DNA from: an uncultured Gemmatimonadales bacterium
Lineage (GTDB): Bacteria > Gemmatimonadota > Gemmatimonadetes > Gemmatimonadales > GWC2-71-9
NCBI GenBank assembly: GCA_963748815.1
Contig: CAVVKJ010000005.1
Coordinates: 352,001-416,000 of the forward strand
Reading direction: 5' to 3'
DNA length: 64,000 nt
The notes beneath the pieces were generated by a model that worked only from the letters and a program-made list of their open reading frames with translations, was not told the DNA's origin and did no database searches. This document shows positions 1 to 64,000 of the stretch, in pieces; the first letter of the stretch is position 1, and every line of letters begins with the position of its first letter. The position numbers and the translations under genes are program-made.

Positions 1-159
1 CTCGAGGCGCTGCCCGGCATTGGCCCGGCGCTGGCCGGCCGGATCGTGTCATACCGCGATTCGCACGGTGCCTTTGCGGACATCGGGGGGCTGCGTGCGG
101 TGGCGGGCATCGGCCCCGCGCTCCTGGGGCGTCTGACCCCCCTCCTGACAGTGCGGTAA
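1..159 (+). CDS. comEA: ComEA-like helix-hairpin-helix DNA-binding protein, C-terminal part (5' truncated by window)
   Basis: Frame 1 reads LEALPGIGPALAGRIVSYRDSHGAFADIGGLRAVAGIGPALLGRLTPLLTVR*: two HhH motifs (LPGIG, VAGIG). Not in the ORF track. Confidence 0.85.
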   Translation, partial: LEALPGIGPALAGRIVSYRDSHGAFADIGGLRAVAGIGPALLGRLTPLLTVR

Positions 160-211
160 GTCATTGTGTTTCAAGACGTTGAGCGTGCAGGTGAGGCGCG
201 GATGCAATAGA

Positions 212-227
212 TGGCACGGGAATGGCA
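212..227 (+). promoter_or_regulatory. sigma54 -24/-12 promoter of pilB
   Basis: TGGCACGGGAATGGCA = GG-N10-GC; IHF-like TAAGTCATTGTGT at 157-169. Confidence 0.6.
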
Positions 228-290
228 ACTCGCGCCATCGGTTACTCCCGTCTATTTCATCGACCTCCGCCACCGAGGGGCAGCGCCAGC

Positions 291-2003
291 ATGACCACTA
301 CGATGGGCGCCGAGCGTGAGCCGCTCGGCGAAGCGCTTCTCCATGAGGGGCTGCTGACACCCGCCAAGTACGATCAGGCCGTCGCGGAGCAGCGCTCCAG
401 CGGCCATCGGCTGGGCTATGTCCTCGTCAAGCTGGGGTTCGTGCCGGAGCTGGAAATCACGAAGATCCTCGCGCGGCTGCACCGGATGCCGGCGGTGGAC
501 CTCTCGCGCTTCGAGGTGGACCCCAAGGTTCTCAAGCTGATCCCGGCCGACCTCGCCACCAAGAACGTCGTCCTTCCGCTCAAGCGCGAGGGCCGCACGC
601 TGACCGTGGCGATGGCCGACCCGACCAAGATGGGCGTGGTCGAGGACCTGAAGTTCATCACCCGCTACGACGTCTTCCCGGTGCTGGCGGGGGAGCAGAC
701 GCTCCGCAGCATCATCGACCGGCACTACCAGGGCAGCGACCAGCAGCTCCAGGACATCCTGAAGGACATGGAGGGGCAGGCCGACGACGTCGAAATCGTC
801 GCGGAGCTCGAGGACGAGGCCGCCACCCAGGCGCAGATCGACGACGCCCCGGTGGTCAAGCTCATCAACGGCCTCCTCACCGACGCGGTGCGCCGCGGGG
901 CCAGCGACATTCACATCGAGCCCTTCGAGCTCGAGATGCGGGTGCGGTACCGGATCGACGGCGCCCTGCTGGAGGTCATGAAGCCCCCGCTCAAGATGAA
1001 GGCGGCGCTGACCTCGCGCATCAAGATTCTCTCGCAGCTCAACATCGCCGAGCGCCGGGTGCCGCAGGACGGCCGCCTCAAGCTCAAGATGGGCAACCGG
1101 GTCATCGACTTCCGCGTGTCGATGCTGCCGGTGCTCTTCGGCGAGAAGATCGTGCTTCGTATTCTCGACAAGGGCAACCTGACGCTGGACCTGTCGAAGT
1201 TCGGGTTCGAGACGAAGGCGGAGGACGACCTGATGGCCGCCATCCTCAACCCGTACGGGATGGTGCTGGTGACGGGGCCGACGGGGTCGGGCAAGACGAC
1301 CACGCTCTACTCGGCGCTGTCGCGCATCAACACGATCGAATCGAACATCATGACGGCCGAGGACCCGGTCGAATACAACCTGATGGGGATCAACCAGGTG
1401 CTGGTCCGGAACGAGATCGGGCTGACCTTCGCCGCGGCGCTCAAGGCGTTCCTGCGGCAGGACCCCAACATCATCATGATCGGCGAAATCCGGGACCTCG
1501 AGACGGGCAGCATCGCCATCAAGGCGGCGCTCACCGGCCACCTGGTGCTCTCGACGCTGCACACCAACGACGCGCCGAGCACCATCACGCGCATGATCGA
1601 CATGGGCATCGAGCCCTTCAACGTGGCGAGCGCCGTCAATCTCGTGGTGGCGCAGCGGCTGGTCCGGCGGATCTGCAAAGACTGCGCGGCCCCGACCACG
1701 TACAAGCCGGAGGAGATCAAGTCGCTCGGATTGACCCCGGAGGAAGGGAAGAAGATGCAGTTCATGAGAGGGACGGGGTGCGACACCTGCAGCGGCACCG
1801 GCTACAAGGGGCGGGCCGGGCTCTACGAGGTGATGGCGCTCTCGCCGGAATTGCGCCGCATGATCCTCCGCAGCGCGTCGATCGCGGACATTCAGGCTAT
1901 GGCGGTCAAGGAAGGCATGCTCACCCTGCGGATGGACGGGCTCAAGAAGATTGAGCGCGGGGTCACGACTCTCGAGGAAGTGGTGAAGGAGACTGCGGCA
2001 TGA
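291..2003 (+). CDS. pilB: Type IV pilus assembly ATPase PilB
   Basis: GASDIHIEP, Walker A GPTGSGKT, LRQDP, tetracysteine motif (CKDC...CDTC); start taken at ATG 291. Confidence 0.95.
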   Translation: MTTTMGAEREPLGEALLHEGLLTPAKYDQAVAEQRSSGHRLGYVLVKLGFVPELEITKILARLHRMPAVDLSRFEVDPKVLKLIPADLATKNVVLPLKREGRTLTVAMADPTKMGVVEDLKFITRYDVFPVLAGEQTLRSIIDRHYQGSDQQLQDILKDMEGQADDVEIVAELEDEAATQAQIDDAPVVKLINGLLTDAVRRGASDIHIEPFELEMRVRYRIDGALLEVMKPPLKMKAALTSRIKILSQLNIAERRVPQDGRLKLKMGNRVIDFRVSMLPVLFGEKIVLRILDKGNLTLDLSKFGFETKAEDDLMAAILNPYGMVLVTGPTGSGKTTTLYSALSRINTIESNIMTAEDPVEYNLMGINQVLVRNEIGLTFAAALKAFLRQDPNIIMIGEIRDLETGSIAIKAALTGHLVLSTLHTNDAPSTITRMIDMGIEPFNVASAVNLVVAQRLVRRICKDCAAPTTYKPEEIKSLGLTPEEGKKMQFMRGTGCDTCSGTGYKGRAGLYEVMALSPELRRMILRSASIADIQAMAVKEGMLTLRMDGLKKIERGVTTLEEVVKETAA

Positions 2004-3139
2004 GTGTGAACCTGCGCGCCCTGCTGGAAGAGGTGATCGAGCGGGAGGCGTCCGACCTGCACATCACGGCCGGCGAGCGCCCGAAGCTCCGGATCGACGG
2101 CGACATCACCAACAGCACGACGACCTACGTGATGTCCCCGAAGGACACGCTGCAGCTGGCGTACTCCGTCCTGACGGAAAACCAGAAGAAGCGGTTCGAG
2201 ACCGAGGACGAGCTCGACTTCTCCTTCGGCATCCAGAACCTGGCGCGCTTCCGCGGCAACTGCTTCAAGCAGCGGGGCTGCGTCGGCATGGTCATCCGGA
2301 TGATCCCGTTCAGCCTGAAGACGTTCGACGACCTCGGCCTCCCGCCGATCCTCGGCAAGCTCGCCGAGAAGCCGCGCGGCCTGGTGCTGGTGACCGGCCC
2401 GACCGGCTCGGGCAAGAGCACCACGCTCGCGGCGATGATCGACAAGATCAACAAGGAGCGGAAGGGGCACATCATCACGGTGGAAGACCCGATCGAGTTC
2501 ATCCACCGCCACCAGTCGTGCATCGTCAACCAGCGCGAGGTGGGCACCGACACCAAGTCGTTCTCCACCGCGCTCAAGTACGCCCTGCGCGAGGACCCCG
2601 ACGTCATCCTGGTCGGCGAAATGCGCGACCTCGAGACCATCTCCGCGGCGCTCACGATCGCGGAGACGGGCCACCTGGCCCTCGCCACGCTGCACACCAA
2701 CTCGGCGGCGGAGTCGATCAACCGCATCATCGACGTCTTCCCGTCCAACCAGCAGCAGCAGGTGCGGGCCCAGCTCGCCTTCGTGCTGGAGGGGGTGGTC
2801 ACCCAGGTGCTGCTCCCCAAGGCGAAGGGCCGGGGGCGGGCCATGGCGTGCGAGATCATGGTGGCCACGCCGGCCATCCGGGCGCTGATCCGCGACGACA
2901 AGGTGCACCAGATCTAGAGCGCGCTGCAGTCGGGCAAGAAGCACGGCATGCAGACGATGAACGATGCGCTGTACCAGTTGTACATTTCGCGGGAAGTGGT
3001 CCGCGACGAGTGCCTGCGCGTCTCGGGCGACCCGAACGAGTTCCTCCGGATGATCGGCGAGAAGCCGCTGGAGGAGCAGGAAATGGGCACGATGGCTTCG
3101 ATGGACTCGAAGGGCGGCAAGTCCGCGCTGCGCCGCTAA
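2000..3139 (+). CDS. pilT: Pilus retraction ATPase PilT, with an in-frame TAG at 2915-2917
   Basis: ASDLHI, GPTGSGKST, ALREDPD, AIRALIRD motif; the same frame continues after the stop (SALQSGKKHGMQTMN) to 3139. Confidence 0.9.
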
Positions 3140-3160
3140 CACACAGGGGAGACTGACACC

Positions 3161-4369
3161 ATGCCGCTCTTCGAATATACGGCCAAGAACGCCACCAACG
3201 GGCAGATCATGAAGGGCCAGATGCAGGCCCAGACCCGGGACGAGGTGGTCGGCCACATCCGGAAGAACCGACTCATCCTCGTCAGCGTCCGGGAGGCGCC
3301 GAAGCAGATCAAGTTCAGCTTCGGGCAGCCCGGCATCAAGACGCGGGACATCGTCATCTTCACCCGGCAGTTCGCCACCATGATCAACTCGGGCCTGCCG
3401 CTGGTGCAGTCGCTCGTCGATCCTGGCGGCGCAGACCGAGAACAAGGCGCTGAAGGACGTCACCAAGCAGGTGGTCTTCGACGTCGAGGCCGGCAACACC
3501 CTGGCCGACGCCTTCAGCCGGCACCCCAAGGCCTTCTCGCGGGCTGTTCGTGAACATGGTCGCCGCCGGCGAGGCCGGCGGCATTCTCGACACCATTCTG
3601 CTGCGCCTGGCCACCTTCCTCGAAAAGAACGACGCCCTGATCCGCAAGGTGAAGAGCGCCATGATGTACCCGGCCGTCATCATGAGCGTGGCCGGCATCG
3701 CCATCACCGTGCTGCTCATCTTCGTCATCCCGGTGTTCCAGAGCATGTTCGCCTCGGTCAACATGGAGCTCCCGCTCCCGACCCGCGTCGTCATCGGGAT
3801 GTCGGAGTTCCTGACCGGGTACTGGTGGGCCATCATCGCCGCCATCGGCGGAGTCGTCTTCCTGGTGCGGCAGTACTACGCGACCCCGGCGGGCCACAAG
3901 AACATCGACCAGCTGATGATCAACTCGCCGGTCCTCGGCGACGTGCATCCGGAAGTCCGCCGTGTCCCGCTTCACCCGGACCCTCGGCACCCTGATCAGC
4001 TCCGGCGTGTCGATCCTCGACGGGCTCGAGATCACCGCCAAGACGTCGGGCAACCGCGTCATTCACGACGCCGTCATGGAGTCGCGGGCCTCGATCGCCG
4101 GCGGCGAGACGATCGCCGCGCCGCTCGAGCGCTCCAAGGTCTTCCCGCCGATGGTCATCTCGATGATCGCGGTCGGCGAACAGACCGGCGGGCTCGACGA
4201 GATGCTCTCCAAGATCGCCGACTTCTATGACGAGGAAGTGGACGTCGCGGTCGGGACGCTCCTCAGCCTCATGGAACCGGTCATGATCGTCGTCCTCGGC
4301 GTGGTCGTCGGCGGCATGGTGGTCGCCATGTACCTCCCGATCTTCGACATGATGAACGCGATTCAATAG
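3161..4369 (+). CDS. pilC: Type IV pilus platform protein PilC (three apparent +1 frameshifts near 3417, 3541, 3945)
   Basis: FTRQFATMINSGLPL, AGEAGG.LD, MYP, GEQTG.LDEML, MYLPIF, spread over three frames. Confidence 0.9.
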
Positions 4370-4415
4370 GCGGGGCAGGGGGGCTGCGGGGCTGCGGGGC
4401 GGCCCCCACCCCCCC

Positions 4416-4441
4416 GTCACCCCGGCGAAAGCCGGGGTCCA
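4416..4441. repeat. REP-like palindrome, family A
   Basis: GTCACCCCGGCGAAAGCCGGGGTCCA; identical copy at 13459-13484 and a variant at 17598. Confidence 0.8.
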
Positions 4442-4448
4442 GTCCTTC

Positions 4449-4482
4449 GGCGGGCGGTCCTTCGGGGCCGCCCGCTCTGTTT
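4449..4482 (+). terminator. Probable intrinsic terminator after pilC
   Basis: GGCGGGCGGTCC-TTCG-GGGCCGCCCGCT hairpin followed by CTGTTT. Confidence 0.55.
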
Positions 4483-4551
4483 CCGACCTTCCGAATCCTC
4501 CTTCGAGGGGACATCGTAAGGCTTGGATTCCCCTACGAATCGGAGCGCCGC

Positions 4552-5061
4552 ATGACCCGATCGCTATTGCTGTCCACCCTGCTGTTGTTGCCGGCCACCC
4601 TGTCCGCGCAGCAGACCGCCCCTGCCGCCCCCCCGGCCCAGCCGCCCTACGCTTCGGATTCCGCCGCCATCGCGCAGGTCGTGACCCGCCTCTTCGACGG
4701 CATGCGGACCCGCGACACCGCCATGATGCGGACCCTCTTCCACGAACCGGTGGCCATGCGCAGCGTCTCGTACCGCCAGGGCAAGCCGGTCGTCGAAGCA
4801 GACGGCATCGAGGACTGGTTCAAGGGCGTGGCGAGCGCCCCGGACACCCTGGTCCTCGATGAGCGCCTCGGACCGCCCGAGATCCGCGTGGACGGCAACC
4901 TCGCATCGGCCTGGATCTACTACGAGTTCTATGTCAGCGGTCGCTTCTCCCACTGCGGCGCCGACAGCTTCCAGCTTGGGCGCACCGAGGCGGGCTGGAA
5001 AATCCTCCTGGTTTCCGACAGCCGGCGCCGAGCCGGATGCAGCCAGTCGCTGACGAAGTGA
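4552..5061 (+). CDS. Secreted NTF2/SnoaL-like protein
   Basis: Signal peptide; LFDGMR, A.AW..Y.FY...FSHCG.DSFQL, GWKI pattern typical of this family. Confidence 0.7.
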   Translation: MTRSLLLSTLLLLPATLSAQQTAPAAPPAQPPYASDSAAIAQVVTRLFDGMRTRDTAMMRTLFHEPVAMRSVSYRQGKPVVEADGIEDWFKGVASAPDTLVLDERLGPPEIRVDGNLASAWIYYEFYVSGRFSHCGADSFQLGRTEAGWKILLVSDSRRRAGCSQSLTK

Positions 5062-6233
5062 GTCTCCCGGCGCGGGGCGCGGCGGCCCTCGCCGCCCTCC
5101 TCTTCGGCATGGCGCCCACCCTCACGGCCCAGGCGCCGTCGGGGTGGAGCGGACTGACGGAGCAATTCGATGCCTATGTCCGCGCCGACCGGATCGTCGG
5201 GGCGAGCCTGGCTTGGGTGCGCGATGGCCGGATCGTGGCCCGCCATCACGTCGGCATGGCCGACCGGGACGTGGGGCAGGCAGTGGGCGACTCGACCATC
5301 TGGCACTGGGGTTCCATCACCAAGACCCTCACCGCCGTGTCCGTCCTGCAGTTGCGGGATCAGGGACTCCTGTCGCTGGACGCCGCCGCCGCCGATCGGG
5401 TGCCGGAGCTTCGATTGATCCATGACGGGTACGGTTCCATCGACGCCGTCACGATCCGGATGCTCCTATCGCATTCGAGTGGATTCCAGAACCCGACGTG
5501 GCCGTATGGCACTGGCGAACCGTGGGAACCGTTCGAGCCCACCAACTGGGATCAGCTGGTGGCCATGATGCCGTGGCAGGAGCTGCACTTCGCGCCCGGC
5601 TCTCGCTACGGCTACAGCAACCCGGCCTACATCTACCTCGCGCGGATCATCGAGGGCGCCACCGGTGACCCGTGGATCGCCTATGTCCAGCAGAATCTCT
5701 GGACCCCGCTCGGCATGACGCGGAGCTACGTGAACCGGACCCCGCCCTACCTGTCCGCCCAACGATCCAACCGCTACTCGATCGAGAAGGACAGCACGGG
5801 GGCCGTGGTGACGGTTGCCGGCGGGCGTGACTTCGACCCGGGTGTGACCATCCCGAACGGCGGGTGGAACGCGCCCATCGACGACATCGCGACGTGGATG
5901 GGATTCCTGACCGTATCTGCGGATGGCCGGAGGGCGGCCTCGCTGCTCTCGCGCGCCACCCTCGCCGAGATGTGGACGCCGGTCGTCCCGGTCGGGCGGG
6001 ACAGTCTGGTGACCGAATCGATGGGCCTCGGCTTCTTCCTGTACCAGGTTCAGGGTCGAAAGCTCGTGGGCCACACCGGCAGCCAGGGTGGGTTCCGGTC
6101 GTTCATGGCGTTCGATCCGGCAACCGGCCAGGGAGTGATCGGCGTCGTGAATACCAGCAACGACGTGGATTCCAATTCCGATTCCGGATTCACGGCCACG
6201 TTCCATTCCGCGTTGGCGCTCTTGGCACGCTAG
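5058..6233 (+). CDS. Secreted serine hydrolase (beta-lactamase class C-like family)
   Basis: SxxK (SITK), LLSHSSG, YSN, GHTG motifs; GTG start overlapping the upstream stop. Confidence 0.85.
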   Translation: MSLPARGAAALAALLFGMAPTLTAQAPSGWSGLTEQFDAYVRADRIVGASLAWVRDGRIVARHHVGMADRDVGQAVGDSTIWHWGSITKTLTAVSVLQLRDQGLLSLDAAAADRVPELRLIHDGYGSIDAVTIRMLLSHSSGFQNPTWPYGTGEPWEPFEPTNWDQLVAMMPWQELHFAPGSRYGYSNPAYIYLARIIEGATGDPWIAYVQQNLWTPLGMTRSYVNRTPPYLSAQRSNRYSIEKDSTGAVVTVAGGRDFDPGVTIPNGGWNAPIDDIATWMGFLTVSADGRRAASLLSRATLAEMWTPVVPVGRDSLVTESMGLGFFLYQVQGRKLVGHTGSQGGFRSFMAFDPATGQGVIGVVNTSNDVDSNSDSGFTATFHSALALLAR

Positions 6234-6283
6234 CGCCGATGTGCAGGGGGCTCACGCGAAGCCGCGAAGCCGTGCCGGGCGTG

Positions 6284-6323
6284 CCCCCTCTCCAGGTCAT
6301 GGAGAGGGGGACAGGGGGTGAGG
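6284..6323. repeat. Palindromic repeat, family B
   Basis: CCCCCTCTCC-N7-GGAGAGGGGG-ACAGGGGGTGAGG; second copy at 21554-21594. Confidence 0.75.
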
Positions 6324-6373
6324 TGGACGGTGAGCGACGATGTCCACCTGAGTCGAGTGTGCATGGCTCGGCC

Positions 6374-6401
6374 TTGACATATCAATAATTATTGATATGT
6401 T
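6374..6401 (+). promoter_or_regulatory. arsR promoter overlapped by a perfect 24-bp palindromic operator
   Basis: TTGACA (6374)-N16-TATGTT; palindrome ACATATCAATAATTATTGATATGT at 6377-6400. Confidence 0.8.
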
Positions 6402-6407
6402 AGGTCC

Positions 6408-6752
6408 ATGCCCGCGCCCGTCAAGCTCCAGCCCGCGTCCGCCGCCGCCACCCGAATCCGGGTCGCGCGGCTTTTTCAGGCCCTCTCCGACCCGACCCGA
6501 CTCCAGCTGGTCGAACTGCTGGCCGACGGGGAGCACTGCGTCTGCGACCTGATGGCCGCGGTGGACGCCGCGCAGAGCCGCCTCTCCTTCCATCTCAAGA
6601 CGCTCAAGGACGCCGGCCTCGTGACCGACCGGAAAGAGGGTCGATGGGTGCACTATCGGCTGCGCCCGGAGGCACTCGAGGAGATGGCCGACGCCCTGCA
6701 CCTGGTTCGCGAGGCGCGCCCCGGCGCCTGGCGGAGCATCACCTGTTGCTAA
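6408..6752 (+). CDS. arsR: ArsR-family repressor
   Basis: ALSDPTRL, HCVCDL, QSRLSFHLKTLK.AGLV, C-terminal CC. Confidence 0.9.
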   Translation: MPAPVKLQPASAAATRIRVARLFQALSDPTRLQLVELLADGEHCVCDLMAAVDAAQSRLSFHLKTLKDAGLVTDRKEGRWVHYRLRPEALEEMADALHLVREARPGAWRSITCC

Positions 6753-6786
6753 CCCCCTACCGTACCTGTGCCGGAGGATGTTGAAG

Positions 6787-7662
6787 ATGTCCGACCACAT
6801 CAAGCAGGTTGTTCGCGAGAAGTACGGCGCCGCCGCGCTGCGTGCCGCCACCGGTGCAGGCAGTTCATGCTGCGGCGGCAGTTGCGGCACCGGGAGCGCC
6901 GACCCGATCACCAGCGATCTCTACGAGGCCGCGCAGGTGTCGGGCCTTCCGGCGGAGGCGGTGCTCGCCTCGCTCGGCTGCGGCAACCCCACCGCGCTCG
7001 CCGCGCTCGAAGAGGGCCAGGTGGTCCTCGACCTCGGCTCCGGCGGCGGCATCGACGTCCTCCTCTCGGCGCGGCGCGTCGGCCCCACCGGCAAGGCCTA
7101 CGGGCTCGACATGACCGACGAGATGCTCGCCCTCGCCCGCCGGAACCAGCAGGCGGCCGGGGTCGCCAACGTCGAGTTCCTCAAGGGAGACATCGAGCAT
7201 ATCCCGCTGCCGGACGCGTCGGTGGACGTGATCATCTCCAACTGCGTCATCAACCTCGCCGCGGACAAGCGCAAGGTCTTCGCCGAGGCGTTTCGGGTCC
7301 TGAAGCCGGGCGGACGATTCGCCGTGTCCGACGTCGTCGTTCGGGGCGAGGTGCCGGCGGAGGTGCGCCGGAGCATGGAACTCTGGGTCGGCTGCGTCGC
7401 CGGCGCGCTCGAGGAGCGCGAGTTCGAGGCGTTGCTCCGGGCGGCCGGATTCGAGCATCCAACCCTCGAGCCGACCCGGGTCTACCGACTTGAAGACGCA
7501 AGACAGTTCCTGTCGGAGGCGGGACTCGATCCCGATGCGGTCGCCCCGGACATCGACGGCAAGTTCATGGCGGCGTTCATCCGGGCGACCAAGCCGGTCG
7601 CGGTCGAGCTGGCGGGAGCCGGGATGGCCTCCCCCTGCTGCGCCCCCGGATGCTGCGCGTGA
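6787..7662 (+). CDS. arsM: Arsenite S-adenosylmethyltransferase
   Basis: [33 protein letters not shown]; Cys-rich termini. Confidence 0.93.
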
Positions 7663-8759
7663 CCGAATCGTCGAGGGCCGCCGGCGTCGTCCCCGATGCC
7701 GGCGTCCTCAAGCGCCTCTCGACGCTCGACCGCTTCCTGCCGCTCTGGATCTTCGCGGCCATGGGGCTGGGCCTCCTCCTCGGGAGGCTCTTTCCCGGGC
7801 TGGGGGCGCTGCTCGACCAGGTGCAGGTGGCCGGTGTGTCCGTGCCCATCGGGCTCGGGCTGCTCTGGATGATGTACCCTGTGCTCGCCAAGGTGCGCTA
7901 CGAGAGCATCGGGTCGCACGTGGCGGACCGCAGGCTCATCGGGACGTCGCTGGTGCTGAACTGGGTCATCGGGCCGGTGGTGATGTTCGCGCTCGCCTGG
8001 TGGCTCCTCCCCGACCTCCCGGCGTATCGCAACGGACTGGTGATCGTCGGGCTGGCCCGGTGCATCGCGATGGTGCTGATCTGGAATACCCTCGCCGGCG
8101 GCTCTGGCGAAATTGCCGCGGTGCTCGTCGCTCTCAATTCGCTCTTCCAGATTCTCACCTACTCCTTCCTCGGGTACCTCTTCCTGACCGTGGTGCCCAC
8201 CTGGCTGGGCGGCAGCACGGCGGCGCTCGATGTCTCGATGCTCGATATCGCCCGCTCGGTGCTGATCTTCCTGGGCGTGCCGCTCCTGGCCGGCTACTGG
8301 ACCCGCCGCATCCTCGTGCGCCGGCGCGGCGCGAGTTGGTACGAGGGGTCGTTTCTCCCCCGCATCGGCCCGACCGCCCTCCTGGGCCTGCTGTACACGA
8401 TCGTCCTGATGTTCGCCATGCAGGGGGACCGGATCCTGGATCGCCCCGGGGACGTCTTCCGGATCGCCCTGCCGTTGCTCCTCTACTTCCTGATCATGTT
8501 CGGGACATCGCTGCTGCTCACGTGGCGGCTCAAGTTCCGGTACGAGGAGGCCACCGCCGTGTCCTTCACCGCCGCGGGCAACAACTTCGAACTGGCCATC
8601 GCGGTGGCCGTCGGCACCTTCGGCATCGCCTCCGGCGAGGCGCTCGCCGCGGTGGTCGGTCCCCTGATCGAGGTGCCGGCGCTGATCGGGCTGGTCTACG
8701 TGGCACTCTGGGCAAAGCGGTTCTTTCCTTCCAGCCCGTCTCCTGCACCTCCGGTCTGA
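7659..8759 (+). CDS. acr3: Acr3 arsenite efflux transporter
   Basis: LDRFLPLWI, MMYP, NWVIGP, GLARCIAMV, GNNFELAIAVA, VVGPLIEVP. Confidence 0.93.
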   Translation: MTESSRAAGVVPDAGVLKRLSTLDRFLPLWIFAAMGLGLLLGRLFPGLGALLDQVQVAGVSVPIGLGLLWMMYPVLAKVRYESIGSHVADRRLIGTSLVLNWVIGPVVMFALAWWLLPDLPAYRNGLVIVGLARCIAMVLIWNTLAGGSGEIAAVLVALNSLFQILTYSFLGYLFLTVVPTWLGGSTAALDVSMLDIARSVLIFLGVPLLAGYWTRRILVRRRGASWYEGSFLPRIGPTALLGLLYTIVLMFAMQGDRILDRPGDVFRIALPLLLYFLIMFGTSLLLTWRLKFRYEEATAVSFTAAGNNFELAIAVAVGTFGIASGEALAAVVGPLIEVPALIGLVYVALWAKRFFPSSPSPAPPV

Positions 8760-8766
8760 GTTCATC

Positions 8767-9255
8767 ATGCAGCCACCGAAATCGCCATTGCGCATCCTCA
8801 TTCTCTGCACCGGCAACTCCGCCCGAAGCCAGATTGCCGAGGCGCTCTTTGCCACGAAGGGCCGGGGCCGTTTTGAAGCGGCCAGCGCCGGCTCCCGCCC
8901 CGCCGAGCGGGTCAATCCGTTCGCCGTGGAAGTGCTTGGCGAGGCGGGCATCGACTGGCAGGGAAGAGCGCCCCGTGGAATGGACGGCCTGGAGCAGGAA
9001 CGCTGGGATTTCGTGATCACCGTCTGCGACCGTGCCAAGGAGAGTTGCCCCTACTTCCCCGGTCAGCCGCTGCTGGCGCACTGGGGCATGCCCGACCCCG
9101 CCGAGGTGGAGGGGAGCGACGAGGCCAAGCGGGCGGCCTTCAGGGACACCTTCGTCACGTTGAGCCGGCGAATTGACCTCTTCCTCGCGCTCCCGGTGGA
9201 GAAACTCGAGCGGCTTGTGCTCGAGCGCCGAGTGAGGGAGATCGGCGCCCAATGA
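8767..9255 (+). CDS. arsC: Arsenate reductase, LMW-PTP/thioredoxin type
   Basis: CTGNSARSQIAE P-loop, VCDRAKESCP, HWGMPDP. Confidence 0.9.
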   Translation: MQPPKSPLRILILCTGNSARSQIAEALFATKGRGRFEAASAGSRPAERVNPFAVEVLGEAGIDWQGRAPRGMDGLEQERWDFVITVCDRAKESCPYFPGQPLLAHWGMPDPAEVEGSDEAKRAAFRDTFVTLSRRIDLFLALPVEKLERLVLERRVREIGAQ

Positions 9256-9876
9256 GCGGCTCCGGCCCGCGGGAGCACCGGCTCTCCGTGACGCGTTCGG
9301 CGCGGTGTTACACGCAGGGTGGGGAAGCGGCCGCGGAAGCCTGGGTGGTGCTCCACGGCTACGGCCAGCTGGCGGCCCGGTTCCTCCGTGGTTTCGAGTC
9401 GCTTGCCACCCCCGCCCGCCTGCTGGTGGCCCCGGAGGGGCTGTCCCGCTTCTACCTGGATGCGGCGACGGGTCGCGTCGGCGCCTCGTGGATGACGAAG
9501 GAAGACCGGGTGCACGAAATCGATGACTACCTGGCGCTACCTGGAGCGATGCGCGCCGCCCTGGTGCCCGCCGGTGCCACTCACGGTGCTCGGATTTTCG
9601 CAGGGCGTGGCGACGGCCTCGCGGTGGGCCGTGGCCACCACGCCGGCGCCGGTGCGCCTCGTCTGCTGGGGCGGGTTGGTGCCCGAGGAGATTTCCGCCG
9701 CGCAGCTGGGCGCGATGCAGGTGACCTACGTCGTCGGGGAGGGGGAGGAGTGGGCCCCGCCGGCCGCGGTGGAGGCGCAGGCGAGTTCGTTCCAGGCGGC
9801 TGGAGTTGCGGTCGAGGTGATCCGCTTCGAGGGTGGGCACGAGATCCGGGCTGAGGTCGTCCAGCGTCTGATATAG
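9252..9876 (+). CDS. Alpha/beta hydrolase (phospholipase/carboxylesterase), frameshift near 9535
   Basis: VLHGYGQL, APEGLSRFY, GASWMT in one frame; LGFSQG and FEGGHEI in the next. Confidence 0.8.
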
Positions 9877-9905
9877 GGGGACTAGGTATCACGCGAAGCG
9901 GGCTC

Positions 9906-9935
9906 TTGACAGGTATTAACTAAACGATTAATTAG
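9906..9935 (+). promoter_or_regulatory. Promoter and imperfect palindromic operator of the TetR gene
   Basis: TTGACA at 9906; AT-rich imperfect inverted repeat AACTAAACGATTAATT. Confidence 0.55.
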
Positions 9936-9941
9936 TACTCC

Positions 9942-10571
9942 ATGGACCTCGTTCCCGACTCCCGCACCGGCATCCTCGACGCCGCCGAACAGCTCTTTGC
10001 CCGGCGGGGGTTCCGGTCGACCACCATCAAGGCCATCGCTGGGGAGGCGGGTGTCAACACCGCCCTCCTCTACTACTACTTCCCCGACAAACAGGGACTC
10101 TACCACGCTGTCCTCGAACGGGCGTTTGGCGGCTTGATCGCCGAAGGGGAAGATCGCCTTCAGCAAGGGCTCGAACCCGAGGCGGCAATCCGCGCCTTCG
10201 TGTCGCTGCAGGCTTCGTACTTCGGCCGCCACCCGAGTCGTCCCCACCTCTTCGTCCGGGAGCTGATCGATCACGGGGCCGAGTACGCCGCAGGCCAGCT
10301 CACCCGCCTTGCCGTCACCCTCTTCCGCCGCCTCTGCGACGTGATCGAACGCGGCCAGGCCGGCGGTCAGTTTCGCGCCGACCTCGACGCGCACCGGGCC
10401 GCGATATCCGTCGTCAGCCAGGTGGCCTGGCTGCAGGTGGCCCGCCCAGCCATCGGCATCTTCATCGGCGCGGGGCCTGCCGGCCCCCCTGCCCGTTGGG
10501 TCGATGAATTCGCCGACCATGCCGCCGAATTCGCACTGGCGGCGCTCCGTACTCCGAGGACCACGCCATGA
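9942..10571 (+). CDS. TetR-family regulator
   Basis: ILDAAEQLFARRGF..TTIKAIA.EAGVN.ALLYYYF.DK HTH. Confidence 0.9.
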   Translation: MDLVPDSRTGILDAAEQLFARRGFRSTTIKAIAGEAGVNTALLYYYFPDKQGLYHAVLERAFGGLIAEGEDRLQQGLEPEAAIRAFVSLQASYFGRHPSRPHLFVRELIDHGAEYAAGQLTRLAVTLFRRLCDVIERGQAGGQFRADLDAHRAAISVVSQVAWLQVARPAIGIFIGAGPAGPPARWVDEFADHAAEFALAALRTPRTTP

Positions 10572-11539
10572 GATTCGCCCCAGCCGTCGCCCTGATCATG
10601 CTCGCTGCCTGTGGTCGTGGCGCGCCGGACGCCATCGTCGCGACCGGCACCCTGCAGGTCGATGAGGTCGACATCGGGCCGATTGTCGCCTCGCGCGTCG
10701 TCCGGGTGTTCGTGGAGGAGGGGGACGCCGTCGCCCCGGGCGACACCCTGGTGACCCTGACCCAGGCCACGCTCGCCCCCGACCTCGCCATTCGCGAGGC
10801 TCGGCTGCAGGCGGCGCAGGCGCAGCTGATGGACCTCGAACGGGGGGCACGCCCCGCGGAACTCCAGCGCGCCGAGGCGCAACTGGAAGCCGCCGCCGCC
10901 GAGGCGGAGCGGACGGCGGTCGAACTCCAGCGGGCCCAGCGGCTCATGGAGGCCGGCAACATCAGCCAGCAGCAGCTCGACAACGCCCAGGCCGCGGCGA
11001 CGTCCGCCGCCGCCACCCGCGATGCCGCCGACGCGTCGTTGCGGCTGCTGCGGGAGGGGGCGCGAGTGGAGCAGATCCGCGCGGCGCGCGCCGAGGTGGC
11101 GAGCGCCCGCGGCGCGGTGGCGGCAGTGCAGGCCACGGTGGAGGAACTGGTGCTGATCTCGACCGTGCCCGGAGTGGTGACGGGACGCCACGTGCAGCCG
11201 GGCGAGGTCGTCGGGGCCGGCCAGGCCGCGGTCACGGTGTCGCGCGCGCAGCGCCCCTGGGCGCGCATCTACGTCGGGGAGCGGGTGCTGCCCTTCGTCC
11301 GCGCAGGCCAGGAGGTCGTGGGGGCGCTCGACGGCGTCAACGGGGCGCGCTTCGCCGGCACCGTCGACCACATCAGCACCAGCGCGGAATTCACGCCGCG
11401 GGTGGCCCTCACCGAGCAGGAACGGGCCGACCTGGTCTTCGGGGTGAAGATCTACTTCGAGCCGGATTCGGCCGGGCTGCTCAAGGCGGGGCTGCCCATC
11501 ACCGTCACGATCCCGGTGGCGCCGGCCGACGCGCCATGA
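10568..11539 (+). CDS. HlyD/YbhG-like membrane fusion lipoprotein
   Basis: Lipobox LAAC, VEEGDAV..GD.L, coiled coil, AEFTPR, LKAGLP. Confidence 0.85.
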   Translation: MRFAPAVALIMLAACGRGAPDAIVATGTLQVDEVDIGPIVASRVVRVFVEEGDAVAPGDTLVTLTQATLAPDLAIREARLQAAQAQLMDLERGARPAELQRAEAQLEAAAAEAERTAVELQRAQRLMEAGNISQQQLDNAQAAATSAAATRDAADASLRLLREGARVEQIRAARAEVASARGAVAAVQATVEELVLISTVPGVVTGRHVQPGEVVGAGQAAVTVSRAQRPWARIYVGERVLPFVRAGQEVVGALDGVNGARFAGTVDHISTSAEFTPRVALTEQERADLVFGVKIYFEPDSAGLLKAGLPITVTIPVAPADAP

Positions 11540-12282
11540 ACGACCACGTCGCGATTCATAGCGAGGGGCTGCGCAAGGTGTTCGGCGGCCTCGCCGCCGT
11601 GGAGGGACTCGACCTGACGGTGGAGCGCGGCGAGGTGTTCGGCCTGCTCGGCCCGAACGGCTCCGGCAAGACGACGACGATCCGGATGCTGACCGGGTTG
11701 ATGGCGCCCTCCAGCGGCCGGGCCTGGGTCGATGGCGTGGACGTGACCGTCGCGCCCGAACAGGTCCGCCGCCGGATCGGGTACATGTCCCAGCGGTTCG
11801 GGCTGTACCACGACATGACCGTGGAAGAGAACATGCGCTTCTACGCCTCGGTCTACGGCCTGCGGGGCGCGGCACGCACGCAACGACTGGACGAACTGGT
11901 GGAGGAGCTGGGGTTCGGGGAGCGGCTGCACCAGATGGCCGGCACGCTGAGCGGCGGGTGGAAACAGCGGCTGGCGCTGGCCTGCGCCACGGCGCACCGG
12001 CCGCGGGTGCTGTTCCTCGACGAGCCGACCGCGGGGGTCGATCCGGCGGCGCGCCGGCAGTTCTGGGAGTTGATCTACGACTTTGCCCGGCGGGGGATCA
12101 CCATTCTCGTGACCACCCACTACATGGATGAAGCCGAGCGCTGCCACCGCCTGGCGTTTCTCTCGCGGGGGCACCTCATTGCGGTGGGGACGGCCGAGGA
12201 AGTGCGGCGGCAGTTCGACCAGCCCAGCATCGAGGATGTGTTCATCGAACTGCAGCGCCGCGACGAGGGGGTCATGGCGTGA
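11536..12282 (+). CDS. ABC transporter ATP-binding protein
   Basis: GPNGSGKT, LSGGWKQR, LDEPTAGVDP, TTHYMDEA. Confidence 0.92.
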   Translation: MNDHVAIHSEGLRKVFGGLAAVEGLDLTVERGEVFGLLGPNGSGKTTTIRMLTGLMAPSSGRAWVDGVDVTVAPEQVRRRIGYMSQRFGLYHDMTVEENMRFYASVYGLRGAARTQRLDELVEELGFGERLHQMAGTLSGGWKQRLALACATAHRPRVLFLDEPTAGVDPAARRQFWELIYDFARRGITILVTTHYMDEAERCHRLAFLSRGHLIAVGTAEEVRRQFDQPSIEDVFIELQRRDEGVMA

Positions 12283-13409
12283 GCCTCCGCGAACGGATTG
12301 CCGGCTCCACCATCTGGCCGATGCTCTGGAAGGAGTTCGTCCAGATGCGCCGCGACCGCCTCACGCTCGCCATGATGCTCGGCATTCCCGCGCTGCAGCT
12401 CGCGATGTTCGGCTACGCGATCCAGACCGAGGTCCGGCACCTCCCCACCGTGGTGCTCGACGAATCCCGCAGTGCGGAGAGCCTCGCGCTCGTGGACCAG
12501 CTTCGGAACACCGGTAGCTTCGACATCGTGAGGTACGTGGCCGATCGCAGCGCTCTCGACCAGGAAATCCGCGCGGGCCGCGCCATGGCCGGGGTGGTGA
12601 TCCCGCCGACCTATCTCACTGACCTCCGGCGCGGGCGGACCGCGCAGGCCCAGGTCATCGTGGATGCCGCCGACCCGCTCGCCTCGAGCGCCGCCATGTC
12701 CGGTGCGGCCCAAGCGGGCGCCGCGCGCTCCACGGCCATTCTCTTCCACTCGACCGGCCGCGCGCCGCCGATCGAGATTCGGGTGCGCCCCTGGTACAAC
12801 CCCGGTCTCCGGAGCGCGGTGTACATCGTGCCGGGCATCATCGGCGTGCTGCTCAGCATCACGATGATCCTCATCACCTCGATGTCGATCGTCCGCGAGC
12901 GCGAACTGGGCACCCTCGAACAGTTGATCGTCACACCCATCGACAAGACCAGCCTGATGCTGGGCAAGATCCTGCCCTTCGTGCTGGTGGGGTACGTCCA
13001 GATGACGGTCATCCTGATCCTGGGGCGGCTCCTCTTCGATGTCCCCATCCGGGGGAGCCTGCCCCTGTTGTACCTCATGACCCTGGCCTTCATCGTCGCG
13101 AGTCTCGGCATGGGACTCTTCATCTCGACCGTGGCCCGCACCCAGGCCCAGGCGCTGCAGCTCGGATACTTCTTCCTGCTGCCGAACATCCTGTTGTCCG
13201 GATTCATGTTTCCGCGAGAAGCGATGCCCGTGGCGGCGCAGTGGATCGGCCTCGCGCTCCCGCTGACCCACTTCCTGAAGGTGTTGCGCGGCATCATCCT
13301 GAAGGACGTCGGGGTGGTGGAACTCTGGATGCCAACGCTGTGGCTCGTCGCGCTGGCGTCGATCTTTATTGCGCTCAGCGTGCGGAGGTTCAGCAAGCGG
13401 ATTGAATAG
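12279..13409 (+). CDS. ABC-2 type permease
   Basis: KEFVQMRRDR, WYNP, RERELGTLEQL, LSGFMFP. Confidence 0.9.
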   Translation: MSLRERIAGSTIWPMLWKEFVQMRRDRLTLAMMLGIPALQLAMFGYAIQTEVRHLPTVVLDESRSAESLALVDQLRNTGSFDIVRYVADRSALDQEIRAGRAMAGVVIPPTYLTDLRRGRTAQAQVIVDAADPLASSAAMSGAAQAGAARSTAILFHSTGRAPPIEIRVRPWYNPGLRSAVYIVPGIIGVLLSITMILITSMSIVRERELGTLEQLIVTPIDKTSLMLGKILPFVLVGYVQMTVILILGRLLFDVPIRGSLPLLYLMTLAFIVASLGMGLFISTVARTQAQALQLGYFFLLPNILLSGFMFPREAMPVAAQWIGLALPLTHFLKVLRGIILKDVGVVELWMPTLWLVALASIFIALSVRRFSKRIE

Positions 13410-13458
13410 GCGGGGCCGGGGGGCCGGGGGGCCGCGGGGGCCGCAACGACCTGGGGCC

Positions 13459-13527
13459 GTCACCCCGGCGAAAGCCGGGGTCCATGTAACCACAGAGAAA
13501 ATGGATCCCGGCTTGCGCCGGGATGAC
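13459..13527. repeat. Inverted pair of family A REP-like palindromes
   Basis: GTCACCCCGGCGAAAGCCGGGGTCCA ... TGGATCCCGGCTTGCGCCGGGATGAC, between convergent genes. Confidence 0.8.
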
Positions 13528-13545
13528 GATCATTCCTGTCCCGTC

Positions 13546-14289
13546 TCAGTATCGTCGCGTTCTCACCTGCAGCCCCAATGCCCCGTTCAGCCACCGCACC
13601 AGGGGGCGGAGTGCCTTGAAATCCGCGGCCAGGGTCGAGACCAGCCGCGGGCTCGTCACGAGGGCCGGCGGGAGCGCCCGCGAAACGATGAACGACTTGT
13701 AGCGCAGCCACTCCTCCGCCGGGTGCCCGGGGGCAAACCCGCGCGGCAGCCGCTTCAGCATCGCGTCCTCACTCAGCCTCCCGTACCGTCGACGGAACGC
13801 GGGCGCGCGGACGATGTTCGCGAACTCCGCCGGGTCCTCGGCGATGGCCGCGCGCAGCGTGGTGAGCGAGCCGGGGGCCGGCATCCAGATCCCGCCCGCC
13901 ACGAAGCAGCCTCCCGGTTCCAGGTGGACGTAATAGCCGGCGCCCCCCTCCGCGTCCTGCCCGACCCCCCGCCCGGCGTCCTGGTGGTAGAACCAGCAAC
14001 CGGCATTCGTCTTGTACGGCGACTTGTCCTTCGAGAAGCGGACGTCCCGGTGGATCCGGAACATCGAGCGGCGAGGATCGCCGATGATCTCCGGCGCGAT
14101 CGCCGCCAGGCGGACGTCCAGCGCCTCCACCAGCGCCGCCATCGGCCTCCGCAGGTTCTCCTCATACCGGGCCCGGTTGGCGGTGAACCACTCCCGATTG
14201 TTGTGCCGCGCGAGCGCGCGGAGAAAGGCGAGGGCATCGGGGCCGATGACGGCGTGCGGTGCCCCCTTCGGTACGGGCTTCCTCGGCAT
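13546..14289 (-). CDS. DUF2461 (TIGR02453) family protein
   Basis: FL..L..HNNREWF, FRIHRDVRFSKDKSPYKT, YYVHLEP. Confidence 0.85.
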   Translation of the reverse strand: MPRKPVPKGAPHAVIGPDALAFLRALARHNNREWFTANRARYEENLRRPMAALVEALDVRLAAIAPEIIGDPRRSMFRIHRDVRFSKDKSPYKTNAGCWFYHQDAGRGVGQDAEGGAGYYVHLEPGGCFVAGGIWMPAPGSLTTLRAAIAEDPAEFANIVRAPAFRRRYGRLSEDAMLKRLPRGFAPGHPAEEWLRYKSFIVSRALPPALVTSPRLVSTLAADFKALRPLVRWLNGALGLQVRTRRY

Positions 14290-14408
14290 GGGTAATACAC
14301 TCCTTGGTCGGATCGCTTGCCCTCGACCTGCATGGCGTCCTACAATTATGCCATCAGTCACCGCATGGCGCCGAGGGCGTCGATGCGTCCTCTCCCCGAT
14401 GAGGTGTC

Positions 14409-16109
14409 ATGGTCTCCACCCCGCCGCCCGCCGCCGTCGCGACGCCCGTCGTCGCGCCCCATGGGCGACGTGGACTGGGGTGGGCGCTGCCCTCGCCGCG
14501 GCGGCTCATTGCCTGGCTCTTCGCGGCGCGGATGGTCCTGGCGGTCGCCACCTTGCTCGGCGCGTCGCTCTCCTGGACTCGCTCCCCCGACATCTCGTTC
14601 ATCGTCACGATCTCGGTGCTGTTCGCCTTCACCGTCACCGCCTACGGGTGGTGGGCGGTCTGGATCAAGAACCGGGAGACCGGGCCGCTCTTCCTGACCG
14701 TTCAGGCCGTGGTGGACCTCGGGCTCGTCACCACCCTCGTCCACTTTACAGGCGGGGCGGACAGCCCGCTCTCGGCGCTGTACGTCGTGGTGCTGGCCGC
14801 GTATGCGGTGCTGCTCCCGCTCTGGGTCGGAATCATCGTCTCGCTGCTGGCCAGCGCGCTCTACTTCCTGGCCGGGATGCTCGGCGGCGGCGGACTCGGC
14901 CTCCCGTTCTGGGGGCAGGTCGTCATCTTCAACACCGTCTTCGGCATCGTGGCCGCGCTGGGTGCGCGGCTCCGGCAGGCCGGTGCGGAGCAGGACACCC
15001 TCGAACTGGAGCTGCGCCGGGTCCGGCTCGAGGCGGACGACATCCTCCTCAACATCCGGTCGGGGGTGCTCACCGTCGACGGCTTCGGGCGCCTCGCGTT
15101 CATCAACCCGACCGCCGAACGACTCCTGGGCATCGACGGGAGCACGCAGGTCGGGTTGCCGGTGCTCGATCACCTGAAGTCCAAGAGCTCGGAGCTGTGG
15201 GCCTGCCTGGTGGCCGGCATCCGGAGCGGCCGCAAGGTCAACCGCGCCGAGGGGATCGTCTTCCGGGCGGACGGCAGCTCGTTCCCGATCGGTCTGATGA
15301 CGACCACCTTTGCGCGCGAAACCGCGCAGCACCCCTCCGTCACTGCGCTCTTCAACGATATCTCGGAGAGCAAGCACCTGCAGGAACTCCACCTGCGCGC
15401 CGAACGGCTGGAGGCGGTCGCGTCGTTGAGCGCCTCGCTGGCGCACGAGATCCGGAATCCCCTTGCCTCGATCAGGAGCTCGGTCGAGCAGCTGGCCGCG
15501 GCCACCGGCGCCGGCGACGACGAGCGGGTGCTGGCCACGCTCATCGTGCGGGAAGCCGACCGGCTGAGCCGGCTGCTCAGCGAGTTCCTCGACTTTTCCC
15601 GGGTCCGCGCCGCGCGGCGGGAGGCGGTGGACCTCCGGGAGATTGCGACGGCCGCCGTCCACCTCGTCGAGGCGCATCCCGACTGCCACGCCGACACGGT
15701 GCTCCAGGTCAAGGGTGCCGCCACCATCATCGACGCGGACGAGGACCTGCTGCACCGGGTCATCGCGAACCTGGTGCTGAACGCGGTGCAGGCGGCCGCG
15801 GGTCCGGTGCAGGTCACGGTTTCGATCGGGCCCGCCATGCAGAGCGACGTCCCGCGGGGCAGCGGCATCGAGTCGCCGATTCGCCTGGACGTGCAGGACG
15901 ACGGCCCAGGGATTCCGGTCGACATCTCAGACCGGCTCTTCCAGCCCTTCGTGAGCGGCCGGCCCGGCGGCAGCGGCCTCGGCCTCGCCATCGTCCAGCG
16001 GGCGGTGGAGGCGCACCGGGGTTTGATTACGGTGACCTCGGCGCTCGGCGAGGGCACCACCTTCACCATATTCCTGCCCGCCAAATGGTCGGCTGAGGAA
16101 GACGAATGA
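14409..16109 (+). CDS. pilS: PilS-like sensor histidine kinase
   Basis: About 6 N-terminal TM segments, PAS, LAHEIRNPL, NLVLNA, DDGPGI, GSGLGL; lies upstream of pilR-pilA. Confidence 0.8.
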   Translation: MVSTPPPAAVATPVVAPHGRRGLGWALPSPRRLIAWLFAARMVLAVATLLGASLSWTRSPDISFIVTISVLFAFTVTAYGWWAVWIKNRETGPLFLTVQAVVDLGLVTTLVHFTGGADSPLSALYVVVLAAYAVLLPLWVGIIVSLLASALYFLAGMLGGGGLGLPFWGQVVIFNTVFGIVAALGARLRQAGAEQDTLELELRRVRLEADDILLNIRSGVLTVDGFGRLAFINPTAERLLGIDGSTQVGLPVLDHLKSKSSELWACLVAGIRSGRKVNRAEGIVFRADGSSFPIGLMTTTFARETAQHPSVTALFNDISESKHLQELHLRAERLEAVASLSASLAHEIRNPLASIRSSVEQLAAATGAGDDERVLATLIVREADRLSRLLSEFLDFSRVRAARREAVDLREIATAAVHLVEAHPDCHADTVLQVKGAATIIDADEDLLHRVIANLVLNAVQAAAGPVQVTVSIGPAMQSDVPRGSGIESPIRLDVQDDGPGIPVDISDRLFQPFVSGRPGGSGLGLAIVQRAVEAHRGLITVTSALGEGTTFTIFLPAKWSAEEDE

Positions 16110-17488
16110 GCACCCAGCCCACGCTGTTGATCGTCGACGACGAATCCGGCATCCTCGACACCCTCCGCATCCTCCTCAAGAAGGAGGGGTTCGAGGTCAC
16201 CACGGCCCAGGGCGGCAAGGCGGGGCTGGAGGCGATCCGGACCGGCCAGTTCGACATCGTGCTGAGCGACGTCCGGATGCCGCAGGTGACCGGCATCGAC
16301 ATCCTCCAGGCCGCCCGCGACCAGGACCCGATGACGCCGGTGATCCTGATGACGGCGCAGGCCTCCCTGCAGACCGCCATCGGGGCGGTCAACGCCGGCG
16401 CCTTCTACTACATCCAGAAGCCGTTTGCGAACGACGAGCTGCTCGCGATCCTGCGCCGGGCCGCCGAGTTCCGGTCGGTGCGGGTGGAGAACAAGCAGCT
16501 CAAGCAGGAGATCAAGCGTCGGGATCGGGGCGGCACCACCCGCCCGATCGGGAAGTCGAAGCGCTTCCTCGATGTGCTGAAGCTCGCGGAACAGGTGGCG
16601 CCCACGGACTCGACCGTGCTGATCGGCGGGGAAAGCGGCACCGGCAAGGAGGTCGTGGCCCGGCATATCCACTACCTCTCCGACCGCGCGGAAGGGCCCT
16701 TCTTCAGCATCAACTGCGGTGCGCTGCCGGAGAACCTGCTGGAGAGCGAGCTCTTCGGGCACGTGAAGGGATCGTTCACCGGCGCGGTGCGCGACAAGCA
16801 GGGGCTGTTTGCGGCTGCGCGGGGGGGGACGTTCTTCCTTGACGAAGTCGGCGAGATGCCCCCCTCGCTCCAGATCAAGCTGCTCCGCGTCCTCCAGGAG
16901 CGCGAGGTCATTCCGGTGGGCGCCACCGAGGCGATCCCGGTGGATGTCCGGATCGTGGCGGCCACCAACCGGGAGCTCGAGGAGGAGATCCGGCGCGGAA
17001 CCTTCCGGTCGGATCTCTTCTACCGCCTGAACGTCATTGCGCTCGACCTGCCGCCGCTCCGCGACCGGCGCGACGACCTCCTCCTCCTGGTCGAGTGGTT
17101 CCTGCAGGGAATGGCGACGCAGTCCGGCACCGAGCCGAAGGCGCTCTCGTCGGAGGCGCTCGACGCCGTGATGGTCTACGACTGGCCCGGCAACGTCCGC
17201 GAGCTCGAGAACGCGCTGGAGCACTCGGTCGTGCTGACGCGCGGCAACCTGATCGAGCCGCAGCACCTCCCCGAGCGGATCACCCGGCGCCGCAAGGAGC
17301 CGCTGGTGACGGATCGCTCCTACAAGAACCCGGCGCTGGACGTCATCGAGCGGGCGTACATCATGTGGGTCCTCCAGGCCGAGGGAGGCAACAAGACCCG
17401 GGCGGCGGAGGTCCTGGGAATCGACCCCTCCACCTTATATAGGAAGCTCAGCCGGTACGAGGAAACGGCGGCGCCGGCAGCGGAATAG
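16106..17488 (+). CDS. pilR: PilR-like sigma54 response regulator
   Basis: Receiver (VDDE, SDVRMP), [15 protein letters not shown]-terminal HTH. Confidence 0.8.
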   Translation: MSTQPTLLIVDDESGILDTLRILLKKEGFEVTTAQGGKAGLEAIRTGQFDIVLSDVRMPQVTGIDILQAARDQDPMTPVILMTAQASLQTAIGAVNAGAFYYIQKPFANDELLAILRRAAEFRSVRVENKQLKQEIKRRDRGGTTRPIGKSKRFLDVLKLAEQVAPTDSTVLIGGESGTGKEVVARHIHYLSDRAEGPFFSINCGALPENLLESELFGHVKGSFTGAVRDKQGLFAAARGGTFFLDEVGEMPPSLQIKLLRVLQEREVIPVGATEAIPVDVRIVAATNRELEEEIRRGTFRSDLFYRLNVIALDLPPLRDRRDDLLLLVEWFLQGMATQSGTEPKALSSEALDAVMVYDWPGNVRELENALEHSVVLTRGNLIEPQHLPERITRRRKEPLVTDRSYKNPALDVIERAYIMWVLQAEGGNKTRAAEVLGIDPSTLYRKLSRYEETAAPAAE

Positions 17489-17527
17489 GGCGGGGCAGGG
17501 AGGCCGCGGGTCCGGAAAATCGGAACG

Positions 17528-17662
17528 TCGTCACCCCGGCCCCGTCGTCATCCCGGCCCCCTCGTCACCCCGCCCCCGTCGTCACCCCAGCCCCCTCGTC
17601 ACCCCCGCGAAAGCGGGGGTCCAGTGAGTAGGCCTCTGGATTCCCGCTTGCGCGGGAATGAC
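17528..17662. repeat. Four truncated ~17-nt family A units followed by a complete inverted REP pair
   Basis: TCGTCA(C/T)CCC-N-GCCCC-like units x4, then GTCACCCCCGCGAAAGCGGGGGTCCA...TGGATTCCCGCTTGCGCGGGAATGAC. Confidence 0.75.
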
Positions 17663-17679
17663 GAGGTCGTGAGCTTCGG

Positions 17680-17739
17680 CCCCGCTTCCCCGCTTCCCCG
17701 CTTCCCCGCTTCCCCGCTTCCCCGCTTCCCCGCTTCCCC
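17680..17739. repeat. Octamer tandem repeat (CCCCGCTT)x7
   Basis: Read directly from the sequence. Confidence 0.95.
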
Positions 17740-17854
17740 CGGCCCCCGCCCTTGCAAAATCCCCCGCCAACGGCTTGCAACCCGCCATGCAATCTCCTGC
17801 GCACTATCCTGTAACTCATTGTGAATAAAATGGTTATGGCGTCGCTCAGGCAGG

Positions 17855-17869
17855 TGGCATAGTCGTTGC
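17855..17869 (+). promoter_or_regulatory. sigma54 promoter of pilA
   Basis: TGGCATAGTCGTTGC (GG-N10-GC); IHF-like TAACTCATTGTGA at 17812. Confidence 0.8.
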
Positions 17870-17956
17870 CTTTCCATCGGCCCGGGAAGGAAGTAGATGG
17901 GACCGATCACGGTCAGCAGCATAGTGCAGGATTCATTCTCTCTGGAGGTTGTACCC

Positions 17957-18367
17957 ATGTTGAACCGCAAGGGCTTTACCCTGATCGAGCTGCTGATTGT
18001 CGTCGTCATCATCGGCATTCTGGCAGCCATCGCGATCCCGAAGTTCGCGAGCACCAAGGAAAAGGCGTACCTGGCCTCGATGAAGTCCGACCTTCGTAAC
18101 CTCGCGACCACCGAGGAAGGCTTCTTCGCCGACAACCAGGTGTACACCGCGATCGCCGCGTCGAACGTTGCCGGCGCCGCCACGCCGGACGCCGCCACCG
18201 GCTTCGTGCCGTCGGCTGGCGTGACCATCGCCGCCGCGCTCAGCGGCGCCGGCTGGACCGCGACGACCACGCACGGCTCGACCACCAAGACGTGCGACAT
18301 CTTCGTCGGCATCGCGGGCCCGTACAACAACGCGACCGTCGAAGGCGAGCCGAAGTGCACGCCGTAA
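17957..18367 (+). CDS. pilA: Type IV major pilin
   Basis: RBS GGAGG; class III signal MLNRKG|FTLIELLIVVVIIGILAAIAIP; C-terminal Cys pair; own sigma54 promoter and terminator. Confidence 0.88.
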   Translation: MLNRKGFTLIELLIVVVIIGILAAIAIPKFASTKEKAYLASMKSDLRNLATTEEGFFADNQVYTAIAASNVAGAATPDAATGFVPSAGVTIAAALSGAGWTATTTHGSTTKTCDIFVGIAGPYNNATVEGEPKCTP

Positions 18368-18393
18368 TCTCGGCCTAGCACTGGACTCTGAAT

Positions 18394-18426
18394 CGGGGCG
18401 GCGGTCCACGGGTCGCCGTCCCTTTT
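18394..18426 (+). terminator. Intrinsic terminator after pilA
   Basis: GGGCGGCGGTCC-ACG-GGTCGCCGTCCC followed by TTTT. Confidence 0.7.
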
Positions 18427-18538
18427 CACACCCTCTCACAGGATCTCACTCATGCGCGAAGACATTCGGCTGGACCCGACGAAGCAGGCGCGAGGCGCCG
18501 CACCGGCGAGCCTCGTGTTCGCCCGGCGAGCCCCGGCG

Positions 18539-18925
18539 ATGAATCGCGCCGGCTTCACCCTGATCGAGTTGCTCATCGTCGTGGTGATCATCGGGATCCT
18601 GGCCTCCATCGCCATCCCCAAGTTCGGGAGCACGAAGGAGCGCGCGTACCTCGCCAAGATGAAGGGCGACCTTCGGAATCTGGCGACCGCGCAGGAGTCG
18701 TACGCCAGCGATAACCAGGTCTACTACGGCGGCGCCGTCCCGAATCCGATCCTGGCGTACAATCCGTCGAGCGGGACCATCATCACGATCACCGAGGCCA
18801 CCGCCGGCGGGTGGAGCGCCACGGCGGCCTATCCGGTGACGCCGAAGACCTGCGCGGTCTTCTTCGGAGCCGCCACGCCAGTGGCGCCGGCGACCTCCGA
18901 AGGGCAGATCGCCTGCGACCCCTGA
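18539..18925 (+). CDS. Second type IV pilin paralogue
   Basis: MNRAG|FTLIELLIVVVIIGILASIAIPKF; C-terminal Cys pair. Confidence 0.88.
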   Translation: MNRAGFTLIELLIVVVIIGILASIAIPKFGSTKERAYLAKMKGDLRNLATAQESYASDNQVYYGGAVPNPILAYNPSSGTIITITEATAGGWSATAAYPVTPKTCAVFFGAATPVAPATSEGQIACDP

Positions 18926-18938
18926 CGGGGAGCGAGAC

Positions 18939-20133
18939 GTGACCCGGAGTTCGGGGCCGCCACGCGACGGGCCGCCTGGCGGCACGCCGGGCGGCCCGCT
19001 CCGTTCGCTCCGGACCGAGCTCCTCTTCAACCTCGCGTTCCTCACCTCCGCGGCGGTGGTCCTCGCCAGCCTGACGACGCTCCTCGTCGCCTCGCTGGAC
19101 CCGGACGCCGCCGTCTGGGCGCTCTGGATTCTCTGGGCCGCGAGCACGGTGCTCTTCGTGCTCTTCGGCCGCCACCTGGTCCAGCGACTGGTGCTGCGGC
19201 CGCTCAGCGAACTCTCCGCCGAGGCGGACCGCCTGGCGAGCGGGGACATCTCCGCGCCCCCGCAGTCGTTCGAAACTCGCGAACTCGCGCACCTCGCCGA
19301 CCGCTTTCACTCGATGGCCGAGCAACTCCTCGACGTGCAGAGCCAGGCGGTGCGCGCGGAAAAACTGGCCGGCGTGGGTCGACTCGCCGCCGGCGTGGCG
19401 CACGAAATCCGCAATCCCCTCGGCGCGTTCGGCACCTACGTCGAGGTGCTCCGCCAGCGCGGCGCCGACGCCGCGCTGGTCGACGGCATGCGCCGCGAAG
19501 TCGCCCGCATGGATCGGATCGTCGAGGGGCTGCTCGACTATGCGCGCCCCGGTGCGCCCTCCGGCAGCGCCGCGCTCGCCGAGGTCGCGCGGGATGTCGT
19601 CGGATTTCTCGGCGACCAGGGCGCGCTCAAGGCGCACGAGGTCGTGCTCGAGGTGAGCGATTCGCTCCGCCCCGTCCGCGGCGATCGGAAGGCGCTCGAA
19701 CAGGTGCTCGTCAACCTGGTGCTGAACGCCCGGGACGCCTCCCCGGCCGGGGGGCGGATCTGGGTGGGCGCCGTGCCGAAAACCTTTGTTCCTCGCAACG
19801 TGCCAGAACATCGGGCGGCGGACGGGAATGGGGCCGGGGAGGCCCCGGAACGCCCCGGAGCGGCCGGCAGGCGCCCCTGGCGGCCCGACCTCCCCTCAGG
19901 CACCGCAGGGGGCCTGCTCTACGTGGCCGACGAGGGCCCTGGTGTGCCCGAGGATGAGCGTGAGCGCATTTTCGACCCCTTCTACACCACCAAGGACCCC
20001 GGCAAGGGCACGGGGCTCGGTCTGGCCATCGTGGCGCGGACTGTGCATGACGCTGGGGGCGTAGTCTGGGTGGACCGCGCCCGCGAGGGCGGGGCGGTGT
20101 TCAAGGTATTCCTGCCACAGGCAGAGGCGGTTG

Positions 20134-20153
<20 letters not shown>
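18939..20153 (+). CDS. HAMP-domain sensor histidine kinase
   Basis: 2 TM segments with almost no loop, HAMP, VAHEIRNPL, NLVLNA, DEGPG, GTGLGL. Confidence 0.88.
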
Positions 20154-21522
<1,369 letters not shown>

Positions 21523-21553
21523 GGGCACGGCATGCCGTGCCAGATAGGGTCGT

Positions 21554-21594
21554 CCCCCCTCTCCACATGGTGGAGAGGGGGTCAGGGGGTGAGG
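21554..21594. repeat. Palindromic repeat, family B (second copy)
   Basis: CCCCCCTCTCCACATGGTGGAGAGGGGGTCAGGGGGTGAGG. Confidence 0.75.
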
Positions 21595-21670
21595 TAGGAC
21601 CGCGCGCATGGGATCCCATGCGCGCGTTTTTTGTTGCGATGAATCGGTGGTGCGGCGCTATCGTCACGCC

Positions 21671-22045
21671 ATGCGCCACGCCACCGATCGACACGGCTTC
21701 ACCCTGCTCGAAGTTCTCGTCGCGGCCATCCTCCTGACCGCGGGAATTGGCGCACTCCTCCGCACCGCGTCACTCACCACCCGGATGACCGTGCAGGCTC
21801 GCCAGGCGACGCGCGCCATGCAGGCGGCCACGACGCAGATGGAGCTGCTTCGGGGCCTCGCGGCGCTGCCACCCGCGCACTGTGGCGGCCTGGCCGACGG
21901 CACCGACTCGATGCCCGACGGCACCGTCTGGCGGTGGCGTCTGGCGGCAACGGGAAGCTTGCGGGAAGCGTCGGTGGCCGTCTCCGTGCCTGTCCCCGGC
22001 GGTCGGTTGGAGGACACAGTCACGACGACCATCTGGTGCCCCTGA
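21671..22045 (+). CDS. Minor pilin, PilV-like
   Basis: HG|FTLLEVLVAAILL prepilin motif. Confidence 0.75.
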   Translation: MRHATDRHGFTLLEVLVAAILLTAGIGALLRTASLTTRMTVQARQATRAMQAATTQMELLRGLAALPPAHCGGLADGTDSMPDGTVWRWRLAATGSLREASVAVSVPVPGGRLEDTVTTTIWCP

Positions 22046-22902
22046 TGCGTGCCGACTCCCGAGGGGTGACGCTGGTCGAGATGATCGTCGCGATCGCCCT
22101 GCTGACCCTCATCACGACGGCCACGCTTCGGAGCCTGCTGGCGCTCGGCCGGCAGTCCGTCGCGGTGACAGAACACGCGGCGGTCCAGGCGGGCGTCCGG
22201 ACGGGGATGGGGCTTGCGAGGGCAGAGCTGCGCGAACTCGGCAGCGACGTCGGCGGCGCCGACCTGGTCCAGTTGGCCACCGACTCGATCACCTTCCGGG
22301 CCGCGCGGGGCTTCGGCGTCACCTGCGGCATGGCCGTCAGCCAGGTCCGGATTCTCGACGCACCGCCCCTCCCGTTCAGTCGGCTGCGCGCTCCCGCGCC
22401 CGGCCGCGACAGCCTCCTGCTCTTTGTCGAGGGCGACTCCGCCACCGCCGCCGACGACCGCTGGATCGTGTTGCCGGTGCTCTCGGTCGGGGGAGCGTCC
22501 TGCGGGGGCGTGCCGGCGCTCGCGATCGGCACGGTCGACCTGACAGCCTTTCTCCCCTCGGGCGCGCTCGCCGAGATCGTCGTCGGCGGGCCGGTCCGCA
22601 CCTTCGAAGTCATGCGGCTGGCGGAATACGCCTCCGGTGGCCAGCGCTGGCTCGGCCAGGCTTCGGTCAGCGGGGGAGAGGTGATTCAGCCGCTGGCGGG
22701 TCCCCTTGCGGGCGACGGGCTGACCCTGGAGTACCTCGGCGACGGCGGCACGGTTGTCGACCCGGCCGCCGTCCGCAGCATTCGCATCACCCTCGTCGGC
22801 GCCAGCGAGCGGCGCGCGGCCATCAACTGGACCGGCGGGGCGAATGCGTTTGTCGCCGAGACGGTCTCCACCCGGCTCTTCCTGCGGAATGTCCGGCGAT
22901 GA
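22045..22902 (+). CDS. Minor pilin, PilW-like
   Basis: RG|VTLVEMIVAIALL; C-terminal LRN. Confidence 0.75.
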   Translation: MRADSRGVTLVEMIVAIALLTLITTATLRSLLALGRQSVAVTEHAAVQAGVRTGMGLARAELRELGSDVGGADLVQLATDSITFRAARGFGVTCGMAVSQVRILDAPPLPFSRLRAPAPGRDSLLLFVEGDSATAADDRWIVLPVLSVGGASCGGVPALAIGTVDLTAFLPSGALAEIVVGGPVRTFEVMRLAEYASGGQRWLGQASVSGGEVIQPLAGPLAGDGLTLEYLGDGGTVVDPAAVRSIRITLVGASERRAAINWTGGANAFVAETVSTRLFLRNVRR

Positions 22903-23366
22903 GCGAGCGGAGGCGCGTGCGCGACCCTCGAGAGCGGGGCTTTGGCCTCCTGCTGGTCGTCGTGGTGCTCGCGCTGCTCGGTTTTCTCTCGCTCAGCGCC
23001 TTCGGGATTGCCCGCCGCGAATTCCGGGGCGCGACAGACCTGGGCTTTGCCGCGGAGGCCTTCGAGGCGGCGGAATCGGGGCTCGCCGCGGCGGCGTCGG
23101 CCGCGGCCGTCTTTGGGAGCGCTCCCCTGCGCCAGCCGCAATTGGGCCCCGGCATGACGGGAGACCGGGTCCGGTTCGCGACGACGATCCTTCGGCTGAC
23201 CGAGTCGCTCGTGCTCCTGCAGTCCACCGGGGAACGGCTCGACGGGGCAGGGGAGGTGCTGGCCCGGCGGCGGCTCGGGCTGGTAGGAAGGCTCGTCTCG
23301 CCAGCTGGCTCGGCTACCCCACGATTTGAGCAGATCCAATCCCAAGGTTGGGTACAGCTGTACTAG
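22899..23366 (+). CDS. Minor pilin, PilX-like
   Basis: ERG|FGLLLVVVVL (no Glu5), AFEAAESGL motif. Confidence 0.7.
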   Translation: MSERRRVRDPRERGFGLLLVVVVLALLGFLSLSAFGIARREFRGATDLGFAAEAFEAAESGLAAAASAAAVFGSAPLRQPQLGPGMTGDRVRFATTILRLTESLVLLQSTGERLDGAGEVLARRRLGLVGRLVSPAGSATPRFEQIQSQGWVQLY

Positions 23367-23387
23367 CTTCCTGCCCCCTGCCCCCTG

Positions 23388-23425
23388 CCCCGCTGCCCCG
23401 CTGCCCCGCTGCCCCGCTGCCCCGC
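23388..23425. repeat. Octamer tandem repeat (CCCCGCTG)x4 plus a partial copy
   Basis: Read directly from the sequence. Confidence 0.9.
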
Positions 23426-23559
23426 CTTTCTGACCCTCCGCTTTCCGCCACTTTCCTTGCGAAAGCGATTGCACCCTGCCCGGATGCCGGGGTTTAGTGG
23501 TCGAGGTGCCGTTTGTTAAGTGATTGATATCACGGATGTTATCTTGCCTGTGAATCTTT

Positions 23560-23574
23560 TGGCACATCGGTTGC
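23560..23574 (+). promoter_or_regulatory. sigma54 promoter upstream of pilM
   Basis: TGGCACATCGGTTGC; IHF consensus match TAAGTGATTGATA at 23517-23529. Confidence 0.8.
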
Positions 23575-23743
23575 CCGAGAGGGGCGTGGGCAACTCCTTC
23601 CCGGAACGGGATTTGGGGCCACCACCTGGGGGAAACAGCAGTCGACCGGGGCAGTTAAGCCCCCCTCCATGAGTCGGTGCCGGAGCGCATAACTTCGCAT
23701 CGAGCAATGGCTTGTTCAGTGTGACCTCAAGCAAGTTACTAGC

Positions 23744-23772
23744 TTGACAAATTTCGGGTCGAATGGTAGCGT
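23744..23772 (+). promoter_or_regulatory. sigma70-type promoter of pilM
   Basis: TTGACA-N17-TAGCGT with an extended -10 TG. Confidence 0.6.
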
Positions 23773-23809
23773 AGCCTACCTAACTCCCCTTTTACCGCGT
23801 CAGGCACCT

Positions 23810-24853
23810 ATGGCTCTTTTTGGTCGGAAACGGACCACGGTCGCCCTCGACATTGGCAGCGGGCTCATCAAGCTCGTCGTCATTGACCACGGCTCGGGCG
23901 AACCGGTGCTCACGAAAGTGGCCTTCACGTCCGTGGTGGACGGGGCCATCGTCGAGGGCGAGGTCATGGACCCAGGGATCGTGGCTGACGCCGTCCGGGG
24001 GCTCCTGGCCACCGCGGGGATCAAGGCCAAGCGGGTGGTGACGGCCGTCGGCGGTCGCGACGTGATCATCAAGAAGATTTCGATGGACCGGATGAAGGAG
24101 GGCGAGGCCCGCGAGCAGATCCGCTGGGAGGCCGAGCAGCACGTCCCCTTCGACATGGACAACGTGGAACTCGACTTCCAGATCCTGGACCCCGAGGGTG
24201 AGGGGCTCCAGATGGCCGTCCTCCTCGTGGCCGCCAAGCGCGAACTGGTCGAGACCAAGCAGACGCTGCTCTCCGATGTCGGGCTCGAGGCGGGCGTCAT
24301 CGACGTCGACGCCTTCGCCCTGCACAACGCCTTTGAACTGAACTATCCCGACGCCATGCACGGCGTGGTCGGCCTGGTGAACATCGGGCACGAAATGACC
24401 AACGTGAACATCCTCGACGACGGCGTGCCGGTCCTGACGCGGGACATCATGATCGGGACCCGGCGCTTCCGCGAGGATCTGCAGCGGGAACGGAACATGT
24501 CCGCCGACGAGGCCGACCAGCTGCTCCGCGGCTTCGAGCGCAACGAGGCGCTGGAGCCGCTGCTGGCCTCCCGTGGCGAGGAACTGGCCGTCGGCATCGA
24601 GCGCGCCGCCGCGTTCCTCCAGTCGTCCAGCCGCTCGGCGAGCGGGCTCGCCCGGATCTTCACCTCCGGCGGCGGGTCGCGCATCCCCGGCCTCAATCGC
24701 ATCCTCGCCGACCGCCTCCGGCTGCCGGTGCAGGCCGCCAACCCGCTCGAGCGCCTGCAGGTGGCCGAGGGCGTGTTCGACACCATGTCGCTGGATGAGG
24801 TCGCCCCGCTGTTGATGCTGCCCGTGGGCCTGGCCCTCAGGACCGCGGCGTGA
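23810..24853 (+). CDS. pilM: Type IV pilus assembly protein PilM
   Basis: ALDIGSGLIK, WEAEQHVPF, VNIGHE.T, SGGGSRIPGL, VGLALR. Confidence 0.92.
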   Translation: MALFGRKRTTVALDIGSGLIKLVVIDHGSGEPVLTKVAFTSVVDGAIVEGEVMDPGIVADAVRGLLATAGIKAKRVVTAVGGRDVIIKKISMDRMKEGEAREQIRWEAEQHVPFDMDNVELDFQILDPEGEGLQMAVLLVAAKRELVETKQTLLSDVGLEAGVIDVDAFALHNAFELNYPDAMHGVVGLVNIGHEMTNVNILDDGVPVLTRDIMIGTRRFREDLQRERNMSADEADQLLRGFERNEALEPLLASRGEELAVGIERAAAFLQSSSRSASGLARIFTSGGGSRIPGLNRILADRLRLPVQAANPLERLQVAEGVFDTMSLDEVAPLLMLPVGLALRTAA

Positions 24854-24878
24854 GCCCCGAGACCCGGACCGACGCCTC

Positions 24879-25583
24879 ATGATTGAAATCAACCTTCGTC
24901 CAGGCCAGAAGCGCGCGCGCGGCGGATCCCCGTTCGCCGGGTTGCAGGCGCAGCTGTCCGGACTCCGCGAACGGATGCGCGATCCGCTCCCGCTGGTCGC
25001 CGTGGGCGTGGTGGCGCTGGTGGTGCTCTGGCTGAGCTGGTCGTGGTTCAAGACCGGCAGCGACCTCGGCGCGCTCGAGCCGCAGCTTGAGCAGGCCCGC
25101 CAGGAAAACCAGCGCTTCCGGAACTTCGTGGCCCAGAAGAAGAAGGTCGAACTGATTCGCGACTCGCTCGTGGCCCAGATCCAGGTGCTGCAGCAGGTCG
25201 ACGGCGAGCGCTACGTGTGGCCCCACGTCATGGACGAGGTCACCCGTGCCCTGCCCCCCTACACCTGGCTCGTGGACCTCGGCGCCGCCGGTCCCGCGCC
25301 GGTGCCGGTCGTGCCTGGCTCCCCCGGCGACACCATGCCGGCGGACGCCCCGCCGCCGGTGATGCGCCTCCAGATCAATGGGCGCACCGTAGACGTGCAG
25401 GCCTTTACCCGGTTCCTGCGCCAGCTCGAGGCCTCGCCCTGGATCTCGGACGTGCAGCCGATTTCGGCGCAGACCGTCGTGCAGGATGACCGCCCCGTGA
25501 CGGCGTTCTCGATCCGGGCCGCGTTCCGCAAGGCGGACTCCGCCTACATCCGGACCGTGCCCCTCAGCCAGTCGGTGAGGTAA
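24879..25583 (+). CDS. pilN: PilN
   Basis: N-terminal IEINL.P motif, single TM, LPPYTWL; gene order. Confidence 0.85.
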   Translation: MIEINLRPGQKRARGGSPFAGLQAQLSGLRERMRDPLPLVAVGVVALVVLWLSWSWFKTGSDLGALEPQLEQARQENQRFRNFVAQKKKVELIRDSLVAQIQVLQQVDGERYVWPHVMDEVTRALPPYTWLVDLGAAGPAPVPVVPGSPGDTMPADAPPPVMRLQINGRTVDVQAFTRFLRQLEASPWISDVQPISAQTVVQDDRPVTAFSIRAAFRKADSAYIRTVPLSQSVR

Positions 25584-25590
25584 CCGCGCC

Positions 25591-26223
25591 ATGGCACTCA
25601 TCAACGACCAGAACAAGGTGCCGGTGCTGGCCATCGTCATGGCCGGTCTCATCGGGTACATGGTCTACTCCGGCGCCGGCATCGACCAGATCGGCATCGA
25701 CGGGGTGCAGGCCCGCGAGGCCCATGTCGTCGCGCTCCAGGACACCCTCGACCGCGTGCAGGCGCAGACCGACAGCGCCAAGCGGGAGCTCGCCAAGGGC
25801 ACGGCCGAAGACCTCCGCAAGGAGCTCGACAGCCACCGGGCCAGCCTCGCGCTGCTCCGCCAGATGGTGCCGGAAATGAACGAGGTCCCGAACCTCCTCG
25901 ACGCCATCTCCACCCGCGCGAAGATCCGCGGCGTGAACCTGGCGCAGGTGGTGCCGCTCCCCGAGCAGGCGGGTCCGGCCCCGTTCAACACCTACACGTA
26001 CAACATCTCGGTGCTCGGGCATTACGACGAAATCGGCGAGTTCCTCGCCGACATCGCCTCCCTGCCGCGGATCATCGTTCCCCAGGGCGTCACGATGGCG
26101 CCGGCGCCCAACAATTCCGCCAAGGTCATGGGCGACACGACGGGCGCGCTGCTCGAAGCCAAGTTCCAGATTCGGACCTTCGTGAAGTCCGCCGATCGGG
26201 AAGGAGCGAACAGTGGCACCTGA
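25591..26223 (+). CDS. pilO: PilO
   Basis: TM, coiled coil, VP..NEVPNLLD, G.YDEIGEFLADIASLPRII. Confidence 0.85.
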   Translation: MALINDQNKVPVLAIVMAGLIGYMVYSGAGIDQIGIDGVQAREAHVVALQDTLDRVQAQTDSAKRELAKGTAEDLRKELDSHRASLALLRQMVPEMNEVPNLLDAISTRAKIRGVNLAQVVPLPEQAGPAPFNTYTYNISVLGHYDEIGEFLADIASLPRIIVPQGVTMAPAPNNSAKVMGDTTGALLEAKFQIRTFVKSADREGANSGT

Positions 26224-26734
26224 CCGTATCGGGCTCACGCTCTGCCTGGCGCTCGCGCTGGCCGCCTGCGGCGGCGACGCCGAGGCCCCGGCCGCCGCCC
26301 CGGACGTCGCCCCGGCCCCAATGGTCGATGCCCAGACCGCGCAGGCCGATTCCGTCGAGGCCGCGCGCGTCGCGGCCGCCCGCGCCGACAGCGCCTCCGT
26401 CACCGGACCGCTGGCCCAGCGCGAGACCTTCGCCTACACCGGCGGCAGTCGCGACCCCTTCGAGTCGCTGCTCGACATGGCCACCTCCGGCCCCGAGCTC
26501 CCCGACCTGATGCTCGTCGCGATCTACCAGGACCTGGCCTACAACAGCAACTCCGTCGCGCTCCTGCGCGACCGCACCAACGACCGCCGGTTCAAGTTGC
26601 GGGTCGGCGATCAGCTCGGCCGCCTCAAGGTGGCGCAGATTCGTCAAAAGGATGTGGTCTTCATTGTCGAGGATTTCGGCTTCGAGCGGCAGGAAACACT
26701 GTCGCTGACCAAGCGGGAGGAAGAGACGCCATGA
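26213..26734 (+). CDS. pilP: PilP-like lipoprotein
   Basis: Lipobox LAAC, RDPFESL, RVGDQLG; lies between pilO and pilQ. Confidence 0.7.
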   Translation: MAPDRIGLTLCLALALAACGGDAEAPAAAPDVAPAPMVDAQTAQADSVEAARVAAARADSASVTGPLAQRETFAYTGGSRDPFESLLDMATSGPELPDLMLVAIYQDLAYNSNSVALLRDRTNDRRFKLRVGDQLGRLKVAQIRQKDVVFIVEDFGFERQETLSLTKREEETP

Positions 26735-28492
26735 CCCGAGTACTCACCTGTGCCCTTGCCGTCGCGCTCATGGGGCTGGCCTCGCCAGCCCGGGCCGACG
26801 TCTCCGACCCCGGGTCGGTCACCGGCGTCAGTGTCGTCTCCGCGCCAGGCCGCGCCGAGGTCGTCATCGCCATCTCCGGTGCGGTCCAGCTCAAGGACTT
26901 CATCCTCAAGGATCCCGCCCGTCTGGTCGTGGACCTGACCGGGGTCACCATCGATCCGCGCTCGCTCGGCATGTACGACGGCGTGAATCGCGGTGGCGTC
27001 CTCAACGTCCGGACCGGCCAGTACTCAGCGCAGACCGTGCGCGTGGTGGTCGAGCTGGACGCGGTCAAGGACTACACCATCGACCAGAACGCCAACGAGA
27101 TCCGGATTTCGTTCGGCGCCGAGCGGCCCTTCCTGGCCTGGTCCAGCGCGGCCCCCGGCGAGTTCTCCGCGCCGGCGTCGCGCCCCGCCTCGGCGCGTCC
27201 CGCCGGGACCCCCGAAGTGACCACCGCCTCCTACAAGGCGGCGGCCCCGGGCGACGAGCCCCGCATCACCGTGACGTGGGACAACGCGTCGATCGCCGAC
27301 GTGGTGGCAGGCTTCGCCGCCTTCAGCGGCCGCTCGATCATCCTCGGCCGCGACATCAAGGGCGAGGTGTCGGCCGAGATCAAGAACCAGCCGTGGACCG
27401 AGGCGTTCTATGCCGTCCTCGCCACGCAGGGGCTGTCCGCCACCGAGCTTCCCGGCGGCATCATCCGCGTCGACTCGCCGTCCGCGCTGTCGGCCCTCGA
27501 CTCGCTCGAACCGCTGGAGACGGTCGTGGTGCGGATGAACTACGCCCGCGCCAAGGAAATGTCGAAGAACCTCGACGGCATCCTGACCAAGGGCCGGGGC
27601 AAGGTCTTCCCGGACACCGCGTCCAACTCGCTCATCATCACCGACACGCGGAGCCGGGTCCAGAACGTCGCGACCTTCGCCCGCAGCCTCGATATCCGGA
27701 CGCCGCAGGTGGCGATCCAGGCCAAGATCATCTTCGTCAACCGCACCAGCCTCGACGAACTCGGCCTGAAGTACGACCTGGGCAGCCAGTCGACCTTCTA
27801 CAACTCGCTCGTCAGCCGACCCGATCCGGCGAACCCCGGCGACACCTACTCGCCCGGACCAGACGGTCGTCGGGCTCGGCGGCAACTCGCTCGCCGCGGT
27901 CGGCAACGCCGAAGCCAGCATCTCGCAGCCGGCGCTCGACCTGGTCTGGTCCACCGCCATCGGGAACTTCGACTTCACCGTCTTCCTCTCGGCGCTCGAG
28001 CAGACCGAACTGGCCGACATCCAGGCCGAGCCGAGCATCAACACGATGGACAACCGCGAGGCCACCATCCTCGTCGGCGAAGAGACGCCGGTTCGCGTCA
28101 TCGACTACGGGTCCGGGACCGTCGCCGCGCAGTCCACGGTGGACTTCAAGCAGACCGGTATCAAGCTCGTGGTTACGCCGCACGTGACCGACGACCGGCA
28201 CATCACGATGAAGCTGCACACCGAGCGGTCCGCGGTGCGCCCGGTCGCCGACCGCGAGCTCGGCTTCATCGTCGAAACCCAGCAGGCCGACAACCAGCTC
28301 CTCGTGGCGGACGGCCAGACGGCCGTCATCGGCGGCCTGACGGTCACCGAGGTCAACAAGACCCGCTCCGGCATCCCGATGCTGTCGCGACTGCCGCTCC
28401 TCGGCCCGCTCTTCTCTTTCAGCAGCAACCGGGAACAGCGGAAGGACCTGATCATCCTGGTCACCCCGCGCATCCTGGACGACAACTTCTAG
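26731..28492 (+). CDS. pilQ: Type IV pilus secretin PilQ (frameshift near 27855)
   Basis: AMIN domain (PARLVVDL), QVAIQAKI; second frame has GIKLVVTPHV, DGQTAVIGGL, GIPMLSRLPLLG.LF, LVTPRIL. Confidence 0.9.
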
Positions 28493-28608
28493 GCGGACCG
28501 CCGCGCGGCCTCGCCGCGCCACCTTCCACCACCCGTGAGCCCGACCCGTGTCGGGCTCACGCGTTTCTCCCGGCCGCGCGGCCTGGCGACCGGCAACCTG
28601 GACATCGC

Positions 28609-29805
28609 GTGCACTTTCGATTCACCACCGCAGGCGAATCGCATGGCCCGGCCCTCGTGGCCATCGTCGAAGGGCTGCCGGCAGGACTGCCGGTGGCCGC
28701 GTCGTTTGTGGATGCGCAGCTCGCCCGCCGGATGCAGGGGTACGGGCGCGGCGCCCGGATGCAGATCGAGCAGGACCGGATCGAGTGGCTCAGTGGCGTC
28801 CGGCGCGGCGAGACCCTCGGCTCCCCGGTCGCCATGCAGGTCGCCAACCGGGACTGGGCCAACTGGAAGGACGTCATGGCGCCCGAGGGGACTCCAGGCG
28901 AGCCCCGACGCCGCCAGGTGACCCGCCCGCGCCCCGGCCACGCCGACCTCGTCGGGGTCCTCAAGTACGACCGTGAGGACGCCCGGGACATCCTCGAGCG
29001 CGCCAGCGCGCGCGAAACGGCGGCACGCGTCGCGGCCGGCGCCCTGGCCCGGCGCCTCCTCGAGGAGTTCGGGGTCGCCATCGGCAGTCACGTCGTGTCA
29101 CTCGGCGGCATCCCTGCCCGGCCGCCCCATCCGCTCCCCTCGCCGCTCAACGAGGCCGCCGACCGGTCCGCCGTTCGGGTCCTCGACCCCGCCGCCGAGG
29201 CCGAGATCATCCGGCGGATCGACGCGGCCAAGGCGGCCGGCGACACGTTGGGCGGGGAAGTGGAGGTCGTGGTCGAGGGGCTGGTGCCGGGCCTCGGCAG
29301 CCATGTGAGCTGGGACCGCAAGCTCGATGGGCGGCTGGCCGGACTGTTGATGTCGATTCCAGCCGTGAAAGGGGTCGAGATCGGGCTCGGATTTGAGGCC
29401 GCACGACGGCCCGGCTCGGCAGTGCATGACCCCATCCTCGCCGCGCCGGTGCGCGGTGCCGGGGTGAAGGTAGGCTACGGGCGCCAGACCAATCACGCCG
29501 GCGGGCTGGAAGGCGGCATGACGACCGGTGAGCCGCTCATCGTGCGGGTGGCAATGAAGCCGATCAGCACGCTCATGAGCCCGCTCCCGACGGTCGACCT
29601 GACGACCGGGCAGGCGGCCGCGGCGCAGAGCGAGCGCTCCGACGTGACCGCGGTGCCGGCCATGGGGGTGGTGGCGGAAGCGATGGTGGCCGTCGTGCTG
29701 GCCGACGCGATGCTCGAAAAGTTCGGCGGGGATTCGCTGGGCGAGATGCGCCGCAACGTCGAGGGGTACGTCGCGGCGCTCCAGGCGCGGCGGACCGCTC
29801 GGTGA
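28609..29805 (+). CDS. aroC: Chorismate synthase
   Basis: TAGESHG, RPRPGHADL, ERASARETA, GGLEGGMTTG, ERSDV. Confidence 0.95.
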   Translation: MHFRFTTAGESHGPALVAIVEGLPAGLPVAASFVDAQLARRMQGYGRGARMQIEQDRIEWLSGVRRGETLGSPVAMQVANRDWANWKDVMAPEGTPGEPRRRQVTRPRPGHADLVGVLKYDREDARDILERASARETAARVAAGALARRLLEEFGVAIGSHVVSLGGIPARPPHPLPSPLNEAADRSAVRVLDPAAEAEIIRRIDAAKAAGDTLGGEVEVVVEGLVPGLGSHVSWDRKLDGRLAGLLMSIPAVKGVEIGLGFEAARRPGSAVHDPILAAPVRGAGVKVGYGRQTNHAGGLEGGMTTGEPLIVRVAMKPISTLMSPLPTVDLTTGQAAAAQSERSDVTAVPAMGVVAEAMVAVVLADAMLEKFGGDSLGEMRRNVEGYVAALQARRTAR

Positions 29806-30323
29806 TCGACCGGCACATCGTCCTGATCGGACTTCCGGGTTCCGGCAAGAGCACGGTGGGACCCCTCGTGGCTGCCGCCCTCGAACTCCCGTTCGTCGAC
29901 CTGGACGGCGTGATCATTCGCCGGATGGGGATGCCGGTGGCCCGGATCTTCGGGGAGTTCGGGGAGGCGCATTTCCGGACGCTTGAGCGTGAAGCGACGG
30001 CCGACCGACTCGCCTCCGATCCGGCCGTAATTGCGCCCGGTGGTGGCTGGGCCGCACAACCGGGGAATCTCGAGCAGGCCCGGGATCGGGCGCTGTTCTT
30101 CTACCTGCTGGTGGCCCCGGACATCGCCCTCGAGCGGGCGGGGCGGGGCGCGGTGCGTCCGCTGCTCGCCGGCGGGGAGGGACTGACCCGCATGAACACA
30201 CTCCTGGCCGAGCGGGAATCGTTCTATGCGCGGGCCGACGCGACCGTCCGGAACGACAGCGAGGACCCCGCGCCCGCCGCCGCCGAAATCGTGGAGTGGA
30301 TCCGCCGAGGCGGCTTCGCCTGA
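29802..30323 (+). CDS. aroK: Shikimate kinase
   Basis: GLPGSGKST, DLD, GEAHFR, PGGG, RPLL. Confidence 0.9.
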   Translation: MIDRHIVLIGLPGSGKSTVGPLVAAALELPFVDLDGVIIRRMGMPVARIFGEFGEAHFRTLEREATADRLASDPAVIAPGGGWAAQPGNLEQARDRALFFYLLVAPDIALERAGRGAVRPLLAGGEGLTRMNTLLAERESFYARADATVRNDSEDPAPAAAEIVEWIRRGGFA

Positions 30324-30440
30324 GCCGTCCATCCGCGGTGGATTTGATCCTCCCGCCTTGCCATTCGGTCACGCCCGTCCTTAGTTGCTAGCGATTTTCC
30401 GGGTTGGCGGGACCAATCTGACTGTCTGATATCGAGGCCT

Positions 30441-33225
30441 ATGGCGAAGTCGACGACCAAGAAATCCGCGAAGCCGAAGTCCGCGTCGCCCAAGGCGGCG
30501 GGGAAGCAGGCGCCTGCCGTGAAGGCCAGGGCGAAGGGCAAGGCCGTGGCGGCGCCGAAGGCCGCCAAGGCGGCGGCCCCGAAGGCCAAGGTCACGAAGG
30601 CCAAGGCCGCCAAGAGCGCGGGTCGGCGCCGGCACCACCCTCGTCATCGTGGAGTCCCCGACCAAGGCGCGCACGATCCGCGGCTTCCTTCCCGCCGGTT
30701 ACCGCGTCGAGGCCTCGATGGGCCACGTCCGCGACCTGCCGGGCGACGCCAAGTCGATTCCCGCCAAGTACAAGGAATTCGAGTGGGCTCGACTGGGGGT
30801 CAACGTCGACAACGACTTCGAGCCGCTCTACGTCGTCTCGCCGGACAAGCGAGCGGTGGTGCGCGACCTCAAGGCCGCCGTGAAGGACGTGGACCAGCTG
30901 CTGCTCGCGACGGACGAAGACCGCGAGGGGGAGAGCATCAGCTGGCACTTGCTGCAGCTGCTGGAGCCCGACATTCCGGTGCGCCGGATGGTCTTCCACG
31001 AAATCACCAGGGAGGCCATCGCCGAGGCGCTGGCCAATCCCCGCGAAATCGACGACCGCCTGGTCCGGGCGCAGGAAACCCGCCGCATCCTCGACCGCCT
31101 CGTCGGCTACACCCTCTCGCCGCTGCTGTGGAAGAAGATCGCCTTCGGGCTGTCGGCCGGCCGGGTGCAGTCGGTGGCCATGCGCCTGCTCGTCGTGCGC
31201 GAACGGGAGCGGCGCGCCTTCCGCTCCGCGGCGTACTGGGACCTGCTGGCGGGACTGCGCCACGGCGGCCAGGCGTTCGAGGCGGAACTGGTGCAGCTCG
31301 GCGGGAAGCGGCTGGCCAGCGGCAAGGACTTCGACGAGCGGACCGGCAAGCTGCTCGCGGGGCGCGACGTGGTCGTGCTCGGCGAACCCGAGGCGACGGC
31401 GCTGGCCGCCACGACGGCCAAGGCGACCTGGCTCGTGTCCGCCACCGAGGAGAAGCCGGGCATCCGGCGCCCGTCGCCGCCGTTCACCACCTCCACGCTC
31501 CAGCAGGAAGCCAATCGCAAGCTTCGGCTGAGCGCCCGCGACGCCATGCGGGCGGCCCAGGGCCTCTACGAGCGCGGCTTCATCACCTACATGCGGACCG
31601 ACTCGGTGCACCTGTCCGAGCAGGCCATCACCGCGGCGCGCGCCTCGGTCACCGAGCTCTACGGCAAGGAGTACGTGCCGGACGCCCCGCGCCGGTACGC
31701 GAACAAGAGCGCCAACGCCCAGGAGGCCCACGAGGCCATCCGGCCCGCCGGGGCGGCGTTCCGTCACCCGAAGTCCACCGGGCTCGACGGCCGGGACCTG
31801 GCCCTGTACGAACTGATCTGGAAGCGGACGATGGCGTCGCAAATGGCCGACGCGCGGCAGACGTCCATGTCGGTCACGTTCGACGTGGGAGACGCCACCT
31901 TCCGTTCCACCGGAAAGCGGATCGACTTCCCCGGCTTCCTCCGCGCCTACGTGGAGGGAAGCGACGACCCGGAGGCGGCGCTCGAGGACCGCGAAGTCAT
32001 CCTGCCGCATCTCGAGAAGGGCGACACGCCGACGTGTGAGTCGGTGGAACCGGTTCGCCACGAGACGCAGCCGCCGGCCCGCTATACCGAAGCGACCCTG
32101 GTGAAGGCGCTCGAGGCCGACGGCGTCGGCCGGCCGAGCACCTATGCCTCCATCATCGGGACGATCCTGGAGCGGAACTATGCCGTGCGACAGGGTCAGG
32201 CGCTGGTGCCGACCTTCACCGCCTTTGCGGTCACGGGGATTCTCGAGGAGCACTTTCCGCACCTCGTGGACGAGAAGTTCACCGCCGGCATGGAAGATGT
32301 GCTCGACGAAATTTCCGAGGGGAAGGCGGAGTGGCTGCCGTATCTTCGCCAGTTCTACCTCGGTCCCGACGGGCTCCGGCAGCAGGTGCTCCTCCACGAG
32401 AAGCAGATCGATCCGACCGAAGCGCGTACTCTGCTGCTTGACGGACTCGACGCCAAGATCAAGATCGGGAAGTTTGGCCCGTACGTGGAGACCGGCCCGA
32501 AGGGCGAGGAGCTCCGGGCCTCGCTGCCGAAGGACGTCGCCCCCGCTGACCTCGACCAGGCGCAGGTGGAGGAGATCCTGCGCCAGAAGGCCGAGGGTCC
32601 CGACTCGCTCGGCATTCATCCCGAGACCGGCCAGAAGATCTTCCTGCTCTCCGGGCAGTACGGTCCGTACCTCCAGCTCGGCGAGGTGGTGGACGGGGAG
32701 CCGAAGCCGAAGCGGGCAAGCCTCCCGAAGGGCGTCACGCCCGACCAGGTCACGATGCAGCAGGCGCTGGGGCTCCTGGCGTTGCCCAGACTGCTCGGCA
32801 AGCACCCCGTGTCGGAGCGCTCGGTCCACGCCGGCCTCGGCCGGTTCGGCCCGTACGTGGTGCACGACCTCGGGAAGGACGGCAAGGAGTACCGGTCCAT
32901 CAAGGGTGAGGACAGCGTCCTCACCATCACGCTCCCTCGAGCGCTCGAGCTCCTCGCGCAGCCGAAGCAGGGGCGGGGCCGCCGCGCTGCGCCGACCCCG
33001 ATTCGCATCCTCGGGCGGCACCCTGACGACGAGCAGCCGATCGGCCTCTACGACGGCCAGTACGGTCCCTACGTGAAGCACGACGACATCAGCGCCTCGC
33101 TGCCGCGGGGCAGCGATCCTGCCGCGTTCACCGCCGCCGAGGCGATCGAGCTGCTGGCTGCCAAGCGCGCGTCGGGCCCGCGGAAGAAGGGCGGCCGGAC
33201 CAAGAAGAAGGCGTCGTCAAAATGA
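30441..33225 (+). CDS. topA: DNA topoisomerase I with Lys/Ala-rich N-terminal extension (frameshift near 30625)
   Basis: [49 protein letters not shown]-terminal GxFGPY repeats. Confidence 0.93.
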
Positions 33226-34517
33226 CCGTCACCGTCCTCGGCGGCGGGCTGGCCGGCTCGGAAGCGGCCTGGGCCCTCGCCGAGCGCGGCGTCGCGGTCA
33301 CCCTCGTTGAAATGCGTCCGGTGGTGCGCACCGCCGCCCACCAGACCGACCAGCTCGCCGAACTCGTCTGCAGCAACACCTTCAAGAGCGTCGAAGTCGT
33401 CAACGCGCATGGACTGCTCAAGGCGGAGTTGCGCCTGCTCGGGTCGATGCTGCTCGAGTGCGCCGACGCCGCCCGGGTGCCCGGCGGGAGCGCGCTGGCG
33501 GTCGACCGCGAGGTCTTCGCCGCCGCCGTGCAGGCGCGTATCGAATCCCACCCCCGGATCACGGTCGTGCGCGCCGAGGCGGACGCGCTCCCGGACGCCG
33601 GCATCGTCGCGACGGGTCCGCTCACCTCCGAGAAGCTCGCCGCGGCCATCGCCGGCCGGCTCGGCGCCGAGGCGCTGGCGTTCTACGATGCCATCGCCCC
33701 GATCGTGTCGGCGGACTCGCTCGATCAGGACCGGCTGTATGCCCTGTCCCGATACGGGAAGGGCGCGGGCGACGACTACCTCAATGCGCCGATGACGCGC
33801 GACGAGTACGAGGCGTTCATTGACGCCCTCCTCGTCGCGGATCAGTTCACCGCCCACGAGTTCGACCAGGTGCCGTATTTCGAGGGGTGCATGCCGGTCG
33901 AGGAGGCGGCGCGCCGCGGGCGCGAGACGCTCCGCTTCGGACCGATGAAGCCGGTCGGGCTGCCCGATCCGCGCACCGGCCACGAGCCCCACGCCGTGGT
34001 GCAGCTCCGGCAAGAGGACCGCGCGGGTCAGATGTGGAACCTGGTCGGCTTCCAGACCCGGCTCCGCATCCCCGAGCAGCGGAAGGTGTTCACGACCATT
34101 CCCGGACTGGGTGACGCCGAGTTCCTTCGGTTCGGGAGCATCCACCGGAACAGCTACCTGAACAGCCCCGCCACGCTGGGAACGGGCCTCACCGCGCGCG
34201 ACAACGACCGGCTCTTCTTCGCGGGGCAGCTGACCGGGGTCGAGGGCTACACCGAGTCGCTCGGCACCGGGCTGTTGGCGGGGATCAACCTGGCACGGCG
34301 GCTCGAGGGGAAGCCGGCGGTGGTCCCGCCGCCCACCACGATGCTGGGAGGCCTCTACCGGTACCTGGCGGAGGCCGACCCGGCGCACTTCCAGCCGATG
34401 AACGCCAACTTCGGCCTGGTGGACCCGTTGCCGGGCAAGGTGAAGAAGCAGGACCGCAAGCCGAAGCAGGCCGAACGCGCGTTGGAAGCGATGGCCGTGT
34501 GGAGGTCGAGTCTCTGA
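33222..34517 (+). CDS. trmFO: tRNA (uracil-5)-methyltransferase TrmFO
   Basis: [48 protein letters not shown]. Confidence 0.95.
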
Positions 34518-35457
34518 TGCCTGACACCTCCCCGCTTCCCCGCTTCCCCGCTGACCCGCTGCTCCGCGAGTATCTCGAGCATCTCGAGAAGGAAACCCAA
34601 CACTCCCCGCACACCGTTTCCGCCTACGCCCGCGACCTCGGCGCCTTCGAGGAGTTCTGCGGCCGGCACTACGGTCGCGCCGGCGAGTGGGCCGCGGTGG
34701 ACCGGCTGGGCTTTCGCGGGTTTCTGGGCGAGCTGCAGCGACGCGGACTCTCCAAGCGGACGGCGGCGCGCGCCCTCTCGGCGGTGCGGAGCTTCTACCG
34801 GTACCTGCAGACCCAGCATGGCATCAGCGCGGCGGTGTCCCGGTCGGCCAAGGTGCCACGGCTCCCGAAACGGCTGCCGGGGCACCTGGAGCGGGGGCAG
34901 GTGGACGAACTGTTCGCCGCGCTCGAAGCGCGCGCGGCGGGGGACGACTTCGCCCCGCTGCGCGACCTGGCGATCCTGGAGCTCTTCTATTCGACGGGGA
35001 TGCGGCTCTCGGAGCTCCAGGGCCTCGACACCGGGCGCCATGGAGCTGCTCTCGGACCAGGTGAAGGTCCGCGGCAAGGGCCGGAAGGAGCGGATCATCC
35101 CCGTGGGTGATCGGGCGGTCCGGGCGCTCCGGCGCTATCTTCCCGTCCGCGAGGCCCTGGCCTCGCCCACGGCCGCCGATCGCCGCGCCCTGTTCGTGAG
35201 CACCCGCGGGAGGCGCCTGGCGGCGCGCAGCGTCCAGCGGATCGTGCACAAGGCGTTTGACAGCATCGGGGTGGACGGCTTGCGGACCCACTCGCTCCGC
35301 CACAGCTTCGCCACGCATCTGCTGGATGCCGGCGCGGACCTGCAGGGCGGTGCAGGAGATGCTCGGCCACGCGTCTCTGAGTACCACGCAGGTGTACACC
35401 CACACCAGCGTGGAGCGGTTGAAGAAGGTTTACCAGCAGGCACATCCGCGAGCGTGA
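34517..35457 (+). CDS. xerC: Tyrosine recombinase XerC (two frameshifts)
   Basis: [54 protein letters not shown]; topA-trmFO-xerC-hslVU synteny. Confidence 0.88.
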
Positions 35458-35459
35458 GC

Positions 35460-36002
35460 ATGACGACATTTCACGGCACGACCATCCTCACCGTCCGCAA
35501 GAACGGCCGCGTCGCGCTGGGCGGCGACGGGCAGGTGAGCGTCGGCGACACGGTCATGAAGGGCAAGGCCACCAAGGTCCGGACCCTCAAGGGCGGGAAG
35601 ATCCTGGCCGGCTTCGCCGGTTCGGTGGCCGATGCGCTGACGCTCTACGAAAAGTTCGAGGAGAAGCTCGAGCGCCATCCCGGCAACATGCCGCGCGCGG
35701 CCGTCGAACTCGCCAAGGACTGGCGGAGCGACCGGGTGCTTCGCCGGCTCGAGGCGCTCCTTGTGGTAGCCAATCTCGAGTACAGCTTCCTGTTGAGCGG
35801 CAGCGGCGAACTCATCGAGCCGGATGACGGCATCCTGGCGGTCGGCTCCGGCGGCAACTACGCCCTGGCCGCCGCGCGCGCGCTGTTGCCCGATGCGTCG
35901 CTGAGCGCGAAGGACACCGTGGAGCGTTCGCTGCGGGTCGCCGCGGAAATCTGTGTCTTCACCAACGATCACCTGACCGTCCTCGAGTTGGGCCCCTCGT
36001 GA
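35460..36002 (+). CDS. hslV: HslV protease subunit
   Basis: [43 protein letters not shown]. Confidence 0.95.
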
Positions 36003-37458
36003 CCACCCCGCCCGTCGACCCGAAGCACCCGCTCGCGCCCGTCGAGCCGCCGCCGCCGTGGCTGGAGGAACTCCCCCCCCGGAAGATCGTGGAGGAATTG
36101 AATCGCTTCATCGTCGGGCAGGACGCCGCGAAGAAGGCGGTGGCCATCGCCATCCGGAACCGGTGGCGCCGGAGCCAGGCCCCCGACGGCATCCGGGATG
36201 AAATCACCCCGTACAACATCATCATGATCGGTCCCACCGGCGTCGGAAAGACCGAGGTCGCCCGCCGCCTGGCGCGACTGGCCGGGGCACCGTTCGTGAA
36301 GGTGGAGGCGTCGAAGTTCACCGAGGTGGGGTACGTGGGTCGCGACGCCGAATCGATGGTGCGCGAGCTGGTGGACGCCGCCATCTCGATGGTGCGCACC
36401 GAGCGCGAGGACGAGGTCTGGCCCCAGGCGGAGCAGCGGGCCGACGAGCGGCTGCTGGACATCCTCCTCCCGCCGCCCGACCCGAAGCCGGCGCCGCGGC
36501 CCCGGAAAAGGTGTTCGTGGTCGGGCCGGGGGGAGCCACCCAGCCGGAGTCGGTGGACGCGGAGGCCAGCCGGCAGCGTTCCCGCGAGAAGCTCCGGCAG
36601 ATGCTGCTCGACGGCAAGCTCGATGACCGCGAGGTGGACCTCGAGATTTCGCCGCAGAACTACCCGATGCTCGACCTCCTCCAGCAGCCGACCGGGATGG
36701 AGGGATCGGAGATCAATTTCGTCGAGATGCTGCAGGACATGATGCCGAAGAAGAAGAAGCGCCGGACGGTGCGGGTGCCCGACGCGCGGCGCATCCTGAT
36801 CGACGAAGAGCTGAAGAAGATGGTGGACATGGACGATGTGGTGAACGAGGCGCTCGACCGCACCGAGAACCACGGCATCCTCTTCATCGACGAGATCGAC
36901 AAGATCGCCGGGGAGCGCTCGCAGGGCGGGGGACCGGACGTGAGCCGGGAAGGGGTCCAGCGGGACCTGCTGCCGATCGTCGAGGGCTCCACGGTCCAGA
37001 CGCGCTATGGCTACGTGCGGACCGACCACATCCTGTTCATCGCGGCCGGCGCGTTCCACGTCTCCAAGCCGTCGGACCTGATCCCGGAATTCCAGGGCCG
37101 GTTCCCGATCCGGGTGGAGCTCACGCCGCTGACCGAGGCCGATTTCGTCCGGATCATGACGGAGCCGGAGAACGCCATCGTCAAGCAGTACCAGGCGCTG
37201 GTGGCCGCCGAATCGGCCACCCTCGAGTTCACCGACGATGGTATCGCCGAGGTGGCGCGGATCGCCGCGCTGGCCAACGGGAAAATGGAGAATATCGGCG
37301 CCCGCCGGCTCCACACCGTCATGGCCACCCTGATGGAAGACCTGCTCTTCGACCTCCCCGAGACGACCGAGAAGCGCTTCGTGTACGACGGCGCCACGGT
37401 GCGGGACCGGCTGATGGCCATCGTCACGGACGACGATCTGCGCCGGTATATCCTGTAA
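35999..37458 (+). CDS. hslU: HslU ATPase (frameshift near 36500)
   Basis: [56 protein letters not shown]. Confidence 0.93.
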
Positions 37459-37508
37459 GCTCACCTCTGGACTGATGTTTCAGGGGGCATAGATTGCCCT
37501 CTTAGATC

Positions 37509-39943
37509 ATGAATCTCCTCACATCCCTGCAGGGTCCCCTGGCCGGACGGTACCGGCTCGAGCGCGAGCTCGGGCGCGGCGGCATGGCCATCGTGTTCCT
37601 CGCCGAAGACCTCAAGCACCACCGCCAGGTAGCCATCAAGGTGCTCCGGCCGGAACTCGCCGCCTCGGTCGGCCACGATCGGTTTCTCCGGGAAATCACC
37701 CTCGCCGCCGGGCTGCAGCATCCGCATATCCTCCCGCTCCACGACAGCGGCGCCATCGAGGGCGATGGGGAGACGCTGCTCTTCTACGTGATGCCCTTTG
37801 TTCAGGGCCAGTCGCTGCGGCAGCGGCTGGATGAACAGGAGCGGCTTCCCCTTGACGAAGCCCTCGCGATCGCCCGGGAGGTGCTGAGCGCCCTCGAGTG
37901 CGCGCACACGGCCGGGGTTGTTCACCGCGACATCAAGCCCGAGAACATTCTCCTGTCCGGTGGTCACGCCCTCGTCGCCGACTTCGGCATCGCGGTCGCC
38001 GCGCAATCGACCCCCGGAGACTCACGGCTCACCGACGTCGGCTCGGTCGTCGGGACCCCTGCCTACATGAGCCCTGAGCAGGCTGCCGGCGAGCGCGACA
38101 TCGACGCCCGCAGCGACCTTTATGCCTTCGGATGCGTCCTCTTCGAAATGCTCGCGGGCACGCCGCCGTTCACGGGGCACTCCCCCCAGGCGATCATGGT
38201 CAAGCGGTTGACCGAGGATGCGCCCTCGGTGCGGCGGCTGCGCGAGGATGTGCCCGACGAGGTCAACGCGGCGCTCCAGCGGGTGCTCTCGCGCGGGCCG
38301 GCCGATCGCTTCCCCACGGCGGCCGCTTTCGCGGCGGCGTTGCAGCCCGGGCACGTGGGCGGGGCGACACCGGTGCCAGGGCCGGGGGGCCGGCCGCGCA
38401 GCCGGACGGTGCTCCCCGTCATCGGGCTCGTGGCCGTCGTGGTCTTCGGAATCCTGTGGTTTCTCCGGGCGCCCGCACCGCCGGCATCCGGGTGGCGGCT
38501 GGCGCTGACCGACCTGACGGTGGCGAGCCCGGACGCCTCGACGAACTATCTCCGCAGCGGCATTCCGGAATACCTTGTCGCGGAGCTCCATCGGCTGCCT
38601 GGTCTCGACGTGATCCCGATGAGCCTCTCTCGGCGAGACTCGGCCGTTACTTCGCCTGTGGAGCTTGGCCGAAAGCTGGGCGCCACGGCGGTGCTCACCG
38701 GTACGCTCGCACATTTTGGCGGCGCGCTGACCATCAACGCCGAACTGGTCCGGGTGTCCGACAGCGAATTGCTATGGACCGGGCACTTCGAGTATCCCGA
38801 CACCGACTACGCCGGCGTGATCCCCGCCGTCGTGGCCGGCATCGCGGACTCCCTGCAACTGCAGCTGAGCGGGGGCGCCCGCCGCGACGCGATCGAACGA
38901 TCCACGGTCAATCCCGTCGTGCTGGACCTGCTGCTGCGCGCCGGTCACCGGTGGATGCAGGGCATCGCCGGCGCCAGCGGCGACTCGGCCACCGTCGATT
39001 CGGCCCGGGTCCTCTACGCGAGGGTGCTCGAGCGCTCGCCGCGAAACCCGCGGGCCATCGCCGGATTGGGGAACTACTACTACATCTCCTACATCCGGGG
39101 GTGGGGCGTGCCCGGGGGCCTCTCGGCGGACGAGGTGCACGCCCGCGCCGACTCGCTGACCGACCTCGTCCTGTCGCTCGACAGCACGGTCATCATCTCC
39201 TACAATCCGGTCGTGGTCTCCCGGCTCTACCTGGATGACGACTTCGACGGTGCCGGCAAGGCCGTCGACAAGATGCTCGCACTGGATTCCGGGTACGCGG
39301 AGGCCTACCGGTACCGCGGAATCATCCGTCAGGAGCTCCTCGGCGACCTGCAGGGGGGCATCGCGGACTTTGAGCACTCGGTCGACCTGGAACCCAGCGT
39401 GCAGCGTCTCAACAGCCTCGCAGCGGCGCTGATGGCCGCTCGGCGGTATCAGGAAGCGGCGGCGGTCCTCGAGCGCTCGATGATGTCCCGCCCGAGTGCT
39501 GGCGCGATGTCTCGCCTTGTCACTGTCTACGACAAGCTCGGGCGGCCCGCCGACGCTATCCGCGTCCGGCGACTCATGGATTCGACGGGTGCATCCGCCG
39601 CGCCCTACGAGGTCGCACTCGCTGCTCGGGACACCGCGGGCTATACGCGCGCCCACCGGGCAGAGCTCCGCCACGTCGGCGGACTCGCTGATCGCCCGGC
39701 TGGATCGAGGCCGATGTCGTTCCCGCGGAGCGATTCAACGTGGCGGAGCTCCGGATCGGTGCGCTCCTCTGCGAGCTGGGCGACTCGAAGAAGGCCATGG
39801 ACCTCGTCGAGAGCCTCTACCGGATCCGCCCCAAGCGCTTGCGTTGGATCGTCACCAATGTGGACCTCGGCTGCCTCCGCGATGACCCGCGGTACCTCCC
39901 CATGGTCACGGCTGCCGGCCTGGAGCGCTACCTGCGGAACTGA
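37509..39943 (+). CDS. Ser/Thr protein kinase with TM, TolB_N-like and TPR-like regions (frameshift near 39680)
   Basis: LGRGGMA, VAIKVL, HRDIKPEN, DFGIA, GTPAYMSPEQ; C-terminal LRDDPRY in the 39740-39943 frame. Confidence 0.85.
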
Positions 39944-40040
39944 CGAGCCGGAGCATCGCCAGCTTGCCCCACCCCTCCCATTCGGGCTAAACTCCGTCCT
40001 GCCAATTTGGCTGTTTTCTCCTCCAGATTCCGGTTGGTCC

Positions 40041-40940
40041 ATGTCCAAGCGCGACTTCCTCTGCATCCCGGATTTCACCGCGGCCGAGCTGCTGTCCCTC
40101 CTGGACCTGGCGGCCCGAATGAAGTCCGGCGCGTATCAGGAGCGCCCGCTGACCGGCAAGACGCTGGCGATGATCTTCGCCAAGAGCTCGACCCGGACCC
40201 GCGTCTCCTTCGAGGTCGGTACCCTCCAGCTCGGGGGCCACGCGCTCTTCCTCTCGTCGCGCGACATCCAGCTGGGCCGGGGCGAGCCGATCCGGGACAC
40301 GGCACGCGTGCTCTCGCGGATGGTGGACGGCATCATGATCCGCACCTTCGCGCATGCGGATGTGGAGGAGCTGGCCCGGTTCGCCTCCGTGCCGGTCATC
40401 AACGGACTGACCGACCTGCTCCACCCCTGCCAGATCCTCGCCGACCTCCTGACCACCCTCGAGGCGTTCGGCACGCTCAAGGGGAAGACGGTGGCGTGGA
40501 TCGGCGACGGCAACAACATGTGCAACAGCTGGCTCCACGCCGCCGGAATCCTGGGTTTCGAGCTGCGCGTCGCCTGTCCCGAGGGCTACGAACCGGACCG
40601 CGCCATCTTCCAGCGGAACGCGACGTTGACCAAGCTGCTGGTGACGGTCGATCCCGACGAGGCGGCGGCGGGGGCGCACGTCGTCACGACCGACGTCTGG
40701 GCGTCCATGGGCCAGGAAAGCGAGGCGGCCCAGCGGGCGCAGGCGTTCAAGGGATATCTGGTGGACGAGGCGCTGATGCAGCGCGCCGACCCGGGCGCGA
40801 TCTTCCTGCACTGCCTCCCCGCGCACCGCGGGGAAGAGGTGACCGAGTCCGTGCTCGAAGGCCCGCAGTCGCGGGTGTGGGACGAGGCGGAGAACCGCCT
40901 CCACGTGCAGAAGGCCCTGATGGCGACGTTGATGGGGTAG
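40041..40940 (+). CDS. argF: Ornithine carbamoyltransferase
   Basis: SSTRTR, HPCQ, GDGNN, TDVWASMG, HCLP, EAENR. Confidence 0.95.
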   Translation: MSKRDFLCIPDFTAAELLSLLDLAARMKSGAYQERPLTGKTLAMIFAKSSTRTRVSFEVGTLQLGGHALFLSSRDIQLGRGEPIRDTARVLSRMVDGIMIRTFAHADVEELARFASVPVINGLTDLLHPCQILADLLTTLEAFGTLKGKTVAWIGDGNNMCNSWLHAAGILGFELRVACPEGYEPDRAIFQRNATLTKLLVTVDPDEAAAGAHVVTTDVWASMGQESEAAQRAQAFKGYLVDEALMQRADPGAIFLHCLPAHRGEEVTESVLEGPQSRVWDEAENRLHVQKALMATLMG

Positions 40941-41028
40941 GAGCCGTTACTCAACGCAGTTTTGTTGTTGCGAGGAGGCCCCGGTTGGGCCGACTAAGCA
41001 CTCTTGATTCTTCAACACTGGTCAGACC

Positions 41029-42138
41029 ATGAACGCACCACTCAAGCGCACCCCCCTCTACGACATCCACGTCGCCCTCGGCGCCAAGATGGTGCCGTTT
41101 GCCGGCTGGGAAATGCCGGTCCAGTATCCGCTCGGCATCCAGGCGGAGCACAAGGCCACCCGCACCGGGGCCGGGCTGTTCGACGTCTCCCACATGGGGG
41201 AATTCGAGGTGACCGGCCCGGACCGGAACGCCTTCGTCAACCGGCTCTGCTGTAACGACGTGGGCGTCCTCGCCGCGGGCGACGTGCAGTACTCGGCGCT
41301 CCTGACGCAGGAGGGCACCTTCGTCGACGACTGCACCGTGTATCGCTTCGAGGACAAGGTGATGCTCGTCGTGAACGCCGCGAACATCGACAAGGACTGG
41401 GCCCACGTGGTGGCGCAGAAGGGCGGAGCCAACGTCCGGCTCAAGAACATCTCGGACGACGTCGGGCTCCTCGCGCTCCAGGGCCCGACCGCCCAGGCGG
41501 TGCTCGCACCCGTCACCGACATCCCCCTCGACGACCTCGGCTACTACAAGTTCACCACCGGCAAGGTGGCGGGGGCGGACTGCTTCGTCAGCCGCACCGG
41601 CTACACCGGCGAGGACGGCTTCGAGATCTACTGCCGCATCCGCGACACCGAGACCATCTGGCGCGCGCTCGAAGGCCCGGGCCGCGCCCAGGCCATCGGA
41701 CTCGGGGCGCGCGACTCGCTGCGCCTCGAGGTGGCCTATCCCCTCTACGGCAACGACATCGACGACACCACCACGCCGCTCGAGGCCGGCCTCGCCTGGA
41801 TCGTGAAGCTCGACAAGGGATGCCCCTTCACCGGCAGCGACGCGCTCCGCGCCCAGAAGGGGCGCGGCGTCACCCGGCGGTTCGTCGGCTTCAAGCTGCT
41901 CGACCGCGGCATCCCGCGGCACGGCTTCCCCGTGTTCTACGACGGGTCGCAGGTGGATATCGTGCGCAGCGGTTGCATGAGCCCGTCGCTGGGAATTGCC
42001 ATCGGCACGACGTACCTGCCGGTGGCGGCGGCCACGCCGGGCACCCGGTTCGAGGTGGAGTCACGGGGCACGCGCATTCCCGCCGAGGTGATCAAGCGGC
42101 CGTTCTATACCGAAGGCACCGCCAGGAAGGCCAAGTAG
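41029..42138 (+). CDS. gcvT: Glycine cleavage system T protein
   Basis: RTPLY..H, FAGWEMPVQY, FDVSHMGE, RTGYTGEDGFE, GLGARDSLRLE. Confidence 0.95.
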   Translation: MNAPLKRTPLYDIHVALGAKMVPFAGWEMPVQYPLGIQAEHKATRTGAGLFDVSHMGEFEVTGPDRNAFVNRLCCNDVGVLAAGDVQYSALLTQEGTFVDDCTVYRFEDKVMLVVNAANIDKDWAHVVAQKGGANVRLKNISDDVGLLALQGPTAQAVLAPVTDIPLDDLGYYKFTTGKVAGADCFVSRTGYTGEDGFEIYCRIRDTETIWRALEGPGRAQAIGLGARDSLRLEVAYPLYGNDIDDTTTPLEAGLAWIVKLDKGCPFTGSDALRAQKGRGVTRRFVGFKLLDRGIPRHGFPVFYDGSQVDIVRSGCMSPSLGIAIGTTYLPVAAATPGTRFEVESRGTRIPAEVIKRPFYTEGTARKAK

Positions 42139-42185
42139 GGGCACGCCATGGCGTGCCCCCACTTGGCCGCCTCGCGATTGTGCGC

Positions 42186-42680
42186 ATGCGCGTAGCCATC
42201 CTGACTATTTCCGATGCCTGCAGTCGCGGCGAACGCGCGGACGGCTCCGGCGAGGCGATCGCCGCCTGGGCCGCGGAGCGCCGCCATGAGGTGGCCGCGC
42301 GGTCCCTCGTGCCTGACGAGACCGGGCCGATTGCGCGCGCCCTCGCCGAGTGGGCCGACGGGGAGGTGGCGGATCTCATCGTGACCACCGGCGGCACTGG
42401 GCTGACGGCGCGCGACGTGACCCCCGAGGCCACCCGTGCGGTGCTCGAACGGGAGGCGCCGGGAATCGCCGAGGCGATTCGGGCGAGCGCCGTGCCGCGG
42501 TTTCCGCGCGCCGCGCTGTCCCGCGGGTTGGCTGGGGTGCGGCGCCGGTCGCTCATCGTCAACCTTCCCGGGAGCCCGGGCGGCGTGCGCGACGGCCTCG
42601 CCGTGCTGGACGGCATCGTGGCGCACGCGATCGACCTGGTCCGCGGCACCGACACCACCCACCCTGTGACGGAGGGCTGA
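42186..42680 (+). CDS. MogA/MoaB molybdopterin adenylyltransferase
   Basis: TISD, VPDE, TTGGTG...RDVTPEA, NLPGSP. Confidence 0.88.
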
Positions 42681-42685
42681 CGAGC

Positions 42686-44191
42686 ATGGCTGTGCAGATC
42701 CTCCTCACCATGGACGACCTCGAGACCGCAGTGCCCCTCAACGCCGCGCTCGAGAGCGCCGGCTTCGCGACGACGATGGTCTCGGCGATGGACGACGTCC
42801 GCTCCGTCTTTCGGCGCGAGGGCCCGGAGCTCCTCATCCTGACCGGCGCGGTGCACGAGTCGCCCGCCGTCGCCCTCGTCACGATGGCGCGCGAGGCCGA
42901 GGTGTCGACGCTCGCGCTCATCGAACCGACCGACTCCGAGCGGGCCGAGCGGGTCGCGCGCCTCGGCGTCACCGCGGTGATGAGCAAGCCGATCGTCCCC
43001 GACGACGTGGTCGGGGTCGCGGGGCGCCTCGTCGCACGGCGCCGTCTGCAGCAGCGGACCGGCATCAGCGGTGAGAGTGCCGCGGTGCAGGAAGTGCTCG
43101 TCAAGATCGAGCAGATGGCGCCGGTGTCGAGCACGGTGCTCGTCCAGGGCGAGTCGGGCACCGGGAAGGAACTGGTGGCGCGGGCCATCCACGATCTCTC
43201 GCCACGGGTGGGGAAGCCGTTCATCGCGGTGGACTGCGCCGCCATTCCCGACACGCTCCTGGAATCGGAACTGTTCGGGCACGAAAAGGGGGCGTTTACC
43301 GGCGCCGCCGAGCGGCGGCTCGGGCGGTTCGAGCTCGCCGACACCGGCACGATCTTCCTCGACGAAATCGGCGACATTCCCCCCTCCACGCAGGTCAAGC
43401 TGCTGCGGGTGCTGGAGAATCGCGCCTTCTTTCGCGTCGGCGGGACGCAGCCGATCAAGGTCGACGTGCGGGTGGTGGCCGCCACGAATCGCAACCTCCG
43501 CGATGCGGTGCAATTGGGTGAGTTCCGCGACGATTTGTATTACCGGCTCAGCGTGCTCAATATCTATCTTCCACCGCTCCGGGAGCGGCGGGAGGACATC
43601 CCCCTGCTGGTCCGGCGCTTCATCCGGGAGTTCGCCAAGGCCCACGACCGCCCCTTTCGGGGCATCGCGCCTGAGGCGCTGGAGCGGCTTGTTGCGGCAC
43701 CCTGGCCGGGGAACGTTCGCCAGCTCCGGAACCTGGTCGAATCGATGGTGGTGCTGGCCCCAGGGACCGAGATTCGCCCCAGCGACATCCCCCACGATGT
43801 GCTGGAAGGGGCGGGGTCCCTCCTGCCGGTGCGCCTCCCCCAGCCGGGGCGGGACGTTTCCGGTCAGGAATTGGAGTTTATCTTACGTAATATCATGGAC
43901 TTACGGCTCCAGATGGAGGAGCTCCGCCGCCGGATGGATTCGGGTCCCCAGCGGGTCCAGATCATCGACCTCGGGGATAGGCAGCCGGTGGCCGATCTGG
44001 CGGGAGACCTCAACGGGGAGGACCTCGGGGCCATCCTGTACCGGTCTGGCATGACAATGGCTGAGGTGGAGAAGAGGGCCATCGAGGCGGCCCTTGAGGA
44101 GCACCGCGGCAACCGTCGGAAAGCTGCGGAGGTCCTGGGGATCGGTGAGCGGACACTCTACCGGAAAATCAAGGCGTTCGAACTGGGCTAA
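42686..44191 (+). CDS. Sigma54 enhancer-binding protein with a degenerate receiver domain
   Basis: [23 protein letters not shown]-terminus is receiver-like (TMDD, KP) but has LILTG where the phospho-Asp would sit. Confidence 0.88.
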
Positions 44192-44292
44192 GTGGTTGTT
44201 TTCTTGATATTTGCGGGGTGTCACCTCTTGACAGTTCTCAGGTCCGGGCCAATATTGACGATGGCACGCTCCCCTAGGCCGTGGGGGAGGGC

Positions 44293-45987
44293 GTGATCTT
44301 TTCGATCGACTCCGAAGCCTGCGTGGCCTGTCTGGCCTGCGTCCGCGTCTGTCCGACGGAAGCGGTCGCCGTGGACGGGGAGCAGGTGCAGATCGTGGAT
44401 GAGGCGTGCATTGCGTGCGGCGAGTGTCTGCCGGCGTGCCCGCATCAGGCCATCCACGCGAGCGGAGAAATCGGTCGCGCGCTGACGGTCGCGGCTCGGG
44501 GCGACGGCATTCTGATCCTGAGTTCGGAAGCGACGGCGCACTTTTTCCCGGCTACGCCGGAGCAGGTGGTCAACGCCTGCTACGCGGCCGGGTTCCGCAC
44601 GGTGCATCGCGGGGTCATCGGCGATGAACTCGTGGCGGCGGAGTACTTGAGTCTCTGGCGTGACGAGGGGTGGGGCACGCTGATCCGGTCCACCGATCCG
44701 GTGGTGGTCGAGACGGTGCGCATCGATTACCCCGAGCTGGTGCCGTACCTGGCGCCGGTCACGATACCTGCGGTGGCGGAGGCGCGGTATCTTCGCGCGC
44801 AGCACGGGCAGGAGCTTCGCATCGTGTACGCCGGCGTCGCGGCGCCGCGGAACACGCCGGAGCTCGATGCCGCCGTCACCTTCGACGACCTCGAGCGGAT
44901 CTTTCAGTTGCGGGGCGTCTCGGTGCTCGCGCAGGCCGATTTCTTCGCGCGGATTCCCGAGGAACGGCGCCGGCACCTGAGCGCCGCGGGCGGCCTGCCG
45001 CTCGCCATGCTCGAGGAGGCGCGCCACGCGAGCCGCCGGTTCCGCACCATGCGGGGGCTCAAGCACCTGCCGGCGCTGGCCCAGGCGGTGGCGGTCGACC
45101 GGCTGGACCTGGGGTTCGTGGACCTGCTCTCCTTCGAGGGGGGGCTCGACCACCCGCTGCTCGGTCCGAAGGACCAGCTCTACTGGCGGCGCGCCCTCCT
45201 CGCGAGCGCGGAGCCGCCGCGGAGCCCGCGACCGGTGGTGGATGGAGCGGTGGTGGCGAGTATCGGGGCCACGTTCGACATCCGGCCCCGGCGGCTGGCG
45301 TCCGATCCGACCGCGGTGGCAGCCTTGCTCGACGCCATCGGTCCGGGGCCCAATGGGCGCCCTTGGGACTGCGGGGCCTGCGGCTTCACCACCTGCGCGC
45401 GGTTCGCGTCCGCGGCGGTGCTCGGCCGGGCGACGCTCCGCCAGTGCCCGCCGTACCAGGAGCGCCGCGCGGAAGAGGCCTCGCGCGAGGCGGCGGTGGA
45501 CCTGCTGACCGGACTCGCCACCTTCCGGGTGCTGCGCGACCGGCTGAGCCACGAGATTGAACGGAGCAAGCGCAGCGAGGAAGGGTTCGCGGTGCTGTTC
45601 ATCGACCTCGACCGCTTCAAGCTGCTGAACGACCGGTTCGGGCACGAGGCAGGCAACGAGGTCCTGAAGGCGGTGGCGGCGGAAATCCGGAGCGCAGTGC
45701 GCGCCTCCGACCTTGCCGCCCGCTACGGAGGCGACGAGTTCGTCGTCATCCTGACCCGCACCGACCTCCATGGCGCCCGCCGAGTGGCGGAGGCGCTTCG
45801 GGCCGGCATCGAAGGGGTCGGGCGCCGACTGGGGTACGAGGTCGGGGTCGTGACCGTTAGCATCGGGCTGGCCGAGTTCGACCCGGCGAGCCCCACCGAG
45901 GGCGACCTGCTGGTGACCGCCGATCGCGCCTTGTACCAGGCCAAGGCCACGGGCCGGAACGCCGTGGCCAACGAAGGGGCCGCCTGA
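44293..45987 (+). CDS. Diguanylate cyclase with 2x[4Fe-4S] ferredoxin, degenerate [FeFe]-hydrogenase-like domain and a second FeS motif
   Basis: CVACLACVRVCP, CIACGECLPACP, CGACGFTTC...CP, DLDRFK..ND.FGH, RASD-LAARY-GGDEF; GTG start after GGGAGG. Confidence 0.85.
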   Translation: MIFSIDSEACVACLACVRVCPTEAVAVDGEQVQIVDEACIACGECLPACPHQAIHASGEIGRALTVAARGDGILILSSEATAHFFPATPEQVVNACYAAGFRTVHRGVIGDELVAAEYLSLWRDEGWGTLIRSTDPVVVETVRIDYPELVPYLAPVTIPAVAEARYLRAQHGQELRIVYAGVAAPRNTPELDAAVTFDDLERIFQLRGVSVLAQADFFARIPEERRRHLSAAGGLPLAMLEEARHASRRFRTMRGLKHLPALAQAVAVDRLDLGFVDLLSFEGGLDHPLLGPKDQLYWRRALLASAEPPRSPRPVVDGAVVASIGATFDIRPRRLASDPTAVAALLDAIGPGPNGRPWDCGACGFTTCARFASAAVLGRATLRQCPPYQERRAEEASREAAVDLLTGLATFRVLRDRLSHEIERSKRSEEGFAVLFIDLDRFKLLNDRFGHEAGNEVLKAVAAEIRSAVRASDLAARYGGDEFVVILTRTDLHGARRVAEALRAGIEGVGRRLGYEVGVVTVSIGLAEFDPASPTEGDLLVTADRALYQAKATGRNAVANEGAA

Positions 45988-46031
45988 GGGCGGCCGCAGC
46001 CCCCACAGGCATTCAGCGACAGGACATCGAG

Positions 46032-46787
46032 ATGGCGTTCAATTCCGCGAGGCAGTCCGACGCCGGCTTCCAGGCCGCGCGCACCACGCCAAGTGGTGGG
46101 CACGGTGGTGAGGCGCCCGATCCCTGGGGCGTGCGCCGGGCGGAAAACCTCCTGACCACGCTCGAGGGGATTCTCTCCGCGCGGGTCGTCACCACGCCGC
46201 TCGGCGAGGTGAGCGAGGTGCACATCCTGGCCCAGTCGGGGCTCGCGCCGAAGCAGCTGGTGCGGAACATCGAGTCGGCGCTCCTGGCGCAGCTCGGCCT
46301 CCGGGTGGACCACCGCAAGATCAGCATCGCGCAGACGGCGGACGTCAAGCCGATCGAGGCGCTCGAAAAGGAGGCGGTGCGGAGCCAGGCGCTCCACCGG
46401 GCCATCCTCTTCGAGGACCTGACGGTGGCGCCGGGCAAGCGCGCGCACCGGATCACCATCAGCGTGAGCCTCAGCTTCCTCGGCCGGAAGGAAACGGCGG
46501 AAGAGGAGAGCAGTGACACGCCGCGGAGCCGGGTAGAGGCGGCGGCGCGGGCCACGGTCTTGGTGCTCGACCGGTTGCTGGAGGACTCGTCGGTGGCGCT
46601 CGAGGGGGCCAAGATCGTCCCCGCCTTCGACCGGGACTTCGTGTTCGTGGCGGTGCAGGGGCTGGGCGGGCGCGAGTCGCTCGTGCTGACCGGCAGCGCG
46701 CAGATCAAGGAAAGCGCCGAGCGGGCCGCGGTCTTTGCGGTGCTCGACGCAACCAACCGATGGACGGAACTCCGCCGACCGCGATAG
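46032..46787 (+). CDS. Hypothetical protein (EVHILA...KQLVRNIESAL...DHRKISIAQ motif)
   Basis: Host-like codon usage, RBS AGGA, soluble two-domain-looking sequence; no function assignable. Confidence 0.75.
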   Translation: MAFNSARQSDAGFQAARTTPSGGHGGEAPDPWGVRRAENLLTTLEGILSARVVTTPLGEVSEVHILAQSGLAPKQLVRNIESALLAQLGLRVDHRKISIAQTADVKPIEALEKEAVRSQALHRAILFEDLTVAPGKRAHRITISVSLSFLGRKETAEEESSDTPRSRVEAAARATVLVLDRLLEDSSVALEGAKIVPAFDRDFVFVAVQGLGGRESLVLTGSAQIKESAERAAVFAVLDATNRWTELRRPR

Positions 46788-46956
46788 GCGCGGGCGGCGA
46801 TTCTACCAACCCGAGCGGAGGGAACAGAGCGAGGTAGGGGGTCGAGTCTTCAAGAGGCAGCGGAGACTAGCGGACAACAGAGCGGAGCGTCTGGTAGGCC
46901 ATAGCGAGGCCGACCACTTCCCGAGTCACTGATGTACTCGAAGGGAGGTGACGCTC

Positions 46957-47037
46957 ATGTTGCAGATTACTTGGCTTGCCGCCGCTGTGAAGTTCGTGGC
47001 GAATCTGTTCCTGGCCGAAGGCCAGGACTGGGCCTAG
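46957..47037 (+). CDS. 26-aa hydrophobic peptide MLQITWLAAAVKFVANLFLAEGQDWA (candidate signalling peptide)
   Basis: Near-perfect SD AAGGGAGGTGA 5 nt before the ATG; stop lies 10 nt before the HD-GYP ORF; below the ORF-track cutoff. Confidence 0.7.
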   Translation: MLQITWLAAAVKFVANLFLAEGQDWA

Positions 47038-47047
47038 TTAGGGCCTG

Positions 47048-48484
47048 ATGCCTCGACCCCCCACCGAGCTGTTCCAATCCATGAGATCACTCACCAAGAC
47101 CAATCTGTTCATCGCGTTCATGGCTTCTGTCGCCGTGGCGCTGGGCGTGTTGGCTTGGCAGCATCGGCAGCCCTCCCCGGGCATTTGGCCGCTTCTCAGC
47201 TTCATCTTCATGGCGTTTCTGGTGGAGCAGAGCACTACGGAGCTCAAGGTTTCCGCGCGCGGGTCGACCTCCTTCGTGATGCATATGTCCGCCGGTTTGA
47301 TTTTTGGTGGATTTTGGGGTGGGGTAGTCGCAGCTTCCTCAACGGCTCTTGGGCAACTGTCGATTGGTAACCCACCAGCAAAGACGCTGTTCAATATCGC
47401 CCAGCGCGCGGCATCTGTGCTTATCGCTGTTCTTGTCTATCGCCTGCTCGAAGGCGGCCTACCTCCTGCATACATGCAAGTCGTTGGAACTGTTGAGTCC
47501 TCGGCGATTCAGCGGGACTTCTTCCTATTCTTCGCATATGCCGCAACGTACTTCGTAGTGAATTCTATGGCGGTGAGTGGGGTTGTGGCGCTGAGCGCGG
47601 AGCGCTCATTCCGAGATGTGTGGAGCCTCAACACCCGCGGTGTCATCGGGTACGACCTCGGGGCCAGCGCCATCGCCCTGCTGCTGGCGTGGCTCTATAC
47701 CTGGTTCCAGGCCACTTGGGAGCTCGGCTCCATCGGTCTGGTCCTGGTGGTGATTCCGATTGTGGCGGTGCGGCATGTGTACGGGCTCTACCACCAGTTG
47801 CAGGAGAGCGGCCAGGAACTCCTCCAGGTGATGGTCAAGGCCATCGAGGCCCGCGACCCCTACACCTCCGGCCACTCCCTCCGGGTGAGCCAGCTTTCCC
47901 GGCTCATTGCGCTGGAAATGGGCCTCCAGATTCGCGACGTGGAACAGGTGCACACCGCCGCGCTGCTGCACGACGTCGGCAAGATTCACGAGGAGTTCGC
48001 GCCGCTGCTGCGGAAGGAAGACCGGCTGACCGCCGACGAAACGGCGCTGATGCAGACCCACTCCGCCCGGAGCGCCGAGCTGGTGGGGATCATCTCGAAG
48101 TTTCGCGGCTTCATCCAGGAGTCGGTGCGCCACCACCACGAGCGGTGGGACGGGAAGGGATACCCGGCCGGCCTCTCCGGGCACGAGATCCCGCTGGCCT
48201 CCCGGATCATCCTGGTGGCCGACACCATCGACGCCATGACCACCGACCGCCCCTACCGGAAGCGGCTCCCGCTCGAAGTCGTCATCGCGGAGCTCCAGAA
48301 GTGCCGCGGCGGGCAGTTCGACCCCGAGGTGGTGGAACATGTGGTATCGTCCGTCGCGGTGCGACGTCTGATCACCGTCGGTGTCGAATCGTCTCCGATG
48401 CCTGCCACTGTCACAGTCTCCGACCCCGGCGCCACTCGTGCTGGATGGGCGAAGAAGTCGTTCTGGAAGGGGCGGTCGGCCTAG
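47048..48484 (+). CDS. Membrane-bound HD-GYP c-di-GMP phosphodiesterase (start may be 47081)
   Basis: About 7 hydrophobic segments, then AIEARDPYTSGHS.RV, LLHDVGK, HHHERWDGKGYP, DAMTTDRPYR. Confidence 0.9.
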   Translation: MPRPPTELFQSMRSLTKTNLFIAFMASVAVALGVLAWQHRQPSPGIWPLLSFIFMAFLVEQSTTELKVSARGSTSFVMHMSAGLIFGGFWGGVVAASSTALGQLSIGNPPAKTLFNIAQRAASVLIAVLVYRLLEGGLPPAYMQVVGTVESSAIQRDFFLFFAYAATYFVVNSMAVSGVVALSAERSFRDVWSLNTRGVIGYDLGASAIALLLAWLYTWFQATWELGSIGLVLVVIPIVAVRHVYGLYHQLQESGQELLQVMVKAIEARDPYTSGHSLRVSQLSRLIALEMGLQIRDVEQVHTAALLHDVGKIHEEFAPLLRKEDRLTADETALMQTHSARSAELVGIISKFRGFIQESVRHHHERWDGKGYPAGLSGHEIPLASRIILVADTIDAMTTDRPYRKRLPLEVVIAELQKCRGGQFDPEVVEHVVSSVAVRRLITVGVESSPMPATVTVSDPGATRAGWAKKSFWKGRSA

Positions 48485-48499
48485 CAGAGCCGAGACTTC

Positions 48500-51400
48500 T
48501 CAGATATCGAGCATCCCGAAAGCTCGCAGTTCATTTGCAGCTCCCAATGGGAGCTTAACCAGCCTCCTCCACATCTCCTCTCGTTCCCCCTCATCGGCAT
48601 CATTGGACTTGTGAATCGAGCCAGACCTTGGCGTTCAGGACCTCGGCCTGATCAATACTGTCTAGGGAATCTCTGGCGCGACAAGAGTGTCGCTAGGGCT
48701 AGTGCGCGCCTCTTCGATGGGGATGTCGCCGTTCGCGGCACTCTTGGCAAGCCATCGTGCGAAGGGACCAGCAAGAGAATCGGATTGAAGCTTCTCGCAT
48801 CTCCCCCGTCAGTGCCCCTATCGCGCTTTCCTGCGCCTCCCTGTTTCGTCCAAGTAAGGCGAGGACGTCGGCTGCGCGTAGCTGCCACAACTGGCGTACC
48901 CAACGTTGATCGACATGTTGAAGGGCTGCATTTCCTCGACGGAGTTCATCCAGGGCTTCCATTGTTTCACCACGAAGTGCATGGCCCTCTGCCAGGATGT
49001 AGTGGAGATTTTGATCAAGAATATCGATCTGTTGACTTCCACTTCTCGCCGGTGGCCCTGCTCGCCCATTGCAACTGGGCGTCCTGAATTGCCAAGTCGC
49101 GAATGGAACAGTGCAATGTTTGCAAGGAAAGAGCCGCAGCCGGCGCTCTTCGCCCATTTCACGCGCCGCAGCCACTCCACGCTCCCCGATAGCAAGCGCA
49201 ACTTCGTATTCGCCTAGGCTGCTATGGATAGCGCAACGCCCCAACAGTAGGGCGAGGTAGACTGAGTTCTTGATCTTGTTGGCCTCAAGGTCACCGATGA
49301 CCTCATCTATGACTTCAAGGCTGCGCGCTCGGTCGCCAGAGAAGTAGAGGCACAAGGCCTTGCCCAAGGGCGTATTCCCCCTTGTCCTCCAGGGAAAGTG
49401 CGCTGAACTCTTCGCTCTCAAGTTGCTTCCAGATGTCTGCGAGCAACGATCTGTCTCGGGTACTCCCGAAATAGTCTCGCTGCAATCCACAGTGCCCGAA
49501 GTCGCGTGTTGGGCTCTTCTGCCGATCTCGCTTCGCGGAGAAGATTCATTGCAATATCCCGACTCCGATCTGCCGTCCGGTCGTTTACTAGTTGTTCTGC
49601 GTAGAGCCGCAACACGTTTCGTCTTGTGAGAATCTCTGCGCGGGACGAGGCTCTGGACCGCGTCAAGCGACGCCATCGACTCCCGCATCCTCCCTTGTTC
49701 CTGGAGCGACTCTCCGAGCAGAAGGAGGGCTTCGCTCTTGTCCGGCTCCTTGAGCCGATCCATTGCCGTGGAGAGCCCACGCTCCGCCTCGTGCGGGGCC
49801 CCTCCGCGCATCGACTCCCGCGCCCCACGCAACAGATAGGGTGTCGCCTCATCGGGCCTCCCGGCGCGGATCAGGTGCCAGGCGATTTCCAGCCCCGGGA
49901 TCCGCCCGCCGTTCGCCTCGATGGCGAGCAGCCGGGAGACGACCTCGCCGTGCAGCGCCGTCCGCATCGGCTTGGGAATGCCGAGGTACGCATGCCCCCG
50001 CGTCAATTCGTTCACGAATTCGAGTCGCTCCTCCGTTTCGCGCAGCAACCGGGATGACCGGAGCGCCTCCATCGACTGACCCGTCGCGCCGAGCCCCAGG
50101 TCCACGATCTGGTACATCGGGAATTCGTTCAGTCTCGGCCCCAACACCGCCGCGAGCTGCAGCGCCAGACGTGCCGGTGCGTCGAGCCCCTCACAGATCC
50201 GGTCCAGCGCCATCCGGTAGGCATCTTCCGGGGGTGAGCGTTGACCCAACTCCTCGCGCATCGCCGGGACGGCGAGCGCGAGGCTGCCTTCGCCGCTGCT
50301 GATCCACTCGCTTACGAAGAGCTCGAGTGCGAGCGGATATCCCCCTGCGGCGCGGAGCATGGCGTCGCGCACCGATTTCCCCGGATCGGGACCGTCGGCG
50401 GTCAGCGTGTCGAGCATCTCGGCCGCCTCGTCCGGCGCCATTGGCGGCACCTCGAGGGAGACAAACCCGAGCCGGGTGTGGCTCTCGCGCAGGCGGGCGA
50501 TGTTCGGCGACTCGTTGGGACCCGTGGGCCGCGCGGCCAGCGCGATCATGACCCGCTCGGACTCGAACCGGCGGGCGAGAAGGTGGATCACGGACAGGCT
50601 GGCGTCGTCCGCCATGTGGAAGTCATCGACGACCAGCATCACCGGGGTCTCCTCGGCGATGGTCCGGAGCAGCGACTCCATCGCGTCGGTCACCCGAATG
50701 CGGAACGACTCCCCGTGGAGCTGCAGGGACGGGGGAAGGCTGGGGAATTGCTCCCGGAGCGCCGGAACCGCCTGGCTCAGGTCGGCCAACGACTGGGGAG
50801 AGGTGCCCAGCGCCTCGGGGCGCTCAAGCAGTCCGCGGACCAGCGCGCCGAGGGCGGCGTAGGGAATCTCCCGCTCCAACTCGTAGCACTGCACCCGGCT
50901 GGTGACGGCCCCGTCGAGGCTGACGGCCGTCATCAGCCGCTGCAGCAGGGTGCTCTTGCCGATGCCCGATTCGCCCAGGACCAGGGCGTGCGTGGGGACG
51001 CCGCGCGTGGTGCGCTCCCAGGCTTCGTACATCGTCTGGTACTCGGCGGTCCGACCGATGAAGGTGCGATCCCGCCATTGCTCGGTGGGGACGCGCGGGC
51101 GGTTGCCGTCGCCGCCCCCCTCGAGTGTCCCGCGGCGGAGGCGCCTCGCCATCGCCTCGAGCTGCTCGGAAGGCTCGGCGTGCAGTTCGGTATGGAGATC
51201 ATGCTTCCAGGTCTCGAACGCCTTGAGGGCGCCGATGCGGTCGCCGGCGAACGCCCGCGCTTCGATCCGTGCCCGGATCGCCGCTTCGCTCAGTGCATTG
51301 TGGCGCAGGGTCCGCTCGGCGAGTGGTTCGATGCCGGTGAAGTCTCCCGTCCGGCGGCAGTAGTCCATCTGGCGGACCAGTGCCGCCTCGATCGAGGGCC

Positions 51401-51836
51401 AGAGCCGGGCGCGCTGCTGGTCGCGCCAATGGTTGAAGCTGGGAGCGTCCGGGACGTCGAAGTCCTCGAGAAAGGCATCCACCTCGAGGGCAGGCAGAAG
51501 GTCCGTGGCCAGGACCTCCCCCCGTTGCAGCCGGTCCAGGTCACACTCCAGCTGGACCGTGGTGCGAATGGTGTAGGTGTCGCCGGGGAACGACTTGGGA
51601 CCCACCCGGTTCCGGAGTGCCCAGATGGCGGTCCCCATCGAATGGCGCGCCTCGTTCATCCCGGCGTTCGACCAAAGGAGGTCGGCAAGCCGCTCGCGAC
51701 GGATGGGAGCCCGCCCCTCCATGGTGAGATAGATCAGGAGCGCGAGCTGCTTTTGGGTCCTGAGGCGGATCGGGCTCCCGCTGGCGTCGAGGAGGGCGGG
51801 ATGACCCAGACAACGGAGGTATGCGGGCTTGCCCAT
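48500..51836 (-). CDS. SARP/AfsR-like regulator: wHTH-BTAD-AAA(STAND)-TPR (several frameshifts in the 3' third)
   Basis: LRCLG, KQLALLIYL, RERLADLLW, F.HWRDQQR (BTAD), GESGIGKS, VVDDFH; plausible C-terminus ...ELRAFGMLDI* ends at 48500. Confidence 0.8.
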
Positions 51837-52106
51837 CGAAGGCTCCGGTAGCGTGGTGCGGATACCATGGGGTCGCGGGCTCAACGGGGGATCAACGACG
51901 AGAGGATCAGGTGTTGAGAGATTGTAATGTTCCTCGCCTCCGCGATTTGTCCAGAGCCCTGCATCACGGTTCGCAAGCCTTTTCCCTGCAACGTGTTGCA
52001 CGTCACGGTACGGCCCCGATGTTGCGACTCTCTCCTTTGACTCGGTAGATTGCCCCGCCTTTGTGACCCCGCGCACTCCCCATTGCGCCTCAATCGGAGA
52101 TTCTCA

Positions 52107-52994
52107 ATGCGAAATACATCTCGCCTGCTGACCGGCGCCCTGCTGGCCACCACCATCGGCCTCGGCGCCTGCAGCGATTCGTCCGGCCCCAGCACCACCC
52201 CCCTCTCGGCTTCCAACGCCGCCGATGTCGGGGCCGCTGTGGCCAGCACCGCCGACCTGGCACTCGTCGGCATCGCCCCGACCATCCCCAATTTCGGGAC
52301 CGGATTCCCCCTCTTCTTCGCCAACGGTCGGTCAATTGGCGGCGGGATGACCTTCTCTCCCCCCGACTCGCTCCCCAACTGCCCCAGCGCCAGCAACCTG
52401 ACCGACACCGACGGTGACGGCGTGCCCGACAACGCCATGTGGACCTTCAGCGCCGCCGACTGCACCCAGACCGACATCGAGGGCAATCGGAGCGTGGTGA
52501 CCGGCACCGTGGTGCTCACCGATCCGGGCCTCACCGCCGGCTACGACCTGCAGCTCAACAGCCTGACCGGCCAGTACTACCAGAGCGGCGACACCAGCCC
52601 GGTCCTGCAGCTCATCATGGACGGCGACTGGTCGCTCCGCGGCACCAGCGAGACCATCGCCGCCGACCAGGACTACACCTACGTCCTGACCGTGCAGAAC
52701 GAGCGGGTGACGCTCGCCAACGACCTGGCCGTGGCCTTCAACGCCGCGAACGGCACCGCGATTTCCTGGGGCGTGCCGCTCCCCGACGGCACCATCAGCA
52801 TCGACGGCGCCTGGCGGGTGTCCTCGAGCCGAGAGACCCATGCGCTTACCCTGACCACCGTGACGCCGCTGTCGTACGACGCGGAGTGTGCGGGGATCAC
52901 GGCCGGCGTCATTGCGGCCCGCGGGACCGGCGGCACGGTGCGGGTCACCTGGACCGCCTGCGGCGTGCACACGGAGACGTTCACCGCCGATTGA
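52107..52994 (+). CDS. Hypothetical beta-rich lipoprotein
   Basis: RBS GGAG, lipobox LGAC, Ca-binding-like DTDGDGVPD, four further Cys. Confidence 0.75.
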   Translation: MRNTSRLLTGALLATTIGLGACSDSSGPSTTPLSASNAADVGAAVASTADLALVGIAPTIPNFGTGFPLFFANGRSIGGGMTFSPPDSLPNCPSASNLTDTDGDGVPDNAMWTFSAADCTQTDIEGNRSVVTGTVVLTDPGLTAGYDLQLNSLTGQYYQSGDTSPVLQLIMDGDWSLRGTSETIAADQDYTYVLTVQNERVTLANDLAVAFNAANGTAISWGVPLPDGTISIDGAWRVSSSRETHALTLTTVTPLSYDAECAGITAGVIAARGTGGTVRVTWTACGVHTETFTAD

Positions 52995-53014
52995 TCAAGT
53001 ACCCGGAAATGACC

Positions 53015-53055
53015 AAGGCCCGGCGGGAATCTCTCCCGACCGGGCCTTCGTTCTT
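53015..53055. terminator. Hairpin terminator between convergent genes
   Basis: AAGGCCCGG-CGGGA-ATCTC-TCCCG-A-CCGGGCCTT followed by CGTTCTT. Confidence 0.65.
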
Positions 53056-53079
53056 CCTGCTCCCGCTGCCGGGCAGCGC

Positions 53080-54097
53080 CTATCCCTGCTCCGATCCAGT
53101 CCTTCCGGTCCACCAGCTCCCTCACCACATCCTCGCTGGTCCGGTCCGCCGCCTCGGCGGCGAAATTGGTGACCACCCGGTGCCGCAGCACCGTCATCGC
53201 CACCGACCGCACGTCGTCGAGGTCCGCCATCGGGCGGCCCGCCAGCGCCGCGCGCGCCTTGGCACCGAGCACCAGGTACTGGGACGCGCGGGGGCCGGCC
53301 CCCCACTCGACATACTCCCGGATCAGCGCGGGGGCGCCCGGCTCGTTGGGCCGGGTCATCCGCGCCAGCGTCACCGCCGACTGGATCAGCTGCTTCGACA
53401 CCGGAATCCGCCGCACCAGCGCCTGCATGGCCAGGAGCTGCCTGCCGTCGAACACCGGCTCCAGCGCCGCCCCGCGGCTGCCGGTGGTCTGCTCGACGAT
53501 GGCCTCCTCCTCCGACTGCGACGGATACCCCACCCGCAGCTCGAACATGAAGCGGTCGAGCTGCGCCTCGGGGAGGGGGTAGGTCCCCTCCTGCTCGATC
53601 GGGTTCTGGGTGGCCAGCACGAAGAACGGCTCCGGCAGCGAGTAGGTCTGCCCACCCACCGTCACCTGGTGCTCCTGCATGGCCTGGAGCAGCGCGGCCT
53701 GGGTCTTCGGCGGGGTGCGGTTGATTTCGTCGGCCAGCACCACGTTGGCGAACACCGGGCCCTTCACGAACCGGAAGGCCCGCTTGCCGGTGGTGAGGTC
53801 CTCCTCGATGATTTCGGTGCCGGTGATGTCGCTCGGCATCAGGTCGGGGGTGAACTGCACCCGCTGGAAACTCAGCGCGAGGGCCTCGGCCACGGTGTGC
53901 ACCATCATCGTCTTGGCCAGCCCCGGCACGCCGATGAGGAGGGCGTGTCCCCCGGCCAGGATGGCGGCGAGGATGCCCTCCACGGCCTCCTCCTGCCCGA
54001 CGATGCGGCGCGCCACCTGCGCGCGGAGGCGGGTGGCGGCGGCGGCGAGTTGCCGGAGTTGTTCGACGTCGGAAGGGGGCGTGCTGGTGACGGTCAT
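53080..54097 (-). CDS. MoxR-family AAA+ ATPase
   Basis: GVPGLAKT, RVQFTPDLMPSD, DEINR, ATQNPIEQEGTYPLPEAQLDRF; true stop probably the TAG at 53080-53082, hidden by a homopolymer indel. Confidence 0.88.
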
Positions 54098-54156
54098 GTC
54101 CACTCGCGTTCAGGGTCTGGTGGCGCTACGGGCGGCGGGCCGGGAAAGTTGCACCG

Positions 54157-54606
54157 CTACTTGGCGGGCGCGTAGGCGTACTGCGAGGCGAGGCAAATCC
54201 ACTGCCCGTCCATGGTGCGCACCCAGGTGTCGGTCCAGACGACATGGACATGGAGGCTCGCCCCGTCACTGCCGGTGGTCATCAGGTTGGCTTCGCCGAG
54301 GTGGACGGCAGTCTGGCTGTAGACCAGGACCTTGTATTCGGGGTCGGGGACCGGCGCGAAGGTGGTGGTGCCGCGCTGGAGTTCCTTGAGGTACTTGCCC
54401 CGGTCCATCCGGCTGCCATCGGCGTTGGTCATGACGAAATCGGGCGACATGAAGGTCTCGACGGCCGACCAGTTGCCGAGGGAGATGGCCGTCCGCCACT
54501 GCACTTCCTTCTCGTGAATTCCCTTGCTGACGGCGGCGTCGGATTGCGCCGCCAGGGGGAGGCTGGCCAGGCAGAGCAGGAATGTCGCGCAGAGGGTGCG
54601 GAGCAT
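54157..54606 (-). CDS. Secreted NTF2-like (DUF4440) protein
   Basis: Signal peptide, M.PDFV.T..DG, WTDTWV..DGQW. Confidence 0.7.
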   Translation of the reverse strand: MLRTLCATFLLCLASLPLAAQSDAAVSKGIHEKEVQWRTAISLGNWSAVETFMSPDFVMTNADGSRMDRGKYLKELQRGTTTFAPVPDPEYKVLVYSQTAVHLGEANLMTTGSDGASLHVHVVWTDTWVRTMDGQWICLASQYAYAPAK

Positions 54607-54742
54607 GGGTACCTCGTTCGGGGATGGCGGAATGTAATGAAACGGGGGGGTCGGGGGGCAGCGGGGCCGGGGGGCAGCGGGCCCAAGAGGTGAGGCAGAA
54701 ATTGCTTGCGCTTTTTTTCACAAGCCGCTAATTTCCCGCCCG

Positions 54743-55018
54743 ATGAAGGAGCCCACGGGGACTTCCCGCGAGGTCGGGGAGGGGTACAGGTACGTCTCCC
54801 TCGGCTTCACCTTTGCCGCCGGGATCATCTTCTTCATGGGGATGGGCTGGCTGCTGGACCGCTGGCTCGGCTGGACGCCGATCCTGACGGTGGCGGGGAC
54901 GCTCTTCGGGGCCGTGATGAGCTTCCTGAACGTGTACTGGAAGCTCCAGGCGGACGAACAGCGCTACCGCAAGGAGCACCCCCATCCAGGCGGCAAGGGT
55001 CCGGGGGCGCGCCCGTGA
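54743..55018 (+). CDS. AtpZ/AtpI-family protein
   Basis: GWLLDRWLG..P two-TM motif; first gene of the atp operon. Confidence 0.75.
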   Translation: MKEPTGTSREVGEGYRYVSLGFTFAAGIIFFMGMGWLLDRWLGWTPILTVAGTLFGAVMSFLNVYWKLQADEQRYRKEHPHPGGKGPGARP

Positions 55019-55356
55019 AGCAGCTGGCAGTCGGCCTGGGGCTGACGGCGGTGGTGACCGCCCTCCTGGTCTGGGGGTTTGGACCGGAGGCGTTCTTGCC
55101 CGGAGTGGCGTTCGGGGCCGTGGCGACCGCCATCCAGCTCATTGCCGGAGTGTTCCTGCGGCGGGCGGTCGGCCAGCCATTCGAGCAGCTCCTGAAGGCG
55201 TGGGGCATCGGCATGGGACTTCGGGTGCTCGGGATGTTCCTCTTCCTGGGCGCGGTGCTGGCTGACCGGACGTTGTTTCCGCCGCTCCCGACGGCACTGG
55301 CGTTCCTGGGGGTGCTGATTCCCCTGATGTTCTCGGACCTACGGACGATACGATGA
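55015..55356 (+). CDS. ATP synthase protein I-like membrane protein
   Basis: Four hydrophobic segments, directly upstream of atpB. Confidence 0.65.
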   Translation: MKQLAVGLGLTAVVTALLVWGFGPEAFLPGVAFGAVATAIQLIAGVFLRRAVGQPFEQLLKAWGIGMGLRVLGMFLFLGAVLADRTLFPPLPTALAFLGVLIPLMFSDLRTIR

Positions 55357-56213
55357 TGCTTGGTCAGGGCCCCGACATCGGCGAGATGGTGCTCCACCAC
55401 ACGGCGGACGCCTGGACGATCGATCTGTACCCGTTCGGCGCGATCCACCTGCCGCGCTGGGCCGATGTCCATCTGGGCGCGCTCACGCTCAACCTGTCCC
55501 CCACCAAGCACGTGGTGTACCTGGCGCTCTCGGCGCTGCTCGTCTTCCTGACGATGTGGCTCACCGGGCGCTCGCTGCGGCGCCAGCGAGCCGGCCAGCA
55601 CGCGCCGAAGGGGTTTGCCGCGGCGATGGAGGGGATGGTTCTCTTCGTCCGGGACGACATCGCCATCGCCAACATCGGCAAGGACGGCGCGAAGTTCGCC
55701 CCGCTGATCATGGCGCTCTTCTTCTTCATTCTCTACGCCAACCTGCTCGGTCTCGTCCCCTACGGCGCTTCGCCCACCGGCAACCTGGCGGTGACGGCGG
55801 CGCTCGCCCTCCTCGTGTTCGTGACGGTGGAAATCGGCGGGATGATGAAGCTCGGCACCAAGGGGTACCTGGGGACGATCTTCCCGCACGTGCCCGGGAT
55901 GCACGGGCCCGGCGCGGTGGCCTTTTCCCTGTTCATGGCGCCGGTCGAAATCCTCGGCAAGCTGGTCAAGCCCTTCGCCCTGGCGGTCCGTCTCTTCGGC
56001 AACATGACGGCAGGGCACTTCGTGATTCTCTCGCTCTTCGGCATCATCTTCCTCTTCGGCGAGATCCAGGGGTGGAACTGGGCCATCGGCGGCCTCACCG
56101 CCGTGCTGGTGGTGGGGGTGATGATGCTGGAACTGATCGTGGCGTTCCTGCAGGCGTATGTTTTCGCGCTGCTGTCCGCCGTGTTCATCGGGATGATGCA
56201 GGTCGAGCACTAG
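55353..56213 (+). CDS. atpB: F0 subunit a
   Basis: NLLGLVP, KPFALAVRLFGNMTAGH, LQAYVF. Confidence 0.95.
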   Translation: MMLGQGPDIGEMVLHHTADAWTIDLYPFGAIHLPRWADVHLGALTLNLSPTKHVVYLALSALLVFLTMWLTGRSLRRQRAGQHAPKGFAAAMEGMVLFVRDDIAIANIGKDGAKFAPLIMALFFFILYANLLGLVPYGASPTGNLAVTAALALLVFVTVEIGGMMKLGTKGYLGTIFPHVPGMHGPGAVAFSLFMAPVEILGKLVKPFALAVRLFGNMTAGHFVILSLFGIIFLFGEIQGWNWAIGGLTAVLVVGVMMLELIVAFLQAYVFALLSAVFIGMMQVEH

Positions 56214-56406
56214 CAGGCGCAGGGCCCCGACGGCGCGCGCTGCCGCCGCCGGGTTGACAGGTCGTCCGCCGATTGGCGGATGATGCGCCCGCTGGCCCCC
56301 TCGTGGGGCCGATGGCGGGCCGCCGTGAAGGACCGCGCTGGAGACGCGGTGCCGGACCGGGTGGCGCAACAACCAGACATCTCCACTCTTGAACAGGACT
56401 GACCAC

Positions 56407-56694
56407 ATGTTTCTCCTCAATCTCGTGCAGGACATGGCCCCGACCGGCGCCGACATGGTGGCCGCCGCGAAGAACTCCTACGCCCTCCTCGGCGCCGCCC
56501 TCGGCATCGGCCTCGCCATCATCGGCGCGGGCATCGGCCTCGGCCGCATCGGTGGCCAGGCGGCCGAAGCGATCGCGCGCCAGCCCGAGGCCGCCGGCGA
56601 GATCCGTGGCGCCGCGCTGCTGATCGCGGTGCTCCTCGAAGGCGCCACGATCATCGCGCTGGTGTTCGCCCTGCTCTTCAAGCTCATCGCGTAA
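56407..56694 (+). CDS. atpE: F0 subunit c
   Basis: GAGIGLG, ARQPEA, LLEG. Confidence 0.92.
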   Translation: MFLLNLVQDMAPTGADMVAAAKNSYALLGAALGIGLAIIGAGIGLGRIGGQAAEAIARQPEAAGEIRGAALLIAVLLEGATIIALVFALLFKLIA

Positions 56695-56703
56695 GGCGGC
56701 TCC

Positions 56704-57246
56704 ATGTATTCCGTGTTGCTCGCGTCATCCGAGGGCGCTGCCGGAGCCCCGATGTCACCCTTCGAGGTGAACTTCGGGCTCTTCTTCTGGACCTGGATCG
56801 TGTTCGGCATGCTCTTCTTCCTCCTGAAGAAGTATGCCTGGCCCGCCATCCTCACGGTGACCGAGCAGCGCGAGGAGACGATCCGTCGTCACCTGGCGGA
56901 AGCGGAGCAGGCGCACGAGAAGGCCGCGGCGTTGCTCGCCGAGCAGCAGAAGCTGCTCGGCGAGTCGCGCACGCAGGCGCAGTCCATCCTGGCGGAGGCG
57001 AAGACGGCCTCCGAGCGGGAGCGGGCGGCGGCGGTGCAGAAGACCCGCGACGAGCAGGACCAGCTCCTGGCCCGCGCCCGCCGCGAGATTGCTGCGGAAG
57101 GGGAGAAGGCCCGGCAGGAACTCCGCCGCGAGGCGGTGGACCTCTCGCTGGCCGCGGCGTCCAAGCTCATCGGTGAGCGGCTCAGCGCCGACGCCGACAA
57201 GAAGATCGTGATGGACTTCCTGAGCACGCTGGAGTCGACGCATTGA
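56704..57246 (+). CDS. atpF: F0 subunit b
   Basis: FFWTWIVF..L..LLKKYAWP.I, long helical stalk. Confidence 0.92.
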   Translation: MYSVLLASSEGAAGAPMSPFEVNFGLFFWTWIVFGMLFFLLKKYAWPAILTVTEQREETIRRHLAEAEQAHEKAAALLAEQQKLLGESRTQAQSILAEAKTASERERAAAVQKTRDEQDQLLARARREIAAEGEKARQELRREAVDLSLAAASKLIGERLSADADKKIVMDFLSTLESTH

Positions 57247-57779
57247 GGCACGAAGCGATCGCCCGGAACTACGCCGAGGCGCTGTTCGCACTCGGTGAGC
57301 AGGAGGGGCAAACCGAGAAGTACGGCGACCTCCTCGGTGCCCTCGCCGTCGCGGTGGCCGGGACACCGCAGGTGCAGGCGGTCATGCTGTCGCCCCGGGT
57401 GCCGAAGAATGCCAAGGCCCAGTTGCTGGCCGACGCGCTCCCCGATGCGCCGAAGCCGTTCGTGCTCTTCCTGCAGGCGTTGGTCAAGCGGGGCCGGCAG
57501 GGGCTGCTGGCCGAGATCTACTCGGTGTACGGCGCGATGGTGGATGCCAAGCTCAACCGGGTGCGCGTCGTCGTGACGCTCGCGCATGCTGCCGACCGCG
57601 CGCTGGCCGACCAGATCGCCGCCGCCCTGACCAAGGCGCTCGGCAAGCAGGCGCTGGTGGGTTTCGCCACCGATCCCGCCATTCTCGGCGGCTCCGTGGT
57701 GCGCGTGGGCGACCGGGTGCACGACGGGTCGCTGCGCCGGAAGATGATCATGCTCCGGCGGCAATTGTTGAATCGCTAG
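57243..57779 (+). CDS. atpH: F1 subunit delta
   Basis: IARNYAEALF, DPAILGG..VRVGDRV.DGSL. Confidence 0.92.
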   Translation: MRHEAIARNYAEALFALGEQEGQTEKYGDLLGALAVAVAGTPQVQAVMLSPRVPKNAKAQLLADALPDAPKPFVLFLQALVKRGRQGLLAEIYSVYGAMVDAKLNRVRVVVTLAHAADRALADQIAAALTKALGKQALVGFATDPAILGGSVVRVGDRVHDGSLRRKMIMLRRQLLNR

Positions 57780-57799
57780 CGTCCGGCGCACCGATGTCG

Positions 57800-57835
57800 A
57801 AACGGGTCCATCCGCGAGGGTGGGCCCGTTTTCTT
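57800..57835 (+). terminator. Intrinsic terminator after atpH
   Basis: AAACGGGTCCATCC-GCGA-GGGTGGGCCCGTTT-TCTT. Confidence 0.75.
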
Positions 57836-57879
57836 GGGATCCCAGCGGAGCGTATGCCGGGGTGGGCGTATGCCCACCC

Positions 57880-58314
57880 CTAGCGCACAACGACGCAATT
57901 TCGGTTGGGGATGGACCTCGAATTGGTCGACTGTCGGGATCGGTGAATCTGCTCCTGATTCTGGACGTAGCTCCGAAGAGTGTCGTCGTCCCGTGGGTCC
58001 ACGCCGGCGGCGGAGTAGCCGCGCTGCCATTCGAAGGCAATGAGGCCTGGGTGAGTTCGGCGGACCCATGCCGTCGAGTTGGCCTTGAGCGCGTTGACGA
58101 GGGCGGAAATCGTGGTTTGGGGTGACAGCATCACGTAGAGGTGAACATGATCCACCCAGCCCCCGATGGCGATTGGGTGGGAGTGCAGCCGATGTGCGAT
58201 GCCTCCCAAGACCTCAAACACCCTTGGCCGGAGTCCTTCCGCCAGCCAGGGATGCCGCATCTTGGTGGCCCAGACAAGGTGGACTCCCACACGACACCGT
58301 GAACGCATGCCCAT
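57880..58314 (-). CDS. tnpA: HUH Y1 transposase (IS200/IS605 TnpA or RAYT family)
   Basis: HLVWATK.R, DHVH (HUH), LK.NS, FEWQRGY, YVQNQ. Confidence 0.85.
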   Translation of the reverse strand: MGMRSRCRVGVHLVWATKMRHPWLAEGLRPRVFEVLGGIAHRLHSHPIAIGGWVDHVHLYVMLSPQTTISALVNALKANSTAWVRRTHPGLIAFEWQRGYSAAGVDPRDDDTLRSYVQNQEQIHRSRQSTNSRSIPNRNCVVVR

Positions 58315-58440
58315 ACCTCCGTCCCTGCAACCTCCTCCAAAACGACTCCACCCGCGTCATCCATTCATCCGCATCCGGTGCAGAATATCCCGCCTCGAAA
58401 TTGCGCCTGTCAGCGATAGGGGTGGGCATACGCCCACCCC

Positions 58441-58506
58441 GTGGTCACGCCCACCCCGTGGTCACGCCCACCCCGTGGTCACGCCCACCCGTGGTCACGC
58501 CGACCC
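58441..58506. repeat. Four tandem ~17-nt units GTGGTCACGCCCACCCC
   Basis: Read directly; each unit resembles the 3' part of the adjacent REP. Confidence 0.85.
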
Positions 58507-58611
58507 GGAGGCGATCCGCGCCCCGCTGTTCCTTCCACGCCATCGACTCCGACCCTGACCCCCTAGTAACTTTCCAGCGACCTCACTCGTCCCCGAATCC
58601 CGGACCCCACG

Positions 58612-61587
58612 ATGCTCATTCCTCTTTTTGCCCTGGCACTCGTGCAGCAGCAGGCCACCCCCGGCGCCGGTCCCACGCCGTACTGGCAGCAGTTCGTGGC
58701 CTACGAAATCGATGCCTCGCTGGATGAACCGAGTGGAGTTCTCTCGGGTCGCCAGCAGTTGATGTACCGGAACAACTCCCCGGACACCCTCCGGCAGATC
58801 AGCTTCCACCTCTACCTCAACGCCTTCCGACCCGGCAGCCGCTGGTCGGACGCCGATTCGCTCGAGAACACCCGCCGGTTCAACGATCTCACCGACCCCA
58901 ACTACGGGTTCAATCACGTCCGCAACGTGCGACTGATGGGGTACATCGTCGAACCGATCTATCCCTTTGCGCCCGACAGCACCGTCGTCCGGTTCATGCT
59001 GCCGAAGCCGCTGGCGCCGGGGGATTCACTCGTCGGCGAGATGGACTGGGACGCCCGACCGTCCATCCCCCCGCGGCGCCAGGGCCGGCGGGGCCGGGCC
59101 TTCGACTTCGCGCAGTGGTACCCCCGGGTGGTGACCTACGACCAGTTCGGGTGGGAAGAGCACCCGCTCTATCCTGCCGGGGAGTTCTACGGGGAATTCG
59201 GGACCTTCCTCCTGCGGCTCGACGTGGCCGAGGACCAGGTCATCGGCGCCACGGGGGTGCCGCTCTGCGGTGACCCCGGGTGGGCACGCGCCAACCAGCA
59301 GCCGAACCGGCGCATCGACTACGGGCGCGACTTCTACGGAGATCCCGCCGGCTTCAAGTGCGGCAGCAAGGCGCCGGCGCCCGGCCGGAAGGTCGTGACG
59401 TGGTACGCGGCGGACGTCCACCACTTTGCGATGTCGCTCAATCCGGAGTATCGCTACGAGGGAGGGCGGTGGGGCGGGGTGGCGGTCCACGTGCTCTACC
59501 AGCCTGGGGACGAGAAAAGCTGGGGCGGCGGGGTGGCCGTGCAGCGCACCGAGAAGGCGCTCGCCTGGCTGAACCAGACCTTCGGCGCCTTCCCCTGGCC
59601 GCAGGTTACCAACGTGCACCGCATCGAAGGGGGCGGCACCGAATTCCCGATGATGATCATGGACGGCTCCGCCTCCGAGGGGCTGATCGTCCACGAACTG
59701 GGCCACAACTACGTCATGGGCATCCTGGCCAACAACGAATGGCGCGAGGGGTGGCTCGACGAGGGGTTCACCTCCTACCAGGAGGGGCTCTATGCCGAGG
59801 CCAACGGCGGAAGCGCCGGCGTCGCGGGCACCGAACAGTTTCTCCTCGGCATGCAGCTCGACGGGTACGCCGAGCCGTACAGCATGGTGAGCAACGAGTA
59901 CCGGGACTTCTTCACCTACAGCGCCAGCATCTATTCCGGCGGCGAGCTCTTCCTGCGCCGTCTCCAGTACGTGGTCGGCGACTCCACCATGCAGGCGGTG
60001 CTCCGGCGCTATTACGAGCAGTGGAAACTGAAGCACGTGAACGAAGACCGGTTCCGGGCGGTCGCGGAGGAAACCTCGCGGCAGAGCCTCGGCGCGTTCT
60101 TTTCCCAGCAGCTGCACGGGGTGGACCTGACCGACTACGCCCTCGGCCGCACCAGTCGCACGCAGGCCCCCGATGGCGGCTGGGTGACGCGCGTCGAGGT
60201 CATTCGCAAGGCGCCCAGACAGATCCCGGTGGAAGTGCAGGTCACGGGAACGGCGGATACGGTCACCGTGCGTTCGGCGGGGGTGGCGGAGCGGGAATGG
60301 GTCGTGGTGCGGACTCGCACCGAGCCGACCGGCGTCACCCTCGACCCGCGGGTTCAGACCGGCGACTGGAACTTCCTGAACAACCACACGTCGTTCGGGC
60401 TCCTTTCCGACGGCGGCCGGACCGAGCCCTACCTCGACACCTATTTCTCGACCAGGACCGCGCGCGACCACCGGACCCTCGGCCTGGCGCCGGAGGCGTG
60501 GTACAACGACGCCGGCGGCGTGACGCTCGGCCTCCGCGGCCGATCGGACTACCTGGGGCGGTTCGACCAGAACGTGCTCTCCATTACCGGCGGCACCGGG
60601 TGGGGCGCCGACGACCCGGTCACCAACATCGATGTCTTTGCCCGGGTCAAGAATCCCACGGCGTTGCGCTCCCCCAACATGACCCAGGTCTTCGAGGGGT
60701 TCAGCATGGAAGGGCGCGCGGGTGCCACGGTCGTGCTGGAGAAGAAGCGGCGCGACCATCGGAGCTTTGGGCCTACGGTCACCAAGGGGCTCTCGCTTCG
60801 CTGGGTCGCCGTGACCGACACCGCCTTCCTCGATCCGGGGTACTACCAGGACGCCGGGACGGGCGAGGCCACGGTGTACGGTGGAGTCAGCACCCGTTCG
60901 GGCGCCTGGCAGCTCGGCGTCAACGCCTCGGTCGGCGGCGGCGTCATGTACGACAATGAGGGACCCGGCATGACCACCAACGACCGGTATGACACGCAGG
61001 GCTATTTCCGCGGGTCCCTGGTGGCCACGGCGCGGCGCGCCTTCGACAAGACCTCCCTGGCCTTCCGTGGCTACGCCGGCGCTGCGCTGGCCCACGATCC
61101 GGTGGTCAAGCAGCGGCAGATCTACCTGGCCGGCGCCGACCCCTACGAGCAGATCTACAACCCGTTCCTCCGTTCGGAGGGGGCGCTCCTGGTCCGTCCC
61201 GGGGTGTATTACCAGGCGCCTGGCGGTGCCAACCTGCGCGGATTCGACCCGCACATCAGCTCCCGGCAGGCGTACGGCGTCAACGCACAGATCGAGCGGA
61301 CGCTCGTTTCGCGCCGGGGCGCGAAGCTCTTCAGCACCGTCAGCCTCAGCCTCTGGGGTGACGCCGCCTGGGCCGACCCGCCGAGCGGCACGGAGGCGTA
61401 CGGCGCGCTGCGAGGGTTCTATGACGCCGGCCTCGGCGTGAGCGCGTCGCACCGCATCGGCCAGACCTCGTTCGTGACGCGGTTCGACATGCCCTTCTTC
61501 GTGAGCCAGGCGTCGCGGGCCCAGGATGCGGACCCGACCGAGCAGGTGGGGTTCCGGTGGCTGTTCAGCTTCGCGCCGGCCTTCTAG
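58612..61587 (+). CDS. Secreted M1-family zinc aminopeptidase with a putative C-terminal outer-membrane beta-barrel
   Basis: Signal peptide, AQWYP, GGTEFP, HELGH-x18-E (WLDEG); Gly/aromatic-rich C-terminal strands ending FSFAPAF. Confidence 0.85.
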   Translation: MLIPLFALALVQQQATPGAGPTPYWQQFVAYEIDASLDEPSGVLSGRQQLMYRNNSPDTLRQISFHLYLNAFRPGSRWSDADSLENTRRFNDLTDPNYGFNHVRNVRLMGYIVEPIYPFAPDSTVVRFMLPKPLAPGDSLVGEMDWDARPSIPPRRQGRRGRAFDFAQWYPRVVTYDQFGWEEHPLYPAGEFYGEFGTFLLRLDVAEDQVIGATGVPLCGDPGWARANQQPNRRIDYGRDFYGDPAGFKCGSKAPAPGRKVVTWYAADVHHFAMSLNPEYRYEGGRWGGVAVHVLYQPGDEKSWGGGVAVQRTEKALAWLNQTFGAFPWPQVTNVHRIEGGGTEFPMMIMDGSASEGLIVHELGHNYVMGILANNEWREGWLDEGFTSYQEGLYAEANGGSAGVAGTEQFLLGMQLDGYAEPYSMVSNEYRDFFTYSASIYSGGELFLRRLQYVVGDSTMQAVLRRYYEQWKLKHVNEDRFRAVAEETSRQSLGAFFSQQLHGVDLTDYALGRTSRTQAPDGGWVTRVEVIRKAPRQIPVEVQVTGTADTVTVRSAGVAEREWVVVRTRTEPTGVTLDPRVQTGDWNFLNNHTSFGLLSDGGRTEPYLDTYFSTRTARDHRTLGLAPEAWYNDAGGVTLGLRGRSDYLGRFDQNVLSITGGTGWGADDPVTNIDVFARVKNPTALRSPNMTQVFEGFSMEGRAGATVVLEKKRRDHRSFGPTVTKGLSLRWVAVTDTAFLDPGYYQDAGTGEATVYGGVSTRSGAWQLGVNASVGGGVMYDNEGPGMTTNDRYDTQGYFRGSLVATARRAFDKTSLAFRGYAGAALAHDPVVKQRQIYLAGADPYEQIYNPFLRSEGALLVRPGVYYQAPGGANLRGFDPHISSRQAYGVNAQIERTLVSRRGAKLFSTVSLSLWGDAAWADPPSGTEAYGALRGFYDAGLGVSASHRIGQTSFVTRFDMPFFVSQASRAQDADPTEQVGFRWLFSFAPAF

Positions 61588-61619
61588 GGGAGAGGCCCGC
61601 ACCCCGCTAGACTTCCAGC

Positions 61620-62204
61620 ATGACGGGACCCTGGGATCGTGGCGACGGCGACCGGCGCGATTTCTTTCGCGGGCTGGTCGGCGATTGGATCGACGGCATC
61701 GTCAAGAAGACCGAGGAGACGGTGGTGCAGAAGCGCTACCACCGTCCGCCGGGCGCGCTGCCGGAAGTGGGATTTCTGACGGCCTGTACCCGCTGCGGCG
61801 ACTGTGGTTCCGTCTGCCCGCCGCACGCGATCCAGTTCGCGGCGCCCAGCGCCGGGCTGGCCGCCGGGACGCCGTTCTTCGATCCGCGCCTGCAGCCATG
61901 CATCGCCTGCCCCGACATGCCGTGCGCCGCGGCCTGTCCCACTGAGGCGCTCACGATCCCCGCCGCCGGCTGGGCCGGTGTCCACATGGGCCACCTGGAG
62001 CTGCTGCCTGAGCGCTGCATCACGTTCCAGGGATCCGAGTGCTCGGTCTGCGCCAAGGCCTGCCCTATCGGCCCGGAGGCGCTCGCCATCGATGACGCTG
62101 GGCACCCGGTGATCCGCGCCGAGGGGTGTGTGGGCTGCGGTGTGTGCGTGCGCGCCTGTGTGACGGCGCCATCGTCGTTCAAACTTCGACCCGTGGGGAC
62201 CTGA
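61620..62204 (+). CDS. NapG/MauM-like 4x[4Fe-4S] ferredoxin
   Basis: DRRDFF, RPPGA, CTRCGDC..VCP, CIACPDMPC..ACP, CSVC..ACP, CVGCGVC...C. Confidence 0.85.
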   Translation: MTGPWDRGDGDRRDFFRGLVGDWIDGIVKKTEETVVQKRYHRPPGALPEVGFLTACTRCGDCGSVCPPHAIQFAAPSAGLAAGTPFFDPRLQPCIACPDMPCAAACPTEALTIPAAGWAGVHMGHLELLPERCITFQGSECSVCAKACPIGPEALAIDDAGHPVIRAEGCVGCGVCVRACVTAPSSFKLRPVGT

Positions 62205-62558
62205 TGCCGGATGTGCCGTACCGAGTGGACAAGCCGTGGGGCTACGAGCTGATTTGGGCCCGCACCGACCGCTACGTGGGCAAGGTGCTGCACGTGAAGG
62301 CGGGCCACGTGCTGAGCCTGCAGTACCACAACAAGAAGGACGAGACGATGCACGTCCTCTCCGGCGAGCTCATTCTCCGCACCCGTCCCGGCGACGTGCT
62401 GGAAGACGCGCGCCTTCCGGGCCGGCGACTCGGTGCACATCCCCGCCGGCCTGGTGCACCAGATCGAGGCGGTGGTGGACAGCGACGTGCTCGAGGCGTC
62501 CACGCCGGAACTCGACGACCTGGTCCGCCTCTCGGACCGCTACGGGCGGAGCAGCTGA
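62204..62558 (+). CDS. Cupin (mannose-6-phosphate isomerase-like), frameshift near 62410
   Basis: VDKPWGYE, LSLQYH..KDET; next frame HIPAGLVHQIEA, EASTPELDDLVRL.DRYGR. Confidence 0.8.
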
Positions 62559-63536
62559 TGCAGGTCATCATCCCTCTGGCGGGGAAGGGAACGCGGTTGA
62601 GGCCCCATACCCACCTCGTCCCCAAGCCGATGCTGAAGGTGGCCGGGCGGCCGGTGATGGACTGGGTCATGGACCGGCTCGAGGGGCTCGACGGTGACGG
62701 AGCTGATCTTCATCACCGGCCACCTTAAGGAAGCGGTGGAGGCCTACTCGAAGGATCGGTACGGCATTCCCTGCCGGTACATCGAGCAGCAGGTCCAGGA
62801 CGGCACCGCGGGGGCCATCAACCTCGCGCGCCCCCACGTGACTGGTCCGGTGCTGATCATCTTCGTCGATACCGTCTTCGAGGCGGATCTCTCGCTCATC
62901 AACCGCACCGACGCCGACGGGATCATCTGGGCCAAGGAGGTCGAGGACTACCAGCGCTTCGGCGTGGTGGTGACCGACGCCGACGGTTTCATGACCCGGA
63001 TCGTTGAGAAGCCCTCCACGCCGATCTCGAAGCTGGCCAACATCGGGCTCTACTTCATCCGCGACGTGGCGTCGCTCTGGGCCGGCATCGACGACGTGCT
63101 GGCCGCGCCCGCCAACAAGGGGGAGTACTACCTGACCGACGCCTTCCAGCGGATGATCGAGAACGGCCGCCGCATCCTGGCCGCCGAGGTCGGCGGCTGG
63201 TACGACTGCGGGGCGCCGGGCACCCTGCTCGAGACCAACGGCATCCTGCTCGAGCAGGGCGCGGCGCGGCGCCGGGACTTTCCCGGCGTGGTCATCAGTG
63301 ACCCGGTCTACATCGAGGACGGCGTCACCATCGAGCGGAGCACCATCGGCCCCAACGTGTCGATCGAGGCGGGGACGCACATCACGGACAGCACCATCCG
63401 GAACACGATCATCGGCCGCGACGCCGTCATCGGCACCTCGTCCCTCGACGGTGCCCTCCTCGGCAACCGTGTGAAGGTGACCGGGCTCCGCGGGACCGCC
63501 AGTCTCGGCGACGACTGCGAGCTCAACGCGCGCTGA
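62558..63536 (+). CDS. Sugar-phosphate nucleotidyltransferase with hexapeptide-repeat C-terminus (frameshift near 62690)
   Basis: LAGKGTRLRPHT..PKPM, RFGVV, VEKP, GEYYLTDA, WYDCG, IGPNVSI. Confidence 0.88.
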
Positions 63537-63588
63537 AACGGGCGCGCCGGCGCTTGACGCGCCCGCCCCGAAGCGAGAGACTACGACC

Positions 63589-64000
63589 ATGGAATCCAAG
63601 GACCTGATCTACGACTGGAACGCCCGGGACGCCGCCTTCGACTACACGCGGCGGCCGGTGGTGCTGAACGACGAGACCCTCCGCGACGGGCTGCAGAGCC
63701 CCTCCGTGATCGACCCGCCGATGGATGTGAAGATCCGTCTCCTGCATCTGATGGCCGATCTCGGCGTCCGGTCCGCGGACATCGGCCTGCCGGGCGCCGG
63801 CCCGCGCGCGGTGGCGCAGGTGCGGGCCCTCGCGAAGGAAATCGTCGAGCAGAAGCTTCCCATCGACATGAACTGCGCGGCTCGCACCGTCATTGCCGAC
63901 GTCGAGCCCATCGTGCGCGTGTCGGACGAGATCGGCGTCCCGATCGAGGCGGCCACCTTCATCGGCAGTTCCGCCATCCGGCAGTACACCGAGGACTGGA
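63589..64000 (+). CDS. 2-isopropylmalate synthase-like DRE-TIM enzyme (3' truncated by window)
   Basis: MESKDLIYDWN...DETLRDGLQSP, DIGLPGAGP, CAART, FIGSSAIRQY; not in the ORF track. Confidence 0.85.
   Translation, partial: MESKDLIYDWNARDAAFDYTRRPVVLNDETLRDGLQSPSVIDPPMDVKIRLLHLMADLGVRSADIGLPGAGPRAVAQVRALAKEIVEQKLPIDMNCAARTVIADVEPIVRVSDEIGVPIEAATFIGSSAIRQYTEDW

Follow-up and report, generated by a model that had tools for sequence, protein, structure and literature searches.

In the agr and ComQXP systems, a small peptide gene lies directly before the gene of a membrane sensor, the peptide and the sensor domain are variable, and ComX carries a tryptophan near its C-terminus. The sensor PhoQ is modulated by the small membrane protein MgrB. 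Among ligand-responsive RNA-binding regulators, TRAP, HutP and CsrA are dedicated proteins that act on short purine motifs repeated next to a ribosome-binding site that is sequestered.

The locus described here belongs to a window of 64,000 nucleotides from an uncultured Gemmatimonadales bacterium (GCA_963748815.1 CAVVKJ010000005.1:352001-416000) and encodes the same MASE9-HD-GYP domain pair as Thermotoga maritima TM1467 and Streptomyces venezuelae HdgA. Ligand binding within the membrane was proposed for MASE9 in a preprint whose main text names no ligand and never says 'peptide' (bioRxiv 10.1101/2021.11.05.467447). HdgA, a membrane-bound protein, was expressed poorly and showed no phenotype; its authors attribute this to the lack of an activating signal, and the accessible text does not mention a peptide, an RNA or a regulator (PMC6205966). 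The predicted fold of MASE9 is shared by the 5TMR-LYT kinases BtsS, YpdA and KinB and by the S-components NikM/CbiM, FolT, BioY and RibU. Use of the S-component fold for sensing has been described, in a paper whose accessible text mentions neither MASE nor HD-GYP (PMC11109136). Known ligands of S-component-fold receptors and ECF systems are small metabolites or metals, whereas the output here is a phosphodiesterase. In the available part of its description, Clostridioides difficile CD1980.2 is a riboswitch-controlled protein of 58 aa, linked to and downstream of c-di-GMP and stated to have no homologues outside C. difficile (PMC13724677).

As in agr and ComQXP, the peptide gene of the present module precedes a membrane sensor gene, and as in ComX the peptide has a tryptophan near its C-terminus (58/62). 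In contrast to agr, the module lacks AgrB, a histidine kinase and a conserved Cys/Ser ring and has a putative RNA gate, and in contrast to ComQXP neither a ComQ prenyltransferase nor a ComP kinase is encoded in the locus. RRNPP regulators are HTH-TPR proteins without an ATPase domain, whereas the convergent regulator found here contains BTAD and a STAND ATPase. Unlike in a leader-peptide attenuator, the peptide gene, although in cis here, is divergent or duplicated elsewhere, and a simple scan detected no terminator, which leaves translational attenuation conceivable. With MgrB-PhoQ and CD1980.2 the module shares a short membrane-associated protein tied to signalling. As with TRAP, HutP and CsrA, repeated purine motifs stand next to a ribosome-binding site, here predicted to be hidden, and a dedicated protein is likely involved. 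This putative RNA-binding protein differs from those regulators in its predicted fold (KH-II-like plus LeuA-regulatory) and has no Pfam or PDB sequence match, and the RNA motif is not in Rfam. The module fits no known system tested and three of its parts are undescribed, although every single step resembles in its logic something already known. No description of it was found in Rfam or in the literature searched, which included few subscription papers, nor did that literature yield a peptide that regulates an HD-GYP enzyme or directly controls a c-di-GMP phosphodiesterase.

Conserved core and neighbouring genes

As delimited by sequence comparison, the core of the module consists of the gene of a hypothetical protein, a structured RNA with AGCGGA repeats, a 26-codon peptide gene and a MASE9-HD-GYP phosphodiesterase gene (Table 1). 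The preliminary description had reported a co-directional run from a sigma54 activator to the HD-GYP gene; all of its ORFs were recovered and the genes and their order are real, but the conserved core is smaller than this run and the structured RNA had been overlooked. Synteny among relatives, named beforehand as the test of that proposal, holds. In close loci with sufficient room the RNA motif was present in 60/60, the peptide in 58/60 and the HD-GYP gene in 53/53. The core recurs throughout Gemmatimonadota and was also met in two records from Bacillota and in one more phylum, and Natranaerobius and Subdoligranulum have the identical order of hypothetical protein, RNA motif, peptide and HD-GYP. 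The genome scan for relatives covered records mostly labelled Gemmatimonadota (2/80 were titled otherwise), and a phylum search centred on genome G185 apparently gave the same phylum again.

Table 1. Positions of the genes and RNA elements within the window.
Feature	Position	Strand	Remarks
sigma54 activator	42686..44191	+	Sigma54_activat and HTH_8 (Pfam), GAFTGA intact; pseudo-receiver
sigma70-type promoter-like site	44228..44256	+	TTGACA-17-AATATT; 1 found vs 0.6 expected by chance
Fe-S/hydrogenase-like GGDEF gene	44281..45987	+	Fer4, Fe_hyd_lg_C, FeS, GGDEF (Pfam)
hypothetical protein	46032..46787	+	predicted: N-domain KH-II/BolA/CDF-CTD-like fold; C-domain LeuA/CMS regulatory fold
AGCGGA repeats	46859, 46869, 46881; one further at 46814	+	leader
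P0 5' arm	46821..46851	+	predicted long-range helix enclosing leader and peptide gene
leader RNA	46859..46956	+	no Rfam match
P1	46885-46891:46950-46956	+	predicted pairing
P2 hairpin	46893-46915	+	TAGCGA loop
P3	46916-46922, with Shine-Dalgarno 46943-46949	+	predicted pairing
26-codon micropeptide gene	46957..47037	+	amphipathic hydrophobic helix, then EGxxW-x; behind GGGAGGT
P0 3' arm	47047..47075	+	ends 5 nt before likely HD-GYP start
MASE9-HD-GYP phosphodiesterase	47081..48484	+	frame open from 47048; MASE9 and HD_5 (Pfam)
wHTH-BTAD-STAND ATPase-TPR regulator	48500..51836	-	convergent; C-terminal part frameshifted several times in assembly

The sigma54 activator lies upstream in 63/63 close loci with room and in 14/18 phylum-wide loci having the HD-GYP gene. 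A Pfam receiver domain was not matched in the protein, and each of the 20 motif variants listed for relatives has threonine where the phospho-aspartate would be. Membership of the activator in the same transcript as the other genes finds no support, a sigma70-type promoter-like site following it; it is probably the end of an upstream argF-gcvT-mog run and outside the core. The sequence TTGAC occurs at most 90 nt from the start of the GGDEF gene in 69/69 loci. Sigma54 promoters were rejected as candidates, being found in 0/80 and 1/80 cases before the gene of the hypothetical protein and before the leader, respectively.

The Fe-S GGDEF gene is a lineage-specific first gene of the operon, present in 68/68 close loci and in 13/18 phylum-wide. 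In 67/67 sequences both the GGDEF motif of the active site and the inhibitory RxxD are intact. The position of PleD D344 is asparagine in 67/67, hence neither the canonical aspartate nor the serine of Hypr GGDEF proteins (cGAMP synthases), and the other five GGDEFs found by pattern in the source genome have aspartate there.

At the other end of the locus, the inferred stop of the convergent gene (48502-48500) does leave a distance of 15 nt to that of the HD-GYP gene, in agreement with the first description, but to read as far as this stop the frame has to be changed several times between ~49650 and 48600; these frameshifts likely stem from sequencing error. The domains assigned to this regulator were recovered in intact relatives, which match Trans_reg_C (weak), BTAD, AAA_16 and TPR (weak).

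The HD-GYP gene, previously begun at 47048, likely starts at the ATG at 47081. Its membrane domain matched MASE9 (PF20972) with 33.5 bits against a cut-off of 24.3, and its Atlas neighbours are MASE9 clusters. The catalytic motifs HD, HHERWDGKGYP, RPYR and EARD are present and invariant in 44 relatives; as read from the sequence, the HD-GYP signature (HD, HHExxDGxGYP, RxY[K/R] and the third-metal Glu) is complete, predicting a phosphodiesterase. Specificity for cGAMP was rejected in view of the canonical RxxR motif. A model of MASE9 from a relative (50% identical) resembled 4m5c (Z 13.8, rmsd 3.5, 190 aligned, residues 2-210) and a dozen other S-components (Z 9.8-13.5), among them 5d0y (Z 13.5). 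MASE9 is thus modelled as the ligand-binding fold of ECF S-components, a likeness of fold only and not of transport.

Leader RNA and hypothetical protein

The leader RNA is predicted to hide the ribosome-binding site of the peptide, and the long covarying helix P0 is predicted to enclose the peptide gene and to end beside the phosphodiesterase start. Sequence comparison revealed changes on both sides in 5/6 pairs of P2, and 0/500 shuffles scored as high. P1 and most of P3 are invariant and so give no covariation support. For P0, duplexes from 59 loci had energies of -40.1 kcal/mol for cognate, -32.2 for non-cognate and -28.1 for shuffled arms, with the cognate pair ranked in the top three in just 15/59. 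The segment containing the RNA folded with a z of -4.9. The Rfam 15 covariance models did not match the leader in the window or in 11 other loci, and Rfam over the window and 27 other loci returned nothing on the leader and one unrelated raiA RNA.

RNA contigs standing alone and confined to about the span of P0 were obtained in 4/8 RNA runs, all picked by shared words, which is a weak hint at a separate RNA; in 3/8 runs contigs bridge the gene of the hypothetical protein into the leader. In run X18 the leader was not covered. In two runs the peptide gene was covered at high RNA depth (563 and 102); these values were set aside, since genes cannot be ranked by the depth of contigs and the choice of runs was itself based on shared words.

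The hypothetical protein belongs to no Pfam or NCBIfam family and has no significant PDB sequence match, and Atlas searches with it and with the peptide returned solely 'hypothetical' clusters. Its AlphaFold model (pLDDT 88.9) places a LeuA/CMS regulatory fold in the C-domain, with a Foldseek E of 4.9e-7 to LeuA and a match to 3f6g (Z 9.7, rmsd 3.0, 109 aligned). The modelled N-domain has an alpha-beta-beta-alpha-beta topology, resembles BolA (5nfk, Z 7.4) and, weakly, ribosomal proteins, and its consensus is without GxxG; the structures that match it best, at Z 8-9, come from adenylation subdomains, C-terminal domains of CDF proteins and EscJ, none of them an RNA-binding protein. CsrA (PF02599) was not found in the source genome (86% complete).

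Motif and protein occur together: among 30 loci of another phylum, 14 had both, none had the motif without the protein, three had the protein without the motif and 13 had neither. Of these three, two have another MASE9 locus at which the motif is present, and one carries a variant repeat. From this comparison and the modelled folds, the hypothetical protein is likely to bind the leader RNA and to switch on the pair of peptide and phosphodiesterase.

A different role for the RNA would be that of a decoy, with a closed RNA of ~230 nt as the main product titrating the hypothetical protein as CsrB does CsrA, and with the peptide secondary. The several repeats of one motif, one of them in a hairpin loop, the single genomic copy of the paired leader motif and the stand-alone contigs fit such a role. 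However, the paired motif does not recur in the source genome, so the protein would have no second target there, the ORF is under coding selection, and peptides persist beside MASE9 at loci where the RNA motif and the protein were not found, which makes a decoy very unlikely.

The micropeptide and its probable link to MASE9

The peptide ORF is intact in 27/28 related loci with upstream DNA and frameshifted in one, so that the expected conserved short hydrophobic ORF ending near tryptophan was indeed found in relatives. Comparison of 10 same-genus and of 22 sequences gave pN/pS values of 0.30 and 0.38 in the peptide frame and of 0.51-4.2 in the other five frames, indicating that the ORF is under purifying selection. 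Tryptophan is invariant in 44/44 aligned peptides and, with a glutamate, is the only conserved residue; 4/62 peptides of this order have no tryptophan in the last four residues, as is the case for several peptides of other phyla, and it is thus not universal. No significant match to the peptides was found in Pfam, NCBIfam or PDB sequence searches.

The peptide might have no task after its synthesis, if translation of the small ORF opened P0, or stalled at the Trp codon by the stop, and controlled HD-GYP in cis only. The 3' arm of P0 ends close ahead of the HD-GYP ATG, this first in-frame ATG lacks a Shine-Dalgarno sequence in 41/43 loci, and the Trp codon lies at -1 to -3 in 58/62 peptides. 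Against it, selection extends along the entire peptide helix and no terminator-like site was detected by the simple scan between peptide and HD-GYP. Moreover, among the 30 loci of the other phylum the peptide gene is divergent from the MASE9 gene in three (L165, L178 and L185) and tandem or duplicated in three (L175, L183 and L190), which demands action in trans. A purely cis-acting leader is therefore rather improbable.

Such action would have MASE9 as its likeliest target. Mean identity was 0.42 for the peptide and 0.46 for MASE9, whereas the HD domain and the hypothetical protein reached 0.74-0.79. Peptide divergence correlated with that of MASE9 (partial rho 0.39), of the TPR part of the convergent regulator (0.22) and of the hypothetical protein (0.04), and Mantel values were 0.70 for MASE9 and 0.40-0.54 for the others, all from non-independent pairs and adjacent DNA. 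DUF5317 (PF17248), the usual fourth partner, is present at the Natranaerobius locus and was found in 0/61 genomes of this order, though 42/61 have the HD-GYP gene, which leaves MASE9 as the most probable partner. The modelled complex of a relative's peptide-MASE9 pair scored 0.36, compared with 0.01 for the best control (unrelated proteins, not hydrophobic helices); contacts agreed to at least 87% and the partner pLDDT was at least 62. The mark for a complex was reached by 116/157 solved and 2/215 mismatched pairs, but since the range of 0.60 or under holds only 18 solved pairs plus both mismatched ones, the support is weak. The earlier suggestion that the peptide is the ligand of the membrane domain thus gains indirect support, from the S-component fold, this weak complex, the divergent and duplicated peptide genes and the DUF5317 result.

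The receptor could instead be the convergent STAND-TPR regulator, RRNPP-like, with the phosphodiesterase as a regulated passenger. It neighbours the module in 38/40 close and 17/18 phylum-wide loci, and its TPR region is highly variable (mean identity 0.25) and correlated with the peptide as given above. The peptide tracks MASE9 better, however, the STAND ATPase architecture is not that of RRNPP proteins, and the annotation of the Natranaerobius locus lists no such gene; we consider this receptor quite improbable.

It is also conceivable, if unlikely, that the peptide is a secreted pheromone whose C-terminal EGxxW piece, freed by general proteases or exporters, is sensed outside by the MASE9 pocket and gives density-dependent control of c-di-GMP. 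The hydrophobic N-part and variable short tail, the duplicated genes and the fast evolution of both peptide and MASE9 would suit it; some close pairs of loci differ sharply in both, such as L068/L075 (identity 0.33 and 0.46, at an HD identity of 0.93). S-component pockets face outward and act as receptors in 5TMR kinases, as stated in the accessible text of PMC11109136. However, the lack of a processing enzyme or exporter, already remarked in the preliminary description, was confirmed for the locus, and a search of the genome, 86% complete, gave no AgrB (PF04647), which speaks against secretion and processing. Net charges of -3 to +2 also show no uniform positive N-region. Exchange of specificity cassettes in the manner of pherotypes found no support by parsimony: the MASE9 tree never required fewer changes of peptide type than the backbone tree (10 against 9 at nine types) and so gives no sign of swapping. 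A block of low GC3 in MASE9 was likewise dropped as a mark of exchange (0.65 in the window against 0.87-0.92); elsewhere it falls below the HD domain in only 19/43.

Proposed mechanism and significance

Our preferred reading, for and against which the balance is even, is that the peptide is a membrane-bound ligand of MASE9 that sets c-di-GMP breakdown, and that the hypothetical protein binds the AGCGGA repeats and opens the hidden ribosome-binding site. The operon would be driven from the sigma70-type promoter at 44228. With P1 and P3 closed the peptide would stay untranslated. The hypothetical protein, perhaps once its LeuA-type domain has taken up a ligand resembling an amino acid, would bind the repeats and free the start; one repeat overlaps the 5' arm of P1. 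Ribosomes finishing the peptide would loosen P0 and render the Shine-Dalgarno-less HD-GYP start usable, so that peptide and HD-GYP would be produced together, and P0 may also yield a separate stable peptide mRNA of ~230 nt. The peptide helix would sit in the membrane with its EGxxW tail docked on MASE9, either activating or inhibiting the enzyme. In Gemmatimonadales, the Fe-S GGDEF gene would give an opposing input, probably redox-linked.

A bolder version, possible though doubtful, is a kinase-free mode of signalling spread over several phyla, in which a released Trp-tailed micropeptide is read by a receptor-phosphodiesterase of S-component fold and the peptide output is gated by a new amino-acid-sensing RNA-binding family through a new structured RNA, which in addition excises a stable mini-mRNA.

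No ligand of MASE9 is known, and the one member studied, as far as its accessible description goes, showed no activity under laboratory conditions because a signal was missing. Since no DUF5317 was found alongside the module in Gemmatimonadales, this copy helps to narrow down the partner of the peptide. The module offers a candidate ligand for MASE9 that annotation had overlooked, together with a new RNA motif and the protein that likely binds it.

Gene order and the core of the module

The source genome is 86% complete with 69% GC, and its close relatives carry the label Gemmatimonadales. Since its assembly appears to contain indel errors, each feature was compared to relatives. The co-directional genes of the preliminary description, five in all, were found in the window, as was its convergent regulator. 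A Ser/Thr kinase-TPR gene and ornithine carbamoyltransferase share a single 1143-aa frame, which is likely an indel artefact.

Features of the window and RNA contigs aligned to it
Feature	Position	Strand	Remark
Ser/Thr kinase-TPR and ornithine carbamoyltransferase	37509-40940		single frame
sigma54 gene	42686..44191		
GGDEF gene	44281-45987		
hypothetical protein	46032..46787	+	
P0 arms	46821-46851 with 47047-47075		predicted
AGCGGA-repeat leader	46859..46956		
peptide gene	46957-47037		26 codons
third-position GC drop	within 46957-49700		~0.9 to ~0.6
MASE9-HD-GYP	47081 (likely start) to 48484	+	
convergent regulator	48500..51836	-	
lipoprotein-like gene	52050-52994		divergent to regulator
stand-alone RNA contig	46919-47063		metatranscriptome
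stand-alone RNA contig	46858-47031		metatranscriptome; short unaligned ends
stand-alone RNA contig	46838-47056		metatranscriptome
stand-alone RNA contig	46820-47016		metatranscriptome

Twenty-nine other loci were fetched by the HD-GYP protein, 28 of them with upstream DNA. The short ORF ending near Trp that had been expected before HD-GYP was recovered intact in 27 of these 28 (21-30 codons) and was frameshifted in one. The hypothetical protein fetched 80 loci; in the 60 that extend 600 nt or more downstream of it the RNA motif was always present, and the small ORF was scored by script in 58. HD-GYP followed in 53/53 loci of this set and the convergent regulator in 38/40, while the Fe-S GGDEF gene and the sigma54 gene preceded in 68/68 and 63/63, respectively. 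The two sets overlap and consist of close kin. Across the phylum, HD-GYP was present in 18 of 20 loci, and these 18 held the small ORF (18/18; Trp in 17, one read by eye), the regulator (17), the sigma54 gene (14) and the GGDEF gene (13). For the lipoprotein-like gene, which has no Pfam match, 2 of the 20 loci hold a homologue in the corresponding position. In L025, L027, L028 and L029 a ~600-nt helix-turn-helix and receiver-like gene was seen by eye between hypothetical protein and leader, an insertion found in some genera.

In Natranaerobius thermophilus and Subdoligranulum variabile the hypothetical protein, motif, peptide and HD-GYP occur in unchanged order, so that the proposed synteny of protein, small ORF and HD-GYP held there as well as in relatives. 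Locus L096 lies in genome G184, whose phylum we infer to be Actinomycetota; in that phylum MASE9 was matched in 38/81 genomes, and a short hydrophobic ORF lay beside it in most of 30 loci fetched (divergent in three, duplicated in three). The core of the module is therefore made up of hypothetical protein, RNA, peptide and MASE9-HD-GYP. TTGAC was found upstream of the GGDEF gene in 69/69 loci, and therefore the sigma54 gene probably belongs to a separate transcript. DUF5317, next after HD-GYP in N. thermophilus, was found in none of 61 relatives (HD-GYP in 42), a search that a very divergent DUF5317 could escape.

Further MASE9 loci differed. L170, L171 and L176 encode MASE9 proteins of ~773 aa, with an upstream non-hydrophobic ORF of a different kind (36-39 codons, ending TTWS). 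L165, L178 and L185 have divergent peptide genes with a different GC-rich leader, for which Rfam gave no match, and the full hypothetical protein was not found in their genomes. A raiA RNA (168 bits; L192:71-279) lies ~1 kb 5' of a peptide and MASE9-HD-GYP gene. L196 (Nonomuraea gerenzanensis) has a hydrophobic ORF of 34 codons, terminating in WT, 5' of MASE9-HD-GYP, with neither AGCGGA leader nor hypothetical protein, which suggests that hdgA-type loci also have such an ORF.

Leader RNA and peptide gene

The small ORF has a strong Shine-Dalgarno sequence. Its pN/pS was 0.30-0.38 in frame compared with 0.51-4.2 in other frames, and this substitution pattern indicates that it is coding. Helix amphipathicity of the peptide exceeded that of shuffles in 35/44 cases. 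The leader, for which an Rfam search gave no match, contains AGCGGA repeats, an invariant helix P1 that extends to the start codon, a covarying hairpin P2 whose loop holds the motif, and P3, predicted to pair with the Shine-Dalgarno sequence of the peptide gene. The long-range helix P0 is predicted to enclose leader and ORF in a single domain; pairing energies across 59 loci were -40.1 kcal/mol for cognate arms, -32.2 for non-cognate and -28.1 for shuffled ones. Of 12 loci in other phyla, most were predicted to form a P0-like helix. The conserved HD-GYP ATG lies 25-54 nt 3' of the peptide stop, just beyond P0, and mostly lacks a Shine-Dalgarno sequence.

Metatranscriptome contigs came from eight studies. 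In four, a stand-alone contig lay within about the P0 span; in three, contigs bridged from the hypothetical protein's gene into the leader, and in one they did not cover it. Because runs were chosen by shared words and RNA runs alone were used, the contig ends give only a weak hint of a separate P0-span RNA.

Proteins of the module

A single search returned 3250 homologues of the hypothetical protein, and homologue searches gave no named family. In its model (pLDDT 88.9), the N-terminal domain has alpha-beta-beta-alpha-beta topology and the C-terminal one matches the regulatory domain with which LeuA and citramalate synthase bind amino acids; overall, fold matches were mixed. Among 30 out-group loci, counting a full-length homologue anywhere in the genome and with kin that are not independent, motif and protein co-occurred in 14, the protein alone in three, the motif alone in none and neither in 13; owing to this kinship a Fisher test exaggerates the association. 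The three exceptions resolve when inspected, and the protein is often next door on the opposite strand. From this co-occurrence, and not from fold matches, we infer that the protein would bind the leader RNA. In most genomes of the phylum the C-domain of the hypothetical protein is found by itself or as part of a fusion, and at L051 (G081:C8) there are two members of the family but no HD-GYP.

The metal and guanine-reading motifs of HD-GYP are canonical. For a relative with 50% identity, modelling gives the membrane domain an ECF S-component fold, which is described as having an outward-facing pocket and as used in sensor kinases too (PMC11109136). The peptide-MASE9 complex of this relative scored 0.36, whereas none of three controls scored above 0.01, a weak indication, as a model at this score is more often wrong than right unless the complex is likely beforehand. 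Peptide divergence tracks MASE9 most closely, ahead of both TPR region and hypothetical protein. Tree parsimony gave no sign of cassette exchange. Third-position GC drops over the MASE9 and TPR region, and in many relatives over the entire HD-GYP gene.

Active and inhibitory sites of the GGDEF protein are intact. Its guanine-reading position is Asn in 67/67 copies, in place of the Asp of canonical GGDEF enzymes and the Ser of the Hypr type (PMC6456294, PMC7288161); substrate or activity may differ. The convergent gene encodes wHTH-BTAD-STAND-TPR in intact relatives and has several frame changes in its C-terminal part in the window. Since 30/43 relatives have a long intact frame, sequencing error is likelier than decay.

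The literature search found no description of the module (further citations: 10.1101/2021.11.05.467447, 10.1101/600031, PMC6205966, PMC13232838, PMC13724677). Known systems considered for comparison were agr, ComQXP, RRNPP, TRAP, HutP and MgrB, along with TnaC-type stalling. That the peptide is a secreted pheromone seems unlikely to us. The module is real and multi-phylum, and the likeliest reading, to which we give roughly even chances, is that its peptide is an RNA-gated micropeptide that would act on a membrane c-di-GMP phosphodiesterase.

Follow-up and report, generated by a model that had tools for sequence, protein, structure and literature searches.

A conserved micropeptide gene within a structured RNA domain adjoining MASE9-HD-GYP genes in several bacterial phyla

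We have analyzed a short open reading frame in a 64,000-nucleotide stretch of DNA (the window) from an uncultured Gemmatimonadales bacterium, the genome of which is 3.16 Mb in size and 86% complete. This ORF, together with its ribosome binding site, is a real and conserved protein-coding gene under selection at the protein level. The gene is located inside a conserved and covarying RNA domain closed by a long-range stem (P1), and both the ORF and the RNA stay with the gene for a MASE9-HD-GYP membrane protein through rearrangements of the locus. The enclosing RNA structure and the MASE9 sensor are additions to the initial annotation of the window. Our favoured explanation, in which we have moderate confidence, is that the peptide would serve the neighbouring MASE9 sensor as its cognate partner or as its ligand and would be made from a stem-closed, translationally gated RNA.

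A summary of the features of the locus is presented in Table 1. The micropeptide ORF is found between the gene of a 251-aa protein and the MASE9-HD-GYP gene. The neighbours identified in the window by Pfam scan are, in order, a sigma-54 activator, an Fe-S GGDEF protein, the 251-aa protein of unnamed family, MASE9-HD-GYP and a STAND/BTAD protein. Ahead of the module, and in its orientation, are the genes of the sigma-54 activator and of a GGDEF fusion whose Fe-S part resembles [FeFe]-hydrogenase (42686-45987, +); a cyclase and a phosphodiesterase are thus found in one gene run. The BTAD and AAA/STAND protein (48699-52076, minus strand) is convergent with the HD-GYP gene, and its C-terminal part looks frame-shifted. 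Another segment (37509-40940, +) is a single open frame with a Ser/Thr-kinase-like and an ornithine-carbamoyltransferase-like part, names given from reading of the translation, probably joined by a frameshift. The micropeptide and the MASE9-coding part (46957-47700) have a G+C content of 58%, compared with 66-70% for the upstream gene and the HD domain. No sigma-70 promoter-like site was seen by a simple scan of positions 45500-49500.

Table 1. Features of the micropeptide locus in the window, and radical-SAM genes at related loci
Feature	Position	Strand	Basis or remarks
Conserved 251-aa protein, no named family	46032..46787	+	N-terminal small alpha/beta domain and LeuA-allosteric-like C-terminal domain; candidate AGCG-repeat binder
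Six AGCG(G/A) repeats	46814..46907	+	Genome's only cluster of four AGCG(G/A)A within 100 nt
P1 5' arm of long-range stem (core 46837-46846)	46817..46846	+	Folding, covariation
Three-way junction	46885..46956	+	P2 46885-46891/46950-46956; P3 hairpin 46893-46915, AGCG loop; P4 46916-46922/46943-46949
Shine-Dalgarno of micropeptide	46941..46951	+	Predicted paired, helices P4/P2
Micropeptide gene, 26 codons	46957..47037	+	ORF call, conservation, pN/pS
P1 3' arm (core 47052-47061)	47052..47080	+	Starts 15 nt past the micropeptide stop; ends at the likely HD-GYP start codon
MASE9-HD-GYP membrane protein, predicted c-di-GMP phosphodiesterase	47081..48484	+	HD and GYP motifs intact; without own SD; frame open from 47048
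B12-binding radical-SAM genes	L205:2835-4175, L206:8315-9664, L207:6295-7641, L208:5639-6982, L209:7713-9056		

The signals of the ORF are as the initial annotation had described them: AAGGGAGGTGA is separated by a 5-nt spacer from the ATG, and the frame of the 26-aa peptide ends in TAG. The ORF listing opens this frame earlier, with an in-frame GTG (46948). The ribosome binding site alone is weak evidence for a gene, since, of the 20 GGAGGTGA-N4-8-ATG sites of the genome, 10 start ORFs no longer than 45 aa; it is conservation that identifies the ORF as a gene. Of 120 loci fetched around relatives of both flanking genes, 6 were duplicates and 5 lacked an anchor, which left 109 loci from the window's phylum. 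In 86 of these 109 a small ORF of 14-35 aa was called, with 82 distinct peptides and use of all three stop codons, and the lack of conservation of ORF or RBS that the initial annotation named as a refuting outcome did not occur. Of the 23 loci without a call, 15 are cut off by a contig edge and 5 contain paralogues of the upstream gene that no HD-GYP gene follows; the remaining 3 show the ORF on other inspection (L083, L084 and, with an apparent frameshift, L027). The exact 26-aa sequence had already been called as a gene on 6 JGI/IMG contigs, and the micropeptide gene is mostly missed by gene callers.

Selection acts on the protein product. Over 13 colinear sequences of 26 codons pN/pS is 0.30, and the variable columns number 13, 8 and 22 at codon positions 1, 2 and 3, so that the substitutions do follow codon position and the ORF also passes this second check of the initial annotation. 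The ORF caller used the leader motif, the SD and hydrophobicity as criteria, but not the terminal Trp; thus the hydrophobicity of the peptides is partly selected, while the terminal Trp is not. This Trp is the last residue in 27, the second-last in 50 and the third-last in 2 of the 86 phylum peptides, and 79 of them have it within the last four residues. The residue at W-5 is small (A, S, G or T) in 66 of 75 distinct Trp-tailed peptides and W-4 is E, G or D in most of the phylum peptides. The general layout is an amphipathic or hydrophobic N-terminal helix followed by a tail of a small residue, E/G/D and x-x-x-W. The window peptide has more of an amphipathic than of a transmembrane character, with a hydrophobic moment of 0.90 and a best hydropathy of 1.59 over 19 residues. 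The acidic tail noted at first holds for this phylum, with a mean net charge of -0.57 over the last 8 residues, but is lineage-specific, the mean in other phyla being +0.82. In several loci the Trp gives way to F, I, L or M, and this conservation of a side-chain type fits better than a Trp-codon sensor would. Scans of 45 of 52 micropeptide homologues against Pfam and NCBIfam gave no meaningful match, a result of little power for such very short queries.

The association of the ORF with MASE9-HD-GYP genes is conserved both within the phylum and beyond it. This MASE9 subfamily is found in 92 of 151 genomes of the window's phylum, most of which also have the small ORF. Families of the phylum that lack MASE9 also lack the upstream protein; both are scarce or missing in three of them (f6, f7 and f10). 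A further 80 loci were fetched from other phyla, mostly Bacillota and Actinomycetota (including cultured carriers of the module such as Caldanaerobacter, Thermoanaerobacter and Desulfosporosinus), with one labelled Armatimonadota and a few Sumerlaeota. An adjacent HD-GYP gene is present in 64 of the 71 such loci that have at least 1,500 nt of downstream sequence, and in these 64 the ORF was found in 58 by automatic call and in 5 more by eye. Seven long loci are without HD-GYP: five of these are also without the ORF, one (L124) keeps the element before apparent gene remnants, and the call in the last (L185) looks spurious. The 62 distinct peptides of other phyla display a basic N-terminus, a hydrophobic core and a GGA-like motif (55/62); an aromatic residue occurs within the last four positions in 51 of them, and Trp in 38. 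Three genomes with distant MASE9-like proteins (L220-L222) show no such leader or peptide.

In 7 loci the element stays with MASE9-HD-GYP despite the insertion of an upstream HTH-REC gene. In one genome (G110) the MASE9-HD-GYP gene has moved by 13 kb and the element has moved along with it. On contig C11 of this genome (L213, L214) a full element precedes the relocated HD-GYP gene, and an orphan Trp-tailed peptide with a degenerate leader is found behind the upstream gene, with no HD-GYP gene downstream. A gene with HTH_17/MerR-like and receiver domains is inserted between the upstream gene and the leader in one clade (L102, L103, L105-L109 and L120). Tandem HD-GYP-type membrane genes follow a single peptide gene in ten loci (L121-L123, L150, L152, L164, L168, L177, L192 and L199 being those concerned).

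Genes that could act on the peptide appear to be specific to lineages. Of 54 other-phylum loci, 40 contain a DUF5317-like gene, and DUF5317 was found in none of the 151 genomes of the window's phylum; DUF5317 was accordingly set aside as a general maturase, and no general maturase is evident. Two families of the phylum (f11 and f12) have a B12-binding radical-SAM gene directly after MASE9-HD-GYP in 5 of 5 extended loci, none reaching an NCBIfam cut-off. Since the peptides of these families have in common a His placed six residues ahead of the terminal Trp (a His-x-Gly-x-x-x-Trp tail), the enzyme may modify the peptide. Apart from this gene in these two families, the phylum loci have no conserved downstream gene.

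The ORF is enclosed by RNA structure. The 313 nt that follow the stop codon of the upstream gene fold better than all of 100 shuffled sequences (z -3.9), and P1 pairs the leader with bases just past the micropeptide stop. RNAalifold recovered P1 and the three-way junction P2-P4 from 41 family-level sequences, with the SD and spacer paired and with changes on both sides in 24 of 34 pairs. In a 38-pair structure that we built ourselves 29 pairs change on both sides, a number reached by 0 of 500 shuffles, statistics which ignore kinship; when the register is slid the paired fraction drops from 87% to 44-51%, a control that likewise ignores kinship. The arms of P1 change wholesale, with a G-run and a C-run swapping sides between families. 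An alignment-free score of the P1 arms gave 32.8 for cognate versus 23.3 for non-cognate arms over 82 phylum loci, and 33.3 versus 20.0 over 67 other-phylum loci. Because relatives share arms, the cognate arm scored highest in its own row at only 20 of the 82 phylum loci and 33 of the 67 others. One of the 67 rows (L188) has a wrong automatic ORF pick; it is counted here but was dropped from the pN/pS, charge, SD and repeat analyses. The pairing of the SD is a prediction of the fold, with P(unpaired) of 0.06, and the near-perfect ribosome binding site of the initial annotation is thus present as sequence but predicted to be sequestered. No Rfam family matched above its gathering score in the window stretch, nor over the element in 12 loci. 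The only Rfam match within those 12 loci is a raiA RNA (RF03072) at L190:1853-2070, in a Slackia locus, about 1.4 kb upstream of the upstream gene of the module. A split Shine-Dalgarno, with an SD 5' of P1 brought beside the HD-GYP AUG, was also considered and set aside, as that purine-rich 5' flank is for the most part taken up in pairing with the 3' flank, which is rich in pyrimidines.

Sequencing runs provide a further clue. A search with the 331-nt element identified 20 runs that contain it, 12 of which are on record as RNA; 7 of these 12, all metatranscriptomes, and one probable DNA run were compared. Six of the seven RNA runs, from six studies, have a near-identical contig within ~46781-47069, inside or close to P1. 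Five of these contigs span 46838-47056, 46820-47016, 46846-47069, 46858-47031 and 46852-47021 (depth 78, one mismatch), and the sixth matches 46804-47062 and has 23 more letters on its upstream side. Coverage is complete across the region in the seventh RNA run (X4), and in the probable DNA run it reaches the upstream edge of the compared stretch. Such matches must be interpreted with caution: the runs were chosen for containing the element, contigs rather than reads were compared and these give neither ends nor levels, the element is more conserved than its flanks, and uncovered flanks in RNA runs do not prove lower expression. They are therefore only a weak hint that the domain bounded by P1 exists as a separate and abundant RNA.

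The protein encoded downstream matches Pfam MASE9 and HD_5 over cut-off, and its MASE9 domain is the only MASE9 match in the window's genome. Among the relatives the HD motif is present in 72 of 75 loci, and GYP in 62 of the 62 in which that motif is reached. The gap of 10 nt between the micropeptide stop and the HD-GYP ORF reported initially needs correction: it had been measured to an ATG at 47048, and since this codon is ACG in several congeners the start is probably at 47081, 43 nt after the stop. A structural model of MASE9 (pLDDT 94) was made from the L036 homologue, which is 47% identical to the window domain. The top 14 VIA matches of this model are all ECF S-components, with Z scores of 14.8-10.5 and a best rmsd of 3.3 A over 189 residues; the next matches are BtuM (Z 7.9) and MreD (Z 7.0). 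The entry titles name riboflavin, folate, biotin, thiamin and metal binders, which correspond to NikM, RibU, FolT, BioY and ThiT. Identity of the model to S-components is 6-15%. Foldseek gave no match with E<=0.001, but its top rows are nonetheless the same S-components. On the basis of this model the MASE9 domain is predicted to have the ligand-binding fold of ECF S-components, a shared fold that does not identify the ligand. S-components bind small ligands in a membrane pocket. The identities of the peptides and of their MASE9 domains are modestly correlated (Spearman 0.38), a correlation confounded by kinship.

The leader also contains short repeats. It has on average 3.5-3.8 AGCG(G/A) motifs versus 0.3-0.5 in shuffled sequences, and one of these is in a hairpin loop with P(unpaired) of 0.98. 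An AGCG-repeat regulon was considered and rejected: the genome was found to contain no second cluster of four AGCG(G/A)A, and hence no visible target regulon. From their co-occurrence with the upstream gene we infer that the 251-aa protein may bind the repeats. The model of this protein (pLDDT 92) has a C-terminal domain resembling the LeuA/citramalate-synthase regulatory domain (Foldseek E 1e-6; VIA Z 9.7); the N-terminal alpha/beta domain has generic fold matches, with CDF C-terminal domains, BolA and adenylation subdomains about equal. KH domains carry a GxxG loop; the upstream protein gave no KH match in Pfam. The family comprises 4,140 clusters at 50% identity, matches no solved structure by sequence search and is represented in the Atlas by unnamed clusters only. 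A stand-alone small protein that resembles only its LeuA-like C-terminal domain is encoded elsewhere (G000:C5, ~566,300-566,800).

According to the favoured explanation the peptide would tune the HD-GYP domain through the MASE9 sensor, and hence c-di-GMP turnover. The peptide helix may lie in or on the membrane and present its Trp-ended tail to the S-component pocket, either whole or trimmed after the small residue at W-5. P1 would close a domain of ~230 nt that outlasts the rest of the operon mRNA, and the peptide would in this way be made in excess over its receptor. Translation would need opening of the SD, probably by a protein that binds the AGCG repeats, most plausibly the upstream 251-aa protein. 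That the product itself matters is suggested by the conservation of side-chain type rather than codon, by the orphan peptide that keeps its tail and by the lineage-specific candidate maturases. The predicted S-component fold also agrees with the published suggestion that MASE9 binds a ligand within the membrane.

The main rival is a leader acting in cis, which we consider somewhat unlikely but serious. A ribosome at the micropeptide stop would melt or pre-empt P1, either opening an HD-GYP start that lacks an SD for re-initiation or blocking a terminator formed by P1 and a U-tract; the sequence of the peptide would then matter only for ribosome behaviour or membrane targeting. The 3' arm of P1 begins a median of 6 nt after the stop in this phylum (12 nt in other phyla), where a strong SD precedes only 19% of the first ATGs that follow P1 and is lacking for 81%; this is exactly the arrangement expected for translational coupling and argues against the partner reading. 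At least 5 U in 8 nt follow P1 in 15 of 78 phylum loci and 30 of 59 other-phylum loci, compared with 3% and 9% at random positions, and the SD of the micropeptide is itself paired. As in a coupling or attenuating leader, the structure adjoins the stop and either covers the downstream start or precedes a U-tract. On the other hand, 39% of the other-phylum HD-GYP genes have their own SD after P1 (-6 kcal/mol or stronger), so many of them have no need for coupling. In the window P1 is not followed by a U-tract and a simple scan showed no terminator-like site, so that a terminator was rejected there, and elsewhere the U-tracts may be no more than an extension of the helix, paired with A-rich 5' flanks. 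Regulatory codons are seen neither as a run nor as an invariant one of the TrpL/TnaC type, as the terminal residue varies among hydrophobic types and the single Trp is replaced in 24 of 62 other-phylum peptides as well as several in the phylum. The G110 orphan, too, keeps the family tail with no HD-GYP gene to regulate downstream. The roles of leader and partner are not mutually exclusive. The initial annotation had offered both a small membrane regulator and a leader peptide; the former comes close to our favoured explanation and the latter is the serious rival discussed here.

Two other explanations appear less probable. By analogy with CsrB and RsmY and their GGA repeats, a dual-function, stem-closed RNA might use its AGCG repeats as a sponge to titrate an RNA-binding protein, which would likely be the 251-aa protein, with the peptide as a secondary product. 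The enrichment of the repeats, the exposure of one of them in an open loop, the confinement of RNA contigs to the domain and the joint scarcity of the upstream protein and MASE9 in f6, f7 and f10 are all consistent with this, but the genome has no second four-repeat cluster, the upstream protein is a putative RNA binder whose N-terminal fold matches are generic, and the element follows MASE9-HD-GYP rather than the upstream gene; we regard this explanation as unlikely. Still less probable, indeed very unlikely in our view, is a ComX-type pheromone, an analogy raised in the initial annotation, whose precursor would be exported, cut, prenylated on Trp by a ComQ-like enzyme and sensed outside the cell. 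In its favour, the near-terminal Trp and the small residue at W-5 might indicate where the precursor is cut, and the peptides of other phyla resemble signal peptides. The analogy does not extend to membership of that class: the Trp stands at the last or second-last position in 77 of the 86 phylum peptides, no ComQ-like prenyltransferase, ComP kinase or other histidine kinase was seen among the neighbours scanned in the window and the phylum loci, no Pfam family matches, and Trp is dispensable in many of the Bacillota and Actinomycetota copies, where only 38 of 62 have it within the last four residues.

A more far-reaching version of the favoured explanation, which we regard as doubtful, would be a peptide-to-c-di-GMP system shared across phyla. 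A mini-mRNA of ~230 nt, cut out of the operon or outlasting it, would mass-produce a micropeptide with an aromatic tail; lineage-specific enzymes (DUF5317, B12 radical SAM) would modify the tail, a receptor combining S-component and HD-GYP would read it, and an amino-acid-sensing RNA-binding protein would gate translation. If this were true, the receptor would be an S-component fold of the vitamin-transporter kind joined to an HD-GYP domain. Enclosure of an entire ORF by a helix that is conserved by compensatory change across phyla, and that possibly delimits a separate abundant RNA, is also an unusual way to set the ratio of signal to receptor.

The domain pair of the downstream gene is also that of Thermotoga maritima TM1467 and Streptomyces venezuelae HdgA. 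The preprint on MASE9, in the part available, defines the domain as a membrane sensor with no known ligand and suggests ligand binding within the membrane, naming no ligand (bioRxiv 10.1101/2021.11.05.467447). The word 'peptide' does not occur in its main text, from which the supplement could differ. HdgA was described as membrane-bound, poorly expressed and without developmental phenotype, which its authors attribute to missing activating signals (PMC6205966). The available portions of these two accounts name no upstream peptide or leader RNA for MASE9-HD-GYP, and relative to them the S-component fold comes from the model presented here. The module thus offers a cheap candidate ligand, a peptide of 14-35 residues, for a sensor family whose one studied member, HdgA, may lack a phenotype for want of its signal. 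Compared with ECF S-components, which share the predicted fold (14 chains), MASE9 is here fused to an HD-GYP output domain. No description of a peptide-RNA-MASE9 module was found in the literature searched, and term searches in the main text of three papers on structured RNA discovery gave no match (PMC8632094, PMC11109978 and PMC6429828), the supplements of which could list the motif.

Several known systems resemble the module in part. The CD1980.2 family of Clostridioides difficile, in the available text, consists of small membrane-associated, c-di-GMP-linked proteins encoded downstream of c-di-GMP riboswitches as signal outputs; by this description it is set apart from the peptide analyzed here, which is next to a degrading enzyme and has no riboswitch family match (PMC13724677). 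As a micropeptide gene in a structured RNA, with no published description found and tightly tied to MASE9-HD-GYP, the module stands apart, while the principle of a peptide acting on a cognate membrane sensor is already known. TrpL, TnaC and ErmCL are leader-peptide attenuators, and CsrB and RsmY are GGA-repeat RNAs. The module shares with them a small ORF in a structured leader and short repeats, one in a hairpin loop, but differs in having no Rfam match, AGCG(G/A) rather than ANGGA repeats, no codon run and a stem that spans the whole ORF. MgrB is a small-protein regulator of the membrane sensor PhoQ, and ComX and ComS/XIP are short Trp-containing pheromone precursors. Like these, the module combines a short hydrophobic ORF with a presumed sensor beside it and has a C-terminal aromatic residue; unlike them, its presumed receptor is a c-di-GMP phosphodiesterase rather than a kinase or RRNPP regulator, it matches no sequence family, and its gene is located inside a long-range stem.
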